Below, piece by piece: positions 1 through 64,000 of a stretch of DNA of 64,000 bases. The stretch spans positions 11,853 to 75,852 of the forward strand of contig JAZRGK010000025.1 in the NCBI GenBank assembly GCA_045644145.1. Direction: 5' to 3'. The notes beneath the pieces are model-generated. The model was not told where the DNA came from and did no database searches. It saw only the letters and a program-made list of their open reading frames with translations. Numbering within the stretch: position 1 is the stretch's first letter; every line of letters begins with the position of its first letter. Origin of the DNA: Candidatus Flemingiibacterium sp. (GTDB taxonomy: Bacteria; Bacillota; Clostridia; Oscillospirales; CAG-272). Both the position numbers and the translations under genes were made by a program.

Positions 1-1153
1 CAATATTGCCCTCAACATGCTCAAGTTCAATAGCATCCGGCTCATCTACCACATCCGGGGCTATATCGAAAATAGTAAAAATCTTCTCAGCCGACGCAAA
101 TGCGGACTGAAGCCAGTTGAATTGCTCCGCGAGATTCTGTATGGGATTGAAAAACGTGGATATGTACATATAGAACGTTACCAGCGTTCCGCTTGTAATA
201 GTCTGACCGAGGAAATTAACGTCCCTTATATATCCCCGCCCCCCGAGGAACAAAAGGCACAATACAGATGAGATATACAGCATGTACACAAAGGGTCTGA
301 ATATTCCGAACACAAATATTTGCTGACGCTTTGCCTTGCCGAGAGCGATGTTCTTTTCGTCAAACTCCTCTTTTTTGCGTTCCTCACGGTTAAATATTTG
401 TATTATCTTCATTCCCGAGAGATTTTCTGAAAGGAACGTATTTATATCGGTAGTCGCATCCTTTACACGTCTGTAGGCACGGCGTGAGAATTTTCTGAAT
501 ATAACCGTAAACAGCACAATAAACGGTACAAAGCAAAGCACCATAAGCGTAAGCTGATAGTTAAGGCACATCATAGCTACAAGCACGCCAATGATGATAA
601 AGCAGTTTTTCACTAAATTCACTATAATGTTAGTGAACATCATGGAAATAGCGTTAGTATCGTTTGTGACACGAGTAACAAGTTTACCCACGGGCATGGT
701 GTTGAGCTGTGCGTGAGAAAGGCTCTCGATGTGAACAAACAAATCCTCGCGGATGTTGGAGATGATCTTTTGCCCCGTCACCTGCAGGGCTATTGCCTGG
801 ATGTACGTACATACAAGGGAAACCACGATAATTGCGGCATATACGATAACTGCCGCCCAAAGAGGCGCAAGCTCAAAGTCAGCCTTCATCATTTCCTCAA
901 TATTTCCGATGATGAGCGGCGAAATAATATCGTAAGCAATGGAAAACAGCATCACAAGGAGTACAAGCACAAAATTCTTCCAATAGGGCTTTACATAGGC
1001 AAGCAGGCGCTTTGAAATTTCGTAATCCTTCATATGGCGGTCAAATCCGATGGCTTCCTTGCGATCCTTTATAGAGAAGTACGCCACACTGAATATGACA
1101 GACAGCGCGCCAATGACGGCTCCCAATATAAGAAGCGGATAAAACTCTGCCAT
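1..1153 (-). CDS. ABC exporter, fused permease/ATPase subunit (5' part only; gene continues past left edge)
   Basis: The ATG at 1153 lies 2 nt after the stop (1156) of the upstream paralogue. The reverse frame stays open to nt 1. The translation MAEFYPLLILGAVIGALSVIFSVAYF... shows a multi-TM exporter domain and ends entering the NBD (...PDVVDEPDAIELEHVEGNI). It is absent from the ORF track because it is edge-truncated. Confidence 0.85.
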   Translation of the reverse strand, partial: MAEFYPLLILGAVIGALSVIFSVAYFSIKDRKEAIGFDRHMKDYEISKRLLAYVKPYWKNFVLVLLVMLFSIAYDIISPLIIGNIEEMMKADFELAPLWAAVIVYAAIIVVSLVCTYIQAIALQVTGQKIISNIREDLFVHIESLSHAQLNTMPVGKLVTRVTNDTNAISMMFTNIIVNLVKNCFIIIGVLVAMMCLNYQLTLMVLCFVPFIVLFTVIFRKFSRRAYRRVKDATTDINTFLSENLSGMKIIQIFNREERKKEEFDEKNIALGKAKRQQIFVFGIFRPFVYMLYISSVLCLLFLGGRGYIRDVNFLGQTITSGTLVTFYMYISTFFNPIQNLAEQFNWLQSAFASAEKIFTIFDIAPDVVDEPDAIELEHVEGNI

Positions 1154-1155
1154 AT

Positions 1156-2928
1156 TTAGTCCTCCTTCTCCTCGTCAAGCTTTTGAAGCTCTACCATTTC
1201 ACGGTAATCCTCACAGCGCGCACACAGCTCCTCATGTGTGCCCACATCGGTAATATGTCCATCGTCGATAAATATTATCTTGTCCATCTGCTGTATTGTG
1301 GTAACACGGTGGGCAATGAGTATGGTAGTCTTGCCATCTCTCACACGACGCAGGTTATCGAGAATTATCTTTTCGGTCTTAACATCCACCGCAGACACGG
1401 AATCGTCAAGTATAAGTATCGCCGCATCCTTCATAAGAGCGCGCGCTATGGAGATTCGCTGCTTCTGACCGCCGGACACGGTAACGCCCCGTTCGCCGAG
1501 AACGGTCTTGTAGCCGTCCGTAAAGTCGGTAATATTGTCGTGAACATCTGCCATTTTAGCGGCATTTGCAACGTCCGACTTAGCCATATCATCCACAGCA
1601 AAAGCTATATTGTTTTCTATGGTATCGCTGAACAGGAAATTGTCCTGAGGAACATATGCCGCATATTTTCTAACGGTTTGTATTGGAATAGAATTCACAT
1701 CTCTGCCGTCAAGAAAAAGTGTGCCGTCCGCCACATTGTATGTTCGAAGCAGAAGATCCACTACTGTGGTCTTTCCGGAGCCGGTTTTTCCGATGATACC
1801 TACGTTTTCACCTGCGTTTATCTTGAATGAAACGTCGCAGAGCGCATCAACGTCCGCACCGGGATAACGGAATGTAAGATTCTTAAACTCAATCTCGCCG
1901 CGAATGGCATCTCCTTCTAAAAGCCCATCCCTGTCAACTACATCCGGCTTTTTGTCAAGAAGCTCGCTTATGCGTTTAAGGGATGCCTTGCCCTTTGATG
2001 TCATACCGATAAGCTCAGAGATAGCCATTACCGGCCATACGATAGTGGTGAAATATCCAAGGAACTCCACAAGCTGACCTGCGTTGAAAACACCCTTGTA
2101 CACAAGGTATCCGCCGTATCCGAGAATCACGCACACCACAGACTCCACAAAAAGAGTAACACTGATATTAAGAAGCGTAGATGCCTTTGTATAAACCACG
2201 TTTGTGTCCTCATTCTTCTTGTTGAGCTTCTTAAAAGCAAGCAGCTCAACGAACTCTTTAACAAACGCTTTTATAACCGAAATTCCCGAAAAGCTCTCCT
2301 GCGAAAAATCTGACAGCGAAGAAAATGCTTCCTGACGTTCTTCCCACTTATCCATCATATATTTGCCAACTATAGTTCCCACAACCAAAAGCAGTGCCAT
2401 GGGGATCAGCGCAAACAGAGTAAGAAGCATGTTCATTCTCGCCATTTTGAAGATCGCCAAAACGCCAAGAAAAAGCGCATCCACAAGCATCATAACCCCC
2501 CAACCGAAGCTATCCTGAACAGTTTCGAGGTCGTTTGTAAAGAGGGACATCAGATTTCCAACTTTATTCTCATGGTAATACTGCTGAGATAAGTCCTTGC
2601 AGTGGTCAAACATTTTACCGCGAAGGTCGGTTTCCACTCTTAAGCCTGCACCGAGAAAGCATATACGCCACAAAAAACGACCTATTACCATTGCTAAAAT
2701 TATACCGAGTAAGGGTAAACAAATATGATCTAACAGGAAGTCCATATCGAACGCCACTGTGGTGTTGTTATAGCTTACACTTCCTGTATTCAGACCGTTT
2801 ACCACCATACGATAAAGCTCAGGAATAATAAGCTGAAAATAATCGACCACAACGAGGGCAATAATTCCGAGAAGCAGTGACGGTGCATATTTTAAGTAAT
2901 ATCTATTTATGTATTTACCGAATATCAA
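1156..2928 (-). CDS. ABC exporter, fused permease/ATPase subunit (heterodimer partner of the downstream gene)
   Basis: 590-aa ORF with a TTG start at 2928. It has an N-terminal TM domain, Walker A GKTGSGKTT, ABC signature VSGGQKQRISIARAL and Walker B ILILDD. Confidence 0.92.
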   Translation of the reverse strand: MIFGKYINRYYLKYAPSLLLGIIALVVVDYFQLIIPELYRMVVNGLNTGSVSYNNTTVAFDMDFLLDHICLPLLGIILAMVIGRFLWRICFLGAGLRVETDLRGKMFDHCKDLSQQYYHENKVGNLMSLFTNDLETVQDSFGWGVMMLVDALFLGVLAIFKMARMNMLLTLFALIPMALLLVVGTIVGKYMMDKWEERQEAFSSLSDFSQESFSGISVIKAFVKEFVELLAFKKLNKKNEDTNVVYTKASTLLNISVTLFVESVVCVILGYGGYLVYKGVFNAGQLVEFLGYFTTIVWPVMAISELIGMTSKGKASLKRISELLDKKPDVVDRDGLLEGDAIRGEIEFKNLTFRYPGADVDALCDVSFKINAGENVGIIGKTGSGKTTVVDLLLRTYNVADGTLFLDGRDVNSIPIQTVRKYAAYVPQDNFLFSDTIENNIAFAVDDMAKSDVANAAKMADVHDNITDFTDGYKTVLGERGVTVSGGQKQRISIARALMKDAAILILDDSVSAVDVKTEKIILDNLRRVRDGKTTILIAHRVTTIQQMDKIIFIDDGHITDVGTHEELCARCEDYREMVELQKLDEEKED

Positions 2929-2978
2929 TTTATCTCACATCCTTTTGTGAAAGTGTGCGTATTACAGCATGTTTTATC

Positions 2979-3007
2979 AGTATAACATATTTTCCCTAAA
3001 AAATCAA
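2979..3007 (-). promoter_or_regulatory. sigma-A type promoter for the ABC exporter pair
   Basis: Reverse strand reads TTGATT-17 nt-TATACT with a TG extension (TGTTATACT), about 50 nt upstream of the start at 2928. Confidence 0.5.
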
Positions 3008-3111
3008 GTAAAATCAAAAAACCGTCCGCTGTGGGAATCCTGCTATAAATAGAGGGAAATGACCGCGTTTTTGTTTACGGCACTTTAAAATTTCAAAGCG
3101 TTCTGCAAAAA

Positions 3112-3150
3112 ATGTCAAAAATCGGTCCAAACATAGACGTTTGGATCGAT
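3112..3150. terminator. hairpin terminator after the aldolase operon (T-runs on both sides)
   Basis: Arms atcggtccaaac (3121-3132) and gtttggatcgat (3139-3150) form a 12-bp stem with one mismatch. The hairpin is flanked by TTTTT on the plus strand and TTTTTG on the minus strand. Confidence 0.6.
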
Positions 3151-3168
3151 TTTTTCTCTCTATTCAGA

Positions 3169-3951
3169 TTAAAGCTCCTTCTTCCACTCGTTAACTTCAC
3201 CCATGATGTTCGTGAAGTAAGCACCGAGTGCGAGAACATCTGCGCCCAGGTTAATAAGGCGGTAACCCATATCGTAAAGCTCACGCATATTGCCTACTCC
3301 GCCAACTGTACCTGCAAGCTTGCCATGGCGTCTTGCAACTTCAGCAACGCGGCGCTTAGCTTCCATCGTCTTTTCGTTAGCGATATTGGTGGGCATGCCG
3401 AGAGAGTGCGAGAAGTCAGCAGGACCGAAGAACAGCATGTCAATGCCGGGCACTGACGCGATCTCCTCAAGCTCCTCATACGCCTCGATATCCTCGATCT
3501 GGATAATGGTGAGTTTCTGCTCGTTGGAATACTTGATGTAATCCTCAGTACCCATAAGGCAGTACATACCATCACCGTTACCACCGTCGATCGGACGACG
3601 TCCGATAGGATGGAACTTGGTGTAGTAAGCTACCTCTTCGGCATCCTTCTTGCTCATAACGTGAGGAACCATGATAGCTGCCGCATCAAGTTCAAGAGCA
3701 CGGGTAAGGTTGGAATATGCGCCTCTGGTAGTGCGAACGATGGTTTCCGCACCGCGCGCCTTTGCAGCATAGAATGCGTTCTTAATTTCCTGATAGTCGG
3801 TAGGAGTATGCTCCATATCAACCCAGATAGCATCAAAGCCTGCATAAGCGGCAAGCTCTGCGATAACTGCATCGGAAATATTAAGCTTCGCGGATACGAC
3901 AAGCTCATCTCGGCGGAGCTTTTCGATCATAGGACTGTTTTTCTGAATCAT
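3169..3951 (-). CDS. HpcH/HpaI-family (class II, pyruvate-forming) aldolase
   Basis: 260-aa ORF with family-typical stretches FDAIWVDMEHTP, IIQIEDIEA and MLFFGPADFSHSLG. It is the last gene of a 5-gene co-directional cluster. Confidence 0.8.
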   Translation of the reverse strand: MIQKNSPMIEKLRRDELVVSAKLNISDAVIAELAAYAGFDAIWVDMEHTPTDYQEIKNAFYAAKARGAETIVRTTRGAYSNLTRALELDAAAIMVPHVMSKKDAEEVAYYTKFHPIGRRPIDGGNGDGMYCLMGTEDYIKYSNEQKLTIIQIEDIEAYEELEEIASVPGIDMLFFGPADFSHSLGMPTNIANEKTMEAKRRVAEVARRHGKLAGTVGGVGNMRELYDMGYRLINLGADVLALGAYFTNIMGEVNEWKKEL

Positions 3952-3989
3952 TTTATGTAATTTCCTTTCAAAAAAATATTAACTGAATT

Positions 3990-4796
3990 TTATTTGCAAG
4001 TGTATCCGCCATCAACGGGGATACTAAGACCTGTTAAATACGCCGATGCATCGGAAGCCAAAAGCAGGATAAGACCCTTTATATCGTCACCGTTTGCAAG
4101 ACGTCCCACCTGCGTATGAAGTGAATACTTCTCCGCAAAAAGGGGATTTGTACGCTCGGACTGAAGTCCGCCGGGGCATACCGCATTTACACGGATACCG
4201 TGTCTGCCGTAATAGCTTGCGGCATGGCGAACCCATGCGGAAAGTCCGGATTTATCTACTGCATACGCATGACCGTATGCGCCCGGAACCATCTGAGGAT
4301 TTCCGTCATAGTTATGCTTTTCAACGCCGATAAGTCCCATCATGGAACCGAACACAACGATAGAGCCGCTCTGCTGCTTTATCATCTGCTGTCCCACAAG
4401 CTGTAAGAGATACATGGATGCCGCAGAGTTTACTTTTACATTCTGCTCAAGTCTTATGGGATCCTCGTCCCAACCGATACCCTCGCCGCCTTGGGGAATA
4501 ATGCGGCTGCAGTGAATGAAAGCATCAATGCTTCCGGCATCGTCTATCACCGTTTTTACGAGATTTTCTATACTCTCAATATTGTCAAGGTCAAATGCCA
4601 CAGCGGTAACCTTAACACCTTTTGTTTCGCGAAGCTCGTCAACAAATGCCTGCGCCGATTCAATGGAGTGGCTTGCAAGGTAAATATTCGCGCCTGCATC
4701 CGCAAGTGCCAGAGTTGCGCCAAGGCCGTACATGGCACGTCCGCCGGTAATGAGGACGTTTTTGCCCTTCATCGAAAGAAGATCGAATGTATTCAT
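3990..4796 (-). CDS. short-chain dehydrogenase/reductase (SDR), catalytically intact
   Basis: The track ORF is 3990-4832. The ATG at 4796 follows a GAGGTGG SD and clears the upstream stop at 4807. Motifs are VLITGGRAMYGLG, catalytic YAVDK and C-terminal IPVDGGYT. Confidence 0.85.
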   Translation of the reverse strand: MNTFDLLSMKGKNVLITGGRAMYGLGATLALADAGANIYLASHSIESAQAFVDELRETKGVKVTAVAFDLDNIESIENLVKTVIDDAGSIDAFIHCSRIIPQGGEGIGWDEDPIRLEQNVKVNSAASMYLLQLVGQQMIKQQSGSIVVFGSMMGLIGVEKHNYDGNPQMVPGAYGHAYAVDKSGLSAWVRHAASYYGRHGIRVNAVCPGGLQSERTNPLFAEKYSLHTQVGRLANGDDIKGLILLLASDASAYLTGLSIPVDGGYTCK

Positions 4797-4806
4797 CTCT
4801 GCCACC

Positions 4807-5571
4807 TCATTTCGCCGTGTATCCGCCGTCAACGGGGAGCGTTACGCCGGTAATGAACTCTGATGCATCGGATGCGAGGAATATAACCGCTCCTGCAATG
4901 TCTTCCGCCTTTGCAAGGCGCTTAGCCTGATTGCGACGTATGTACGCTTCGGCGAACTTCTCCGAGCATGAACCGTCAACGGGAGCAAGTGCCACAGCGT
5001 TGCAACGGCATCCATGCTCTGCAAGATAGTTTGAAGCCTGTCTCGCGTAGTTTACCACGCCGCCGGAAATAAATCCTTTAACAAATGAGAAATCGGAATC
5101 CATCTCATCCGCGCATCCCTCATAGTTAACCGGGTCATATCCCACAAGCGCACCATAGTCAGAAACAAGAATAACGCTTCCGTGTCCTTGCTCGGCAAGA
5201 ATATGTCCGAGGCTCTGAACGGTGAGCATCATGCCGAGATGAGTCCTTGCAAGCTGATCGTGTATTTCGCCGTAGGACTGTGTCCAGCCGGTTTTACCGG
5301 TGTAAAGACCGTTTTCCACAACCACGTCAAGGGTTCCCATCTTCGTGCGTACAGCCGCCTCAAGCTCTTTTGCCGACTCAGCGCTTCCGTGTGTGTACCG
5401 GAAGGTTCCGGCAATCGCCACGCCAAGATCAGCCTCCGCTTCGCCCGCGGTCCATATTTCTGCACCTGCCGCAGAAAGTCCTGCCGCGATCTCACGGCTG
5501 TAGGGGTTCCCGGGGCATACGATAAGCGCCTTTTTACCCGCAAGGGAAAATTTATCAAGAATACCTGTCAT
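4807..5571 (-). CDS. SDR-fold paralogue with degenerate cofactor and catalytic motifs
   Basis: The ATG is at 5571; the track start at 5586 is a TTG overlapping the upstream stop. The SDR C-terminus is present (LASDASEFITGVTLPVDGGYTAK). The Gly-rich motif reads LIVCPGNPYS, and the YxxxK position reads YARQA with no Lys. Confidence 0.75.
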   Translation of the reverse strand: MTGILDKFSLAGKKALIVCPGNPYSREIAAGLSAAGAEIWTAGEAEADLGVAIAGTFRYTHGSAESAKELEAAVRTKMGTLDVVVENGLYTGKTGWTQSYGEIHDQLARTHLGMMLTVQSLGHILAEQGHGSVILVSDYGALVGYDPVNYEGCADEMDSDFSFVKGFISGGVVNYARQASNYLAEHGCRCNAVALAPVDGSCSEKFAEAYIRRNQAKRLAKAEDIAGAVIFLASDASEFITGVTLPVDGGYTAK

Positions 5572-5582
5572 CTTTATGTCCC

Positions 5583-6554
5583 TCAACGTTCCTTTATCTC
5601 ACTAAGGTATACCTTACGGCCGCCCTCTTCGCGGCTCTTAAGACCGGCAATGAGAATCTTCGCCATTTCGATGGTGTCGGAGAAAGGATACTCTTCCTTA
5701 CCGGTGCGCAGATATTCGATAAACATATCAAGCTGCTTCTTGAAAGCATAGAAGGAGTCACCGTCAGAAAGCACGCGGCATCCGAACTGCGCCATAACGG
5801 TCATGCCATTTGAAGCAAAGCCATAACCCATGGGGATACTTACGTCGCATCCGTCCTTGTGGTGAAGCTGAACCATAGCATGATCGTGTGTACCAACATT
5901 CGCAACCCACTCAAAGCCCTGTCCGAGAAGCGGGAACATTCCTTCGATGGCATGCATACCGTAGGTTTCCCAGTACTTAGCCATAGGGCTTACGATATAG
6001 CGGATCTTACCAAGCTCGTAGTGATTTCTGAAGTAAGGCTCGTAGGACTTCATGTATCTGAGCGATGAAGAAGAACGAATATGTGCGCCCTCATCATACC
6101 ACTTCACGATAGTCCTAAGGTCCTCCTCATTATCGGTAAGAGGCTTATCTATAAATATAGGAAGTCCTGCCTCGATAAAGGGGCGGCAGCGCTCAACGTG
6201 CTCTGCACCGATATCGGTTGCACAGATTATAGCGTCAACCTGACCGATCATTTCTTCGGGGCGGTCAACTACATTGGGAATAAAAGTGGCGCGAGCACAG
6301 TTCTCAGCCATTGCGCGATCCTCATATCCTGTAAAGCACACATGTGTAACTTTAACGCCGGGCATACCAAAGGTTTCGGCAGGCTGCTTTCCGAGATAGT
6401 CCGGAATTGTAGGATACAGCTCATGTGTCCACTTGTACATTTCATCCTTGTCGTAGCCGTTGATCATTGCGCTCCATGAAAAAGGATGCGCATTACCCTC
6501 GGTCATACCAAGAATACCAATGCGTATTGGCTTATCTCCAAACGGGAAATTCAT
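5583..6554 (-). CDS. Gfo/Idh/MocA-like oxidoreductase
   Basis: 323-aa ORF with an N-terminal Rossmann-like IRIGILGMTEGNAH and a later IFIDKPLT motif typical of the family. The assignment is by eye only. Confidence 0.65.
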   Translation of the reverse strand: MNFPFGDKPIRIGILGMTEGNAHPFSWSAMINGYDKDEMYKWTHELYPTIPDYLGKQPAETFGMPGVKVTHVCFTGYEDRAMAENCARATFIPNVVDRPEEMIGQVDAIICATDIGAEHVERCRPFIEAGLPIFIDKPLTDNEEDLRTIVKWYDEGAHIRSSSSLRYMKSYEPYFRNHYELGKIRYIVSPMAKYWETYGMHAIEGMFPLLGQGFEWVANVGTHDHAMVQLHHKDGCDVSIPMGYGFASNGMTVMAQFGCRVLSDGDSFYAFKKQLDMFIEYLRTGKEEYPFSDTIEMAKILIAGLKSREEGGRKVYLSEIKER

Positions 6555-6585
6555 AATTATATTCCTCCTAAAATTAAAGTCCTAT

Positions 6586-7521
6586 TTATTTTGCCGGATT
6601 CCAAAGTCCGGGATTAAGTACACGCTTTTCAGTATTTATAAACGCCTCGCGTATCTCGGCGATCTGGTCATCCGTAAACTCGATAGCTTCAGCAAACAGC
6701 GCCGCATTCGCCTTGACCTGTTCTACGGTTTCACAGCCTAAAACAAGGCTTGTTACTTCCTTTAAGCTTGAAGCATAGGATATCGCAAGTGCTGCAGGAG
6801 AAAGGTTGTATTTCTCGCACAGAGCGCGATATTTAACAAGCGTATCACGGCAGAATTCCATATGAGGCTCAAGCGTATCGGGGTTCTTAAACACAAGTCC
6901 CTGCAGGTACACGCTGCGGACGAATATCATCATTCCGGCGTCGTGAAGCTTCTTAAGTCCGCCGTTTTCGATCTGAACCCAGTCGAAAATGTTAAGGGGT
7001 ATCTGAACAGCATCAAAGCCACACTCGGCTATCTTGCCGTAATCGTCATCGGAATACGCTGATGTACCCGAGAAAAGTATATCTCCCGATTCCTTAAGCT
7101 CACGGAATACGGTTTTAATATCCTCCTCGTGTCCCACCGCTTCCTTAAAATGGTGCAGCATGAGCACGGGAATCTGAGCAAGCCCCAAATGCTTCTTGGA
7201 TGTTTCCACTTTTTCGCGGATGCACGCTCTGAGCGCGTCAATGGAAGAAAAATCGAATCCGGAAATCTTGGTAACGATCATGGGATGCTCGGAAGCCGCC
7301 TTTGTAGCAAGCCACTTTCCGATAACCTCCTCAGAGTCACCGTATGCGGCAGCGGTATCAAGCGTATTTATGCCGCACTCCATAGCCGCATCAAGGATAC
7401 TGAACGATGTAGCGAGGTCCGGCTTACCGCCTGTGTTGTTGATTCCATAGTTAAGGCCGAGCTGCACCGTACCAAGGGACAGCGCGGAAATTTCGATTCC
7501 TTTAACGGTCGTTGTTTTCAT
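6586..7521 (-). CDS. aldo/keto reductase
   Basis: The track ORF 6586-7638 runs through the promoter. The ATG at 7521 follows an AAAGGAAAC SD. Motifs are MKTTTVKGIEISALSLGTVQLG and NTLDTAAAYGDSEE. Confidence 0.85.
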   Translation of the reverse strand: MKTTTVKGIEISALSLGTVQLGLNYGINNTGGKPDLATSFSILDAAMECGINTLDTAAAYGDSEEVIGKWLATKAASEHPMIVTKISGFDFSSIDALRACIREKVETSKKHLGLAQIPVLMLHHFKEAVGHEEDIKTVFRELKESGDILFSGTSAYSDDDYGKIAECGFDAVQIPLNIFDWVQIENGGLKKLHDAGMMIFVRSVYLQGLVFKNPDTLEPHMEFCRDTLVKYRALCEKYNLSPAALAISYASSLKEVTSLVLGCETVEQVKANAALFAEAIEFTDDQIAEIREAFINTEKRVLNPGLWNPAK

Positions 7522-7609
7522 TTCACCGTTTCCTTTCGGGTATGTAAATGTATTATGTTTTGTAAGGGGTAAGCGGCATATATTCTCCGAAAAAACACTC
7601 CCCCACACA

Positions 7610-7638
7610 ATTATACACAACAAAAAAATAAAAGTCAA
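7610..7638 (-). promoter_or_regulatory. sigma-A promoter of the AKR-to-aldolase operon
   Basis: Reverse strand reads TTGACT-17 nt-TATAAT with a TG extension, about 90 nt upstream of ATG 7521. Confidence 0.6.
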
Positions 7639-7874
7639 GGGAAACCCATAAAATTACAAGCGATTTATGAATTACGCACAAACAAAATCAAGCAAATAAG
7701 CGTTTTTACATATACTTTACGATTCGCTCTATCCGCGCATCCACAAGGCATGTTAAAAAGAGGATTTTTAACATAAATTTCGATCTTTCTGCATGAATTT
7801 TTCCAAAACACTGTACAAGCGCGGCAAAATGTGGTATACTTTTATTTGTATAAATTTATTGTGAGGTGTTTTTC

Positions 7875-8087
7875 ATGCGATCTATTCCCCAAATAGCTGT
7901 CGGTGACATCATCGAAATGAAAAAGCCGCATCCTTGTTCTGATAAAAGCGTGCATTTTCGCGTACTGCGCGTCGGAAGCGATATCCGTATTGTCTGCGAG
8001 ACATGCGGCCGCGACCTTACAATACCGCGAATCAAGCTTGAAAAAAGCATACGCCGTATAGATCACAAAAACGGCGATAGTAAATAA
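7875..8087 (+). CDS. small conserved protein, DUF951-like
   Basis: The ATG at 7875 follows a GAGGTG SD; the track start at 7866 is GTG. The sequence MRSIPQIAVGDIIEMKKPHPCSDKSVHFRVLRVGSDIRIVCETCGRDLTIPR resembles the DUF951/YyzM family. The family call is from memory. Confidence 0.7.
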   Translation: MRSIPQIAVGDIIEMKKPHPCSDKSVHFRVLRVGSDIRIVCETCGRDLTIPRIKLEKSIRRIDHKNGDSK

Positions 8088-8094
8088 TTCTTTT

Positions 8095-10896
8095 ATGCTC
8101 TCTCCATCCAGCCATATAAAAATCCACCGAAAGGATCAACAAAAAACAATGAATGACAACTCAAAAGCCTTGTCAGATACCAAAAACGGTATCTGCTTCT
8201 CCCGAAATCCCCTCAAACGGATCTCCGCGCAGTTTTACGGGATGAATCATGCCTTCTCCGCGTTTTTCCTGCCTGTAATTATAATGGCACTTATATACAC
8301 CGCAATGAAGGTGTATCCATTTGGAGAAAACTCGGTGCTGGTGCTTGATCTTAACGGTCAGTATGTGTACTACTTTGAGGCCATGCGCGACTTTTTCCGC
8401 GGGGAGCAGGGTATCCTCTACTCTTTTGAGCGTGCGCTTGGCGGAGAATTTCTCGGAATTGTAGCCTATTATCTGGCAAGCCCCTTTACGGTTATCACCG
8501 CGCTTTTCCCAGAGGGCATGATAACCGAATCCCTTTACACCATGCTTCTTTTAAAATGCGGTCTTTGCGGCTTCAATATGTGTGTATACCTGCACAAATC
8601 GCATCCCACAAAGCCCACAAATGAGCTTATCTTTTCGGTTATTTACGCATTAACCTCTTATGCGGTGGTAATGCAGCACAACACCATGTGGATAGACTGT
8701 GTACTGTTTTTCCCCCTCATACTCCTTGGTATCGAATCTCTTATCAAGTACGGAAAATTCAAGCTCTATGTTTTCACCCTCGCTACAGCACTGTTTTCTA
8801 ACTACTACATCGGATACATGGTATGTATCGGAGTTGCGGCGTATTTCTTCTTCTACTACTTCATGTCAACACCCGAGGAACGCAATCCTCTTGACGAAAA
8901 AGCACACTTTCCTAAAGCGCTTGGGCGAATGGCACTGTATTCAATTATTGCCGTAGGAATGGCATCCAGTATCATTCTGCCTGCGTACTATTCCTTGAGC
9001 TTCGGAAAAACCACATTTTCAGAGCCAAATTACGATTTTCTGCAGCGATTTGACTTCCTTGATCTTATATCCAAAATGTATCCTGCATCCTACGACACGG
9101 TGCGTCCCGAAGGTTTGCCGTTCGTATTTTCCGGTACGCTTACGCTCATTCTTCTCCCGGTGTTCTTCCTCATTAAAGAGATCACACCGAGAAAAAAGAT
9201 TGCGTTCGGTCTCATCACCGCTTTCTTCGTGTTCAGCTTCAACAGCACCACACTTGATCTAATATGGCACGGCTTCCAGCGTCCAAATTGGCTGAACTAC
9301 CGCTACAGCTTCATGCTGTGCTTCATATTCATAGTTATAGCATATCTTGCCTTTGAGCATATCGAATCCTTTGACAACCGCATAATACTCGGTACAGGAG
9401 CGGTGCTCGGGCTTATCCTTGTGCTTCTTCAGAAGCTCGAGTACGAGAATCTCGATGACCTTATGGGAATATGGTTTGGCATCGCATGCATTGCTGTGTA
9501 TATGATTCTGCTTGCCGGATGCAACAGAGGATGGCTTGAAGGTGCACTGCCGTCTATCTTGTGCGTATTCGTCTTATTGGAACTGTTCTGCAACGGTCTT
9601 GCGGAAGTAGTTTCTCTTGACGAAGATGTGCGCTACAGTTCACGGACATCATACCGTTCATTTATTGATAAGTGGACGCCTGCAGCAGATTGGATGAACG
9701 AGAACGACACCTCATTCTACCGTGCAGAAAAGACTGACCACCGAAAGACCAACGACAACTTCACTCTTAACATCCGCGGTCTCTCCAACTCGACCTCTAC
9801 ACTCAACGCCAAGCAGATAGACTTCCTGCAGGAGCTTGGCTATGCTTCAAAATCACATTGGTCAAAATATCTTGGCGGCACCCCCGTGTCTGACAGCTTG
9901 CTTGGAGTAAAGTATATGCTTGCCGAAAACTCCAAAAAGCTGAACGACCTATGGGGAGAATCGATATGGTCAGACAATGAAAATTACATCTCCGTTTACA
10001 AAAACGAATACGCGCTCCCCATAGGATACATGGTATCCGAAGAAATGGCTGAGGTTGACCTTGACACTTACGAATCTCCCTTTGAGCGTATGAACGAGCT
10101 TTTTGGCGTAATTCTCGGTGAAGATGAGCCTATAGAGATTTTCAAGCCGTACAGCGATATTGCTCCCACAACAGATAACATCGACACTGCTTATGTCACC
10201 GGACACCGCAAGTACAAAAAGGCGCAAAACGGCTATGAGTCCAAGCTAAACTTTGAACTGATCCCCCAAAACGATTACGAGGTATTTGTGTTCTTCCCAA
10301 GCGAGTACAAACGCGATGCCACACTCAAATTAAACGGCGCGGAAATCTCCGAATACTTCACAAACGAAACCTACCGCATAGTTTCCCTCGGTCGTCTTAC
10401 CCCGAACGAACCTTCCATCGTCACGCTGACTCTTGATGCGGATGACCTCTATATTTCAAGCAGTGCAGATTATTTCTACTACCTTGACGAGGCGCTGTTC
10501 CGGGAAGTTATGCCGCGCATTGCCGAATACGGCTACAATATCGAAAGCTTTACCGACAGCAGCTTTACGGGCACTGTAACCGTTCCTGAAAACCGAACCA
10601 CGTTTATGCTGACCATCCCATATGACGAGGGCTGGAAGATATACGTTGACGGCGAAGAAGCAGTGACCGCTCCCATACTTGAAGCCTTGACCGCAGTGGA
10701 GCTTACAGAGGGCACACATACCCTTGAGCTTTACTATCGTCCCGACTGTGTAGGATACGGAATCATCATATCCGCGGCATCTCATGTGCTTCTTGTTATC
10801 CTGATCGTAACGGAGCAGATAATAAAGCGTAAGCGCGCCGCAAAAACGCTCTATGTCACGGAAAATATCAATGAAGAACCGGAAGTCGAGACATAA
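8095..10896 (+). CDS. YfhO-family polytopic membrane protein (putative glycosyltransferase/glycopolymer modification)
   Basis: 933-aa ORF with many TM helices in the first ~500 aa, a large extracytoplasmic domain and a C-terminal TM helix. The start is ambiguous: ATG 8095 lies 7 nt after the DUF951 stop with no SD, and ATG 8149 has a distant AAAGGA. Confidence 0.75.
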   Translation: MLSPSSHIKIHRKDQQKTMNDNSKALSDTKNGICFSRNPLKRISAQFYGMNHAFSAFFLPVIIMALIYTAMKVYPFGENSVLVLDLNGQYVYYFEAMRDFFRGEQGILYSFERALGGEFLGIVAYYLASPFTVITALFPEGMITESLYTMLLLKCGLCGFNMCVYLHKSHPTKPTNELIFSVIYALTSYAVVMQHNTMWIDCVLFFPLILLGIESLIKYGKFKLYVFTLATALFSNYYIGYMVCIGVAAYFFFYYFMSTPEERNPLDEKAHFPKALGRMALYSIIAVGMASSIILPAYYSLSFGKTTFSEPNYDFLQRFDFLDLISKMYPASYDTVRPEGLPFVFSGTLTLILLPVFFLIKEITPRKKIAFGLITAFFVFSFNSTTLDLIWHGFQRPNWLNYRYSFMLCFIFIVIAYLAFEHIESFDNRIILGTGAVLGLILVLLQKLEYENLDDLMGIWFGIACIAVYMILLAGCNRGWLEGALPSILCVFVLLELFCNGLAEVVSLDEDVRYSSRTSYRSFIDKWTPAADWMNENDTSFYRAEKTDHRKTNDNFTLNIRGLSNSTSTLNAKQIDFLQELGYASKSHWSKYLGGTPVSDSLLGVKYMLAENSKKLNDLWGESIWSDNENYISVYKNEYALPIGYMVSEEMAEVDLDTYESPFERMNELFGVILGEDEPIEIFKPYSDIAPTTDNIDTAYVTGHRKYKKAQNGYESKLNFELIPQNDYEVFVFFPSEYKRDATLKLNGAEISEYFTNETYRIVSLGRLTPNEPSIVTLTLDADDLYISSSADYFYYLDEALFREVMPRIAEYGYNIESFTDSSFTGTVTVPENRTTFMLTIPYDEGWKIYVDGEEAVTAPILEALTAVELTEGTHTLELYYRPDCVGYGIIISAASHVLLVILIVTEQIIKRKRAAKTLYVTENINEEPEVET

Positions 10897-10913
10897 TTCC
10901 ACTATACTCAAAA

Positions 10914-10949
10914 CAATCCCCACTATTTGCAGAGTGGGGATTGTTTTTT
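10914..10949 (+). terminator. rho-independent terminator after the YfhO gene
   Basis: Stem caatccccact / agtggggattg followed by TTTTTT. Confidence 0.8.
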
Positions 10950-10966
10950 GGGGCTTTAGTGCAATT

Positions 10967-10996
10967 AAAAAGGAAGATGCTCGCATCTTCCTTTTT
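10967..10996 (-). terminator. terminator after rpsU (hairpin flanked by A/T runs, possibly bidirectional)
   Basis: The sequence aaaaaggaagatg-ctcg-catcttccttttt is a perfect stem flanked by A5 and T5. Confidence 0.75.
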
Positions 10997-11021
10997 AACT
11001 CATTAAATTAACTTGCGGTAA

Positions 11022-11198
11022 TTATTTGGACTTGCGCTTTCTTGCTGCTTCAGATTTCTTCTTGCGCTTTACGCTGGGCTTTTCGTAATGTTCTCTCTTA
11101 CGAAGCTCGGAAAGAACTCCGGATCTTGCGCACTGTCTCTTAAATCTGCGAAGAGCGCTGTCGAGCGATTCATTCTCTTTTACTCTGACTTCTGCCAT
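11022..11198 (-). CDS. rpsU: 30S ribosomal protein S21
   Basis: I translated this by hand: [71 protein letters not shown] lies upstream. At 58 aa it is below the ORF-track cutoff. Confidence 0.95.
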
Positions 11199-11285
11199 TC
11201 TAAATTCCCTCCCTCCGCAAGTGCACAGAAAACCGCTTTCGGTTTTCCGAGATAAACAGTGTAGTGTTTTTTTATCTCTCCGAAT

Positions 11286-11314
11286 ATTATACTATAAAAC
11301 GCTGCTTATGTCAA
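11286..11314 (-). promoter_or_regulatory. consensus sigma-A promoter of rpsU
   Basis: Reverse strand reads TTGACA-17 nt-TATAAT, an exact consensus. Confidence 0.7.
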
Positions 11315-11391
11315 GTAGTTAGACTAAATTTGGCGAAATTTTTTTAAAAAGCCCAAACAAATACTGTACCACCTTCTGCAAAAAGCGCATC

Positions 11392-11416
11392 GCCGTCGGA
11401 CTTTTCGTCCGACGGC
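11392..11416 (-). terminator. hairpin after leuS
   Basis: Perfect 10-bp stem gccgtcggac-ttttc-gtccgacggc, 10 nt after the leuS stop. The T-run is displaced (GATGCGCTTTTTG). Confidence 0.55.
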
Positions 11417-11425
11417 ACGTTCGCT

Positions 11426-13828
11426 TTATCTAACAACTATATTAACAATCTTACCGGGAACGCTGATTTCCTTCACAATGGTCTTGCCCTCAAGGAAAGG
11501 CTTCATGCGCTCATCCGCTTTAACAAGCGCAATAGCATCTTCCTTGGATGTATCCGCAGGAATCTCCTTGGTGAACTTCAGCTTGCCGCTTACCTGAACC
11601 GCGATTTCCACGGTAGAGTCAACAGTCTTCGCCTCATCCCACTCAGGCCATGCCGCAACTGCGCAAAGCTCCTTGTTTCCAAGGCTCTCCCAAATTTCCT
11701 CTGCAATATGAGGTGCGAAGGGAGAAAGCAGACGCACGAACGCGCCAAGCTCATCTTTTGTAAAAGAACCGCAGTCGTAGATCTCGTTGATAAGACTCAT
11801 GAGGGTTGCAATAGCAGTATTGAACTTCATGTCTTCAATATCGAGAGACACCTTCTTTATCGCCTTGTGGAAGGATGATTCAAGCTTAGCCGTAGCACCC
11901 TCACCCTTTACCATATCGCAGAGTCCGGCAACACGGTCGAGGAATCGTTTGCATCCGCGCACGGAATCATCGCTCCAAGGAGTAGCGGAAGAATAATCGC
12001 CCATAAATAGTACATATACGCGAAGAACATCCGCACCGAACTTGTCTACTACGTCGTTAGGGTCTACTACATTGCCCTTGGATTTTGACATTTTATCTCC
12101 GTCCGGACCGAGGATGAGTCCCTGAGCTGTACGCTTTGCGTAAGGCTCGTCAACGGGAACCGCACCTATATCGTAAAGGAAGCGGTGCCAGAAACGTGAG
12201 TAGATAAGGTGACGTGTAACGTGCTCCATACCGCCGTTGTACCAGTCAACGGGCATCCAGTAGTCAAGCGCTTTCTTAGATGCAAACTCCTTATCATTGT
12301 GCGGATCGCAGTATCTGAGGAAGTACCAGGACGAACCTGCCCACTGAGGCATGGTGTCAGTTTCGCGTTTTGCCGCGCCGCCGCACTTGGGGCAGGTGCA
12401 GTTTACGAAGGAATCAATCTTGGCAAGGGGCGACTCGCCGCCCTCGCCGGGGGCAAAGTTTTCAACATTGGGCAGTTTCAGCGGAAGCTCCTCATAGGGA
12501 ACACCCACCATTCCGCAGTGCGGACAATGAATTATCGGAATAGGCTCGCCCCAATAACGCTGACGGTTGAACGCCCAGTCCTTCATCTTGTACTGTATAC
12601 CCTTTTCGCCAACGCCCTTTTCGTCGAGATACTTAAGCATGGTTTCAATAGCTTCCTTCTTGGTCTTGATACCGTTAAGGAAGTCAGAGTTGACCATCTC
12701 GCCATCACCGGTATAAGCTTCCTTGGTGATGTCGCCGCCCTTTATAACCTCGATTATATCAATACCGAACTTCTTTGCAAAGTCATAGTCGCGCTCATCG
12801 TGGGCAGGAACAGCCATAATAGCTCCTGTGCCGTAGCCCATCATAACATAGTCGGAGATGTAGATCGGAATTTCCTTGCCGTTTGCGGGGTTAATGGCGG
12901 AAAGCCCCTCAATACGCACACCGGTCTTGTCCTTCACGAGCTGTGTACGCTCGAACTCGGTCTTCTTCGCGCACTCTTCCTTGTATGCATCAAGTGCGTC
13001 TATGTTGGATATGCGATCACGGTATTTTTCGATAATTGGATGCTCGGGAGCGATTACCATGAAGGTAACGCCAAACATTGTGTCGCATCTTGTTGTGTAA
13101 ATGCGCAGGAAATCGTCTGTACCCGCAATGGCGAAGTTTGCGAAAGCACCCTCGGAGCGCCCGATCCAGTTTTCCTGCTGAAGCTTAACGTTGGGAAGAT
13201 AATCTACCTTGTCAAGACCTTCGAGAAGCTTGTCCGCATATTCGGTTATGCGGAGATACCATACGTCCTTGGACTTCTGCACAACATCGCTGTGGCAGAT
13301 ATCACACTTGCCGCCCTGAGAGTCCTCGTTTGACAGCACGCACTTACAGTGAGGGCAGTAATTTACAAGAGTAGTTGCGCGGAACACAAGTCCTGCGTCA
13401 AACATCTTCCTGAATATCCACTGTGTCCACTTGTAGTAGTCCTCTTCAGTAGTATCTATAACTCGGCTCCAATCAAAGGAGAAGCCAACACGCTTAAGCT
13501 GAGAAGTAAACTTCTCGATGTTCATATCCGTAACCTTACGGGGATGAATACCTGTTTTGATAGCGTAGTTTTCGGTAGGCAGACCGTATGCATCAAATCC
13601 CATAGGGAACAGTACATTATATCCTTGCATGCGTCTTTTTCTCGAAACCACCTCAAGACCGGAATAAGCCTTGATATGACCAACGTGCATGCCTGCACCG
13701 CTGGGATAGGGGAACTCAACGAGTCCGTAGAATTTAGGCTTTGAGCGGTCTTCGGTTGCTTTAAATACACCCTCGGCGTCCCATTTGTCCTGCCATTTCT
13801 TTTCAATGGCGCTGAAATCGTATTTCAT
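11426..13828 (-). CDS. leuS: leucine--tRNA ligase
   Basis: 800 aa with the HIGH motif (GAGMHVGHIKAY), KMSKS (DKMSKSKGNVV) and a typical LeuRS N-terminus MKYDFSAIEKKWQDKW. Confidence 0.97.
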   Translation of the reverse strand: MKYDFSAIEKKWQDKWDAEGVFKATEDRSKPKFYGLVEFPYPSGAGMHVGHIKAYSGLEVVSRKRRMQGYNVLFPMGFDAYGLPTENYAIKTGIHPRKVTDMNIEKFTSQLKRVGFSFDWSRVIDTTEEDYYKWTQWIFRKMFDAGLVFRATTLVNYCPHCKCVLSNEDSQGGKCDICHSDVVQKSKDVWYLRITEYADKLLEGLDKVDYLPNVKLQQENWIGRSEGAFANFAIAGTDDFLRIYTTRCDTMFGVTFMVIAPEHPIIEKYRDRISNIDALDAYKEECAKKTEFERTQLVKDKTGVRIEGLSAINPANGKEIPIYISDYVMMGYGTGAIMAVPAHDERDYDFAKKFGIDIIEVIKGGDITKEAYTGDGEMVNSDFLNGIKTKKEAIETMLKYLDEKGVGEKGIQYKMKDWAFNRQRYWGEPIPIIHCPHCGMVGVPYEELPLKLPNVENFAPGEGGESPLAKIDSFVNCTCPKCGGAAKRETDTMPQWAGSSWYFLRYCDPHNDKEFASKKALDYWMPVDWYNGGMEHVTRHLIYSRFWHRFLYDIGAVPVDEPYAKRTAQGLILGPDGDKMSKSKGNVVDPNDVVDKFGADVLRVYVLFMGDYSSATPWSDDSVRGCKRFLDRVAGLCDMVKGEGATAKLESSFHKAIKKVSLDIEDMKFNTAIATLMSLINEIYDCGSFTKDELGAFVRLLSPFAPHIAEEIWESLGNKELCAVAAWPEWDEAKTVDSTVEIAVQVSGKLKFTKEIPADTSKEDAIALVKADERMKPFLEGKTIVKEISVPGKIVNIVVR

Positions 13829-13858
13829 AGTATTTCCTCTTTTTATATTATTATTTTT

Positions 13859-14269
13859 TTACTGTACCAAAATATCCGAAATATCCACCGATTCTGCTTC
13901 CCCCCAAAGCTTTTCAAGCTTATAGAAGTCACGGCTGTCGCGGTTCATAATATGCACCATAACACATCCGAAGTCGAGGACAATCCACTCCCCCTCAGAG
14001 TAGCCATCAATGCGATGGGGAGCAACTCCGCAAAGTCCCAACTTATACTCAGCCTCACCGGCAAGCGCTTTTATATTGGTGTTAGATGTACCGCCGCATA
14101 TTACGAAATAATCGGCGATTACAGTCTGATCCGCCACACGGAGAAGCTTTATATCCCTGCCTTTTTTCATGTCAAGCACATGCACGAGAGTTTTGGCGAT
14201 CTCCAGCGGATCGGCGTTTGCAAGCTCCGGATGATTTTCGGGAGTTATCATATCAAGTTTGTTTTCCAT
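13859..14269 (-). CDS. rsfS: ribosomal silencing factor RsfS
   Basis: The ATG at 14269 follows AAAGGAAC; the track start at 14284 is GTG. The size and sequence are RsfS-typical (DIKLLRVADQTVIADYFVICGGTSNT). Confidence 0.88.
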   Translation of the reverse strand: MENKLDMITPENHPELANADPLEIAKTLVHVLDMKKGRDIKLLRVADQTVIADYFVICGGTSNTNIKALAGEAEYKLGLCGVAPHRIDGYSEGEWIVLDFGCVMVHIMNRDSRDFYKLEKLWGEAESVDISDILVQ

Positions 14270-14307
14270 ATAAGTTCCTTTCACAGTATATTATAAAATT
14301 TCCAAAA

Positions 14308-15513
14308 TCAGTATGTGGGGATGTTTATGCCATCCTCGTCTATTTTATCTGCGGTTTCAACCACTGCACCTGACGCTTCGGCAAAATAGATTTTTGCGAA
14401 TGCAGGAAAGTCCTCATCGGTAAATGCATTTGACGAGTCAAACATTTCTTCAGTTATGGGAAGGTTATAAACATTAAAATAGCGGTTTATTACATCAAGG
14501 GTATCAGCACGGTGCATAATATAGTACCATGCCCCCGATGTTGCACGGCAATCCTGTCCCGGAAGCGTCATCATAGACACATTTTCCATATCAACGGAGA
14601 GCAGTTCTTTTGCGTATATGATTATATCGGCAAGAGCTACATCTGTTGTGACATGTTTTATAGCCTGCTCCGCAAGCTGCGGTACTGTAGAAATGGACAG
14701 ACTTGACGTGAGCTGCTTAAACAGCGCCGTCAAAAATATCTTCTGTGAATTCATACGTCCGATATCGCCCTGAACAAAACCTGAGCGGTAACGTACAAAC
14801 ATCTCCGCTTCCTTGCCCCACAGAGTTTGAGGTCCTTTGTTTAAATGGATATATAAGTCCTGATCCGGATCCTCGTAATGCATTTCGTATGGTACATCCA
14901 TATATACGCCACCGATAACATCGATAATATTACGGAAGCCCTCAAGATTTACAATAGCATATCCGTCTATCTGTATGCAAAGACTCTTTTCGAGTGCTTC
15001 TGCGGTCTTCTGCATACCCGCTTTAAGAAGCTCTATCTGGTTAAGCTTTGGGTTTTCGCTGTATGCGGCATTACGCTTTATTTTCATCATGGTATTAATT
15101 CTTCCGTGCATGCCGTCAAGCTCTGTATAGGTATCGCGCGGTATCTGCAGGACACTGAGGTTGCTCTCACGCATGTTGAAGTTTACTATCATCATTACAT
15201 CCGTGTTCCATGCCTCCTTATCCCGTCCCATAACCAGAAAATTCACAATCTCCGTATCGCGCAGATATACGTTTTCCGGTGGAACATCCTCGGTATCATT
15301 AGTTCCGTCATCTGACTGCCCTGTACTGTCAGGCTCAACTGTATCCACCATAAACGGCGGAACATCGGTATCTACAGACGGTCTGTAGACTTCAAGAAAT
15401 GTTGCTACACCCGCAATAGATAGGAAAATCACCGCACTTACAGCAATAAGTACTATCTTCCCTACAGCGACTCTGCCCTTTCTCGGACGTCTTTTATTCA
15501 TTTGCCCTTTCAT
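14308..15513 (-). CDS. LytR-CpsA-Psr (LCP) family cell-envelope phosphotransferase, N-terminal membrane anchor
   Basis: 401 aa. A basic N-terminus plus TM helix (VGKIVLIAVSAVIFLSIAGVATFL) is followed by an LCP-type domain (NFLVMGRD...SVLQIPRDT). The SD is GAGGTGA. Confidence 0.8.
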   Translation of the reverse strand: MKGQMNKRRPRKGRVAVGKIVLIAVSAVIFLSIAGVATFLEVYRPSVDTDVPPFMVDTVEPDSTGQSDDGTNDTEDVPPENVYLRDTEIVNFLVMGRDKEAWNTDVMMIVNFNMRESNLSVLQIPRDTYTELDGMHGRINTMMKIKRNAAYSENPKLNQIELLKAGMQKTAEALEKSLCIQIDGYAIVNLEGFRNIIDVIGGVYMDVPYEMHYEDPDQDLYIHLNKGPQTLWGKEAEMFVRYRSGFVQGDIGRMNSQKIFLTALFKQLTSSLSISTVPQLAEQAIKHVTTDVALADIIIYAKELLSVDMENVSMMTLPGQDCRATSGAWYYIMHRADTLDVINRYFNVYNLPITEEMFDSSNAFTDEDFPAFAKIYFAEASGAVVETADKIDEDGINIPTY

Positions 15514-15521
15514 CTATCAGT

Positions 15522-16154
15522 TCACCTCGACATTAAAAGAAAGCTGTTTCTTGCCGCCACAGTGTCGGCATGTATAGGCTTTCTGTCACCAACAAGCTCG
15601 TTTATCGTCATATCAAACGCCATAATCATTGTATTTTTCAAAAGCTTCTGCTTGCTTTCATCATCACTCGCAAGCAATAAACCGTCATAGAAAAATCTAC
15701 GCAGCTCCACGCAGGACTCAAATGTACGAGTATCCTCTATAAAGTCTGCGAGGAACATGAGTATTTCACAAATATTCATGCCGCTATGACCGGTAGTGTG
15801 CCATCTTATTGCAGAAAGTATTTTTTCTTCCGCATATTCAGGGAAATCTCTCATTATAACCGCTTCGGCTGTACGAGAATGAAAAATTTTCGGTGTATAT
15901 GTTTCCTCTGCCGTATATGCTATACCTGATTCCTCGCATATTTGCAACTGTTTTATAAAAGGAAGTTCCTTTGTGATATCATGAAGCAAAGCCGCTGCTC
16001 TGAGAGAAAACTCATCTTCCGGCGCGTACACATGGCTAAGTTCACATATCTCCCGTTCTACGGCATAGGTGTGTGCTAACCGTTTTTCGCTCATATACGG
16101 GCATATTTTGCCGCGAAGCTCCAAGAGGGCTTCTTCTTGTAATTCAGTTATCAT
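15522..16154 (-). CDS. yqeK: HD-domain bis(5'-nucleosyl)-tetraphosphatase YqeK
   Basis: 210 aa with HD motifs (RLAHTYAVE..., AALLHDITKE). It sits in the conserved position after nadD and overlaps nadD by 11 nt. Confidence 0.85.
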   Translation of the reverse strand: MITELQEEALLELRGKICPYMSEKRLAHTYAVEREICELSHVYAPEDEFSLRAAALLHDITKELPFIKQLQICEESGIAYTAEETYTPKIFHSRTAEAVIMRDFPEYAEEKILSAIRWHTTGHSGMNICEILMFLADFIEDTRTFESCVELRRFFYDGLLLASDDESKQKLLKNTMIMAFDMTINELVGDRKPIHADTVAARNSFLLMSR

Positions 16155-16791
16155 TATCGTTTTTCCTATAAAGACCGTTTTCTTTTATATATCTTGCCAC
16201 GCGCATTGGAATATAGTCATCTGTTTCCCCATTAGCTTTAAGAGATGATCTAAGCTCGGTAGAGGATATAACTATCGGCGTTTCGCAGATTTCGTGGATG
16301 CGCGCACCGAATTTCTCGGTATATTCTGCCTTTTTTTGTTCTATAGCCGGGGTATTGATCTCGTCTGTTTCCCGTCTGATAAGCACTATCTCCGCAAGAG
16401 AAAATATGTCGTCAGAACGATACCACTTCCCGAGGGTAAAAAACATATCCGTTCCAACAAGCAGAAAAAGTTCTCTGTCAGATGCCGCAAAATGCTCAAG
16501 AGTAAGCACTGTATAGCTTTTTTCTTTGTTCACCGCTTCGAAATCGGACACTTCGATCCTGCCGCCCTTATATGCCGTTGAATCCCCAAAAGCGAGACGT
16601 GCCATTTCAAGACGCTGTTCCACAGTTGCATCCGCAATCATCGGCTTATGGGGCGGAACTGCCGTTGGTACTATAAGGACTTTATCAAGCTCCATCTTTT
16701 CAAGAAAAAGATGCGCCGACCTGACATGTCCCGAATGGATTGGTGAAAAAGCACCGCCGTATATTCCAAGTCGCTCTTTCCTGGTTGCCAT
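16144..16791 (-). CDS. nadD: nicotinate-nucleotide adenylyltransferase
   Basis: 215 aa with the GGAFSPIHSGH (HxGH) motif, in the yhbY-nadD-yqeK context. Confidence 0.92.
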   Translation of the reverse strand: MATRKERLGIYGGAFSPIHSGHVRSAHLFLEKMELDKVLIVPTAVPPHKPMIADATVEQRLEMARLAFGDSTAYKGGRIEVSDFEAVNKEKSYTVLTLEHFAASDRELFLLVGTDMFFTLGKWYRSDDIFSLAEIVLIRRETDEINTPAIEQKKAEYTEKFGARIHEICETPIVISSTELRSSLKANGETDDYIPMRVARYIKENGLYRKNDNDN

Positions 16792-16792
16792 T

Positions 16793-17092
16793 TTATTTTA
16801 TCAGTGAAAGATCTATCTTCTTGTGATCAACAGACTCGCGGTACAACACAAATCTCGTACCGATAACTTGTACCACATCCGCTCCCACTTCCTCGGCAAT
16901 CAAATTTGCCGCTTCCTTGGCATTGTAGTCGCAGTTTTCCAAAACGCGAAGCTTAATAAGCTCCCTTGCCTCAAGGGCGTTTGAGATCTGCTCGCACATA
17001 TTCTCGGAAATACCGCCCTTGCCTACCTGAAATATTGTATCGTATGTCTGCGCCATACCGCGAAGGTAGGCACGCTGTTTGCTTGTTAACAT
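16793..17092 (-). CDS. yhbY: CRM-domain RNA-binding protein YhbY
   Basis: 99 aa, MLTSKQRAYLRGMAQTYDTIFQVGKGGI... Its start overlaps the rdgB stop (TGATG). Confidence 0.88.
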   Translation of the reverse strand: MLTSKQRAYLRGMAQTYDTIFQVGKGGISENMCEQISNALEARELIKLRVLENCDYNAKEAANLIAEEVGADVVQVIGTRFVLYRESVDHKKIDLSLIK

Positions 17093-17706
17093 CAGTTCTC
17101 TCCGTAGTTATCTATATATTCTTTAAATTTCACCGCAAACTCACGCATCGCTTTGCCGCGATGGCTAACTGAGTTCTTCTCCTCGGGCGTAAGAGCCGCA
17201 AAAGTCTTGCCGAATGGCTCGTAGTAGAACAGCGGATCATATCCGAATCCGCCATTTCCGTCCGGTGCATGGAGTATACGTCCCTCGCATACGCCGTGCA
17301 CTGCAAAATGCGTACCATCCGGGAATGCGCAAGTTACAACTGTTCGGAACTGCGCACCGCGCTTATCATCCGGCACATTTTCAAGCGCCTTAAGTAACTT
17401 GGAATTATTTTTCTCATCCGTGGCATCCTCGCCGCTGTAACGTGCGGAATATATGCCCGGCGCACCATCAAGAGAATCTACCGTAAGCCCGGAATCGTCC
17501 GCAACACCTATATAACCGAGCTTTGCAGGCACGGATGCCTTTATAAGCGAATTTTCCTCGAAGCTGTTGCCGTCCTCAACAATTTCATCAGAGTATCCGA
17601 TGTCGTCAAGGGACAGCACCTGTACTTTAGACGTAAGAGAACCGAGTAAAGTTTCAAGTTCCTTGATTTTTTTCTTATTTCTTGATGCAAGAACCAATTT
17701 TATCAT
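17092..17706 (-). CDS. rdgB: non-canonical purine NTP pyrophosphatase (XTP/dITP diphosphatase)
   Basis: The ATG at 17706 follows a GAGGATGG SD; the track extension to 17748 overlaps ftsY. Motifs are LASRNKKKIKE, FGYDPLF and SHRG. Confidence 0.9.
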   Translation of the reverse strand: MIKLVLASRNKKKIKELETLLGSLTSKVQVLSLDDIGYSDEIVEDGNSFEENSLIKASVPAKLGYIGVADDSGLTVDSLDGAPGIYSARYSGEDATDEKNNSKLLKALENVPDDKRGAQFRTVVTCAFPDGTHFAVHGVCEGRILHAPDGNGGFGYDPLFYYEPFGKTFAALTPEEKNSVSHRGKAMREFAVKFKEYIDNYGEN

Positions 17707-17722
17707 AGATCCATCCTCAAAA

Positions 17723-18631
17723 TCACGATTCAAAAAGCGCGTCAACAAACTCTTTTGCGGAAAACTCCTGCATATCGTCCATTTTTTCGCCTACACCGAT
17801 AAATTTCACGGGTATATCAAGCTCTTTTTTAATTGAGAACACGATACCGCCCTTTGCCGTACCGTCAAGCTTTGTGAGAACAAGTCCGGTTATGTTCGCC
17901 GCATTCTTAAATTCCTTCGCCTGATTTACAGCATTCTGACCGGTGGTTGCATCAAGCACAAGAAGCGTTTCGCGGGATGCACCCGGAAGCTCGCGTTCAA
18001 TAACGCGGTTTATCTTAGCAAGCTCATCCATAAGATTCTTCTTGTTGTGAAGTCTTCCGGCAGTATCAACTATGAGGACGTCCGCCTCGCGCTTCTTTGC
18101 TGCGGAAACCGCATCAAACACTACCGCCGCCGGGTCTGAACCCTCAGTATGCTTTATAAGCTCCACTCCTACACGATCAGCCCATACCTGAAGCTGGTCT
18201 ATAGCCGCCGCACGGAAGGTATCAGCCGCCGCAAGCACGACACGCTTGTTCTGGCTTTTGAGCCTGTTTGCTATTTTTGCAATAGAGGTGGTTTTTCCAA
18301 CACCGTTTACGCCGATAACAAGTATCACGCTGGGAGTGCTTTCAAGCTTCAACCCCTCGCCGTCACCTATCATTTCCGTAAGGATAGACTGTAAAGCAAC
18401 ACGGCAATCCTCAGGCTCGGTAATACGCTCATCCTTTATCTTCTCGCGCAGAGCTTCAATTATCGCCTCAGAGGAATTAACGCCAACATCAGCCATAATA
18501 AGAAGCTCCTCAAGCTCCTCAAGCATGTCCTCGTCAACCCTTACAAAGCTTTTGAAAAGGTTGTCAACCTGCTTGAAGATAGCATTTTTGGTTTTTGAAA
18601 GTCCTTCTTTAAGTCGGTCAAAAAATCCCAT
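17723..18631 (-). CDS. ftsY: signal recognition particle receptor FtsY
   Basis: 302 aa with GVNGVGKTT, DTAGR and TKLD GTPase motifs. The start abuts the smc stop (TAAATG). Confidence 0.96.
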   Translation of the reverse strand: MGFFDRLKEGLSKTKNAIFKQVDNLFKSFVRVDEDMLEELEELLIMADVGVNSSEAIIEALREKIKDERITEPEDCRVALQSILTEMIGDGEGLKLESTPSVILVIGVNGVGKTTSIAKIANRLKSQNKRVVLAAADTFRAAAIDQLQVWADRVGVELIKHTEGSDPAAVVFDAVSAAKKREADVLIVDTAGRLHNKKNLMDELAKINRVIERELPGASRETLLVLDATTGQNAVNQAKEFKNAANITGLVLTKLDGTAKGGIVFSIKKELDIPVKFIGVGEKMDDMQEFSAKEFVDALFES

Positions 18632-21600
18632 TTATTTTGTTTCTCCCAAATTCTCCTCTGCCTCGTTAATATCAAGGGGCAGAACTGTTGAAATACCTCG
18701 CTCCTGCATGGTAACGCCGTAAATACGGTCGGCGATCTCCATAGTACCGCGACGGTGCGTAATAACGATAAACTGTGTCCTCTTAGCATAACGGCTGAGG
18801 TAGTCCGCAAAGCGGAATACGTTTGCATCGTCAAGCGCCGCCTCAACCTCGTCAAAGATACAGAACGGGGTTGGATTCACTCTGAGTATTGCAAATATCA
18901 GCGCGATAGCTACAAACGCCTGCTCGCCGCCCGAAAGAAGCGTCATACTCTTTATAACCTTACCGGGCGGTGCTACGCGGATCTCAATGCCGCTGGTGAG
19001 CACGTTCTCGGGGTCGGTAAGCGACAGCTCGGCAGTACCGCCGCCGAACAGCTCGCTGAAAACGGTCTTGAAGTTGCGGTCGATCTCGTAAAACGCTGAT
19101 GTAAAGGTTTCCCTCATTTCCGTTTCAAGCTTTACGATGATTTCAAGCAGATTATCCTTGGATTTCTCAAGATCGGCTATCTGCTCCGTCATAAAGTCGT
19201 AACGGCTCTTTACTTCCGCATATTCTTCAATTGCGTTTACATTTACACTGCCAAGGCTCTTAAGCTTATTTTTGTATTCCGTAAGCTCAGTGTGAACTTC
19301 CTTGTAATTATCCTCGGTAACTTTGGGATATCCGCATTCCTTCGCTGTGGAATAAGTAAGCTCGTACTCGTCCCAAAGACGTTCCGTCAGCTTATCACGC
19401 TCATCGGAAAGGTTCTTCACGCGGTTCTCCGCAAGAGTATGATCGCGGAAGCAAAGCTCACGCTTGCTTGTTTTCTCTCGTATCTGAGCACGAAGCTGAT
19501 TCAGCTTCTGGTCGTACTCAAGATTCTTTGCAAAGGTGGTTCCACGCTCATTTTCAAGCTGTTCAATGGAAGCCGACAGCGCGGAAAGCTCCTCGCGCAT
19601 TGCCACCAAATTCTCGGAAGCCGCCGCGTTTTCCTCTGTAAGTGCATCACAAATACGGTCGTTTTCCTCAGATTCATTTTCGTTTTCGTTAAGCCTTGCG
19701 TTTGTCTGTTCCACTTCCAGCGTGGCAAGTTCAACATCCTTGCCTGCCTCTGCGCGGCGCACAAGCAGCTCATTTCTAAGGCGTTCGCAGTCGTCGATTA
19801 TCTCCTCAAGCTCACCGAGCTTCGAGATTCCGCTTTCGCGCTCCGCCGTAAGCTTCTCGGAGCTTCCGGCAATGCTTTCTATCTCCGCCTTTATTGCGGC
19901 GATACCCTCAGCACGTCTTGTTGCATCCGTCTTTACCGCTTCAAGATCGCGTTCAAGGGACGCACGCATATTGCGCTCTCCGCCGATCTGACTGCGGATG
20001 ACCTCAAGCTGTGTATTTTCCGCCCCCATAAGGGATTCCAGCATGGCGATCTGCGAAGATATACCAGAAGCTTCCTTGCTTTTGGCATTTATGGCATTGT
20101 CACACTTTACCTGCTCCCGCTTAAGCTCCTCTAATTTCGCATTAAGCGCTTCCGAATCACGTTTCAGCGTTTCGGTTTCGGTACGGCGGGTAAGCATACC
20201 CGAATCACGCTTCGCCGAACCGCCCGTAAATGAACCGCCGGCGTTTATGATCTGTCCGTCAAGAGTCACCACGCGCACCTTATAGCCCGTAGCCTTTGCC
20301 ATTGCCGCACCGTTATCGATATTATCGAATATAAGCGTAGCGCCAAGAAGATTTCTTATGACACCGCCGAATTTCTCATCGAACTCTATAACCTTGTCCG
20401 CAGTGCCGAGATATCCCTCGTACTTTGCGCACTCCGCCTCGGGAATTTGACTGTAACGGGGCTTCATGGAGCTTATGGGATAGAAAGTTGCTCTTCCGGC
20501 ATTCTTATTCTTCAAATGACGGATAGCCGCCTTAGCGGTATTCTCGTCGTCGACTATTATATTCTGTATGTTTGCACCAAGCGCGGTTTCAATAGCCAAC
20601 GTATATCTAGCGCCCACATTGATAAGCCTTGATACAGGCCCGTATATTCTTCCGCTTGCCGAGTCCATATCGGACACACGCTTAGTTCCCTCAATATGTC
20701 CGGCATCGTATTCGCTCATTACAAAGCGCACGCTCTGGGCATATCCCTCAAACAACTCCTCCATACGGCGGATAGCATCAATGCGGTGCTTTTTTGCTGT
20801 ATATTCAAGGTAAACCTCGTTTGCCTTATCAATAAGCTCCTGCTTTTCGCCTTTAAGCTTTTCTGCTTCGCTGCTGAGCACAGCCATCTTAGAATTAAAT
20901 TCATCACACTTAGCCCGATAATCGGCTATTACCTTATCGGCTTTTTGGGCACGGGCTTCCAGCATGTTAAGGCTTTCCGTATATTTTTCGATCTCTGCTT
21001 TAAGAGATTCCGCTTTGTCGCTGTCAGTTTTCTCGTTGGTGTCAAGTACCGAAAGGCGTATACGGAGATCTACTAACTTTTCCTCGCCGCCCTTAAGCCG
21101 GACAAGCTCCGCTTCAAGCTTTTCGCGAAGCATATCGCGTTTTTCTTTAGCATTCTCACTTTTAGCCGCGGTTTCTTCAAGCTGTGCGGTAAGCTCATCT
21201 GCTTTGAGGACAGCCTGCTTCAGTGCATCCCCTTTTTCCGCAAGAAGCGCTTGAAGCTGTGCCATACGCTCCGCAAATTTCTGTTTCGCATCCGTTTTTT
21301 CCGAAATCTGCACCTCTCTGTGCGCAATATCGTTTTCCGTAAGTCTTATTTTGCTGTCAAGCTCATGTGATGCGTTTCTTGTTTCGCCTATTCGGGATTG
21401 TAACTGTTCCTGTTTGTATTTCGACTCTTGGGAAGCCTCATACACACGCTCGTTCTGATTTTCCAGCGTTTCAAGAGCTTCGCTGACTATATCAAGTTCG
21501 TTTTTCGCAAGCTTCAAGCGGTCTTCCGCCTCTTTAAGGTCAGCGGAAAGCTTATCCGTATCGTAGATCCAGATAGAAACGTCGTCGCGTTTCTTTATCT

Positions 21601-22258
21601 CAAAATATTCGAGATATTTTTTAGCCTTTTCTGACTCTCTTTCAAGGGGGCCAACGCGTCCCTCAAGCTCGGACATAATATCGCGAAGTCTTGTAAGATT
21701 ATCATCAACTCCCGACAGCTTATTCTCCGCTTCTTCTTTCTTATAGCGGTATTTGGATATACCTGCCGCTTCCTCGAAAATAGAACGGCGATCCTCGCTC
21801 TTTCGTGAAATTATCTCCGCAATACGTCCCTGACCGATAATGGAATATCCCTCTCTGCCAACGCCCGTATTCATGAAAAGCTCATGAATATCACGAAGTC
21901 TTACGGGTTTTCTGTTAATAAAATATTCGCTCTCGCCCTTTCGGTAGTAGCGGCGTGTTACGGAAACTTCATCGTAAGGGGTGTCCATCTGACGGTCGGA
22001 GTTATCGAAAGTAACCGACACCTCGGCGAAATTCATCTGCTTTCGGTCATCAGTACCGCCGAAGATAACGTCCTCCATTTTTGTACCGCGTATCTGTCTT
22101 GATGACACCTCACCAAGCACCCAACGCATAGCATCGGAAATATTGGATTTTCCGCTCCCGTTAGGTCCTACTACCACCGTTGCACCGCGGTCGAAATTAA
22201 GCACAGTGCGGTCGGGAAAGGACTTGAAACCGAACAGCTCAAGTGATTTTAAATACAT
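18632..22258 (-). CDS. smc: chromosome segregation protein SMC
   Basis: 1208 aa with Walker A GPNGSGKSN, long coiled coils, a hinge, signature LLSGGEQA and Walker B FCIFDEVEAALD. Confidence 0.97.
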   Translation of the reverse strand: MYLKSLELFGFKSFPDRTVLNFDRGATVVVGPNGSGKSNISDAMRWVLGEVSSRQIRGTKMEDVIFGGTDDRKQMNFAEVSVTFDNSDRQMDTPYDEVSVTRRYYRKGESEYFINRKPVRLRDIHELFMNTGVGREGYSIIGQGRIAEIISRKSEDRRSIFEEAAGISKYRYKKEEAENKLSGVDDNLTRLRDIMSELEGRVGPLERESEKAKKYLEYFEIKKRDDVSIWIYDTDKLSADLKEAEDRLKLAKNELDIVSEALETLENQNERVYEASQESKYKQEQLQSRIGETRNASHELDSKIRLTENDIAHREVQISEKTDAKQKFAERMAQLQALLAEKGDALKQAVLKADELTAQLEETAAKSENAKEKRDMLREKLEAELVRLKGGEEKLVDLRIRLSVLDTNEKTDSDKAESLKAEIEKYTESLNMLEARAQKADKVIADYRAKCDEFNSKMAVLSSEAEKLKGEKQELIDKANEVYLEYTAKKHRIDAIRRMEELFEGYAQSVRFVMSEYDAGHIEGTKRVSDMDSASGRIYGPVSRLINVGARYTLAIETALGANIQNIIVDDENTAKAAIRHLKNKNAGRATFYPISSMKPRYSQIPEAECAKYEGYLGTADKVIEFDEKFGGVIRNLLGATLIFDNIDNGAAMAKATGYKVRVVTLDGQIINAGGSFTGGSAKRDSGMLTRRTETETLKRDSEALNAKLEELKREQVKCDNAINAKSKEASGISSQIAMLESLMGAENTQLEVIRSQIGGERNMRASLERDLEAVKTDATRRAEGIAAIKAEIESIAGSSEKLTAERESGISKLGELEEIIDDCERLRNELLVRRAEAGKDVELATLEVEQTNARLNENENESEENDRICDALTEENAAASENLVAMREELSALSASIEQLENERGTTFAKNLEYDQKLNQLRAQIREKTSKRELCFRDHTLAENRVKNLSDERDKLTERLWDEYELTYSTAKECGYPKVTEDNYKEVHTELTEYKNKLKSLGSVNVNAIEEYAEVKSRYDFMTEQIADLEKSKDNLLEIIVKLETEMRETFTSAFYEIDRNFKTVFSELFGGGTAELSLTDPENVLTSGIEIRVAPPGKVIKSMTLLSGGEQAFVAIALIFAILRVNPTPFCIFDEVEAALDDANVFRFADYLSRYAKRTQFIVITHRRGTMEIADRIYGVTMQERGISTVLPLDINEAEENLGETK

Positions 22259-22311
22259 ATTTGGTTATCTCCTTTCCCTCGTTATATTTCCGCGAAGCCT
22301 ACGCTTCGCCT

Positions 22312-23334
22312 TTAACATTCTATCGTTATATTGTACCGACTAAGTGATGGGTTTTCGATTGTTTTCACGCTCTTCACAGCGTATTCCCTTTGAAGCCTCA
22401 GTTTATTCATGTGCTTCTGCCCAGACACCTTTGAAACCTCGCCAATAGGTACATGAATCCGTATATCGCGCCCGGAAAGCTTGTCGGTCAGCCCGTTTGC
22501 CTCTATGAAAGCGCGTATTTTTCTGTAATAAAGCTCCGAGTACACCATCTCGCCTACAGCGCTGTGATATTCGCCTGCCGCTATAGTCCCCGGCTCGAAA
22601 AGGTTGTCCGCCGCACAGAGTCCAAGCCGTATAACGGGAATCTCGCTTTCAGCAAACACCGTGAGCACATCCGCGGAACGCTGTACCGCTTCAGAAAGCG
22701 TCAGCGGCATATATTCGCCTCTATTCATCATTTCGCAAAGCTCGGTTTCGGTAAATACCACCGTGGGATATATCCGTGCCGCATCACAGCCAAGGGAAAC
22801 GATTTTTCTCGCCGTTTCGACCTCACTCTGTTCCGTGGACATAGGAAGGCCTATCATCATCTGTCCCACAAGATTAAATCCGTGCTCCTTTATCATTCGG
22901 CAAGCGGCTTCCGCGCACTCTGCTGTATGTCCGCGCTTTGATGCGGCAAGCACATCCTGCGCCATGCTTTGAAGCCCCAATTCTATAGCCGTAACGCCGT
23001 GTGACTTCAAAATATCAAGTATCTCGTGATCAATATAATCCGGACGTGTGGACAGCCGCACCGCGCTTGCCTTGCCTTCGCGGATATAGTGCTTCGCAAG
23101 ACCGAGAAGATACAGCATATCACCTCTGTCGATGCCGGTGAAGCTTCCGCCGAAAAATGCTATCTCTACCTCGGAGTCAGAATAATCCACAGTTTCAAAC
23201 GCACGCTCAAGCTCATCCTTTACGGAAGCTATATCAAAATCCATCTTCCCCGATATGCGCCGCTGATTGCAGAAAACGCAGTTGTTTGGGCATCCAAGAT
23301 GTGGGATGAATACGGGAATGTTTATATGTCTCAT
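22312..23334 (-). CDS. radical SAM protein, ELP3-like core without acetyltransferase domain
   Basis: 340 aa with a CPNNCVFC (Cx3Cx2C) cluster motif at residues 15-22. Its start overlaps the rnc stop (ATGA). Confidence 0.8.
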   Translation of the reverse strand: MRHINIPVFIPHLGCPNNCVFCNQRRISGKMDFDIASVKDELERAFETVDYSDSEVEIAFFGGSFTGIDRGDMLYLLGLAKHYIREGKASAVRLSTRPDYIDHEILDILKSHGVTAIELGLQSMAQDVLAASKRGHTAECAEAACRMIKEHGFNLVGQMMIGLPMSTEQSEVETARKIVSLGCDAARIYPTVVFTETELCEMMNRGEYMPLTLSEAVQRSADVLTVFAESEIPVIRLGLCAADNLFEPGTIAAGEYHSAVGEMVYSELYYRKIRAFIEANGLTDKLSGRDIRIHVPIGEVSKVSGQKHMNKLRLQREYAVKSVKTIENPSLSRYNITIEC

Positions 23335-24047
23335 TTATCTCCGAACAGAACAAGCGCCTCTTTTGCCGCCAATTGTTCCGCCTCACGCTTACTTTTGGCC
23401 TTCCCGTGTCCGATGACGTTGCTGTTAAGACGCGCCTCAACGGTAAACTCCTTTGCATGGTCGGGACCGCTTTCGCCCGTAAGCACATATTCGAGTATTT
23501 CGCCGCGTTCTTGCTGAACGATCTGTTGGAGAAGTGTTTTATAGTCCTTGTTCTTGCCGTTTTCCACGAACTGCTTGATTTCGGGAATGACACTCGGCAT
23601 GAGAAATGCTTCCACCGCATCACGGGAGCCGGAATCAAGATAAAGGGAAGCAAGAAGCGCTTCAAAAGCATCGGCAAGTATAGAAATACGCTCTCTGCCG
23701 TGTCCCATTTCCTCTCCGTGACCGAGACGCATATAATTCCCAAGTCCAAGGTCACGCGCCAGCTTTCCGAGAGTTTTCTCACAGACCGCACTTGCACGGA
23801 TTCGCGTAAGATCACCCTCAGGCGTATCGGGGTAATTTCGGAACAAATAGTCGCTGACTATTATTGACAGCACCGAATCCCCGAGGAATTCAAGGCGCTC
23901 ATTATACTCCGCATTCTCTCCCCTGGGCTTACATTCGTTTGCATAAGACGAATGTGTAAGGGCTGTCAAAAGAAGCTGCTTGTTTTTATATTTATAACCG
24001 ATTTTTTCTTCGAGTTCTTCCATAGGAAGCGGAAGCTTATTCATCAC
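23331..24047 (-). CDS. rnc: ribonuclease III
   Basis: 238 aa with the RNase III signature ERLEFLGDSVL and a C-terminal dsRBD. Confidence 0.96.
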   Translation of the reverse strand: MMNKLPLPMEELEEKIGYKYKNKQLLLTALTHSSYANECKPRGENAEYNERLEFLGDSVLSIIVSDYLFRNYPDTPEGDLTRIRASAVCEKTLGKLARDLGLGNYMRLGHGEEMGHGRERISILADAFEALLASLYLDSGSRDAVEAFLMPSVIPEIKQFVENGKNKDYKTLLQQIVQQERGEILEYVLTGESGPDHAKEFTVEARLNSNVIGHGKAKSKREAEQLAAKEALVLFGDK

Positions 24048-24066
24048 AGCTCTCCTAAAATTTTAA

Positions 24067-25404
24067 TTATTTCTGTTCACCCTCGGCGTATGCCTTAATA
24101 TACTCTACTGCTCTTGCGCCCATAGCCTCAGCACGGGCACGTTTTCCGCCTTTGACCTTATGATCAAGAGCGCGCACAAGCCCGAAATTGGCGTTCATGG
24201 GCTGAAAATTCACAACGCCTTCATCGCTGACATATGCGGCAAGCGAGCCTATCACGCTTTCGCTTTCGAAAATCATAGGCTCAAGCCCCAAGGCAAAACG
24301 CGCCGCATTTAGACCGGAAACAAGTCCCGAGGATGCGCTTTCCACATACCCCTCAACACCGGTCATCTGACCTGCAAAAAACAGACCCGGACGGCTTCGC
24401 ATCATGTATGCGGGTGTAAGCAGCTTAGGTGAATTCATAAACGTATTGCGGTGCATCACCCCGTAGCGTAAAAACTCCGCATTTTCAAGTCCCGGTATCA
24501 TTCCGAACACTCGCTTCTGCTCGGGGAATTTAAGATGTGTCTGGAATCCGACGATGTTGTACATGCTCTTAGCGGAATTCTCCTGTCGGAGCTGTACTAT
24601 GGCATATGCTTCCTCACCCGTCTGGGGTACGGTTATGCCCACCGGCTTCATCGGCCCGAAAAGGAGTGTATCATGTCCTCGCTTCGCCATTACCTCAACG
24701 GGCATACAGCCCTCAAACACCTTAAGTTGTCCTGCCTTGTCAAAATCCTTCAGCTCTGCTTCCTCGGCATTGATAAGCGCCTCATAGAATCGGTCATATT
24801 CCTCTCTTGTAAAGGGGCAATTGATGTAGGATGCCTCACCTTTTCCGTAACGCGAGGCGTAGAACGCCTTCGACATATCAATCGAATCGAAGCTGACGAT
24901 CGGTGCCGCAGCATCAAAGAAGCTGAGATAATCCTCGCCGATAAGCGCACCTATAGATTTTGAAAGCGCCTCCGAGGTAAGCGGACCGCTTGCTATAACG
25001 GTGATTCCATTGGGGATTTCCGTAACTTCACCCGAGATAATCTCAACAAGGGGATGCTCTTTAAGCTTTTTGGTTATATAGTCGGAAAATAATTCTCTGT
25101 CAACGGCAAGTGCGCTGCCGGCAGGCACTTCGGATGCATAAGCCGCCTCAATTATCAGCGAACCGAGAATCCTCATCTCCTCTTTCAGCACGCCTACGGC
25201 GTTTGAAAGCATATTGGAACGCAGAGAATTGGAGCACACAAGCTCCGCAAATCCCGGCGAGTGGTGTGCAGGGGAATATTTTTCCGGCTTCATCTCGTAA
25301 AGCCTTACGGGGATGCCGGATTTCACGATCTGCCACGCCGCCTCGCATCCCGCAAGCCCTGCGCCTACCACATTGATCGGCGGAATGTTATTCTGCACTT
25401 CCAT
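24067..25404 (-). CDS. trmFO: methylenetetrahydrofolate--tRNA-(uracil-5-)-methyltransferase TrmFO
   Basis: The ATG at 25404 follows a GAGGAAAACA SD; the track extension to 25542 lies inside topA. It has the FAD motif [16 protein letters not shown]. Confidence 0.93.
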
Positions 25405-27664
25405 TGTTTTCCTCAATTTCTCTCTTGTATCCGCAGCCGTTGCTCTTGCAGATGAGATAGGGCTTACCCTTCTTACGGTAAAGCATTTCACCGCATTCCG
25501 GACATTTTTCATCGGTCGGCATATCCCACGATGAAAAATCACACTCAGGATAGCGTTCGCAGCTATAGAATACCGAACGGTTCTTGCCCTTTTTAACCAC
25601 GATCTTTGCCCCGCACTTCGGGCAGTTTACACCAAGCTCCTTTGTTATTTGCCTTGTAGTCTTGCACTCGGGATAACGTGAGCATGCATAGAAGCTTCCG
25701 AACCTTCCGGCACGCAGTACCATTGGGCTTCCGCACTTGTCACATACCATATCAGTCGCTTCAGTCTTCTCTTCCTCGGTAGCGGCATTCTTTGTAAGCG
25801 GTTTGGTATTCTTGCACTCCGGATAGTTGGGACAAGCGGCAAACTTTCCGTATCTTCCGTTTTTCACTATCATTTTCGCGCCGCATTTATCGCAGATAAT
25901 ATCGGTTTCTTCCACCGGCGGCGCATATGCCGCCTTATCCACCGTGCTTTCGGCAATTTCAAGACTGCGGGCAAAATCATCGTAAAAACCGTGAAGTACA
26001 CCGCTGACAGTGTCAACACCGTTAGCAATTTCGTCAAGCTCGGTTTCCATGTTTGCAGTAAACTCGTAATCAACGATGTTCGGGAAGCTGTCAACCATAA
26101 GCTTGGTTGTAAGTTCACCAAGCTCGGTGGGCTTAAGGGATTTACCCTCACGCACCACATATCCGCGCGTAATTATGGTGGTAATGATTGTAGCAAACGT
26201 ACTGGGACGGCCTATGCCACGCTCTTCAAGGAATTTTACGAGGGAAGCCTCGTTGTACCTTGGCGGAGCTTCTGTGAAGTGTTTGGAAGGATGTGTAACA
26301 TCGTGGCGAAGCACATCACCATCATCTATTTTGGGAAGTCGTATACTCTTCTCGGGAGTATCGGTATCTGCGGCACTCTGTGCCACATAATCCTCTGCCT
26401 CCTCGTAAAGCGTCATATATCCCTGGAATTTCACAGTATATCCGCTTGAACGGAATATATATCCGCCTGCCTCAATATCAGCGGTTACCGTATCAAGCTC
26501 CGCAGATGCCATCTGGCTCGCCATAAAGCGATCCCAGATCAGCTTATAAAGACGGTACTGATCCGTTGTAAGCATCTTTTTGATCTTATCCGGCTCAAAA
26601 GAAAGATTTGACGGGCGTATCGCCTCGTGAGCATCTTGGGCACCGGCTTTTGTCTTATAAACACGGCGCTCCTTGGGGTAAAACTCCGCGCCGTACTTGT
26701 CAACTATATACTCTCTTGCAGCTTCTGCTGCTTCATCCGCAATACGCAGTGAGTCTGTACGCATATATGTGATAAGACCCTGCGTGCCCCCGGAGCTACC
26801 CAAGTTGATACCCTCATAAAGCTCCTGCGCCACACGCATTATACGCTGTGACTGGAAGCCAAGTCTTCTTGAGGCTTCCTGCTGAAGTGTAGATGTTGTA
26901 AAGGGCGGCGCGGGATTTTTTACACGAATCGCCTTTTTTACAGATTTAACAGAAAATTCCTTGCCCTCTACAGCCTCAACAACTTTCATAGTTTCAGTTT
27001 CGGAATGAAGGGCGATCTTACCGTTTACATCACCGTGGAATTTCGCCTTGATCTTGCCGCGGTTCTTGTTTTCCAGCATCACATCAACGGTCCAATATTC
27101 CTCAGGGACAAAAGCGCGTATTTCATCCTCACGCTCAACTATTATACGGGTAGCAACTGATTGCACGCGTCCTGCAGACAGACCGCTTTTGATGGTTTTC
27201 CAAAGGAACGGACTTAACTTATAACCCACAATACGGTCAAGTATACGGCGTGCCTGCTGTGAATTAACAAGTCCCATATCTATCTTACGGGGATTCTTCA
27301 TACCGGCTTTTACCGCTTTTTTTGTGATCTCATTAAATGTGACGCGCTTTATTTTTTCCTCGGGAATGGAAAGAGCCTCGGAAAGATGCCACGCTATCGC
27401 CTCGCCCTCGCGGTCAGGGTCCGTTGCAAGGAATATTTTATCTGCATTCTTTGCTTCTTTTTTTAACGACTTTATAAGGTCGCCTTTTCCGCGAATATTT
27501 ATATACTTAGCCGCAAAATCATTGTCAACATCAATTCCCAGTGTGCTTTTGGGGAGATCCCTGACGTGACCCGTGCATCCTACGACCTTATAGCCTGAAC
27601 CAAGGTAGCCTTTCACGGTACCTGCCTTTGTAGGTGACTCCATTATTACAAGATTATTTGCCAT
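25388..27664 (-). CDS. topA: DNA topoisomerase I
   Basis: 758 aa with an N-terminal Toprim domain ([10 protein letters not shown]), the active-site region [11 protein letters not shown] and four C-terminal C4 zinc ribbons (CDKCG...CPNYPEC and so on). Confidence 0.97.
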
Positions 27665-27694
27665 ATTGGAATATTTCTCCTTTTAGGATATATG

Positions 27695-29161
27695 TTATAT
27701 TTTTTTGCGGTAAAGACCGCCCGGCAGTGATTCTATTGCCGCGTATACTTCAAGAACAGTAAGAGATGACAGCACATCCGCGACATCAACGCCGTTTTTC
27801 ACAAGCTTATCTGTGCTTACCGCCTCTTTTTCAGGAAATGCCGCCAAAACCTTTTTCTGCGTATCTGAAAGTCTGTTTAATATCTGCTCACGCTCAGAAA
27901 GAATATCACCTGATCCGGATTCAGCCACAGTTTGTTTTTTCTCCGTTTCATCCTGCATCATCGGCTCATCTTTAAGCGTTTTTCTGCGTTTTTGCGGTTT
28001 ATAGGATGTTTCCGTCTGATTTTTGTATCCATTTCTGCCGATTTGCAGGAATTTGCGACTGCTTCCACCGGAAGGATACCCCGAATTGTAATCTTCCGGA
28101 GTCGGTACATCCGGCATAGGAGCATTTTTTACTGTTTTACCCGACACGGGCACACGCAATCCGCCCGTCCGATCCTGATCCGAGGTAGATATAGGCTCAT
28201 TATCGGAATGTGTGGGAAGAGTGTAGTTATATTCATATCGCAGATACTTGTCATTATTTGCTATGCGATCTATTTTCGTAAGATTGAAACGTTCGGCAAA
28301 ATCCTCGATTATGTCCTCCGTGCAGGTTACGACTTTGGCGCCGTCTCTTATCATACGCAAAGGCCCCACGCTGTTGACAGCACCGATATTTCCGGGCACA
28401 GCATAAACCGCTCGTCCCTGATCCGCGGCGTGGCGTGCCGTAATAAGAGCACCGCTCTTACCGTCGCCCTCAACAACGATTACCGCATCTGCAAGACCGC
28501 TGATTATACGGTTTCTTATGGGGAAATTACGTCCGTACGGCGGTGTGTTGGGTTCGAACTCGCTTACTACCATTCCGTGCGTCCCGATCCAGTCGAGAAG
28601 ATTCTTATTCTGTGCCGGATAGGGAACATTAACCCCCGAGCCAAGCACCGCAACAGTGGGCTCTTCAAGGAACACCGCGGTGCTGTTAGCCGCGGAATCT
28701 ATACCGTACGCCGCACCGCTTATTATAATTGCACCATACGCTATAAGCTGGCGTGCAAGCATGAATGTGATATGCTTGCCGTAGTTGGACATTTTTCTCG
28801 TACCTACGATGCTTACGCAAAAGCGCTCGTTAAGGTCTTCGATCATTCCGCGCACATACAGAACAATAGGCTTATTGTGAAGAGATTGCAGTCGGCGCGG
28901 ATAATTTTCAGAAACGCAGGAGACAACCCGTATTCCGTTCATAAAGCAAAACTCAAGAATCCGCTCTGCAGAAGACAGATCATGATTTGTAAGGCGCTTA
29001 ATAAATCCCTCACTGCATTCTTTAACCGCAGCAATACGCTCATAAGGAGCTTCGTATATTTCACGGGCGCCGCCGGGAAAATGCTTTAACATTTTCACCG
29101 CATCAGCATGTCCGGCCCCATTCTTCTGTGCAAGCCATACCCAATAAACAATATCATTCAT
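27695..29161 (-). CDS. dprA: DNA processing protein DprA/Smf with extended low-complexity linker
   Basis: Motifs are SGAAYGIDSAA, FPIRNRIISGL and a C-terminal winged-helix-like tail. The best start is ATG 29161, 9 nt after AAAGGA; the track start at 29179 is TTG. Confidence 0.9.
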   Translation of the reverse strand: MNDIVYWVWLAQKNGAGHADAVKMLKHFPGGAREIYEAPYERIAAVKECSEGFIKRLTNHDLSSAERILEFCFMNGIRVVSCVSENYPRRLQSLHNKPIVLYVRGMIEDLNERFCVSIVGTRKMSNYGKHITFMLARQLIAYGAIIISGAAYGIDSAANSTAVFLEEPTVAVLGSGVNVPYPAQNKNLLDWIGTHGMVVSEFEPNTPPYGRNFPIRNRIISGLADAVIVVEGDGKSGALITARHAADQGRAVYAVPGNIGAVNSVGPLRMIRDGAKVVTCTEDIIEDFAERFNLTKIDRIANNDKYLRYEYNYTLPTHSDNEPISTSDQDRTGGLRVPVSGKTVKNAPMPDVPTPEDYNSGYPSGGSSRKFLQIGRNGYKNQTETSYKPQKRRKTLKDEPMMQDETEKKQTVAESGSGDILSEREQILNRLSDTQKKVLAAFPEKEAVSTDKLVKNGVDVADVLSSLTVLEVYAAIESLPGGLYRKKI

Positions 29162-29394
29162 GATAGTCATTCCTTTCAAGCGTGTTCAAAACGGTTCGTA
29201 TTCGTTTGAAAAAGCATGGCAGATGCTTCCTACAAAAATAATATACCACATTATAGTATACCTCGTATTGGTGTAAATTGCAAGAGTTTTTTTCGATAAT
29301 TTGAAAATTTTCTTTTAATATTGAAGAAATATTATCATTATTCAGTATTATATGTGCTATTTTTATGCAGATTCGCCTCTGCTCATCCCTTATA

Positions 29395-29432
29395 CCGAAA
29401 AAATCCCCGACACATCCTGCAGATATGTCGGG
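29395..29432 (-). terminator. terminator after rqcH
   Basis: Stem cccgaca / tgtcggg with an inner atc/gat extension, followed on the minus strand by ATTTTTTCGG. Confidence 0.6.
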
Positions 29433-29439
29433 AACAGGG

Positions 29440-31191
29440 TTATTTTACTCTGAGTGCTGTTACAGTCTTTTCGTCGGGAGTAACATATGCCGTGTAGTTG
29501 GTGTTGTATGTTACAAATCCCGGTTTTGAGCCGCCCGGCTTACGGATATTGCGTATCAGGGTGTAATCAACGGGAACATTGACACCTTCGCTCACCTTGG
29601 AGTAATACGCCGCGATCATAGCCGCTTCCGTAAAATCACGCTCCGACGGTTCTTCCCCCTCCGTAAACATTACGCAGTGGGACCCCGGCTGATTTTTCAC
29701 ATGGAACCAATAATCCTGCTTATCGGCAACGCGAGTGGTAAGATGGTCATTCTGGTGATTGTTTTTGCCGCACAGCACGCGGTATCCGCCGCTTGTCTTA
29801 AATTCCATGAGCTTCGGCGCAGACAGCTTTTTAGCCGAATAATTCTTCATTTTTGAGGCATATCCTGAGCTGTGAAGCTCCTCTCTGATCTCCAAAATAT
29901 CGCTTTCGCTTTCAGCTCTCGTTAAAGAATCGAATACAGTGTAAATATATTCAAGCTCCGCATTTGCAAGCTTCATCTGCTTGGCAAGCTCAATTTCAGC
30001 AGTTTTAGACTTGTTGTAGCGTTTATAATATTTCTGCGCATTCTGTTGGGGCGTAAGCCTTTTGTCAAGGGGTATCACAATTTCGGGACAGCTTTCCTCG
30101 TAGTAATTTTCAAGCACCGCCGATTCCATACCGCGTGCAAGGCGGTAAATGTTGCCCGTTATAAGGTCACCCCACAGCTTGAATTTATCCTTTTCCACGC
30201 AGGCTTCAAGATCACGTCTTTGCAGTTCAAGCTTCTTGTGAAGCCTCGTTTCCGCATTTGTAAGGAGCCTGAAAATATCGGCAGTACGCTGACGGATGCG
30301 CTCCGCGCGGTCACGGCGTCCGAAATATTCGTCAAGAAGGGCGCCGAAGCTATCCATCTTCTTAACTTCAAAATCCGAGCCGTATTCAATAGGCTTGAAG
30401 AAGAAATATTCCACAGGTTTTCCGGACTTATCCGCCACAAGCCAAGGCTCAAACGCACCGTTCCTTATGCAGTCAGCCACAAAGGAAAAGCTTGCCCAAA
30501 GTTTGTCGGATGTACATTCAGAAGTAAGCGCATAGGAAGCGCCGCTGGCTTGGCAGGCAATCTCACGCGCCACCGGTGCTGAAAAGCCGTAGAAGTTTGA
30601 CAGAATAAACTTATCCGCAGGCATTTCGCCGACCGCATCAAGCGCACCGCGGAACTCCGCCTCGCTAACCGTCAGTGGACAGTATTTCTTCTGCTCCGGC
30701 GGAAGCTCATAAGGAAATCCCGGAAGTATCTGCCTTACGTTACTTGTGGCAAGATCAATTATTTTAAGGGCACTTACCACCTTTTTCTCGTTGTTTAGCA
30801 ATATGATATTGCTGTACTTGCCCATTGTTTCGGTAACGATGTATTTCTTGGTTTCAAAGCCCATCTCATCGTAGGAATCAAAGGCAAATTCCACAGCGCG
30901 CTCAAATCCAAGCTGTGTGACCGCAGATATCCTCGCCCCCGTCAGATGCTTGCGAAGAAGCATGCAGAACATAGGCGGTGCGGCAGGATTTTCCTTTACC
31001 GCCGAGGTTATATTGAAGTGAGGATTATTGGTTCCCGACGACAGCGATAGCCGCATATTTTCCCGTCCGAGGTGAAGGAGAAATACTATTTCATCCTTCT
31101 CCGGCTGTGTTACCTTTTCAACTCTCGCACCAACTATCCGCGAGTTCAGCTCATATACAATAGCTGACACCATTCCGGCATCAAAAGCCAT
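29440..31191 (-). CDS. rqcH: NFACT-family ribosome quality control protein RqcH (FbpA/Rqc2 homologue)
   Basis: 583 aa with N-terminus MAFDAGMVSAIVYELNSRIVGARVEKVTQPEKDEI, a coiled-coil middle and a C-terminal NFACT-R region (DYWFHVKNQPGSHC). Confidence 0.88.
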   Translation of the reverse strand: MAFDAGMVSAIVYELNSRIVGARVEKVTQPEKDEIVFLLHLGRENMRLSLSSGTNNPHFNITSAVKENPAAPPMFCMLLRKHLTGARISAVTQLGFERAVEFAFDSYDEMGFETKKYIVTETMGKYSNIILLNNEKKVVSALKIIDLATSNVRQILPGFPYELPPEQKKYCPLTVSEAEFRGALDAVGEMPADKFILSNFYGFSAPVAREIACQASGASYALTSECTSDKLWASFSFVADCIRNGAFEPWLVADKSGKPVEYFFFKPIEYGSDFEVKKMDSFGALLDEYFGRRDRAERIRQRTADIFRLLTNAETRLHKKLELQRRDLEACVEKDKFKLWGDLITGNIYRLARGMESAVLENYYEESCPEIVIPLDKRLTPQQNAQKYYKRYNKSKTAEIELAKQMKLANAELEYIYTVFDSLTRAESESDILEIREELHSSGYASKMKNYSAKKLSAPKLMEFKTSGGYRVLCGKNNHQNDHLTTRVADKQDYWFHVKNQPGSHCVMFTEGEEPSERDFTEAAMIAAYYSKVSEGVNVPVDYTLIRNIRKPGGSKPGFVTYNTNYTAYVTPDEKTVTALRVK

Positions 31192-31243
31192 ATTCCGATC
31201 ATTCCTTTCTGGAAAAATTCAAGTTTGAAAAATGATCAATTTT

Positions 31244-31939
31244 TCAAACTTCATCCCTGAAACCTACGATATAGATTTTTTTGCGTAAAATTCTGCCTCC
31301 AAAGCTTTCGGCAAGCGAGGCAGATGCCTTGTTTTTCGAGGCGCACTCATATATGACCGTATGACCTTTTTCGTTAAGCTCCCGTATCAGCGCGCCAACG
31401 CATGCCTTGCCGTACCCCATACGGCGGTGTTCTTCAGCGGTATCAACGCCGATTTCCACCTCTTTAGGTGAGTCACTCGTCACCGGCTCGCAGGTATTTG
31501 CAACAGCAACGATTTTTTCGTCACGCACCGCGCCGTACAAAACATAGCCGTCCTCATAAAGCCCCTTAATATCCGTTTCGGTGAGGTCGGTGTAATTTTC
31601 ATCGCCCGTCAGACAGCGCACTTCGGGAAAAATCTCACATTCAACCTGTGAAAGCCCGTAAACATTATAAAAATCCTCAGAATCGGGACTTAGCGTAAAG
31701 CCATGCTCCGCCAAAAATGCCCCAAGCCGCTCACACGCCCATGTTACGGATTCTTCCGAAAAAAGCGTGTCTGAGCTTTCTCCAAAAATTCTAACAAATT
31801 CATCCGCAAGCTGCTTAACGCAAGGGTAGTACCAAAGCACAGCTTCGGATTCATCCGCGGTCAGTTCAAAGGGCACCGCCACTTCCGCATTTTCGTCGTA
31901 AAGCCATGACTCGTCCCGTTCTTTTTTTCGTATTACCAT
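31244..31939 (-). CDS. GNAT-family N-acetyltransferase with unassigned N-terminal half
   Basis: 231 aa. The C-terminal half has an acetyl-CoA binding-type motif (VDTAEEHRRMGYGKACVGALI). The SD is GGAGG. Confidence 0.7.
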   Translation of the reverse strand: MVIRKKERDESWLYDENAEVAVPFELTADESEAVLWYYPCVKQLADEFVRIFGESSDTLFSEESVTWACERLGAFLAEHGFTLSPDSEDFYNVYGLSQVECEIFPEVRCLTGDENYTDLTETDIKGLYEDGYVLYGAVRDEKIVAVANTCEPVTSDSPKEVEIGVDTAEEHRRMGYGKACVGALIRELNEKGHTVIYECASKNKASASLAESFGGRILRKKIYIVGFRDEV

Positions 31940-32002
31940 ATCCGCCTCCGAGCCGTGTATTGTATCTATTCTACATTACGGCATACGATTTGTCAAGTGG
32001 CA

Positions 32003-32040
32003 AAAGAAAAAATCACGCCGTCCTAAGAACGGCGTGATTC
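32003..32040 (-). terminator. rho-independent terminator after rpmF
   Basis: Stem aatcacgccgt / acggcgtgatt followed on the minus strand by TTTTTTCTTTTG. Confidence 0.8.
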
Positions 32041-32045
32041 TTCAC

Positions 32046-32225
32046 TTAGTCAACGTTGATAACCTGCTCACCCTTGTAGGTTCCGCATGCTCTGCAAACT
32101 CTGTGTGCGAGGTTGTACTCACCGCACTTGGGGCACTTAGTCATACCCGGCATTTCGAGCTTCCATACGTTAGATCTTCTCTTATCACGTCTCGCACTGG
32201 AGACTTTCTTCTTCGGTACTGCCAT
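32046..32225 (-). CDS. rpmF: 50S ribosomal protein L32
   Basis: I translated this by hand: MAVPKKKVSSARRDKRRSNVWKLEMPGMTKCPKCGEYNLAHRVCRACGTYKGEQVINVD*. The SD is GGAGGTG. At 59 aa it is below the track cutoff, and the plus-strand track ORF 32034-32243 is its antisense shadow. Confidence 0.95.
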   Translation of the reverse strand: MAVPKKKVSSARRDKRRSNVWKLEMPGMTKCPKCGEYNLAHRVCRACGTYKGEQVINVD

Positions 32226-32277
32226 TTCACGACACCTCCTTAACTGTATAACATTTTATATTATACATCAAATATTA

Positions 32278-32805
32278 TTATTTTTCAAGTAGTTTTTGCA
32301 AAATTGCAAGCCTTGGGTCAATTTCTTTTTTCACACAGCCGCAATCGCCCTCATTGAGGTCGTGCCCACACTTAGGACAAAGACCCTTGCAGTCATCACT
32401 GCAAAGCTCCTTCATAGGGAACTCCATCATGAGCTGCTCCGCGCAGGGAACATCAAGATCGAGCATTCCGTCAACTATTTCAATATAGTCGTCGGCATCC
32501 TCCTCGGCAGTGTTGACAAGCTCACCGCGGCGTACCACTGTCCTTGAAAATGACGTCTGAAAGCTTCTCGAAAGAGGCTTTAAGCACCGTGCACATTCGG
32601 CATCATACTCCGCACTGATTGTGATATCAAGGCTGATATATCCGCCCTTATTCACAATTTCGCCTTCGACCGAAATGGGTTTTGTAAAAACTACGCCTTC
32701 TATTTGTGTATCGAACGGGAACTCACTGTCAGCAAGCGAAAAGCTATGCTTTACGGGGAGCTTGTCTATCTCTCCGGAAAGAATTTTTCGCATATCCACT
32801 GCCAT
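32278..32805 (-). CDS. yceD: YceD/DUF177 family protein (large-subunit rRNA accumulation)
   Basis: 175 aa in the conserved position directly upstream of rpmF, with a C-terminal Cys cluster (CSDDCKGLCPKCGHDLNEGDCGC). Confidence 0.85.
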   Translation of the reverse strand: MAVDMRKILSGEIDKLPVKHSFSLADSEFPFDTQIEGVVFTKPISVEGEIVNKGGYISLDITISAEYDAECARCLKPLSRSFQTSFSRTVVRRGELVNTAEEDADDYIEIVDGMLDLDVPCAEQLMMEFPMKELCSDDCKGLCPKCGHDLNEGDCGCVKKEIDPRLAILQKLLEK

Positions 32806-32849
32806 AATGTACCTCCGTTTTTATGGTTACACAAAGTAGCAACTAATTT

Positions 32850-32878
32850 ATTATATATTATTTTATCCGATTTGTCAA
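32850..32878 (-). promoter_or_regulatory. consensus sigma-A promoter of yceD-rpmF
   Basis: Reverse strand reads TTGACA-17 nt-TATAAT. Confidence 0.65.
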
Positions 32879-32920
32879 TAGCTATAGAAAATTTCTCTAA
32901 ATTTGTTAACTTTAACGATA

Positions 32921-33520
32921 TTACATGGTTCTGCGGCCCTCAATAGCACGCATAAGTGTAACTTCGTCGGCATATTCAAGCTCCCCGCCAACAGGAATAC
33001 CGTAAGCAAGGCGCGACACCTTTATGCCGAGGGGCTTTATAAGCTTAGTCAAATACATGGCGGTAGCCTCCCCCTCCACCGTAGGATTGGTGGCAATAAT
33101 TATTTCGTTCACCGTGCCATCGCCAAGTCTTTCTATCAGCTCCCTGATGCGAAGCTTGTCCGGACCGACTCCGTCCATTGGTGAGATTGCGCCGTGAAGT
33201 ACATGGTATACGCCGCCGTATTCCTTGACCTTTTCAAGGGACATTACAGCCTTCGCATCTTCCACCACACAGATAACGGATCGGTCACGCTTCATATCAG
33301 CACATACCGAACAAATCTCTCCGTCCGATATATTCTGACATATGGAGCATGTGCGCACCTGCTCTTTTGCCCCGCGCACAGCCTCGGCGAAAGCCTCCGC
33401 ATCCTCCTTTGAAAAATCAAGCACCGCAAAAGCAAGCCTTACCGCCGTCTTTTTCCCGATTCCGGGAAGTTTTTGAAACTGCTCGATAAGCCGTTCCAGC
33501 GGAAGAATGTATTCCGCCAT
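32921..33520 (-). CDS. recR: recombination protein RecR
   Basis: 199 aa with an HhH N-terminus, the C4 zinc finger [16 protein letters not shown] and a Toprim domain. Confidence 0.96.
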
Positions 33521-33526
33521 GACAGA

Positions 33527-33874
33527 TCAAAACAGCCCCGGAACGTTTATGTCGCCGGTAATCTTCTGCATTTCTGCGGCGTTTGTATCCTCAACCTTTT
33601 TGATTGCCTCATTTACAGCCGCAACAAGAGTGTCAGAAAGTGTTTCAATATCGTCGGGATCAACTATCTCAGGCTTAAGGTCAATATTAAGTATTTCCTT
33701 CTTGCCGTTGATCTTCACGCTGATCACACCGCCGCCCACGGATACGTCGTATTCGCGTGCATCAAGATCCGCCTGAAGCGCTTCCATATCCTCCTGCATC
33801 TTCTGCGCCTGTCTGATCATTGCGTTCATATTCTGGGGACCGCCGCCCATTCCCTTAGGTAAACGTGCTTTCAT
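33527..33874 (-). CDS. ybaB: YbaB/EbfC nucleoid-associated protein
   Basis: 115 aa in the conserved dnaX-ybaB-recR position, with sequence NMNAMIRQAQKMQEDMEALQADL. Confidence 0.92.
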   Translation of the reverse strand: MKARLPKGMGGGPQNMNAMIRQAQKMQEDMEALQADLDAREYDVSVGGGVISVKINGKKEILNIDLKPEIVDPDDIETLSDTLVAAVNEAIKKVEDTNAAEMQKITGDINVPGLF

Positions 33875-33898
33875 TTTTCTTATATCCTTTCAGTCTTG

Positions 33899-35497
33899 TT
33901 AATTGATTTCACCCGACGACCGCATAAGCTCGTCGAGCACACTACCTTTATCATCTTTTTTATCGGGAGCGTATTCAAGCTTAACATCGTTAGATGTGAG
34001 CCTGCCCTCCTCAAAGGTATTCAGTATTTCAAGCATTTCGGAAAACATGTTGGTAATAATGGTAAGCGCCATACGGTTTCCTGTGCGTATATGCAAAAGC
34101 TCGTCGGTATTTACCGTGAACCCTTTTGCCGATTCTCTAAGCAAACTGCCAAGCATGAGATCGCGCTCGCAGCACTTTTGGACAAAATCCGCCCAATACG
34201 GCAGTTGCCTGTACTCTTTTTTTACCGGCGGTTCTGTCGTATCTGCTTTAGCTTCCTCTTTTGGAGTTTCCTTTTTCTCATCTGCGGCATTAGCAGGGGC
34301 TTCATCAGCCCGTGGGGCAGTATCCGCCTGCGCTGTTACACGGTATGCACCGGATTTAAGCTTGTCCTCAAGAAGCGTCAGCCTTGCCGCAAGCGCCTCA
34401 TTGGTTGTGGAAAATCTTTCGTCACACATGCGAACAAGCGTCATCTCAGCGCACAGTCGTTTTGATGTGCTTGACATACGCATGGACACAAGCGCTTCAT
34501 CAAGAAGCTTCGCGTGATAAAGTATGGTTTCCGCCGCAAAGCGTCCGGATATATCCATAAGCTCAGCAAACTGCTTCTCGGAAAGATCAAGATATTCTCT
34601 TGCTCCCTTAGTGGTTCTTACCACAAGCATATCCCGATAGAAGCCGATAAGCTCCTGCCAGAATACCGTAATATCCTTGCTGGACATAAAAATCTTACCG
34701 ATTTCTCCAAATATGGTGTCGTAATCCTTATCGCACACCGCGCCGAGTATCTTTATGATGGCATCCCGTCCGCCGGTTCCGGCTATCTCCTCTACCGTTT
34801 CGGCAGTAACCGGGCGGTTATCACCCGAACACAGCTCAAGCAGCGAAATAGCATCGCGCATGCCGCCTTGGGCAAGGTGCGCAAGCATGAATGCCGCCTC
34901 GTGATCAAGCTCGATTTTTTCTTCCTTCGCTATATACTCAAGCCTTTCAGCGATAATATCGCTTGAAATACGTCTGAAATCGAAGCGCTGACATCTTGAA
35001 AGTATGGTCGCCGGAATTTTTTGAAGCTCGGTGGTGGCAAGTATAAACATAACATGAGCCGGTGGCTCCTCGAGGGTTTTAAGGAGTGCATTAAATGCGC
35101 TGGCGGAAAGCATGTGCACCTCGTCGATGATGTACACCTTCTTACTAAGTTCAGCCGGAAGATATTCCACCTCATCCCGAATCTGACGGATATCGTCAAC
35201 ACCGTTATTAGATGCGGCATCCATCTCTACGATATCAATACAGCTACCTCTATCTGCCGCAAGGCACGCCGCGCATTTTCCGCAAGGGTTTCCGTTTACG
35301 GGAGCTTCGCAGTTGACCGCCTTTGCAAGTATCTTTGCGCAGGTAGTCTTACCTGTTCCGCGAGAGCCTGTAAAAAGATATGCGTGGGACGTTTTCTTGT
35401 TTTCCACCCCATAACGGAGTATTGAAGTAATGTGATCCTGACCGCAGACATCCGAAAAGCTCTGCGGACGCCATTTTCTGTACAGTGCCTGATGCAT
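33899..35497 (-). CDS. dnaX: DNA polymerase III subunit tau (gamma/tau)
   Basis: 532 aa with Walker A GSRGTGKTT, a zinc module CEAPVNGNPCGKCAAC and DEVHML. Confidence 0.96.
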   Translation of the reverse strand: MHQALYRKWRPQSFSDVCGQDHITSILRYGVENKKTSHAYLFTGSRGTGKTTCAKILAKAVNCEAPVNGNPCGKCAACLAADRGSCIDIVEMDAASNNGVDDIRQIRDEVEYLPAELSKKVYIIDEVHMLSASAFNALLKTLEEPPAHVMFILATTELQKIPATILSRCQRFDFRRISSDIIAERLEYIAKEEKIELDHEAAFMLAHLAQGGMRDAISLLELCSGDNRPVTAETVEEIAGTGGRDAIIKILGAVCDKDYDTIFGEIGKIFMSSKDITVFWQELIGFYRDMLVVRTTKGAREYLDLSEKQFAELMDISGRFAAETILYHAKLLDEALVSMRMSSTSKRLCAEMTLVRMCDERFSTTNEALAARLTLLEDKLKSGAYRVTAQADTAPRADEAPANAADEKKETPKEEAKADTTEPPVKKEYRQLPYWADFVQKCCERDLMLGSLLRESAKGFTVNTDELLHIRTGNRMALTIITNMFSEMLEILNTFEEGRLTSNDVKLEYAPDKKDDKGSVLDELMRSSGEIN

Positions 35498-35524
35498 TCT
35501 GCGATCCCCCTCATCAAAAAATGG

Positions 35525-35829
35525 GACAAGCTATAAAATAAGGCCATACACCAAAAGCTCGAACTGCGCCTATGCGCGTGAACATCGGCATATACTCGGG
35601 ACAGGCGACCTTGCGGCACATTGAAGTGACCGCTTAATGCTGCTTGGTTCCCCACCTGACATGGTTCACGGCTTTCAATCGCGCAAGACCCATCCTTCAA
35701 CGCATAAAATCCGATGTGCAGACCACACAGAATCAGCCCTTACTAATGGGATCGCCCCTGCTGCAGCGGATTGCAGGTACAAGGCACCGCTAATTCCCCG
35801 GCCGGTATGGCCTTATTTTATAGCTTGTC
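35525..35829 (-). ncRNA. ffs: SRP RNA (long, Bacillus/Clostridium type with Alu domain), including a flanking 25-bp stem
   Basis: The reverse strand contains the domain IV motif GTCAGGTGGGGAACCAAGCAGC (GGAA tetraloop context) and the Alu-domain-like GCAATCCGC...CAGCAGGGGCGATCCC. It lies directly upstream of dnaX, like scr in B. subtilis. The core is about 35543-35815, and the outer coordinates include a perfect 25-bp inverted repeat. Confidence 0.8.
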
Positions 35830-35863
35830 ATTTTTATCGGGTGAATTTACCCGACAGTAATAT

Positions 35864-35892
35864 ATTATATCAGATATTTTAGGATAATGCAA
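35864..35892 (-). promoter_or_regulatory. sigma-A promoter of the SRP RNA
   Basis: Reverse strand reads TTGCAT-17 nt-TATAAT with a TG extension (TGATATAAT). Confidence 0.6.
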
Positions 35893-35932
35893 GAGTTTTT
35901 TGAAATTTAACACATGGTATATATTTTGCGTG

Positions 35933-36757
35933 CTATTTTTTTCGGAACAGCTTTCGGTATTCAACCGGCGATATCATGCAGTACCGTTTGAACATTTTTG
36001 AAAAATATGAGCTGTCGTATATTCCTATTGTCCTCCCCACTCTGTCGATAGAAAGCTCAGTCGACAGAAGCAGCGTCATGGAACGGTATATTTTAAGCTT
36101 ATTTAAATAGCTTATTGGAGATGCGCCAAAGGCGGATTTGAATTTTTTGATAAAGTATGTGGTCTGCATACAAGCGACCTTTGCAAGCTCCTCAACCTTT
36201 AACTGCCTGTCAAGGGACGCTTCCATATATTTTACCACTTCGGCAAACGGGTGTGTCTTTGCCTCAGCGTCAAGACGCGCCTCAGCATACATTTTTATAA
36301 TCTCCGCAAAATTCGCGAAGCACACAACATCATATACCGTATTTTTATTGTACTCGTGGCGTACCGAACCTTCAAAAAGCCGAGAAAGCACCTCCGGATC
36401 AGCGATATCCGCAAAATAATATCCGTCGCCAAAATTCAGTGCGTCACACCAATACTTCCCGCCTATCTTCATATCGAACGCAATCTCGTACATGGAAAAG
36501 TCGCCGCCGATGGTGGTATATGTACGCATTTTTCCTCGCGGCAGGAACGCAAGCTGCCCTGCTTTCAGAACGAAGCTCTTGTCTTCTATTTTTATATAAC
36601 ACTCGCCCGATACTACAAAGAAAAAGCAGTCGTTTATTCCTATATGTCCTATGGGATCACCTTTCCATGTTATAGGCGGAACATAAAGATAAGCCGCTAT
36701 AGGGGTAAGAGATATTTCATTGTCCGCAAAAGTCAGATTCCGGTATGTGTCTGTCAT
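35933..36757 (-). CDS. AraC-family transcriptional regulator (cupin sensor + HTH)
   Basis: 274 aa with an N-terminal cupin-like half and two C-terminal AraC-type HTH repeats (LKVEELAKVACMQTTYFIKKFK..., SIDRVGRTIGIYDSSYFSKMFKR). It is divergent from nagA. Confidence 0.88.
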   Translation of the reverse strand: MTDTYRNLTFADNEISLTPIAAYLYVPPITWKGDPIGHIGINDCFFFVVSGECYIKIEDKSFVLKAGQLAFLPRGKMRTYTTIGGDFSMYEIAFDMKIGGKYWCDALNFGDGYYFADIADPEVLSRLFEGSVRHEYNKNTVYDVVCFANFAEIIKMYAEARLDAEAKTHPFAEVVKYMEASLDRQLKVEELAKVACMQTTYFIKKFKSAFGASPISYLNKLKIYRSMTLLLSTELSIDRVGRTIGIYDSSYFSKMFKRYCMISPVEYRKLFRKK

Positions 36758-36982
36758 AGCGCGACTCCTTCCGCCAATTTCTTTCTGTACGTTGCAATAT
36801 TTTACCTTTTTAATTTTTTATCCGCACGTTACAGCACATATTAGGTGAGGAGTATGTGCAATATTTTTTTATAAAAAGCAAAATAATACATTTACTATTA
36901 CAGTATACTGCTTTATAATTAAAATGTCAATAGCTTCAACAGATAATTTTAGTAAATTACAGCTACGCAAGGAGAGATTGGA

Positions 36983-38137
36983 TTGATAAAGATATCAAAC
37001 GGAAAAATAATCACCTCCGACAGCATCATCAAGACAAACCTTTACATAGAAAACGGCGTCATCTCCGCACTCACCGAAAATGATCTTCCGGCAGATCAGA
37101 TCATAGATGCAGGCGGAGATTATGTTTCGCCGGGATTTATTGATACCCACGTCCACGGCGGCGCGCTCTGCGACTTCGGCGATAACGACGCTGAAAGCAT
37201 CAAAAAAATTTTGAGTACTCACTTTAGGCACGGAACTACCACTATTCTCCCTACGATATGTTCAAGAAGGCTATCTTCTCTCGGCGACCAGATTGAGCTT
37301 ATACGCCGAGTATCCGTCGGTGACGGCATGCCGCATGTACCGGGCATACATCTTGAGGGGCCTTATTTGGCGGTAGCACAATCAGGCGGCATTGCACCGG
37401 ATTGTATGAGCGCACCAAACAAGGAAGAATATGAGGAGCTTATTTCGCGGCACGGCGATTTTATTGCAAAAATGACCTTTGCTCCGGAGCTTGACGGCGC
37501 AAAGGAACTGTTTCTGCATCTTAAGAAGCACAACATTCTCCCAACAGTGGGGCACACTGATGCCACCATAGACGATATCGAAGAATACCGCAGTATGGGA
37601 CTTACCATGTTCACACACCTATACTCATCCATGTCCTCCATCACACGCCGTGACGGTTACCGAATTCTCGGCACCGTTGAAGCGGCTTACTATTTCGGAG
37701 ATATGTACACAGAAGTCATTGGCGACGGCATACATCTTCCGCCAAAGTTACTTGAAATGATATACCGTTTCAGGGGTGCGGATCGGATTTGCCTTATCAC
37801 CGATGCCATACGCGGAGCAGAGGTGCCGGATAGTCAGCTCGGAATACTCCGGGACAAATACAACTGTGTAATTGAAGACGGCATCGGAAAGATGCCCGGC
37901 AAAAACTGTTTTGCCGGAAGTGTGGCAACAACCGACCGTCTTATCAGAGAAATGCGTCCCATTGCAGGACTTGTGGATTCGGTAAAGATGCTGACCAAAA
38001 CCCCTGCCATTGCCCATAGGATAACTAACAAGGGCGAGATCAAAGTGGGATACGATGCAGACATCCTGATTTTCGACGAGAACATAAGTATAAGGAAAAT
38101 ACTCTTAAAGAAAAACAATAAAACGGTAATTTATTAA
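36983..38137 (+). CDS. nagA: N-acetylglucosamine-6-phosphate deacetylase
   Basis: 384 aa with a TTG start after an AAGGAGAG SD. It has amidohydrolase motifs FIDTHVHGG and the HLEGPY region. Confidence 0.9.
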   Translation: MIKISNGKIITSDSIIKTNLYIENGVISALTENDLPADQIIDAGGDYVSPGFIDTHVHGGALCDFGDNDAESIKKILSTHFRHGTTTILPTICSRRLSSLGDQIELIRRVSVGDGMPHVPGIHLEGPYLAVAQSGGIAPDCMSAPNKEEYEELISRHGDFIAKMTFAPELDGAKELFLHLKKHNILPTVGHTDATIDDIEEYRSMGLTMFTHLYSSMSSITRRDGYRILGTVEAAYYFGDMYTEVIGDGIHLPPKLLEMIYRFRGADRICLITDAIRGAEVPDSQLGILRDKYNCVIEDGIGKMPGKNCFAGSVATTDRLIREMRPIAGLVDSVKMLTKTPAIAHRITNKGEIKVGYDADILIFDENISIRKILLKKNNKTVIY

Positions 38138-38150
38138 GGAGGATCACACC

Positions 38151-38879
38151 ATGGAAATAAGAATTTGCAAAAACCCCGAGGAGCTTGGAAAGAGCGCCGC
38201 AAAGGAAACCGCACAGATACTGCGCGACGTAATTGCAGAGAAAGGCTCGGCGCGTATCGCCCTCTCAACCGGAGCATCTCAGTTTGACACTATCAAGGCT
38301 CTTGTAAAAGAGGACGTTGATTGGAGCAAGGTTGAAATGTTCCACCTTGACGAATATGTTGATCTGCCTATCACACACAAGGCAAGCTTCCGCAAATATC
38401 TCAAGGAACGCTTCTGCGATTTTGTGCCCACCCTCAAAGCAGCTCATTTTGTAGACGGCACACCGGAGGGTATTGCGGCACTTACCGAAGAAATCACCAA
38501 ATCCCCTATTGACATCGGTCTTATCGGCATCGGCGAGAACACCCATATCGCATTCAACGATCCACCCGCAAACTTCGATACTGATGAATCTTACATCGTA
38601 GTAAATCTCGATGAGGCATGCCGACGTCAGCAGATGGGTGAGGGCTGGTTCCCCACATTTGACGACGTGCCGAAGCAGGCTGTATCAATGACTGTAAGTC
38701 AGATAATGAAGTGTGAGCGCATAATCTCCTGCGTTCCTTATGCTGTTAAAGCGGATGCCGTAGAAAAGACCATCCATACTGCCGAAACCACACCCTATGT
38801 TCCTGCAACCAAGTTAAAGGAGCACAAGAATTTCATTCTGTATCTTGATATGGATTCTGCGGCAAAGATTCTGAAATAA
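38151..38879 (+). CDS. nagB: glucosamine-6-phosphate deaminase
   Basis: 242 aa with ALSTGASQ, FHLDEY and GIGENTHIAFNDP motifs. The SD is AAGGAGGA. Confidence 0.93.
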   Translation: MEIRICKNPEELGKSAAKETAQILRDVIAEKGSARIALSTGASQFDTIKALVKEDVDWSKVEMFHLDEYVDLPITHKASFRKYLKERFCDFVPTLKAAHFVDGTPEGIAALTEEITKSPIDIGLIGIGENTHIAFNDPPANFDTDESYIVVNLDEACRRQQMGEGWFPTFDDVPKQAVSMTVSQIMKCERIISCVPYAVKADAVEKTIHTAETTPYVPATKLKEHKNFILYLDMDSAAKILK

Positions 38880-38907
38880 TCAGTTAAAAAATTTTATACA
38901 TAGTAGC

Positions 38908-38978
38908 AACGGCAAGAGCAAATCCTCGCCCCACAAAGCACCCTTTTCGGTGGTAGGGCAGGACTTGCTCCTGCCGTT
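38908..38978. terminator. long imperfect GC-rich hairpin between convergent nagB and trmL
   Basis: Arms aacggcaagagcaaatcct... / ...aggacttgctcctgccgtt give about 20 bp. The two A/C mismatches become G-U pairs on the minus-strand transcript. TTTTC follows on the plus strand. Confidence 0.55.
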
Positions 38979-39015
38979 TTCACATATTTAAAACTTCGTT
39001 CACACAGTATGCACT

Positions 39016-39537
39016 CTATTCATCCCATTTATAGTGTGTAAGCTCCCCATCCTCGCGAAGTCCCTCAAACTCGCGCTGTCTTAATACCTCGTACACCGCA
39101 ATAGCGGCGGAATTTGAAAGATTCAGCGAGCGAAGTGTATCACGCATGGGTATACGGACACATCTTTCGGGATTCTCATATAAGAGCTCCTCGGGAAGTC
39201 CCTTTGTTTCTTTGCCGAACATAAGGAACACACGCTTCGGATAGGTAACATCCGTGTAGCAGTGCTTGGCTTTTGTAGTAAAGCAGAAGAACTCCGCATC
39301 GGGGTTTTTAAGAAAAAAGTCCGAAAGCCCGTCGTAATAAGTAATATCAAGCTTATCCCAATAGTCAAGACCGGCACGCTTTAATTTGCGGTCATCTATC
39401 TCGAAGCCGAGAGGACGCACAAGATGCAGCGCCGCTCCCGTTGCCGCACATGTACGGGCAATATTCCCCGTGTTCTGAGGAATTTCGGGTTCTACCAAAA
39501 CTATATTTATATTTTTCTTTGAAGAAATATTATTCAT
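39016..39537 (-). CDS. trmL: tRNA (cytidine/uridine-2'-O)-methyltransferase TrmL (SpoU/TrmH family)
   Basis: The ATG is at 39537; the track extension to 39684 has no support. Motifs are NIVLVEPEIPQNTGNIARTCAATGA and the C-terminal knot region LNLSNSAAIAVYEVLRQ. Confidence 0.88.
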   Translation of the reverse strand: MNNISSKKNINIVLVEPEIPQNTGNIARTCAATGAALHLVRPLGFEIDDRKLKRAGLDYWDKLDITYYDGLSDFFLKNPDAEFFCFTTKAKHCYTDVTYPKRVFLMFGKETKGLPEELLYENPERCVRIPMRDTLRSLNLSNSAAIAVYEVLRQREFEGLREDGELTHYKWDE

Positions 39538-39628
39538 TTGTTTTTCTCTTTTCAAAATAATCACAGCTTTTTGGGGTACAATACACATGTGAGCATCAGT
39601 AAAATTCCGATCATAACAGGAGAATACC

Positions 39629-40528
39629 ATGCGAAAAATGAGAAGCGACACCGAAAATCTGCGTGATACGCGTATAGCGTACACATTTTTGATTTCCCTA
39701 TCAATAATTTGCCTGATACTTGGACTTCTCGCAACTTCACTGGGTACAAGGCTTCACAAAAATGAGCTTGCAGACTACAGAGGCTCATTGACGCTTTGCT
39801 CCGACGCATTACGGGAGTGGAGTATAGCAGAATCCGCCGAGGAGCGATATGCCGCCGCCATCAGATTCTCCACAGCCGTCGCGTCACTTCCGTCAGAGGT
39901 AGAGCTTGAGCCGCTGTTGTCGCTGTCTAAGCGTATGTATTCGGACAGCGCAGTCCTCACCGACGTTAACACCTACGCCGATACCTTCGCCTTGCTTGCG
40001 GCACTTGAATATACTACACAAGCTGAAGCGCGGGATATTATAGCAAGGACGCTGTCAAGTGTAAAATCCGCGTTATATCCGACACCGCCTCAGTCGGATG
40101 AAGTATCTGCCGTGCTTCCGCCCGAGGTGCTTGCATATACAAAAAAGGCAGTAACGAAGGGTATACGCGCCGTTTTCGGCAACAGCACTATCAGCCTCGA
40201 ACCTGTTTTAAACGAGTCCGGTGACACATTTACAGCGGAAACCGAAAATCTGCGCATGAGCTTTTCCGCATCAGACGGATGCCTTGACAGCTTTATATAC
40301 ATCCGTGTCGGGAATACTCCAACGGCTGAAATGAACGAGTCTGAGCGAATCGCCGCTGTCCGCGATTTTTTTGCTCGTACACGCCACCGCGGAGCGATAA
40401 CGAATATAACCAAATCCGAGGAGCTTTGCGGTTTTCTCCTTGCAGACATCACCGCCGGCGGTGAAACATACAGGGCATCCGTTGACCGTCACGGCAGAGT
40501 ATGGAGCATAACGAAAGTAAAAAGGTGA
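39629..40528 (+). CDS. hypothetical membrane-anchored protein (possible PepSY/YpeB-like C-terminus)
   Basis: 299 aa with an AGGAGAA SD, one N-terminal TM helix (IAYTFLISLSIICLILGLLATSL) and an Ala/Ser-rich ectodomain. I saw no diagnostic motif. Confidence 0.6.
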   Translation: MRKMRSDTENLRDTRIAYTFLISLSIICLILGLLATSLGTRLHKNELADYRGSLTLCSDALREWSIAESAEERYAAAIRFSTAVASLPSEVELEPLLSLSKRMYSDSAVLTDVNTYADTFALLAALEYTTQAEARDIIARTLSSVKSALYPTPPQSDEVSAVLPPEVLAYTKKAVTKGIRAVFGNSTISLEPVLNESGDTFTAETENLRMSFSASDGCLDSFIYIRVGNTPTAEMNESERIAAVRDFFARTRHRGAITNITKSEELCGFLLADITAGGETYRASVDRHGRVWSITKVKR

Positions 40529-40546
40529 TGAAAAAGCTTCATCACC
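40524..40546 (-). terminator. terminator after rpsT
   Basis: The 9-bp stem ggtgatgaa-aaagc-ttcatcacc is followed on the minus strand by TTTTTAC. It contains the stop codon of the convergent gene. Confidence 0.65.
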
Positions 40547-40567
40547 AAAATTACATATTAAGAGCGA

Positions 40568-40834
40568 TTACGCACCAAGGTTGTTGAGCTTTACTGTGTA
40601 GTTGCTCTTCTTTCTTGCAGCGTTGTTCTTGTGGAGAAGACCCTGAGCTACTGCCTGGTCGATCTTCTTAACTGCTGCCTTATAAGTTTCAGCAGCTGCA
40701 GCCTTATCACCGGAAGCGAGTGCTGCTTCGTACTTCTTCATAGAAGTCTTAAGCGCGGTCTTGAGCATCTTATTCTGCATAGTCTTAGCTTCGATAACCT
40801 TAACGCGTTTCTTTGCGGATTTAATGTTCGGCAA
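40568..40834 (-). CDS. rpsT: 30S ribosomal protein S20 (TTG start)
   Basis: The GAAGGAGGTG SD is followed 6 nt later by TTG CCG AAC ATT AAA..., giving (M)PNIKSAKKRVKVIEAKTMQNKMLK...NLGA*. The track ORF 40568-41008 over-extends through the promoter. Confidence 0.93.
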   Translation of the reverse strand: MPNIKSAKKRVKVIEAKTMQNKMLKTALKTSMKKYEAALASGDKAAAAETYKAAVKKIDQAVAQGLLHKNNAARKKSNYTVKLNNLGA

Positions 40835-40936
40835 ACTGTTCACCTCCTTCAAATTCTTCTGCATTAGGCTTTGACTGTACAGTTTTAGCCTGATGCAGCC
40901 GGGGCCCATAGCTGTATAAACAGCATTTCTCGATAT

Positions 40937-40965
40937 ATCATACCACAATTTTTTCAAAATATCAA
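40937..40965 (-). promoter_or_regulatory. sigma-A promoter of rpsT
   Basis: Reverse strand reads TTGATA-17 nt-TATGAT with a TG extension (TGTGGTATGAT). Confidence 0.6.
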
Positions 40966-41036
40966 GAGGTTTTTGAAAATTTCTCAAAAAATATTTTATT
41001 TTTTTCAATTACATCACTATAATTCGGTATCTGCTA

Positions 41037-41065
41037 TTTACAAAGCGGCGCACTTATACTATAAT
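41037..41065 (+). promoter_or_regulatory. near-consensus promoter with no gene directly downstream (candidate sRNA promoter or upstream P1 of the tRNA operon)
   Basis: TTTACA-17 nt-TATAAT on the plus strand, about 300 nt upstream of tRNA-Gly. Confidence 0.45.
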
Positions 41066-41311
41066 ATTTTGCAAACTGTCCGTCATATTCGCGAACGCCA
41101 AAATACATCCGACCGCGCGGTTTTGGAGATTTCTCGCATGAACATATAAAAACAAGACACTTATCTAAAAAACAGGCAGTTTTGGGAGACTGGATGCAAC
41201 CCCGCATCCATGCTTAAATGATAGTATAGTCAAATATCCCCAAGCTTTGGACTGCTGTTTTCGGCAGTTATCTTTTACTTGCAATATTTTAAAAAAATTT
41301 TATTTTACCTA

Positions 41312-41340
41312 TTGACAAACAAAAACGGTTGTGATATAAT
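41312..41340 (+). promoter_or_regulatory. strong sigma-A promoter of the tRNA-Gly/tRNA-Val operon
   Basis: TTGACA-17 nt-TATAAT with a TG extension (TGATATAAT) and an A/T-rich UP-like tract upstream. The -10 element ends 26 nt before tRNA-Gly. Confidence 0.75.
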
Positions 41341-41366
41341 ATCACATGTTGAGTCAAACACCACCT

Positions 41367-41442
41367 GCGGATTTAGCTCATTTGGTAGAGCGCGACCTTG
41401 CCAAGGTCGAGGTGGCGGGTTCGAGCCCCGTAATCCGCTCCA
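41367..41442 (+). tRNA. tRNA-Gly (anticodon GCC), CCA encoded
   Basis: I folded the cloverleaf by hand: acceptor GCGGATT/AATCCGC, D arm GCTC/GAGC, anticodon stem CGACC/GGTCG with loop TTGCCAA, T arm GCGGG-TTCGAGC-CCCGT, then TCCA. Confidence 0.93.
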
Positions 41443-41464
41443 ATTTTTCGGCTGTGCCGAAAAT

Positions 41465-41540
41465 GGAAGCTTAGCTCAGCTGGGAGAGCATCTGCCTTAC
41501 AAGCAGAGGGTCACAGGTTCGAGCCCTGTAGCTTCCACCA
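41465..41540 (+). tRNA. tRNA-Val (anticodon TAC), CCA encoded
   Basis: The hand-folded cloverleaf has acceptor GGAAGCT/AGCTTCC, D arm GCTC/GAGC, anticodon stem TCTGC/GCAGA with loop CTTACAA, T arm ACAGG-TTCGAGC-CCTGT, then ACCA. Confidence 0.93.
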
Positions 41541-41575
41541 AAAAATCCAAGTCGAAAGACTTGGATTTTTTATTT
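41541..41575 (+). terminator. rho-independent terminator of the tRNA operon
   Basis: Stem aaaaatccaagtc-gaaa-gacttggattttt followed by a T-run. Confidence 0.85.
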
Positions 41576-41693
41576 GTGTCCGTAGGACACCACACCATTT
41601 GACCGAAGGTCGGGATTATTATGAGCATAGCGAATACATCATTGTCCGGTCGCGGACACAAAACGATGTTGCACTTAGCTTGACAAATCATCT

Positions 41694-42554
41694 CTATTTC
41701 AGCAGCATATACAGATTTTTTTCAAGCCTCAAACCCTCGCGGCGCGGCGTATCATATTTTGCGGTGTCGTTTATCATCTCTGCGGTTACAATGCAGGCAG
41801 AATCCACGGCGTAGTGAAAATCCTCGCCTGAAAGCAGTTTGCCCAGAACTACAGATGCAAATAAATCGCCTGTTCCGGGATAACCGTACTTTATTTTCTG
41901 TATTATGTGCATGCTTTCTTGATTCTTGCATGTGCTGTCGTAGGATATGGTGGCGATACGGTCATCAGACAGCTCGATTCCCGTAAGAGCTAACTGCTTG
42001 GTGCCGTATAACTCAGTAAGCTTGATGCGAAGCCGTTCAGCCTCTGCAAGCGCCTCGTGCGGCGGAAGCTTACTTGTATCGCGGTATTCCTCACCACAGA
42101 GAAGATACGCTTCGGTGAGATTGGGCGTCAGAATGTCCGCTTTGTGGCACAATTCACGCATCCTTTGGCACATCTCCTCGGTGTAAGTCTGATATACCTC
42201 GCCGTCATCGCCCATTACGGGGTCAACCAGCACAGGGCCGTTTCCGCCGAACATCTCTATTGCACGGGCGACGGTATCGATCTGCCCCGCGCTTCCGAGA
42301 AAGCCTGTGTATATGGCATCGAAACGCATATCCATCATTTTATAGTGGCCGAGGGTTGGCTGCATGGTGTCGCTGAGGTCGCAGAATACGATGTTGTCGA
42401 ATCCGCCCGTATGGGTGGAAAGAAGCGCGGTGGGAAGCGGTACAACCGCTACGCCCATTACCGAGAGTGCAGGTATAATAACCGTCAGCGCGCATCGTCC
42501 AAAGCAGGAAAGATCGTGGACGGCAAGTATTCGTTTTGTATCGTCTTGGAGCAT
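41694..42554 (-). CDS. pdxK: pyridoxal/pyridoxine/pyridoxamine kinase (PdxK/PdxY, ribokinase-like)
   Basis: The ATG at 42554 follows a GGAGG SD. The sequence is MLQDDTKRILAVHDLSCFGRCALTVIIPALSVMG..., with a C-terminal GTGDLFASV anion-hole motif. Confidence 0.82.
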   Translation of the reverse strand: MLQDDTKRILAVHDLSCFGRCALTVIIPALSVMGVAVVPLPTALLSTHTGGFDNIVFCDLSDTMQPTLGHYKMMDMRFDAIYTGFLGSAGQIDTVARAIEMFGGNGPVLVDPVMGDDGEVYQTYTEEMCQRMRELCHKADILTPNLTEAYLLCGEEYRDTSKLPPHEALAEAERLRIKLTELYGTKQLALTGIELSDDRIATISYDSTCKNQESMHIIQKIKYGYPGTGDLFASVVLGKLLSGEDFHYAVDSACIVTAEMINDTAKYDTPRREGLRLEKNLYMLLK

Positions 42555-42662
42555 ATGAAAGCCTCCGAGGATTTTCGTTATACTATATTGTACCACAGTT
42601 TTTGCCGGTTGTCAAACAAAAACGCACTTTAGCGCGGAGTTCTTTGAATATATGTGGAAACC

Positions 42663-42696
42663 GCGGTAGGGGAGGACCAAGGCCCTCCCCTACCGC
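42663..42696. terminator. perfect 13-bp GC-rich hairpin after the RHH gene
   Basis: Stem gcggtaggggagg-accaaggc-cctcccctaccgc. The T-run is weak (GGTTTCC on the minus strand). Confidence 0.5.
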
Positions 42697-42713
42697 ATGA
42701 TGTTTGATAATAC

Positions 42714-42893
42714 TTACTTGCTTTCCTTTTTGCCTATCGGAATTTCGCCGTGGCGCTCCTCGAAACGCTCGATGAGATTGCGTACCATCACCGTAATCTG
42801 ACCGTTTGCGCTGCGACCTTCATAGTCGGCGATATAATGTAATTTGTGCAGCATTTCTTCGTCAAGACGAAAAGATATACTCTTTATAGCCAC
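42714..42893 (-). CDS. ribbon-helix-helix (Arc/CopG-like) DNA-binding protein, 59 aa
   Basis: I translated this by hand from GTG 42893, which follows a GAGGTGA SD: MAIKSISFRLDEEMLHKLHYIADYEGRSANGQITVMVRNLIERFEERHGEIPIGKKESK*. It shows a beta-strand (ISFRL) followed by two helices, as in RHH proteins. It is below the ORF-track cutoff. Confidence 0.75.
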   Translation of the reverse strand: MAIKSISFRLDEEMLHKLHYIADYEGRSANGQITVMVRNLIERFEERHGEIPIGKKESK

Positions 42894-43025
42894 AGAATCA
42901 CCTCATTGTTAACATATTATGCATTTATTTTAACTCAAAATGATGCTATAATGTAGCTATAGATGCAATTAGAATCTATAATAGCTGGTAATTAGATGTA
43001 CCAAATACAATCAGAGGTGATTCAT

Positions 43026-43355
43026 ATGAAAGTAGCAGTAATAGGTTCACGGAATTTGGCAATAAAAAATCTTGGGGATTTTATTCCCGAGGGAACTACG
43101 GAGATCGTGTCGGGCGGCGCAAGGGGGATAGATAGCTGTGCCAGAGAATACGCACACGCAAATGGAATAAAGCTTACGGAATTTCTCCCCGAATACGACC
43201 TCTACGGACGTGCGGCACCTATAAAGAGAAACTACCTGATAATCGACTACGCCGATATCGTCTTAGCCTTTTGGGACGGGACATCCAGAGGTACAAAAAT
43301 GGTAATCGATACCTGCAAAAAGATCGGGAAAGAAATAAGGGTATATACCAAGTGA
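43026..43355 (+). CDS. small SLOG/DprA-like Rossmann protein (DUF2493-like)
   Basis: The ATG at 43026 follows an AGAGGTGA SD. The 109-aa product MKVAVIGSRN...IVSGGARGIDSCAREYA...VLAFWDGTSRGT shares the GxxxGID motif with the DprA encoded in this window (SGAAYGIDSAA). Confidence 0.75.
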   Translation: MKVAVIGSRNLAIKNLGDFIPEGTTEIVSGGARGIDSCAREYAHANGIKLTEFLPEYDLYGRAAPIKRNYLIIDYADIVLAFWDGTSRGTKMVIDTCKKIGKEIRVYTK

Positions 43356-43391
43356 AATAAGCTCGCCTGCCAAAGTGCAGACGAGCTTATT
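43356..43391. terminator. bidirectional hairpin between convergent genes
   Basis: The 15-bp stem aataagctcgcctgc-caaagt-gcagacgagcttatt has one mismatch and fills the 37-nt gap between the two stop codons. Confidence 0.7.
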
Positions 43392-43392
43392 T

Positions 43393-44115
43393 CTATTTCT
43401 GCTTTTCAATACCCTTGTGGAGATCGCCCGAGGTGAACTTTATAGCGCGCTCTACTGCATCCTTGGCGTTGCCCCATGGCTCAGCATCGTAGCGGTAGTC
43501 AAATTTTTTGCAGAACCAGCTTACATCGCCGCGAAGCTCGTCAAAATATGTGTTTACCACCGTGGAAACTTCCTTATAGAAGTCGCCGAACAGCTTCTTG
43601 GACAGTCCTTTTCTGCCGTATTCCACAAACATACGGTAGTGGGGCAGGCATATGTATGGCTGTGCGCGGAGCTTCTCGCGGAAGGATGAATCCTGCTCCC
43701 ATAACAGCACCGCCGTTTCAAACATCTTTGACAGCGAAAATTCAATGCGTCCGCATACATAGCAGGTAGAATCAAGCTTTTCCAGGCGCTTCATCGGCTC
43801 AACTCCCACGCCTTTCAGCGCCGCAAGCCCTCTGCCGCTTGTTTCTTCGCGGAGTTCATTAAGATGGCTCTCAAGCATGAGTGCCATTCCAAGACGGTTC
43901 TTTCTTGTGAACATCATATCGTAGTGGGTTTTGCAGAATCCCAGCTCATTGGTTTTTATGCGAACATCCGGCTCCATCATGGAAGCACCCAGTATAAGCT
44001 CAAGCTCGTTTTCTTCAAGTCTATTGTGAAGAGCACAAAACGGGCATCCGCAGGCGTGATCGTCCCGCGAGGCTTCAAAGGCTTCATTTACCGGTATTGT
44101 ATATATTTTTTCCAT
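43393..44115 (-). CDS. uncharacterised protein with duplicated CxxC...CxxH module (DUF6062-like)
   Basis: The ATG at 44115 follows an AGGAGAA SD; the track extension to 44178 is unsupported. The 240-aa product has two modules: CPFC-x33-CKTH and CYVC-x34-CLPH. Confidence 0.75.
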   Translation of the reverse strand: MEKIYTIPVNEAFEASRDDHACGCPFCALHNRLEENELELILGASMMEPDVRIKTNELGFCKTHYDMMFTRKNRLGMALMLESHLNELREETSGRGLAALKGVGVEPMKRLEKLDSTCYVCGRIEFSLSKMFETAVLLWEQDSSFREKLRAQPYICLPHYRMFVEYGRKGLSKKLFGDFYKEVSTVVNTYFDELRGDVSWFCKKFDYRYDAEPWGNAKDAVERAIKFTSGDLHKGIEKQK

Positions 44116-44208
44116 AGTTTGTTCTCCTGTATGTGCTTGACTTATTAACATTATACCTTTATAATAGAAATAAAGCAAGTGTTATTTTTTAAATTTACGG
44201 AGATTTTT

Positions 44209-45117
44209 ATGGTTTCTTATGAAATTGCAGAGAATATAACAGAATTTCAAGCAGGCGGAGTTGCCGCGGTGCGTGTTGACGGGCTTGTAAACTTCAAAAT
44301 ATGGCAGATATTCGACTGCGGTCAGTGCTTCCGCTTTGATCACGTTTATAACCCCACGCACAAATGGGAGTTTGAAGGCGTGGCTTTTGGGCGCTATATA
44401 CGCCTTGGGCAGGATGCTGACGATTCGCTTGTCATATATAACACCACTGCCGATGAATATGAGCGCATATGGAAGCATTATCTTGCGCTTGATGTTGACT
44501 ACAGCGATGTGCGGAGAGATATTGCGGCACGTTTTGCGGAAGCCGCAGGCGGCAAGGACGAAATAATGGAAAAGGCTATGGCTTACGGTGACGGCATCCG
44601 CATACTAAAGCAAGACCCATGGGAAGCAGTTTGCTCATTTATTGTTTCCCAGAACAACAATATACCGCGTATCAAAAAAATTATTGCCGCTATGTCAAAG
44701 GCGTACGGTGAGCCGATCATATTCGGAGAAAAAACGTATTACGCATTTCCAACGGCAGAAGCTCTTGCTGATGCTGGTGAAGCGGCAATATTCGAACTCC
44801 GAACGGGATTCAGAGCGAAATACATACACGACGCGGCGAAAAAAGCCGCGAGCGGTGAGCTTGATTACGAAGCTATAATTGCCGCTGATCCGCAGCGTGC
44901 CGAGGAACTGCTTTGTGCTATCAAGGGGGTAGGTCCCAAGGTCGCAGCGTGCGCCATGCTGTTCGGATTCGGCAAAACGGAAGCGTTTCCCATAGATGTA
45001 TGGATAAAGCGCGTGCTCACCAAGTATTATCCGGGCGGTCTTGATGTTACAGCGCTGGGGAAATACGCGGGAATCGCCCAACAGTACCTTTTTTACTATG
45101 AACGATATAATGCCTGA
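44209..45117 (+). CDS. ogg: 8-oxoguanine DNA glycosylase / HhH-GPD family glycosylase (OGG-type N-terminal domain)
   Basis: The ATG at 44209 follows ACGGAGA. It has an OGG_N-like FKIWQIFDCGQCFRF, the HhH-GPD motif IKGVGPKVAACAMLFGFGKTEAFPIDVWIKR and a catalytic Lys/Asp context. Confidence 0.82.
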   Translation: MVSYEIAENITEFQAGGVAAVRVDGLVNFKIWQIFDCGQCFRFDHVYNPTHKWEFEGVAFGRYIRLGQDADDSLVIYNTTADEYERIWKHYLALDVDYSDVRRDIAARFAEAAGGKDEIMEKAMAYGDGIRILKQDPWEAVCSFIVSQNNNIPRIKKIIAAMSKAYGEPIIFGEKTYYAFPTAEALADAGEAAIFELRTGFRAKYIHDAAKKAASGELDYEAIIAADPQRAEELLCAIKGVGPKVAACAMLFGFGKTEAFPIDVWIKRVLTKYYPGGLDVTALGKYAGIAQQYLFYYERYNA

Positions 45118-45209
45118 TGCCTAATTTTGAAAATTTCTATAAAAAGCTGCACGCTATATGTTACTTTTAAAGGCAATGTTACAAATTTTATAAAATTTTC
45201 CGAAACCTC

Positions 45210-45238
45210 TTGTAATAAAGGGGAAAATGCGGTAAAAT
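45210..45238 (+). promoter_or_regulatory. candidate promoter of gap
   Basis: TTGTAA-17 nt-TAAAAT, about 100 nt upstream of ATG 45342. Confidence 0.45.
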
Positions 45239-45266
45239 ATATAAGTACGGATATGTCTTGCGATAA

Positions 45267-45284
45267 ATGTTAAATATTTAACGC
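45267..45284 (+). promoter_or_regulatory. Rex-like palindromic operator in the gap leader
   Basis: The site aTGTTAAatatTTAACgc compares with the clostridial Rex consensus TTGTTAAnnnnTTAACAA, matching 11 of 14 specified positions. It lies between the candidate -10 and the SD. Confidence 0.4.
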
Positions 45285-45341
45285 GCCATATCTACGCAAA
45301 TAAGTCAAAAAAATTTTTATATAATTTTGGAGGAATTTAAA

Positions 45342-46358
45342 ATGTCTGTTAAAGTTGCTATTAACGGCTTTGGCCGTATCGGCCGTCTGGCTTTCCGTCA
45401 GATGTTCGGTGCAGAGGGTTATGAAGTAGTTGCTATCAACGACCTCACCAGCCCCAAGATGCTCGCTCACCTTCTCAAGTACGACACCGCTCAGGGTCGC
45501 TACGAGCATGAAGTTTCCGCTGACGATGAGGCAGGTACCATCACTGTTGACGGTAAGACCCTCAAGATCTACGCTGAAAAGGACGCTGCTAACTGCCCTT
45601 GGGGACAGCTTGGCGTTGACGTTGTTCTCGTGTGCACCGGTTTCTACTGCTCCAAGGACAAGTCCATGGCTCACATCACCGCAGGCGCAAAGAAGGTTGT
45701 TATCTCTGCTCCCGCAGGCAACGACCTCAAGACCATCGTATTCAATGTAAACCACGACACTCTTACCGCTGATGACCAGATCATCTCTGCAGCTTCCTGC
45801 ACCACCAACTGCCTCGCTCCTATGGCTAAGGCTCTTAACGATGCATACGCTATTCAGTCCGGTATCATGACCACCGTTCATGCATACACCGGCGACCAGA
45901 TGATCCTTGACGGTCCTCACAGAAAGGGTGATCTCCGCCGTGCAAGAGCTGGCGCACAGAACATCGTTCCCAACTCCACCGGTGCTGCTAAGGCTATCGG
46001 TCTTGTAATTCCCGAGCTCAACGGCAAGCTCATCGGTGCTGCTCAGCGTGTTCCTACCTGCACCGGTTCCACCACCATCCTTATCGCAGTTGTTAAGGGT
46101 AAGGACGTAACCAAGGACAGCATCAATGCTGCTATGAAGGCTGCTGCTACCGAGTCCTTCGGCTACAACACCGACGAGATCGTATCCTCCGACGTTATCG
46201 GTATGCGTTACGGCTCTCTCTTCGATGCAACTCAGACCATGGTTGCTAAGATCGACGACGACACCTATCAGGTACAGGTTGTTTCTTGGTACGACAACGA
46301 GAACTCCTACACCAGCCAGATGGTTCGTACTATTAAGTACTTTGCAGAGCTTGCATAA
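45342..46358 (+). CDS. gap: type I glyceraldehyde-3-phosphate dehydrogenase
   Basis: The ATG at 45342 follows a TGGAGGAA SD. It has INGFGRIGR, the active site [10 protein letters not shown] and WYDNE. Highly biased codon usage is consistent with high expression. Confidence 0.97.
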
Positions 46359-46412
46359 GCAAGTTTCTGTTGCAGAACCTTGCGTAAGCGGGGCTTATGA
46401 CAGAACAAAAAC

Positions 46413-46452
46413 GAACGGTGCATTTCGATGCACCGTTCATTTTTTCTTTTTG
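46413..46452. terminator. bidirectional rho-independent terminator (gap / convergent lipoprotein gene)
   Basis: Stem gaacggtgcat-ttcg-atgcaccgttc, with TTTTTTCTTTTT on the plus strand and GTTTTTGTT on the minus strand. Confidence 0.85.
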
Positions 46453-46478
46453 AATTGTTTCTTAGTTAAGCTTATGCA

Positions 46479-47948
46479 TTATGTGTATTTTCTTGCCTCA
46501 TAGTCTTCGATAAGCTCCTGAAGTTTTGCATAAGCAACGTCCTCAAGTCTGGCATATACAGAAGCAAAGACATTTCCGCCGGCGCTGAATACTCTACTGA
46601 ATATCTCGTTCATGCCGCCAAGAGGATTGGCGAAAAGGAAGTCGGTATCTCTGCCGTTCATTACGATATCGATCATTTCCATGGAAGCATCGTCACGAGT
46701 CAGTCTATTCTTCAGAGTGGATTCATAGTAAGCGGGAGTTGTGTACTTGCGGCTGTAGTATGCGAGAGCCTCTGCAGCGGCGGATACAAATACAGGGTCG
46801 GTTACGGTTATCGGAACTGCGCCCCACTGCACGTTCTGCTCGGATATAGAATGATATGCGTCGATGCTTTCATCATACTTGGGCATAGGAAGAATACCGT
46901 AGTCGTCTTGCATGTTAGTAAGCTCTTCCCAAGCGGCGGTGAAGAAACGCTGCACAAGGAACAAAGACGTGCCGTTACCAAACTTAGCAACGTGACCGTG
47001 GTTATCTTTGTGAGAGTATACGCTCTCATTCTTTACGAGAAGCGCAAGGAGCTTATCAACGAGATCCACCGTGGTTTCGTTATTGAGAATAAGCTCGGGA
47101 TAACCCTCCTCGTTACGGGCGGTGAACTTAAGACCGGAGGAGTATGCCATCCAGTTCACAGCATTGTATCCGCAAATAACAAGTCCGTGGATATCTTCTT
47201 CGTCGTTCTTAGTGTCACCGTCATCAACATAAACCTGATTTACAAGCTCGGTCATTTTATCGATGGTCCATTTGCCGTCGCGAACAATCTGATACAGATC
47301 ATCAGGCTTCATTTGAAGTCTTTCTTCAAGCATGTTAAGGTTTACAAAAACGCAGCAGGTACGTTCAAGCTGATTATATGTGATATCTCCGAATAGTATA
47401 TACTGCTCATCCGGATGGAGGGATACGGAATCAATATATTGCTTGTTCCACCAAGGATTTTCAATATCTATGTAAGGAAGATCAGAGATGGGCAGATAAA
47501 GTCCTTCATTAACAAGGTTTACCTGATATTGAGACAGCGCGAATACCATCTGGAAATCGTCCTCGCCGGAACCGATGGACTGACGAGCCATTGATACAAC
47601 CTCGTCGTGTTTGAGGACATCAAGGAACGTAAACTCAAATTCGAGTCTGTCCTCAACCGCTTTTCTGCGATCATACATTGCCTTGCCGAAAACGCTAATA
47701 TCATCGCTTAACTCATCGGGGCCGTGAAGAGTTCCCTCTGCTGTAAGGACAGTTATGGTGTCGTAATGGGTGTCAATTGAATCGGGCAATTCAAGAGTTG
47801 CTTCGCCGGGAGCGACATCGGCAGTATCAGCCACAGATGCCGCAGTGTCTTCACCCGGAGTCTTGTCTTTGTCGCCGCAAGATGTTGCTGTCATTGTCAA
47901 CGCCATGGCAAGAACCAGCAACAGGGAGATTTTGCGTAAATGTTTCAT
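46479..47948 (-). CDS. extracellular solute-binding lipoprotein (ABC-type family 1-like), orphan
   Basis: 489 aa with an AAGGAGGAA SD and a signal peptide with Cys (LAMALTMTATSCGD). Its size and motifs (ENPWWNKQY, YGILPMPKY) resemble large sugar-binding SBPs. No permease or ATPase gene is nearby. Confidence 0.65.
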   Translation of the reverse strand: MKHLRKISLLLVLAMALTMTATSCGDKDKTPGEDTAASVADTADVAPGEATLELPDSIDTHYDTITVLTAEGTLHGPDELSDDISVFGKAMYDRRKAVEDRLEFEFTFLDVLKHDEVVSMARQSIGSGEDDFQMVFALSQYQVNLVNEGLYLPISDLPYIDIENPWWNKQYIDSVSLHPDEQYILFGDITYNQLERTCCVFVNLNMLEERLQMKPDDLYQIVRDGKWTIDKMTELVNQVYVDDGDTKNDEEDIHGLVICGYNAVNWMAYSSGLKFTARNEEGYPELILNNETTVDLVDKLLALLVKNESVYSHKDNHGHVAKFGNGTSLFLVQRFFTAAWEELTNMQDDYGILPMPKYDESIDAYHSISEQNVQWGAVPITVTDPVFVSAAAEALAYYSRKYTTPAYYESTLKNRLTRDDASMEMIDIVMNGRDTDFLFANPLGGMNEIFSRVFSAGGNVFASVYARLEDVAYAKLQELIEDYEARKYT

Positions 47949-48243
47949 AAGTTTCCTCCTTAGAAACCGTACTTTTTGGCAGAAACGCCATCACGCTTAT
48001 TTTAGCATATAATTATCATGTTGTCAACAAATTACCGCAAAATAGTACTCTCGGCGTTTTTTACAAAATTGTTTGTGCATAAAGCACAAGCGGATTTTCC
48101 GACAATGTGATCAAGCCAGCATTTTCAGTATATATTAGACTGATGGCACTGCCTTCCCCCTGAATTTTTCGTCCCGCTCCGGAATCGTATAACTTATACT
48201 GGTATAGAATTCAAGAAAATTTTGAAAAATTTCTAAAAAGGGG

Positions 48244-48272
48244 TTGCATTTTCTAAAAAGTTGTGATATACT
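48244..48272 (+). promoter_or_regulatory. sigma-A promoter of the rimP-nusA-infB operon
   Basis: TTGCAT-17 nt-TATACT with a TG extension (TGTGATATACT). Confidence 0.6.
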
Positions 48273-48357
48273 GTTACTGTAAGTTGAGATATTGAATAGA
48301 AGGAGAGTGGGCTGAAAAGTCCACTCTTAATTTATGCAAAGTATTGGAGAGGAAACA

Positions 48358-48840
48358 TTGAAACCAAAAAAACCGGCAAAAAACATTGTGGGGACGGTCA
48401 CCGAGGCTTTAAAACCGGTGATCAATGAGCTTGGCTACTCGGTGTGGGACATCGAATATGTCAAGGAGGGTGCGGATTATTTCCTGCGCTTTACCATTGA
48501 CCGCAAGGAGGGTGTTAATATCGAGGATTGCGAAAAGGTGCACCGAGCTATTGATCCACTGCTTGATGAGCTTGATCCCATTGAAGATGCCTATCACCTT
48601 GAGGTATCTTCCCCGGGCATAGAGCGTGATATCAAATACGATTGGCACTATGAGGTGCTCATCGGGGAAAAGGTTGAGCTTCGCCTTTTTGCTCCCCTTG
48701 AAGCTTACCCGGGACAGAAAGTGTTTGTGGGTATCCTTAAATCCTACAGTGAGGGCAATATCGTCCTCGACATTGACGGTGCGGAGTATACCGTACCTCA
48801 TGCGTCCGTATCCAAAGCACGAACAGTGTTCGATTTCTAA
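48358..48840 (+). CDS. rimP: ribosome maturation factor RimP
   Basis: The TTG at 48358 follows a TGGAGAGG SD, whereas the track ATG at 48334 has no SD. The sequence is ...LGYSVWDIEYVKEGADYFLRFTID...YHLEVSSPGIER. Confidence 0.88.
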   Translation: MKPKKPAKNIVGTVTEALKPVINELGYSVWDIEYVKEGADYFLRFTIDRKEGVNIEDCEKVHRAIDPLLDELDPIEDAYHLEVSSPGIERDIKYDWHYEVLIGEKVELRLFAPLEAYPGQKVFVGILKSYSEGNIVLDIDGAEYTVPHASVSKARTVFDF

Positions 48841-48874
48841 AAAGTAATATTCAGAAAGGTTTGGTTAGAGAAAA

Positions 48875-49981
48875 ATGAATTCCGAATTGTTTGACGCCCT
48901 TGAACTTCTCGAAAAGGAAAAAGGTATTTCCCAGGACTATATGCTCGAGCGTGTTGAAGCAGCTCTCATCAGCGCATACAAGCGTGACCGCAACGGTCTT
49001 GCGAATGTACGCGTGGAGATAAACAAAGACAAAAAGAGCATCCGTATGTTTGAACAGAAAAACATCGTTGAGGAGGTTCTTGATCCCGAACAGGAAATCA
49101 CCCTTGAGGAAGCACGCGCCGTAAATAAGAAGTATTCTCTCGGCGGTGTATGCGAAACCGAGCTTAAGCCTAAGAATTTCCGCCGTCTTTCGGCTCAGAC
49201 CGCAAAGCAGGTGATCATTCAGGGAATCCGCGAAGCTGAACGCTCCATGATGATAAAGGAGTACGAATCCAAGAAAGAGGAGATCATCACAGCTATTGTT
49301 GATAAGGTGGATCCCGAAAACGAGGACGTACTGGTAGATACCGGAACAAGCAAGGTATACCTCAAGAAGCAAGAGCAGATCCCCGGCGAGCATTTTGGCG
49401 TGGGCGACCGCATCAAGGTGTTCGTTACCGAGGTAATGAAGGAAACACTCCGCGGACCGCTGGTATCCCTTTCCCGTACCGCTCCCGGGCTTGTAAAGCG
49501 TCTTTTTGAGCTTGAAATTCCCGAAATTCAGGACGCAACGCTGCTTATTATGTCGATAACCCGTGAGGCAGGCTCCAGAACAAAGATGGCTGTAATGAGC
49601 CGTGATCCTAACGTAGATCCCATCGGTGCCTGCATCGGTAACCGCGGTATGCGTATCCAGAGCATTGTAAATGAGCTTCGCGGAGAAAAGATCGATATCA
49701 TCAAGTACAGCGAGGATCCTACCGAGTATATCAGTGCGGCGCTTTCTCCCGCAGTTGTCAAGGAAGTGGTTCTCGATTCCGAAAAATCCTGCCGCGTAGT
49801 GGTGGAAGCGGATCAGCTCTCCCTTGCTATTGGTAAGGAAGGACAGAATGCCCGTCTTGCCGCCCGTCTTACCGGCTTCAAGATTGATATAAAGACAAAG
49901 AGCGCTCTTGATGAAGAGGAAGCCGCAAAGAAAGCATTTATAGATGCGGCTGACAATTCCGGCGCAGACAGCGAAATCTGA
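48875..49981 (+). CDS. nusA: transcription termination/antitermination factor NusA
   Basis: 368 aa with NTD, S1 and two KH domains (LAIGKEGQNARLAARLTG). No C-terminal AR repeats, as is typical of Firmicutes. Confidence 0.96.
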   Translation: MNSELFDALELLEKEKGISQDYMLERVEAALISAYKRDRNGLANVRVEINKDKKSIRMFEQKNIVEEVLDPEQEITLEEARAVNKKYSLGGVCETELKPKNFRRLSAQTAKQVIIQGIREAERSMMIKEYESKKEEIITAIVDKVDPENEDVLVDTGTSKVYLKKQEQIPGEHFGVGDRIKVFVTEVMKETLRGPLVSLSRTAPGLVKRLFELEIPEIQDATLLIMSITREAGSRTKMAVMSRDPNVDPIGACIGNRGMRIQSIVNELRGEKIDIIKYSEDPTEYISAALSPAVVKEVVLDSEKSCRVVVEADQLSLAIGKEGQNARLAARLTGFKIDIKTKSALDEEEAAKKAFIDAADNSGADSEI

Positions 49982-50085
49982 CCATGCGCATAAAGGCATA
50001 CAAAGATACAAAATAACGGCTCCGGTACTAAGCCAGATATCAATGTGTATCGGAACCTAACATAAATACGGGAGGAAATCGTATT

Positions 50086-50376
50086 TTGCAGGAAACAGAT
50101 AAGGCTAAGCCAAAAAAAAGGATTCCCGAGCGCAAATGTCTCGGATGCGGTATCTCAAAGCCAAAGATAGAGCTTGCCAGGGTGGTTCGCGCCCCGGATG
50201 GCAGCGTATCTCTTGATCTTACCGGCAAGAAATCGGGACGCGGTGCATATGTGTGCAAAAGTGCCGCCTGCCTTAAGAAATGCATAAAGCGCAGATCTAT
50301 TGAGCGAAATCTTGAGGTGGAGATCTCCGAGGATGTCTATGCCGCAATAGAAAAGGAGCTTGCCGATAATGAATAA
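50086..50376 (+). CDS. ylxR: YlxR/DUF448 RNA-binding protein
   Basis: The TTG start follows a GGAGGA SD. It has RKCLGCG...GRGAYVC motifs and the conserved position after nusA. Confidence 0.88.
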   Translation: MQETDKAKPKKRIPERKCLGCGISKPKIELARVVRAPDGSVSLDLTGKKSGRGAYVCKSAACLKKCIKRRSIERNLEVEISEDVYAAIEKELADNE

Positions 50377-50731
50377 CGAAGGCAATACCGTACATGCGGT
50401 GCCGGCAGAAAAAGCCGGAAAGCTTCTCGGGCTTTTGGGGTTTGCGGCGCGTGCGCGAAAGATCGTGTGCGGCACGGACCTTTGCCGTGATGAAATACGG
50501 CGCGGAAGGCTTCCTCTCGTCATGGTAGCTTCCGATGCATCGGATAATACAAAGAAGCGCATTTCCGATGCCTGCAAATATTACGAAGCGGAGTTGTGTC
50601 TTATACCGGTTACAGCAAGTGAGCTGTCATCGCGTATAGGCAAAACCGCCTCTATTGCCGTTGTCGGTGTCACCGATATGAACTTTGTAAACGGCATATC
50701 CGCCCTTTATGATAACGATACATTGATATAA
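50369..50731 (+). CDS. ylxQ: L7Ae-family RNA-binding protein YlxQ
   Basis: The ATG at 50369 overlaps the ylxR end by 8 nt. The sequence is LLGFAARARKIVCG...LVMVASDASDNTKK. Confidence 0.85.
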   Translation: MNNEGNTVHAVPAEKAGKLLGLLGFAARARKIVCGTDLCRDEIRRGRLPLVMVASDASDNTKKRISDACKYYEAELCLIPVTASELSSRIGKTASIAVVGVTDMNFVNGISALYDNDTLI

Positions 50732-50758
50732 CCGTACCGAAAGGATGATTGATAGAAT

Positions 50759-53560
50759 ATGGCAGAAACCAAGAAGAACCAGACTAAAATAAGTGCACTT
50801 GCAAAGGACCTCGGCATTAAAAGCAAGGAATTAACAGATGTTCTTGCGGCAAACGGCATTGAGGGAAAATCCTCTTCCGCATCTCTTGATCCCGAGGAAT
50901 TCAACCTTATCATGAGCACCCTTACAGAGCGTGCGCAGGTGGATAATATCGGTGACTATCTCGACGGAAAAACGAAGATTGTTACCGAAGCCCCCAAGAA
51001 AGAAACACCTAAGGCTGAAGAGCCCAAGAAAGAGCTTGCGCCCAAAACCGAAGAACCAAAAAAAGAATCACCCAAGCCCGAAGAATCCAAGAAGGAAGCA
51101 CCAAAGGCAGACGCGCCCAAAAAAGAGACTCCGAAGGCAGATCAGCCTAAGCGAGATGCGGACAATCGCGACATTGCACGTTCTCAGAGCGTACAGAACC
51201 GCGACAATCGCGACGGCGCACGTCCTCAAGGCAGCTTCCAGAACCGCGATAATCGCGACGGCGCACGTCCTCAGAACTTCCAGAACCGCGATAATCGCGA
51301 CGGTGCACGTCCTCAGGGCTTCCAGAACCGCGACAATCGCGACGGCGTACGTCCCCAGGGCGGCTTCCAGCCTCGCGACAACCGCGACGGCGCACGTCCT
51401 CAGGGCGGCTTCCAGCCTCGCGACAACCGTGACGGCGCACGTCCCCAGAACTTCCAGCCTCGTGATAACCGTGGACAGGGCGGATTTGGCGGCGGATTCA
51501 AAGACAAGGATTCCGGCAACGAGCGCAGAAGCAATAAGAACCGTGAACCGGTACACACCTATACACGCGGTCAGAATGCAGGCAAGAATACGGGTGAAAG
51601 CCGCATAGTTGATATGCGCACCAGTACCGTTGACCTTGGTAAGTATGATGAGCGTCTTGAAAATCTCGCTTCCGAAACCGGAAGAAACGAGCGTGCTGAA
51701 AAGCAGAAATTAAAGAAGCAGAACAACCGTGACGGGCACAGCCAGCGTGAAAAAGAGCGCATGGCTATGGAAAAGCTTCGCAAGCAGGGCATCGAAAAGG
51801 CTAAAAAGCAGCCCCTTCAGATCACCGTTCCCGACGAGATTTCCGTTGGTGAGCTTGCTTCCCGTCTTAAGGTAACCGCCGCTGAGGTTATTAAGCGCCT
51901 TATGCTCCTTGGCGTAATGGCTACCGTTAACGAAATTATAGATTACGATACCGCATATCTTGTTGCCGATGAGCTTGGCGCAAAGGTTACAAAGGAAGTG
52001 GTTATCACTATCGAGGAAAGACTTTTCGACGAAGCAGAGGACAAAGACGAGGATCTTCTTCCCAGAAGCCCCGTTGTCTGCGTAATGGGCCACGTTGACC
52101 ACGGTAAGACATCGCTCCTTGACGCTATCCGTCATACCAACGTAACCTCCGGCGAGGCAGGCGGTATTACTCAGGCTATCGGTGCATACCGCGTGCGTCT
52201 TAACGACCGCGATATCACATTCCTTGATACCCCCGGCCACGAAGCCTTCACCTCTATGCGTGCACGCGGTGCAAAGTCCACCGATATCGCGATTCTCGTT
52301 GTAGCGGCGGACGACGGTATCATGCCACAGACCGTTGAGGCTATCAACCATGCAAAAGCGGCAGGTATTGATATAGTTGTAGCAATAAATAAGATGGATA
52401 AGCCCGAGGCTAACCCCGATGTGGTTAAGCAGGAGCTTACAAAATACGAGCTTGTGCCCGAGGAGTGGGGCGGTGACGTTATCTGCGTTCCCGTGTCTGC
52501 GCTTACCGGCATGGGTATCGACGATCTTCTCGAAAATCTCCTTCTTGTTGCGGATATGAAGGAGCTTAAGGCTAACCCTAATCGCCGCGCGAAAGGTCTT
52601 GTGCTTGAAGCAAAGCTTGATAAGGGCCGCGGCCCTGTTGCTACCGTGCTGGTACAGAACGGTACCCTCAACGCAGGCGATATCGTTATCGCAGGTACTG
52701 CGGTGGGTCGTGTCCGCGCAATGACCGACGACAAGGGCAGAACGGTCAAGACCGCAGGCCCATCCGTTCCCGTTGAGATCATCGGTCTTTCCGAGGTTCC
52801 CGAATCCGGTGACGAGTTTGCAGCTGTAGAAGACGAGCGCATGGCACGCGAGCTTGCGGAGCAGCGCCGCGAAAAGGCTAAGAACGAGCAGTTCAAGGCT
52901 AACGCAAAAGTAAACCTCAACGATCTGTTCGCACAGATCTCCGAGGGCGTAAAAGACCTCAATATCATTGTAAAAGCAGACGTTGGCGGATCTGCCGAGG
53001 CTGTTAAGCAGTCCCTTCAGAAGCTCTCCAACGAGGAAGTCCGCGTAAACATCATTCACACCGCTGTCGGCGGTATTACCGAGGGCGACGTAATGCTTGC
53101 GGCGGCATCCAATGCGCTGATCGTAGGCTTCAACGTGCGTCCCGACAAGTCTGCTATTGACAAGGCGGAGCGCGAAACCGTTGAGATCCGCACATATCGC
53201 ATCATCTACGAGTGCATCGAGGAAGTTGAAGCGGCTATGAAGGGTATGCTTGCTCCCAAGTTTAAGGAAGTGGTTCTCGGCCATGCCCAGGTTCGTCAGA
53301 CCATCCACGTTCCCTCTGTTGGTACTATTGCAGGTTCTTATGTTCAGGACGGTAAGGTATCGAGAAACGCTCAGATCCGCGTAGTACGTGACGGCGTTGT
53401 GATCTTCGAGGATAAGATATCCTCTCTTAAGAGATTCAAGGACGATGCCAAGGAGGTTGCTCAGGGTTATGAGTGCGGTATCGGTCTTGAACGCTTCAAC
53501 GACATTAAGGAAGGCGACATTCTCGAAGCCTTCATTATGGAAGAAGTTAAGGCTCAGTAA
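50759..53560 (+). CDS. infB: translation initiation factor IF-2
   Basis: 933 aa with G-domain motifs [14 protein letters not shown] and NKMD, and a long repetitive N-terminal region. Confidence 0.97.
51194..51475 (+). repeat. in-frame tandem repeat (about 6.5 copies of 42-45 nt) inside infB
   Basis: The units cagaaccgcgayaatcgcgacggygcacgtcctcagrrc(ggc)ttc encode Q(N/P)[10 protein letters not shown](G/N)(G)F. They are contiguous with no spacers. Confidence 0.9.
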
Positions 53561-53563
53561 GAT

Positions 53564-53608
53564 AAAATCAAACGGAGCTTCGCTTTTCGCGAAGCTCCGT
53601 TTGATTTT
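53564..53608. terminator. perfect 20-bp hairpin after infB, shared with the convergent transporter gene
   Basis: Stem aaaatcaaacggagcttcgc-ttttc-gcgaagctccgtttgatttt. T-runs follow on both strands. Confidence 0.85.
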
Positions 53609-53610
53609 GG

Positions 53611-53636
53611 CGGCTTTCAAGCCGTTTTTTGTTTTG
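53611..53636 (+). terminator. second small terminator hairpin
   Basis: Stem cggct-ttca-agccg followed by TTTTTTGTTTTG. Confidence 0.5.
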
Positions 53637-53645
53637 CCATAAAGT

Positions 53646-55007
53646 TTACATAATCACAATTTCAAAAGCATCGAGAATAGATGACACAAAGATTGCCACT
53701 ATGAATACAGGGGCGATATATTTGATCATCACAGAAAACATCCGCCGTGCCTTGAATCTGCCGCCCACATCAAGCTCCTCAAGGAGATATGACGGTTTAA
53801 GGATATATCCGGCAAGAATAGCCGTGAAGAATGCCACAATTGGCATCAAGACGCTGTTGGCAAGGAAATCAAAGAACGTAAGAAGATCATCCAGTCCCAG
53901 CGGCTTCACTCCAGAGAACAGATTAAATCCAAAGCAGGTAACAAGTCCGAGAATAAGCGTAAAAGCAAGCACCGCAAGGCATGCGGGAATTCGCTTCATT
54001 TTTAGCTTGTCCTGCAGGATTGACACCACCGTTTCCATGAGGGAAATAGAGGATGTCAGCGCCGCGAAGAATACCATTATAAAGAACACCGCGCCGATAA
54101 TATTTCCGCCGGGCATGGTGTCGAATACCTTGGGGAGAGTTACGAACATGAGGGTGGGACCGGTTTCGAGCGCTTCGGTCGTTCCTCCGGAAAATGCGAA
54201 GACTGCCGGAATAATCATAAGACCTGCAAGGAAGGCGACACCCGTATCGAAAAATTCTATCTGATGTATGGATTTTTCGATGCTTATATCCTTTTTCATG
54301 TATGAGCCGAAGGTTATCATAATACCCATTGCTAAGGACATTGAGTAGAAAAGCTGGCCCATTGCCGCAACCACGGTCATGACGGAGAAGTGAGATATAT
54401 CTGGCGTAATGTAGTACAGAACTCCGTCCCATGCTCCCGGCACAGCAACGATGGTATAAACGGCGATGCCGAGAATAAGCACCACAAGCACGGGCATCAT
54501 GAACTTGCTGACTTTTTCGATGCCTTTTTCAACGCCAAGCATTACAATAAGGGCGGTAAGACCGATAAAGAGGAGAAACCATATAATCGGCTCGCCCACA
54601 ATCTTAAGATAATTTGAGAAATACTTATCTCCTGCCATAACAGCAGACTGACCGAGCGAAAAGCCGAAGATATATTTCATCACCCATCCGCCGATAACCG
54701 AATAGTACGGAAGAATGATAGCCGGGACCACAGCCGCTAAATATCCGACAAAAGTAAAGCGTTTATCAAGCTTCTGAAATGCTCCGATAGCCGAAAGTCC
54801 GGTTTTTCTGCCGATTGCGATTTCCGTCGCCATAAGAGCAAAGCCGAAAGTGACCACTAAGATTATATATACCAGCAAAAACATGCCGCCGCCGTATTTT
54901 GCGGCAAGATAAGGGAATCGCCAAATGTTGCCAAGCCCAACCGCAGAGCCTGCGGCGGCAAGGACAAATCCAAGCTTACCCGAAAACGAGCTTCTTTTCT
55001 GATCCAA
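53646..55007 (-). CDS. sodium-dependent transporter, neurotransmitter:sodium symporter (SNF/NSS) family
   Basis: 453 aa with a TTG start 7 nt after a GGAGGA SD. It has the NSS signature AVGLGNIWRFPY and about 11-12 TM helices. Confidence 0.9.
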   Translation of the reverse strand: MDQKRSSFSGKLGFVLAAAGSAVGLGNIWRFPYLAAKYGGGMFLLVYIILVVTFGFALMATEIAIGRKTGLSAIGAFQKLDKRFTFVGYLAAVVPAIILPYYSVIGGWVMKYIFGFSLGQSAVMAGDKYFSNYLKIVGEPIIWFLLFIGLTALIVMLGVEKGIEKVSKFMMPVLVVLILGIAVYTIVAVPGAWDGVLYYITPDISHFSVMTVVAAMGQLFYSMSLAMGIMITFGSYMKKDISIEKSIHQIEFFDTGVAFLAGLMIIPAVFAFSGGTTEALETGPTLMFVTLPKVFDTMPGGNIIGAVFFIMVFFAALTSSISLMETVVSILQDKLKMKRIPACLAVLAFTLILGLVTCFGFNLFSGVKPLGLDDLLTFFDFLANSVLMPIVAFFTAILAGYILKPSYLLEELDVGGRFKARRMFSVMIKYIAPVFIVAIFVSSILDAFEIVIM

Positions 55008-55284
55008 TGTACTGTCCTCCGAAATTTTGAATACTTGAATATTTTACCACATTTTTTCAGAAATAGCAATGGGATTTGAAAAATTTGTTTTACTATTCCC
55101 CAAAATCCGTGATGTGATAACACTTTGTTTGTAGACACGATGCGAAAAAAATGTTACAATACATTCGTAGCGTGTATTGCGAAATGCAAGACAAAAGTAA
55201 TACAAAATGTGATGCAGACAAGCTGATTTTTTTGTGATATAATCGTATCGACTTGTCAAATATTTGAGAGGAGCTATTACAGAC

Positions 55285-55515
55285 ATGATCAAAACAACGA
55301 ATGACGACACCCGTTTCCTTTGCGAAAATATAGCAAAGCTTCGCAAAATACACGGCTTGTCAAAGACAGCTATGGCAAAACGGCTTAGGATTACCGTAAA
55401 AAGCCTCGAAATACTTGAAATCGGCAAAATTCCGCCACGGGTAAGCACAAGAATACTTTTTCGCATATACGAGGAATTCGGTATACATCCGGCGGATATT
55501 TTTCACCCGATTTGA
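55285..55515 (+). CDS. small XRE-family HTH transcriptional regulator
   Basis: The ATG at 55285 follows a GAGAGGAG SD. The 76-aa product shows the HTH pattern IAKLRKIHGLSKTAMAKRLRITVKSLEILEIG. Confidence 0.7.
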   Translation: MIKTTNDDTRFLCENIAKLRKIHGLSKTAMAKRLRITVKSLEILEIGKIPPRVSTRILFRIYEEFGIHPADIFHPI

Positions 55516-55533
55516 GAGGTAGGGGTAAAAAAC

Positions 55534-55557
55534 AAGGGCTGTCCTGCGACAGCCCTT
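55534..55557. terminator. hairpin between convergent XRE gene and proA
   Basis: Stem aagggctgtc-ctgc-gacagccctt, followed on the minus strand by GTTTTTTAC. Confidence 0.7.
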
Positions 55558-55570
55558 CGTTATTGCTATT

Positions 55571-56818
55571 TTACCGCACCTGACCGTTCCCGGTGATGAG
55601 ATATTTGCCCGTAGTCAGCGCTTCAAGCCCCATAGGGCCGCGTGCGTGAAGCTTTTGGGTGGATATGCCAAGCTCTGCGCCGAAGCCGAACTCTCCGCCA
55701 TCCGTAAAACGTGTGGATGCATTCACATATACCGCCGCTGCGTCGATTTCTTTTCTGAACCTATCGGCGTTTGCCATGTTTTGTGTGATTATGGCTTCGC
55801 TGTGACCCGTGTTGTATTTGTTTATGTGTTCGATTGCTTCGTCAATACCGTTTACGATCTTCACCGCCAAAATGTAATCGTCATATTCAGTTGCCCAGTC
55901 GGACTCCTCTGCCTTTTCGCAGTCGATTATGGCACGGGTGCGATGGCATCCGCGAATTTCGAGAGGTGCACCCTCAAGCGCCGCCTTGAAGCGAGGCAGA
56001 AATTCCTCCGCCTCGTCCTCGTGCACAAGCATGGTTTCAATGGCGTTGCATACAGCAGGACGTGACATTTTTGCGTTAAGTGCAACCTTGATACCAAGGG
56101 CGGTATCCGCGCTCTTATCGATATAAATATGGCAGTTTCCTGCGCCCGTTTCGATTACGGGAACAGTGGCGTTGTCAACAACACTGCGGATAAGTCCCGC
56201 ACCGCCTCGGGGAACAAGCAGGTCTACAAGTCCGCGCATTTTCATGAGCGCCGCAGAGCCTTCTCTTGATGTGTTGTCAACGAGGCATACACCGTCCTCG
56301 GGAAGTCCGCAGTCCGAAAGCGCCTGACGCATAATTTTTGTCAGTACGCGGTTGGTGGCAATAGCTTCCTTGCCGCCGCGGAGAACGCAGGCATTGCCCG
56401 TCTTTATGCAAAGCGCCGCCGCATCAACGGTGACATTGGGGCGTGCTTCATATATGATAGCCACAACGCCAAGGGGCACACGGATATGCTCAATTACCAG
56501 CCCGTTGGGACGTGTGGTGCGTGTGCCTGAGCCGATGGGATCGGCAAGCACAGTAAGCTCCTTTAAGCTGTCCGCGATGCCTTGTATGCGACGCTTATCA
56601 AGCTTTAACCTATCAAGCATAGGCTTTGGAACGCCGTTGGCGTCCGCGTTTTTTAAATCCTCGGCGTTCGCCGCTATAATGCTGTCGCTTTCGGATATGA
56701 GAAGCTCTGCAATTCGCATGAGCGCATCGTTTTTAGCTTTGGCAGATGCTCCCAACATAGCGGATTTGGATGCCGCCGCGGCTTCGCACACCGATTTTAC
56801 ATATTCCTGTATATCCAT
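55571..56818 (-). CDS. proA: glutamate-5-semialdehyde dehydrogenase (gamma-glutamyl phosphate reductase)
   Basis: 415 aa of the aldehyde dehydrogenase fold with ProA-typical stretches (IYEARPNVTVDAAALCIKTGNA, ASTRFTDGGEFG). The SD is AGGAGAA. Confidence 0.93.
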   Translation of the reverse strand: MDIQEYVKSVCEAAAASKSAMLGASAKAKNDALMRIAELLISESDSIIAANAEDLKNADANGVPKPMLDRLKLDKRRIQGIADSLKELTVLADPIGSGTRTTRPNGLVIEHIRVPLGVVAIIYEARPNVTVDAAALCIKTGNACVLRGGKEAIATNRVLTKIMRQALSDCGLPEDGVCLVDNTSREGSAALMKMRGLVDLLVPRGGAGLIRSVVDNATVPVIETGAGNCHIYIDKSADTALGIKVALNAKMSRPAVCNAIETMLVHEDEAEEFLPRFKAALEGAPLEIRGCHRTRAIIDCEKAEESDWATEYDDYILAVKIVNGIDEAIEHINKYNTGHSEAIITQNMANADRFRKEIDAAAVYVNASTRFTDGGEFGFGAELGISTQKLHARGPMGLEALTTGKYLITGNGQVR

Positions 56819-56829
56819 AGATGTTTCTC

Positions 56830-58008
56830 CTAAATTCTGACTAATGTCCCAAGCGCACGTTCAAGGGATGCGAGGAATGTGTCCGCTTCCTCTATAGTAT
56901 TCTCTCTCCCAAGGCTCACGCGGATAGTGCAGTCCGCTTCCCTGTCAGAAAGCCCGAAAGCCCTAAGCGTATAACTGCCGTGCCCCGTGTTTGATGAGCA
57001 GGCAGAGCCGCTTGACACATATATTCCGTCCGCCGACAAAAAGTGGAGAGCGGTTTCGCTTTTAATATTGGGTAAGGTTATACTCAAAATATGCGGTGCG
57101 GATTTTTCCGGGAGATTTAGCTTAACCCCGGCAAAACGGGACTCGTCCCGAAGTGCGGAAATAAGATGCTCTCTGATTGCACTCGCGGTTTCGGCAAACT
57201 CGCGTACATTTCCCATTGCCGCCTTTACAGCCGCTCCGAAGCCTGCAATCCCCGGAACATTTTCTGTGCCGGAACGGAAGCCCCATTCCTGACCGCCGCC
57301 GAAAATAATGGGGGAGATCTGACGCTTTTTCAGTACATCCGCTGTCACATAAAGCGCACCGATACCCTTTGGTCCGCCGATTTTGTGGGCGCTTACGGTG
57401 ATAAGGTCCGCACCCAGCGTTTTTTCGGTAATCGGCAGTTTCATATATCCCTGAACCAGATCGGTGTGCATCAGCGCCTCGGGATTCGCCGCCTTGATAA
57501 TTGAAGAAATACGCTTTATATCATAGATAGCGCCGGTTTCGTTGTTTACCGTCATAAAGCTGGCAAGAACGGTATTTTTGTCCGCCTCGCGTTCGATCAT
57601 TCCGTAATCGGGCACTCCGCCGACAGTTGGAATACGCGCCACATTGAATCCGCGCCGCTCAAGCTCTGCCGCAGGTTCAAGAACCGCAGGATGCTCGCTG
57701 TCTGAAACAATGATTTTTTTGCCCTGTGCAAAATTCTTCGCCGCCGCCGTTCCAAGAAGTGCAAGATTGTCCGCCTCAGTACCGCTTGCCGTGAATATAA
57801 GCTGTTTTTCCGTGATCTTGGATATAGGACGCACGCCGAGAGAAGAAAGCACTGCCTTTCTTGCATCGGACACAAGCTTTTCGGCGTCTACACCCATTGT
57901 ATGAAGCGATGATGGGTTTCCCCATGCTTCCATCGCTGTAAAAACAGCTTCCCTTGCCTCAGGGCACATAGGAGTTGTGGCGCTGTTGTCAAAATATATT
58001 TTTTTCAT
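56830..58008 (-). CDS. nifS: cysteine desulfurase (NifS/IscS class V aminotransferase)
   Basis: Motifs are MKKIYFDNSATTP, the PLP lysine SAHKIGGPKG and the active-site Cys SSGSACSS. The ATG at 58008 lies 2 nt after the upstream stop. Confidence 0.9.
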   Translation of the reverse strand: MKKIYFDNSATTPMCPEAREAVFTAMEAWGNPSSLHTMGVDAEKLVSDARKAVLSSLGVRPISKITEKQLIFTASGTEADNLALLGTAAAKNFAQGKKIIVSDSEHPAVLEPAAELERRGFNVARIPTVGGVPDYGMIEREADKNTVLASFMTVNNETGAIYDIKRISSIIKAANPEALMHTDLVQGYMKLPITEKTLGADLITVSAHKIGGPKGIGALYVTADVLKKRQISPIIFGGGQEWGFRSGTENVPGIAGFGAAVKAAMGNVREFAETASAIREHLISALRDESRFAGVKLNLPEKSAPHILSITLPNIKSETALHFLSADGIYVSSGSACSSNTGHGSYTLRAFGLSDREADCTIRVSLGRENTIEEADTFLASLERALGTLVRI

Positions 58009-58010
58009 TA

Positions 58011-58538
58011 TCAATGGAATCTGAACTCGGCGAGGATAGCGATGATATCCTCAAAATGTGCATCGTAGCGGCTTTCCTCGGCGGTGTATGTGAAAATATA
58101 CACTTTGGCATCCTTGAAAGCCACTATTTGCATGAATTTGTAGCTCATATTAACCATAGTTCCGGTGTAAACATACTGCACTGCAGGAACGCCGTCAAGT
58201 TCCAGCTCCTCAGGATCATGTATATACTCGAGATCCGAGAATACTGCCTTAAGAGAAGGTTCGTAAGTTTCCCAATAATCTGCGATGCTGGTAACAGAGC
58301 CGTCAAGCTCATAAGCGATCAAGGAAATGTTGGCAGGGTCTTTCCCGCTGTAATATGCAGCAGTAACACCGGTGGAAATGTCCGCAGTCCACTCCTCGGG
58401 CACAAACAGATCGTATGTAACGCCCTCGTCGGAGATCTCCTTAAATCCCATAGGAGCATCGCTATCAACATTTCCACAGGATACCATAACGGATGTGCTT
58501 AAAATTACAGCGAATATAAGAGAAATGATTTTTTTCAT
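58011..58538 (-). CDS. hypothetical lipoprotein
   Basis: 175 aa with a GAGGTG SD and a signal peptide plus Cys (IFAVILSTSVMVSCGN). I saw no catalytic motif. Confidence 0.7.
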   Translation of the reverse strand: MKKIISLIFAVILSTSVMVSCGNVDSDAPMGFKEISDEGVTYDLFVPEEWTADISTGVTAAYYSGKDPANISLIAYELDGSVTSIADYWETYEPSLKAVFSDLEYIHDPEELELDGVPAVQYVYTGTMVNMSYKFMQIVAFKDAKVYIFTYTAEESRYDAHFEDIIAILAEFRFH

Positions 58539-58570
58539 AGAAACACCTCATAAGAATAATTATTTAGTTT

Positions 58571-58600
58571 ATTATACCTCGTTAATTGACTGTTTGTCAA
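58571..58600 (-). promoter_or_regulatory. sigma-A promoter of the lipoprotein-nifS-proA operon
   Basis: Reverse strand reads TTGACA-18 nt-TATAAT. Confidence 0.55.
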
Positions 58601-58684
58601 CTCCGATTTTGTAAACAGAGATGGAGTTAATTGTTAATATGCGTCAGTTCCCCAGAGCAAAACCAGTAATTTTTCAAGCAAACA

Positions 58685-58713
58685 AAAAGCTCCGATAAGG
58701 AATCGAAGCTTCA
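58685..58713 (-). terminator. terminator after RNase P RNA
   Basis: The minus strand reads AGCTTCGAT-TCCTT-ATCGGAGCT (one G-U pair) followed by TTTTTGTTTG. Confidence 0.7.
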
Positions 58714-58726
58714 TATTATAAAATAT

Positions 58727-59112
58727 GCGAGTGAATCCATAAGCCGGGTTCTGTTTTAGCGATCATCTATCTTTGCGCACCGTTGCCGGCTCGCTCAGCA
58801 GTAAAGCAAAGCCGTACCGCTTGCCACCCATGGAATCTGTCGGGCAGACAGCCCTGCGTAATAAGCGCAGGGGTTCCATATGCGGTGTTGCTTCGGATAG
58901 GGTTTACAGCGGACCTATGTTACCATAGGAACTCGTGAGCTCTTACCTCGCGTTTCCATCCTTACCGATAAAATCGGCGGTTTATTTCTGTTGCACTTTC
59001 CCGGAGGTCACCCTCGGCGGACGTTATCCGTTATCCTGCCCTTTGAAGCCCGGACTTTCCTCACGGTAATACCTTTCGGCTACATACCGCGCGATCACCC
59101 GAATCACTCGCG
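58727..59112 (-). ncRNA. rnpB: RNase P RNA (bacterial, type A-like)
   Basis: The reverse strand contains the universally conserved GAGGAAAGTCCGGGC and ACAGAACCCGGCTTA (P4 halves) and GGTAAGAGCTCAC. The 5' GCGAGTGA pairs with the 3' TCACTCGC (P1). The track ORF 58991-59290 is an artefact on its antisense. Confidence 0.92.
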
Positions 59113-59118
59113 TATAAA

Positions 59119-59147
59119 ATTATACCACAACTTTGGGGGCTTGTCAA
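59119..59147 (-). promoter_or_regulatory. consensus sigma-A promoter of rnpB
   Basis: Reverse strand reads TTGACA-17 nt-TATAAT with a TG extension. The -10 ends 7 nt before the P1 5' strand. Confidence 0.75.
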
Positions 59148-59357
59148 CGGTCGCGGCTCAAAAAACCTCTGTTGGATTTTTTGTTCTGCGCTTTGTGAAT
59201 GCCACGAAAAGTGTACAGTTTTTTAAAAAATGCGCACAATTATTTACAGTCTGTATATTGCGAAGATGCTTTTTTTATGCTATAATATAATGTATATTTA
59301 TATTCTTACCGCTGTGTTATCCACGCGATAACCGGGAATATGATCAAGGAGCTTCTC

Positions 59358-62288
59358 ATGAAAATCGGACTTGACATCGGTTCAACAACACTTAAATGCG
59401 TTGTGATGGACGATGAAAACAAAATAATATATAAATCCTACAAACGGCATTTTGCAAAGATCAACGAGGCGACCTCTGAACTTTTGCGCACACTGTGTGC
59501 CGAGGTTTCGGGGGCTTCCGATGCCCTGCTGTCCGTTTCCGGCTCTGCAGGTATGGGTATGGCTGAAGCTTGCGGCATCGGCTTCGTTCAAGAGGTGTAC
59601 GCTACACGTCTTGCAGTCAAGCGTCTTATCCCCGAAACAGACGTGGTAATTGAGCTTGGCGGAGAGGATGCGAAAATACTTTACCTTGACGGAACTATGG
59701 AGGTACGCATGAACGGCACCTGCGCCGGCGGCACAGGTGCGTTCATAGACCAAATGGCAACTCTGCTTGCTGTTACTCCCGATGACCTGAATGATCTTTC
59801 TCACGGCTGTGAAAAAATATATACTATCGCGTCACGGTGCGGCGTTTTCGCAAAAAGCGACATCCAGCCGCTTATTAACCAGGGCGCAAGAAAAGAGGAT
59901 ATTGCGGCGAGCATATTCTATGCGGTTGTCAATCAGACTATCGCAGGGCTTGCCCAAGGACGTCCTATCGAGGGCAAAGTGGTATATCTTGGCGGTCCGC
60001 TTACATTCATGGACGGTCTTCGCGGCGCTTTTGACAAGTCACTCGGGCTATCCGGAATATGTCCCGACAATTCCCTTTATTTCGTGGCAATCGGCGCGGC
60101 ACTGGGAGCAGAACTTGGCACAGATCATATCACCTTAAAGGAAGCCGCCGAGCGAATAGCAGAATATCGCACTGAGGGGCGCTATCTCTCGTGCAGACCG
60201 CTGTTTGAATCCGAAGCGGAATATGCGGAGTTTGCCGAACGTCACAGTGCAGATAAGGTAGAACATAAGACCCCCGAGAATTATTCGGGAAAAGCATACA
60301 TAGGAATCGATGCCGGTTCTACTACGGTTAAGGTGGTTGTTATGAACGAGGACGGCGACATCCTCTGCTCTTTATACCGCCCCAACAACGGTAATCCCGT
60401 GCCGATAATAAGAGAATTCCTTGCGGATTTTTACAGTAAGTACCCGAACATAACCGTTGCCGGCTCTGCGGTTACCGGTTATGGCGAGGAGATCGTCAAA
60501 AATGCATTCGCGGCAGACTGCGGCATTGTTGAAACCATGGCGCATTTCTTTGCTGCAAAGCATTTTTTGCCTTCCGTTGATTTTATAATCGATATCGGCG
60601 GTCAGGATATAAAGTGCTTCAAAATAAGAAACGGTGCCATCGACAACATTTTCTTAAACGAGGCATGCTCATCCGGATGCGGATCATTTCTTCAGACATT
60701 TGCCAGAGCACTCGGTGTGGATATTGCGGAATTTGCACGTCAGGGACTATTTGCAAAGTCCCCCGTTGACCTTGGTTCACGCTGTACGGTGTTTATGAAT
60801 TCCTCGGTGAAGCAGGCGCAAAAGGATGGGGCGACCGTTGACAATATTTCCGCCGGTCTGTCCATATCCGTTGTCAAAAACGCCCTTTACAAGGTAATCC
60901 GCGCATCGGAACCAGATGATCTTGGTAAAAATATAGTTGTGCAGGGCGGTACGTTCCTAAATGATGCGGTTCTACGTGCTTTCGAGCAGGAAATCGGCAG
61001 AAATGTGGTTCGTCCCAATATCGCCGGACTTATGGGAGCGTACGGCGCGGCTATTTATGCGAAGGACACTGCAAATGGCATATCAACGCTTCTTGATGCC
61101 GAGAAATTAGCGGATTTTAAGCATGATGTAAAGGTAACCACCTGCGGTCTGTGCGAGAACCATTGCCGCCTCACCGTCAACACCTTTGACGGCGGCAGAA
61201 AATTCATCGGCGGCAACCGATGCGAGCGTCCCACTGCAAGGGGCGGCACGCTTAAGTATTACGACCTTTACGAATATAAGCTTGAGCTGCTTAACTCATA
61301 CACGGACAAGCCCGAAAATCCCAAGGCACGCATAGGTCTTCCCATGGGGCTTAATATGTACGAAATGCTTCCGTTTTGGCACACGCTTTTCACTAAGCTG
61401 GGATTTGAACTTGTGCTGTCACCACGCTCCGACAGAAAGCTGTATCTGCGCGGTCAGCATACCATTCCTTCGGATACGGTGTGCTTCCCGGCGAAGCTTA
61501 TTCACGGTCACATTGAGGCGCTTATTGACGAGGATGTTGATGCCGTCTTCTATCCCTGTATGACTTACAACTTCAATGAGAAGATGGGCGACAATCATTA
61601 CAACTGTCCCGTTGTGGCGTATTACCCCGAGGTAATCGGCGCAAATGTGCCACGTCTAAGGGGCGGTGTTAAGTTTATTCAGGATTATATTGGCGTTCAC
61701 CGTCCAAAGGATTTCGCTGTAAAGCTTCACGGAATACTCGAAAAATATTTCGGAAGCCTTGATATAAACGCGGTAAAAACCGCATGTGCAGCGGCATATG
61801 CGGAGCGTGAGGCGTTCCTTATGCGCGTGCGTGAAAAGGGCGAAGAATTTATCCGCAGGGCAAGGGAAGAAGGTATGCCCATAATCGTGCTTTCCGGCCG
61901 TCCGTATCACGTTGATCCCGAGATAAACCACGGTATAAACCGTCTTATCTGTGAGTGCGGTGCCGCGGTCATAACCGAGGATGCGGTAAGTCATCTTGCG
62001 GACAAATTCAAAGTGAATGTGCTCAATCAGTGGACGTACCATTCCCGTCTTTATGCGGCGGCGAAATATGTGGACAAAACAGACGACATGAATCTTGTCC
62101 AGCTTGTATCCTTTGGATGCGGCGTTGATGCAATTACCACAGATGAGGTGCGTTCCATACTCGAAGATGCAGGAAAGATATATACCCAGATAAAAATTGA
62201 CGAGATAACCAATCTCGGTGCGGTGAAGATAAGGCTGCGCAGCCTGTTTGCGGCATGCGAGGCTAAGAAAAGAGAGGAGAAGGCATAA
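59358..62288 (+). CDS. fused tandem HgdC/BcrAD-type activase (2 ASKHA ATPase repeats) with C-terminal dehydratase-related domain
   Basis: The ATG at 59358 follows an AAGGAG SD. The repeats start MKIGLDIGSTTLKCVV and AYIGIDAGSTTVKVVV. Each repeat keeps two Cys (NGTCAGG/ASRCGVF and NEACSSG/GSRCTVF). These are followed by the patch CGLCENHC...NRCERP and a C-terminal ~340-aa domain. Confidence 0.85.
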   Translation: MKIGLDIGSTTLKCVVMDDENKIIYKSYKRHFAKINEATSELLRTLCAEVSGASDALLSVSGSAGMGMAEACGIGFVQEVYATRLAVKRLIPETDVVIELGGEDAKILYLDGTMEVRMNGTCAGGTGAFIDQMATLLAVTPDDLNDLSHGCEKIYTIASRCGVFAKSDIQPLINQGARKEDIAASIFYAVVNQTIAGLAQGRPIEGKVVYLGGPLTFMDGLRGAFDKSLGLSGICPDNSLYFVAIGAALGAELGTDHITLKEAAERIAEYRTEGRYLSCRPLFESEAEYAEFAERHSADKVEHKTPENYSGKAYIGIDAGSTTVKVVVMNEDGDILCSLYRPNNGNPVPIIREFLADFYSKYPNITVAGSAVTGYGEEIVKNAFAADCGIVETMAHFFAAKHFLPSVDFIIDIGGQDIKCFKIRNGAIDNIFLNEACSSGCGSFLQTFARALGVDIAEFARQGLFAKSPVDLGSRCTVFMNSSVKQAQKDGATVDNISAGLSISVVKNALYKVIRASEPDDLGKNIVVQGGTFLNDAVLRAFEQEIGRNVVRPNIAGLMGAYGAAIYAKDTANGISTLLDAEKLADFKHDVKVTTCGLCENHCRLTVNTFDGGRKFIGGNRCERPTARGGTLKYYDLYEYKLELLNSYTDKPENPKARIGLPMGLNMYEMLPFWHTLFTKLGFELVLSPRSDRKLYLRGQHTIPSDTVCFPAKLIHGHIEALIDEDVDAVFYPCMTYNFNEKMGDNHYNCPVVAYYPEVIGANVPRLRGGVKFIQDYIGVHRPKDFAVKLHGILEKYFGSLDINAVKTACAAAYAEREAFLMRVREKGEEFIRRAREEGMPIIVLSGRPYHVDPEINHGINRLICECGAAVITEDAVSHLADKFKVNVLNQWTYHSRLYAAAKYVDKTDDMNLVQLVSFGCGVDAITTDEVRSILEDAGKIYTQIKIDEITNLGAVKIRLRSLFAACEAKKREEKA

Positions 62289-63586
62289 TGGGCAGAGTAG
62301 AATTTACAAAAAAAATGCGCAAAGACTACACTATTCTCGTGCCCAATATGCTGTCAAATCACTTCAAGCTTCTTCTTAAGGTGTTTCAGGGACAGGGTTA
62401 CAACGTCGAACTTTTAAAAAATGAGGGAAGATCTGTCATTGAAGCCGGACTTAAATATGTGCACAACGACACCTGTTATCCTGCGCTCCTTGTTATCGGG
62501 CAGATGATAGATGCCCTGCAGAGTGGGAAATACGACACTCATAAGGTTGCACTTATCATAACCCAGACCGGCGGCGGATGCAGAGCATCTAACTATATCC
62601 ATCTTTTGAGAAAAGCGCTTAAGAAAGCCAGTCTTGACTATGTTCCCGTTATTTCTTTGAATCTCTCGGGACTTGAAAGAAACAGCGGTTTCTCACTTAC
62701 GCTCGGTTTCCTGCGCCGTCTTATAGCGGCTATGGCCTACGGCGATCTTCTCATGCTGTTATCGAATCAGGTGCGCCCTTACGAGATCACTAAGGGAGAT
62801 GCGGACAGGCTGGTTGACAAATGGGCAGGTAAGCTTGTTTCCGACTTTGGAAGCGGAAAAGCTTTCGCAAAAAAGGCAATGCGCTCCTATATGGAACGTA
62901 TTACCGCGGATTTTGCCGCCATTCCAACCGATCGCACAAGAAAATGCGTAAAGGTAGGCATCGTTGGCGAGATTTATGTGAAATTCTCATCACTTGCCAA
63001 TAATCACCTTGAGGAGTTTTTAGCATCCGAAGGATGCGAGGTCAACGTGCCCGGACTTATGAGCTTTATTCTCTTTAAGGTGGATAACCGAATGGAAGAC
63101 ATCAAGCTCTACGGCGGAAGTAAGTTAAAATTTGCGGTCTGCAAAAAGCTTTTTGATTATCTTGCGGAAATCGAGCAGATCGAGATCGAATCCGTGAAGA
63201 AAAACAGCGCCTTTAATCCCTCCACTGCTTATTCACATCTGCGCGAGCTTATTTACGGCATCGAAGGATACGGATGCAAAATGGGTGAAGGCTGGCTGCT
63301 CACCGCAGAAATGCTTGAGCTTATTGAAGGCGGTTACAGCAATATTGTGTGCGCCCAGCCCTTCGGATGCCTGCCCAATCATATTGTCGGCAAGGGAATG
63401 ATACGCAGACTTCGCGAGCTTCATCCCGATTCCAATATTGTGCCAATTGACTACGATCCCGGCGCAACCCGTGTAAATCAGGAAAACCGCATAAGGCTTA
63501 TGCTTTCCGTTGCCCGCGAACAGATGGACGTTGGTAACGCAAAAATCTGCACACATGAATCGGATAAAGAGCCGGCTCTTGTATGA
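62288..63586 (+). CDS. 2-hydroxyacyl-CoA dehydratase / double-cubane-cluster-protein-like subunit, substrate unknown
   Basis: 432 aa. The start overlaps the upstream stop (TAATG). Conserved-looking Cys motifs are HNDTCYP, TGGGCRASNY and CAQPFGCLPNH. Confidence 0.75.
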   Translation: MGRVEFTKKMRKDYTILVPNMLSNHFKLLLKVFQGQGYNVELLKNEGRSVIEAGLKYVHNDTCYPALLVIGQMIDALQSGKYDTHKVALIITQTGGGCRASNYIHLLRKALKKASLDYVPVISLNLSGLERNSGFSLTLGFLRRLIAAMAYGDLLMLLSNQVRPYEITKGDADRLVDKWAGKLVSDFGSGKAFAKKAMRSYMERITADFAAIPTDRTRKCVKVGIVGEIYVKFSSLANNHLEEFLASEGCEVNVPGLMSFILFKVDNRMEDIKLYGGSKLKFAVCKKLFDYLAEIEQIEIESVKKNSAFNPSTAYSHLRELIYGIEGYGCKMGEGWLLTAEMLELIEGGYSNIVCAQPFGCLPNHIVGKGMIRRLRELHPDSNIVPIDYDPGATRVNQENRIRLMLSVAREQMDVGNAKICTHESDKEPALV

Positions 63587-64000
63587 TAAAAATAACCATT
63601 CCGGAATATGTACGTCGGGTAATGGCAGAAATATCCGCTCTGAAAACAACCTTAGATGGAGAGCTTCGCAGAGGTGAGGTGTATGCGGTTGGCGGATGCG
63701 TGCGCGATGCGTTACTTGGCAAAACACCAAACGATTGGGACGTTACAACAAATCTCCCGGCGGAAACGGTGCTTGAACACTTCACCTCTGTTGACGGCTT
63801 CAGTGCATATCCCACGGGATTACAGCACGGTACGGTTACAGTTGTAAAAGACAGCATGCCCGTCGAGGTTACTACTTTCCGAACGGAGTCGGCGTATGCG
63901 GACCACAGACATCCTACGGTCGTATCCTTTGTGCACAACCTTGGTGAAGATCTGAAGCGCCGCGATTTTACGGTAAACGCCATGGCATACTCGGATAACC
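63583..64000 (+). CDS. cca: CCA-adding tRNA nucleotidyltransferase / poly(A) polymerase family (5' part; continues past right edge)
   Basis: The ATG at 63583 overlaps the upstream stop (ATGA). My hand translation MIKITIPEYV...VYAVGGCVRDALLGKTPNDWDVTT...RRDFTVNAMAYSDN shows the head-domain motifs. It is not in the ORF track because it is edge-truncated. Confidence 0.9.
   Translation, partial: MIKITIPEYVRRVMAEISALKTTLDGELRRGEVYAVGGCVRDALLGKTPNDWDVTTNLPAETVLEHFTSVDGFSAYPTGLQHGTVTVVKDSMPVEVTTFRTESAYADHRHPTVVSFVHNLGEDLKRRDFTVNAMAYSDN

Follow-up and report, generated by a model that had tools for sequence, protein, structure and literature searches.

The two overlapping genes at positions 59358 to 63586 of the window, the 64,000-nucleotide stretch of DNA analysed here, probably form a plsA-plsR operon encoding the anaerobic plasmalogen synthase. 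In anaerobic bacteria, these genes convert ester-linked membrane lipids to vinyl-ether lipids (plasmalogens). As judged from the sequence, the encoded proteins are best read as a reductase that is driven by ATP and attacks membrane lipids at their sn-1 ester, and the pair is an ordinary copy of a known system. The original prediction had considered the substrate not assignable. However, assignment is possible because both proteins show full-length, collinear homology to validated PlsA/PlsR.

The first gene, plsA (59358..62288, + strand), codes for 976 residues and ends with a TAA codon at 62286-62288. Its reading frame is open from 59340, but an AAGGAG box at 59346-59351 precedes the start at 59358, and homologues align from residue 2. 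The second gene, plsR (62288..63586, + strand), codes for 432 residues, and its ATG overlaps the plsA stop codon by 1 nt (TAATG at 62286-62290). At its other end, the TGA codon of plsR overlaps the start codon of cca (ATGA at 63583-63586). Upstream, plsA is separated from rnpB by 247 bp, in which a consensus scan gave a candidate sigma-70-type promoter for the operon (59258..59286, + strand), consisting of TTGCGA, a spacer of 17 nt and TATAAT with a TG extension, with 10 of 12 consensus matches. Transmembrane segments were found neither in PlsA nor in PlsR. At least 8000 homologues exist, and after clustering at 50% identity 572 representatives score E ≤ 1e-30; since there are thousands of homologues and invariant Cys residues, the pair of reading frames is not due to chance. 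On rechecking reading frames, coordinates, repeats, Cys residues and overlaps, including both junctions, all sequence statements of the original prediction were confirmed.

As a reference locus we used the C. perfringens contig L003, found via the published plsA-plsR cloning primers (PMC12838417 Table S6). The primers match this contig exactly at 3065 and 7263 and define an amplicon of 4,199 bp, which is the size reported for the fragment conferring plasmalogen synthesis on E. coli (PMC12838417). PlsR from L003 (P0241) is identical to C. perfringens BAB80900.1, and plasmalogen formation by the C. perfringens operon (CPE1194/CPE1195; UniProt Q8XL48/Q8XL47) has been demonstrated by genetics and by expression in E. 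coli (Jackson et al. 2021, via PMC9702350, PMC12838417). PlsA of the window shows 55% identity and 72% similarity to C. perfringens PlsA (L003:3065-5989) over 970 of 976 residues with 7 gap positions, and PlsR shows 54% identity to its counterpart over 405 residues. The partner protein therefore groups with an enzyme of known substrate. Both operons have the same gene order, with two activator repeats (Act1, Act2), a Cys4 patch and a reductase module (Red1) in the first protein and another reductase module (Red2) in the second, similar sizes (976/432 residues in the window versus 975/420 in C. perfringens) and all 14 core Cys residues in common, although the window host, an uncultured bacterium resembling Oscillospiraceae/Ruminococcaceae, comes from another order of Clostridia. 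Among cultured bacteria, Yeguia hominis is a close relative of this host (66% identity in PlsR). The loci differ at the plsA/plsR junction, where the 1-nt overlap of the window corresponds to an 8-nt gap in C. perfringens, and downstream of plsR, where cca takes the place of a two-component system. Also, PlsR of the window carries about 20 extra C-terminal residues.

The validated enzymes of E. faecalis and L. cremoris display 48-55% (PlsA part) and 41-42% (PlsR part) identity to the C. perfringens proteins (PMC12838417), and these fused orthologues are no nearer to C. perfringens than the window pair is. Among 80 metagenome loci, plsA adjoins plsR in 78, and the remaining two have less than 700 nt of upstream sequence. 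In agreement with the original prediction, no acyl-CoA or CoA-transferase genes were found near plsA-plsR, as would be expected for an enzyme that uses a membrane glycerolipid instead of an acyl-CoA; together with the lack of transmembrane segments, this fits a soluble enzyme with bulk membrane lipid as its substrate. In some strains with homologues, plasmalogen is not detectable (PMC12838417), and some Bacillota possess two PlsA-like paralogues (PMC13274423). As 64 kb of the genome are visible, a second PlsA-like copy may be encoded elsewhere.

In PlsA, Pfam profile searches matched BcrAD_BadFG in two stretches (E 1.3e-59) and DUF2229 over its full length, and NCBIfam twice reported an acyl-CoA dehydratase activase domain. 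Act1 (59358..60122, + strand; residues 1-255), the first HgdC-type ASKHA ATPase repeat, aligns with residues 6-254 of HgdC (1hux_A; E 6.7e-28) and contains the phosphate motifs DIGSTT (residue 6) and GGED (residue 101). Act2 (60300..61076, + strand; residues 315-573) matches HadI (4eht_A; E 4.8e-34) and HgdC (1hux_A; E 8e-31), with the motifs DAGSTT (residue 318) and GGQD (residue 414). Both known activators align end to end with both repeats, and the predicted cluster ligands C122/C161 of Act1 and C437/C476 of Act2 fall on Cys127/Cys166 of HgdC, as had been claimed for the two repeats. None of the 20 split and 15 fused relatives deviates at C122 or C161, and C437 and C476 are invariant as well. 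DCCP-R, the activator of the double-cubane cluster protein (DCCP), also matches both repeats. In comparison to HgdC/HadI, the activator of the window is a fused pseudo-dimer with a covalent link to one of the catalytic modules. The additional Cys patch noticed before separates the activator repeats from Red1 and was located at 61143..61223 (+ strand) as C596-x2-C599-x3-C603...C622. It is complete in 20/20 split and in 16/17 split-plus-fused sequences, forms a small beta-sheet of moderate confidence in the AlphaFold2 model, and probably provides a further site for a metal or an Fe-S cluster.

Red1 (61329..62285, + strand; residues 658-976) contains the invariant residues C709, C750 and C921, and its DUF2229 match (residues 658-877, E 4.7e-74) covers positions 1-218 of the 218 in the profile. 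In PlsR, which constitutes Red2, Pfam recognized only an N-terminal DUF2229 (E 5.5e-8) and a sub-threshold HGD-D domain (16.9 versus 28.4 bits); here, C63, C98 and C361 are invariant and C355 is present in most sequences. Fourteen Cys residues of the system are invariant or nearly so in a set of 20 split pairs, chosen by dereplication, and 15 fused relatives of 1340-1620 residues (36-49% identity). AlphaFold2 models were obtained with pLDDT values of 87.5 for the Red1 region (residues 577-976) and 86.6 for Red2. The best Foldseek matches, all with a probability of 1.00, were DCCP (7yyl/6eno), BzdNO (8s02) and MbdON (9g87) for Red1 (TM 0.43-0.45) and DCCP, HadBC and BzdNO for Red2 (TM 0.42-0.45 across both modules). 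DCCP from Carboxydothermus hydrogenoformans, the top structural match for both, shares only 11-12% identity with them at an rmsd of about 10 Å, and is a homodimer whereas the proposed core of the window enzyme would be a heterodimer of two different modules. A DCCP monomer provides six Cys residues for its [Fe8S9] cluster. Three invariant Cys residues per module, as found here, correspond to the HAD-type pattern, and the earlier view of the partner as a double-cubane-like protein was therefore rejected. HadBC shares both the fold and the three-Cys pattern with Red1 and Red2, but sequence similarity of the catalytic modules to HadBC/HgdAB was not detectable. With a fused double activator of the HgdC type and two catalytic modules of matching folds, the claim that the module is self-contained and works as an ATP-driven reductase at low potential, within the BCR/HAD/DCCP superfamily, was upheld.

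From these features we infer that C122, C161, C437 and C476 of both ATPase repeats jointly hold one bridging [4Fe-4S] cluster, from which ATP hydrolysis would push a low-potential electron into the catalytic core, with the conserved Cys4 site as a possible relay or entry point. The core would be a pseudo-heterodimer of Red1 and Red2, in which the three invariant Cys residues of each module may resemble the [4Fe-4S] sites with three Cys ligands in 2-hydroxyacyl-CoA dehydratases. According to the reaction scheme in the literature (two reductions, protonation, dehydration), the core would act on a diacyl glycerophospholipid, reduce the carbonyl of its sn-1 acyl ester and dehydrate the product to a 1-alk-1'-enyl (vinyl ether) lipid, the presumed product of the window orthologue. 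In contrast to HgdAB/HadBC, the proposed substrate is a membrane lipid ester rather than an acyl-CoA, and a net two-electron reduction would replace a redox-neutral dehydration.

Plasmalogen synthesis in E. coli has been shown for the fused PlsA of E. faecalis (EF1327), L. cremoris and Bifidobacterium longum subsp. suis (PMC12838417), which have the same four modules as the window pair. Fused relatives can be aligned over their whole length with the window PlsA and PlsR joined in sequence, and retain the same Cys residues; one from Parascardovia (Bifidobacteriaceae) shows 45% identity. Whereas known fused PlsA are single polypeptides of 1415-1639 residues, the window encodes two overlapping genes, and the TetR-like regulator found upstream in facultative anaerobes (PMC9702350) is absent from its locus. 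It is unlikely, though conceivable, that the pair is instead a glycerol ester reductase (Ger) that uses the same machinery on a lipid substrate but forms a saturated 1-O-alkyl ether, alone or with some plasmalogen. Ger, compared here by description, is homologous to PlsA and likewise has a core that combines two activase domains with DUF2229. The enzymes of T. maritima (Tmari_0479) and D. alkenivorans (SHJ90043) have been validated in E. coli; Ger attacks glycerolipids at the sn-1 ester and works under anoxic conditions only (PMC13159169). Ger and PlsA are currently indistinguishable by primary sequence, and one paper links two Pfam-detectable activase domains, as seen in the window protein, to producers of alkyl ethers (PMC13274423). 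However, this criterion does not discriminate between the two because C. perfringens PlsA also shows two activase stretches in scans. Furthermore, each validated Ger consists of one fused chain that includes short additional D and H domains (PMC13159169), whereas the window pair has the split form, lacks large indels relative to the vinyl-ether enzyme of C. perfringens and is more distant from the fused relatives in our set.

Quite improbable is a BCR/HAD/DCCP-type reductase of a non-lipid substrate, be it a small molecule or an acyl-CoA, for which similarity to PlsA/PlsR would reflect paralogy only. Public annotations as acyl-CoA dehydratase activase or 2-hydroxyacyl-CoA dehydratase, a fold common to DCCP, HadBC and BzdNO, the paralogues in some Bacillota and the lack of a specific NCBIfam model for PlsR would be compatible with it. 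Yet collinear full-length identity, gene order, invariant Cys residues and near-identical lengths argue for orthology, CoA-related genes are not adjacent, and a PDB search at E ≤ 1 gave no match of the catalytic modules to any catalytic subunit of HAD, BCR or DCCP with a solved structure.

The tight coupling to cca is best read as local synteny, an accident of gene order for the plasmalogen synthase operon. The downstream reading frame (63583..64000, + strand), cut by the window end, encodes the head domain of a CCA-adding tRNA nucleotidyltransferase (PolyA_pol E 4e-29; NCBIfam CCA tRNA nucleotidyltransferase E 8.5e-36); it is probably co-transcribed with plsA-plsR, but is a neighbour outside the lipid enzyme. 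A functional link of the reductase to tRNA 3'-end maturation or RNA metabolism is highly improbable and largely refuted by lack of conservation, even though overlaps recur in L005 (ATGA) and L007/L008 (1 nt, TGATG) and RNA genes lie around (rnpB upstream; thiI and RNase Y downstream in L005, a 90% relative). The overlap predicted originally is real but conserved only in the closest lineages: among the 56 loci whose downstream sequence spans 1 kb or more, cca follows plsR in 4, representing about three lineages, and neither in the other 52 nor in C. perfringens. Elsewhere, plsR is followed by genes for a zinc-ribbon protein, GH16, Band 7, DegV, a heptaprenyl-diphosphate-synthase-like protein or a two-component system. 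In one lineage (L007), a GH31 glycosidase gene lies between plsA and plsR, which indicates that unrelated genes are tolerated within the operon.

Two overlapping open reading frames are present on the + strand where the original prediction had placed them, and that prediction was borne out in every detail regarding ORFs, overlaps, domains and cysteine residues. The first gene is plsA (ORF 1; 59340/59358-62288). For its start, position 59358 is favoured by an AAGGAG sequence 6 nt upstream and by the homologues, all of which align from residue 2 onwards. The second gene, plsR (ORF 2; 62288-63586), begins with an ATG whose first base is also the last base of the plsA stop codon TAA, and its own stop codon, TGA, overlaps with the start codon of a third ORF (ATGA at 63583-63586), which runs from 63583 on the + strand past the end of the window and encodes in its 5' part the head domain of a CCA-adding tRNA nucleotidyltransferase (cca). 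In the profile HMM searches that had been proposed, the ORF 1 product matched Pfam BcrAD_BadFG in two stretches (E 1.3e-59), as in the architecture of PlsA, and DUF2229 over the complete profile (positions 1-218 of 218; E 4.7e-74), and an identical Pfam picture (two BcrAD_BadFG plus DUF2229) was obtained for a Clostridium orthologue of PlsA. The ORF 2 product gave only an N-terminal DUF2229 match and an HGD-D match below the threshold, and no NCBIfam model matched it. No hydrophobic stretch of membrane-spanning length was found in PlsA or PlsR.

According to two reports (PMC9702350; PMC12838417), the operon CPE1194/1195 of C. perfringens consists of two genes, and E. coli acquires plasmalogen synthesis with a 4,199-bp fragment. 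PlsA-PlsR is a member of the BCR/HAD family with the modules Act1, Act2, Red1 and Red2, and fusion of the two pls genes is seen in facultative anaerobes. To locate this reference operon, the published cloning primers were trimmed to their gene-specific portions and searched against the genome collection. The forward primer had matches in two Clostridium sp. genomes (L001 and L002), and the reverse primer had no match in L002. The C. perfringens protein was reached by a protein search with PlsR of one Clostridium sp. locus, followed by a cluster look-up, and C. perfringens PlsR corresponds to P0241 (accessions including BAB80900.1). On the contig that encodes P0241 (L003), both primers match exactly, at positions 3065 and 7263, and the amplicon amounts to 4,199 bp, so this contig carries the validated operon. 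The alignment of the ORF 1 product with PlsA from L003 covers 970 residues at 55% identity and 72% similarity, with 7 gap positions only, and the product of ORF 2 is 54% identical to C. perfringens PlsR over 405 residues. For the validated fused enzymes from E. faecalis and L. cremoris, identity to the C. perfringens proteins amounts to 48-55% and 41-42% (PMC12838417), and therefore the pair from the window is no more distant from the reference than further enzymes for which plasmalogen formation was shown. As judged from these sequence comparisons, the window pair is probably an orthologue of the known and widespread plasmalogen synthase PlsA/PlsR, and at such identities to a validated enzyme the earlier view that no substrate could be assigned does not hold. 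Known since 2021, the pls operon is common among gut anaerobes, and its presence here is of little scientific novelty.

The main rival reading is that the PlsA/PlsR core of the window performs the chemistry of glycerol ester reductase (Ger), a PlsA homologue with the same core which yields saturated alkyl ethers (PMC13159169), and according to a 2026 paper an assignment to PlsA or Ger is not currently possible from sequence (PMC13274423). Both the split two-gene form of the window pair and its closeness to the C. perfringens enzyme favour a plasmalogen synthase, and we consider saturated alkyl ethers as the product unlikely. The clusters of two fused representatives contained no member from Thermotoga, Desulfatibacillum or Enterococcus. 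Even less probable is a substrate that is not a lipid. A genuine 2-hydroxyacyl-CoA dehydratase was rejected, since HGD-D scored 16.9 bits versus a cut-off of 28.4 and an acyl-CoA context is lacking; the neighbours are rnpB, cca, a NifS-like gene, a proA-like gene and an SNF transporter, and no CoA-transferase or hydroxyacid dehydrogenase is found among them. Benzoyl-CoA reductase was also considered as an identity and rejected.

The search with PlsR as query revealed that the family is large. A word-indexed search returned more than 8000 proteins, and 572 representatives of 50%-identity clusters were obtained at E<=1e-30, the matches including stand-alone (about 400-440 aa) as well as fused (about 1340-1620 aa) forms. 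Of 80 metagenome loci, 78 have plsA immediately 5' of plsR, and in the other two the upstream sequence is shorter than 700 nt. Fused relatives align collinearly with the window pair at 36-49% identity. Among 20 dereplicated split pairs, including the one from C. perfringens, and 15 fused representatives, 14 cysteine residues are invariant or nearly so, namely the activator residues C122, C161, C437 and C476 of PlsA, a Cys4 patch (PlsA C596-x2-C599-x3-C603...C622), C709, C750 and C921 in Red1 of PlsA, and C63, C98 and C361 in Red2, that is PlsR. Loss of the cysteine residues in homologues had been named as a finding that would speak against the original prediction, and they are kept in the 20 split pairs and in 15-16 of the fused sequences. 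One further cysteine per reductase module is partly conserved (C734 in 8/17 and C355 in 13/17). A fused PlsA-like protein of 1415 aa (P0386; KAL0229736.1) is annotated in the anaerobic eukaryote Barthelona sp. PCE, a metamonad, where its gene sits on a contig of 2.17 Mb; this may reflect the transfer of an anaerobic ether-lipid enzyme from a bacterium to a protist. Also, the fused PlsA-like proteins of another cluster (P0349) comprise 1905-1922 aa, about 450 aa above the usual length, with residues 1423-1820 as the Red2 part.

Both ATPase repeats of PlsA align with the dehydratase activators HgdC (1hux) and HadI (4eht) across about 250 residues, and the phosphate-binding motifs are intact in Act1 and Act2. 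C122/C161 and C437/C476 align on C127/C166 of HgdC, the two residues that, as Locher et al. reportedly found in 2001, ligate the bridging [4Fe-4S] cluster. For the reductase modules, AlphaFold2 models of PlsR (pLDDT 86.6) and of PlsA residues 577-976 (pLDDT 87.5) were compared with the PDB using Foldseek. The top matches were 7yyl, 3o3m, 6eno and 8s02 for Red2 (probability 1.00; TM 0.38-0.43) and 7yyl, 6eno, 8s02 and 9g87 for Red1 (probability 1.00; TM 0.43-0.45), these being matches of moderate TM with an rmsd of about 10 Å and 11-12% identity in both modules. The double-cubane cluster protein DCCP and BzdNO, the catalytic subunits of a class I benzoyl-CoA reductase, were among the best solved folds for both models, whereas MbdON, likewise catalytic subunits of a class I benzoyl-CoA reductase, was matched by the Red1 model and the 2-hydroxyisocaproyl-CoA dehydratase HadBC by the PlsR model only. 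At the sequence level, PlsR had no match in the PDB at E<=1. Red1 and PlsR have corresponding cysteine motifs (SDTVC-FPA versus NDTC-YPA; SFGCG versus PFGCL), but hhalign found only a weak N-terminal match between the two (59 columns; E 3.8e-4; probability 36%), and the paralogy of Red1 and PlsR therefore rests mainly on the common fold and the matching motifs (DT-C-[FY]-PA and FG-C). Activator cysteines and fold bear out the mechanistic class that had been proposed, an ATP-driven low-potential reductase of the BCR/HAD/DCCP superfamily. In contrast, the description of PlsR as double-cubane-like is not supported, and DCCP proper was rejected as an identity: counted module by module, each reductase module has only three invariant cysteines, whereas DCCP is said to use six per monomer for its [Fe8S9] cluster, as Jeoung and Dobbek reported in 2018.

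In the sequence, the two activator repeats are fused into a pseudo-dimer with four cluster cysteines, the Cys4 site is conserved, and each of the two HAD-like modules has three cysteines. By analogy with HgdC/HgdAB and DCCP-R/DCCP, ATP hydrolysis in Act1/Act2 would lower the potential of the bridging cluster, which would then inject electrons into the clusters of Red1/Red2, and the Cys4 site might serve as an extra metal site or Fe-S relay. The enzyme would act peripherally on bulk membrane lipid. As PMC8788747 summarises the reaction outlined by Jackson et al., the acyl ester at sn-1 of a diacyl glycerophospholipid undergoes two one-electron reductions in succession, a protonation and a dehydration, which turn it into a 1-alk-1'-enyl ether.

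The PlsA/PlsR pair is under-annotated in public databases, where such proteins, those of C. perfringens included, are called "2-hydroxyacyl-CoA dehydratase", "acyl-CoA dehydratase activase" or "yxcA". Due to these names, the absence of a PlsR model in NCBIfam and the presence of only DUF2229 in Pfam, a reader of sequence alone or of annotation alone ends at an unknown substrate. The practical worth of the assignment is one of annotation. Once the pair is recognised, it indicates that this uncultured bacterium, which is Oscillospiraceae-like, probably makes ether lipids (plasmalogens), which is relevant to lipid studies of the gut microbiome (for example PMC10076029).

The overlap of plsR with cca, which had been presented as an unexplained tight coupling, is real, but conservation in relatives is confined to the closest lineages. 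Of the 56 loci in which 1 kb or more is available 3' of plsR, four have cca next, namely L005 (90% PlsR identity), L006/L007 (75%) and L008 (66%). The junction is tight there too (ATGA in L005, TGATG in L007 and L008), so that the overlap recurs in about three related lineages. In other loci the gene 3' of plsR encodes a zinc-ribbon protein, GH16, Band 7, DegV or a heptaprenyl-diphosphate-synthase-like protein, and in C. perfringens a two-component system is located downstream of plsR, whereas cca is found in the window. A functional tie of the reductase to cca was rejected on these counts; the coupling is local synteny, and nothing points to a common function. That the overlap reflects a real co-regulation of ether-lipid remodelling with tRNA maturation, or that this PlsA/PlsR subclade has acquired a non-lipid substrate, is very unlikely. 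A candidate promoter is located upstream of plsA (59258-59286) and no + strand terminator-like site of note was seen inside the operon, and co-transcription of plsA, plsR and cca is therefore likely as predicted from these signals.

The gene order past the end of the window was read from the 90% relative L005 (1-13242), where genes for a NifS-like cysteine desulfurase and a PsbP-like lipoprotein are followed by rnpB, plsA, plsR, cca, thiI and, further on, the gene for RNase Y. The genome from which the window derives probably has the same order past the window end, and in this lineage only, plsAR is thus embedded in a housekeeping neighbourhood of tRNA/RNA maturation. In the 75%-identity lineage, a gene for a 569-aa GH31 glycosidase splits plsA from plsR (L007 4159-5868; also in L006). 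In L008 (about 7250-8934), plsA and plsR resemble those of the abundant 64.5%-identity group (L025 and others), but the 3' end of plsR and cca are nearly identical to those of L007, suggesting recombination or chimeric metagenome assembly.

The RNase P RNA gene rnpB (58724-59110, - strand; bacterial class A; 229.6 bits over the full-length model), which was absent from the original prediction, is divergent from plsA. Just upstream of it, at 59147-59119, lies a promoter-like site with a perfect TTGACA-17-TATAAT and a TG extension, and a terminator-like hairpin is present at 58712-58686. Elsewhere in the window, infB (50759-53560) contains tandem repeats at 50985-51457, in the region for the IF-2 N terminus, with periods of 30 nt and 45/87 nt, which encode PKKE-rich and (F)[12 protein letters not shown](G) peptide repeats. 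Genes for tRNA-Gly(GCC) and tRNA-Val(TAC) are arranged in tandem on the + strand at 41367-41540.
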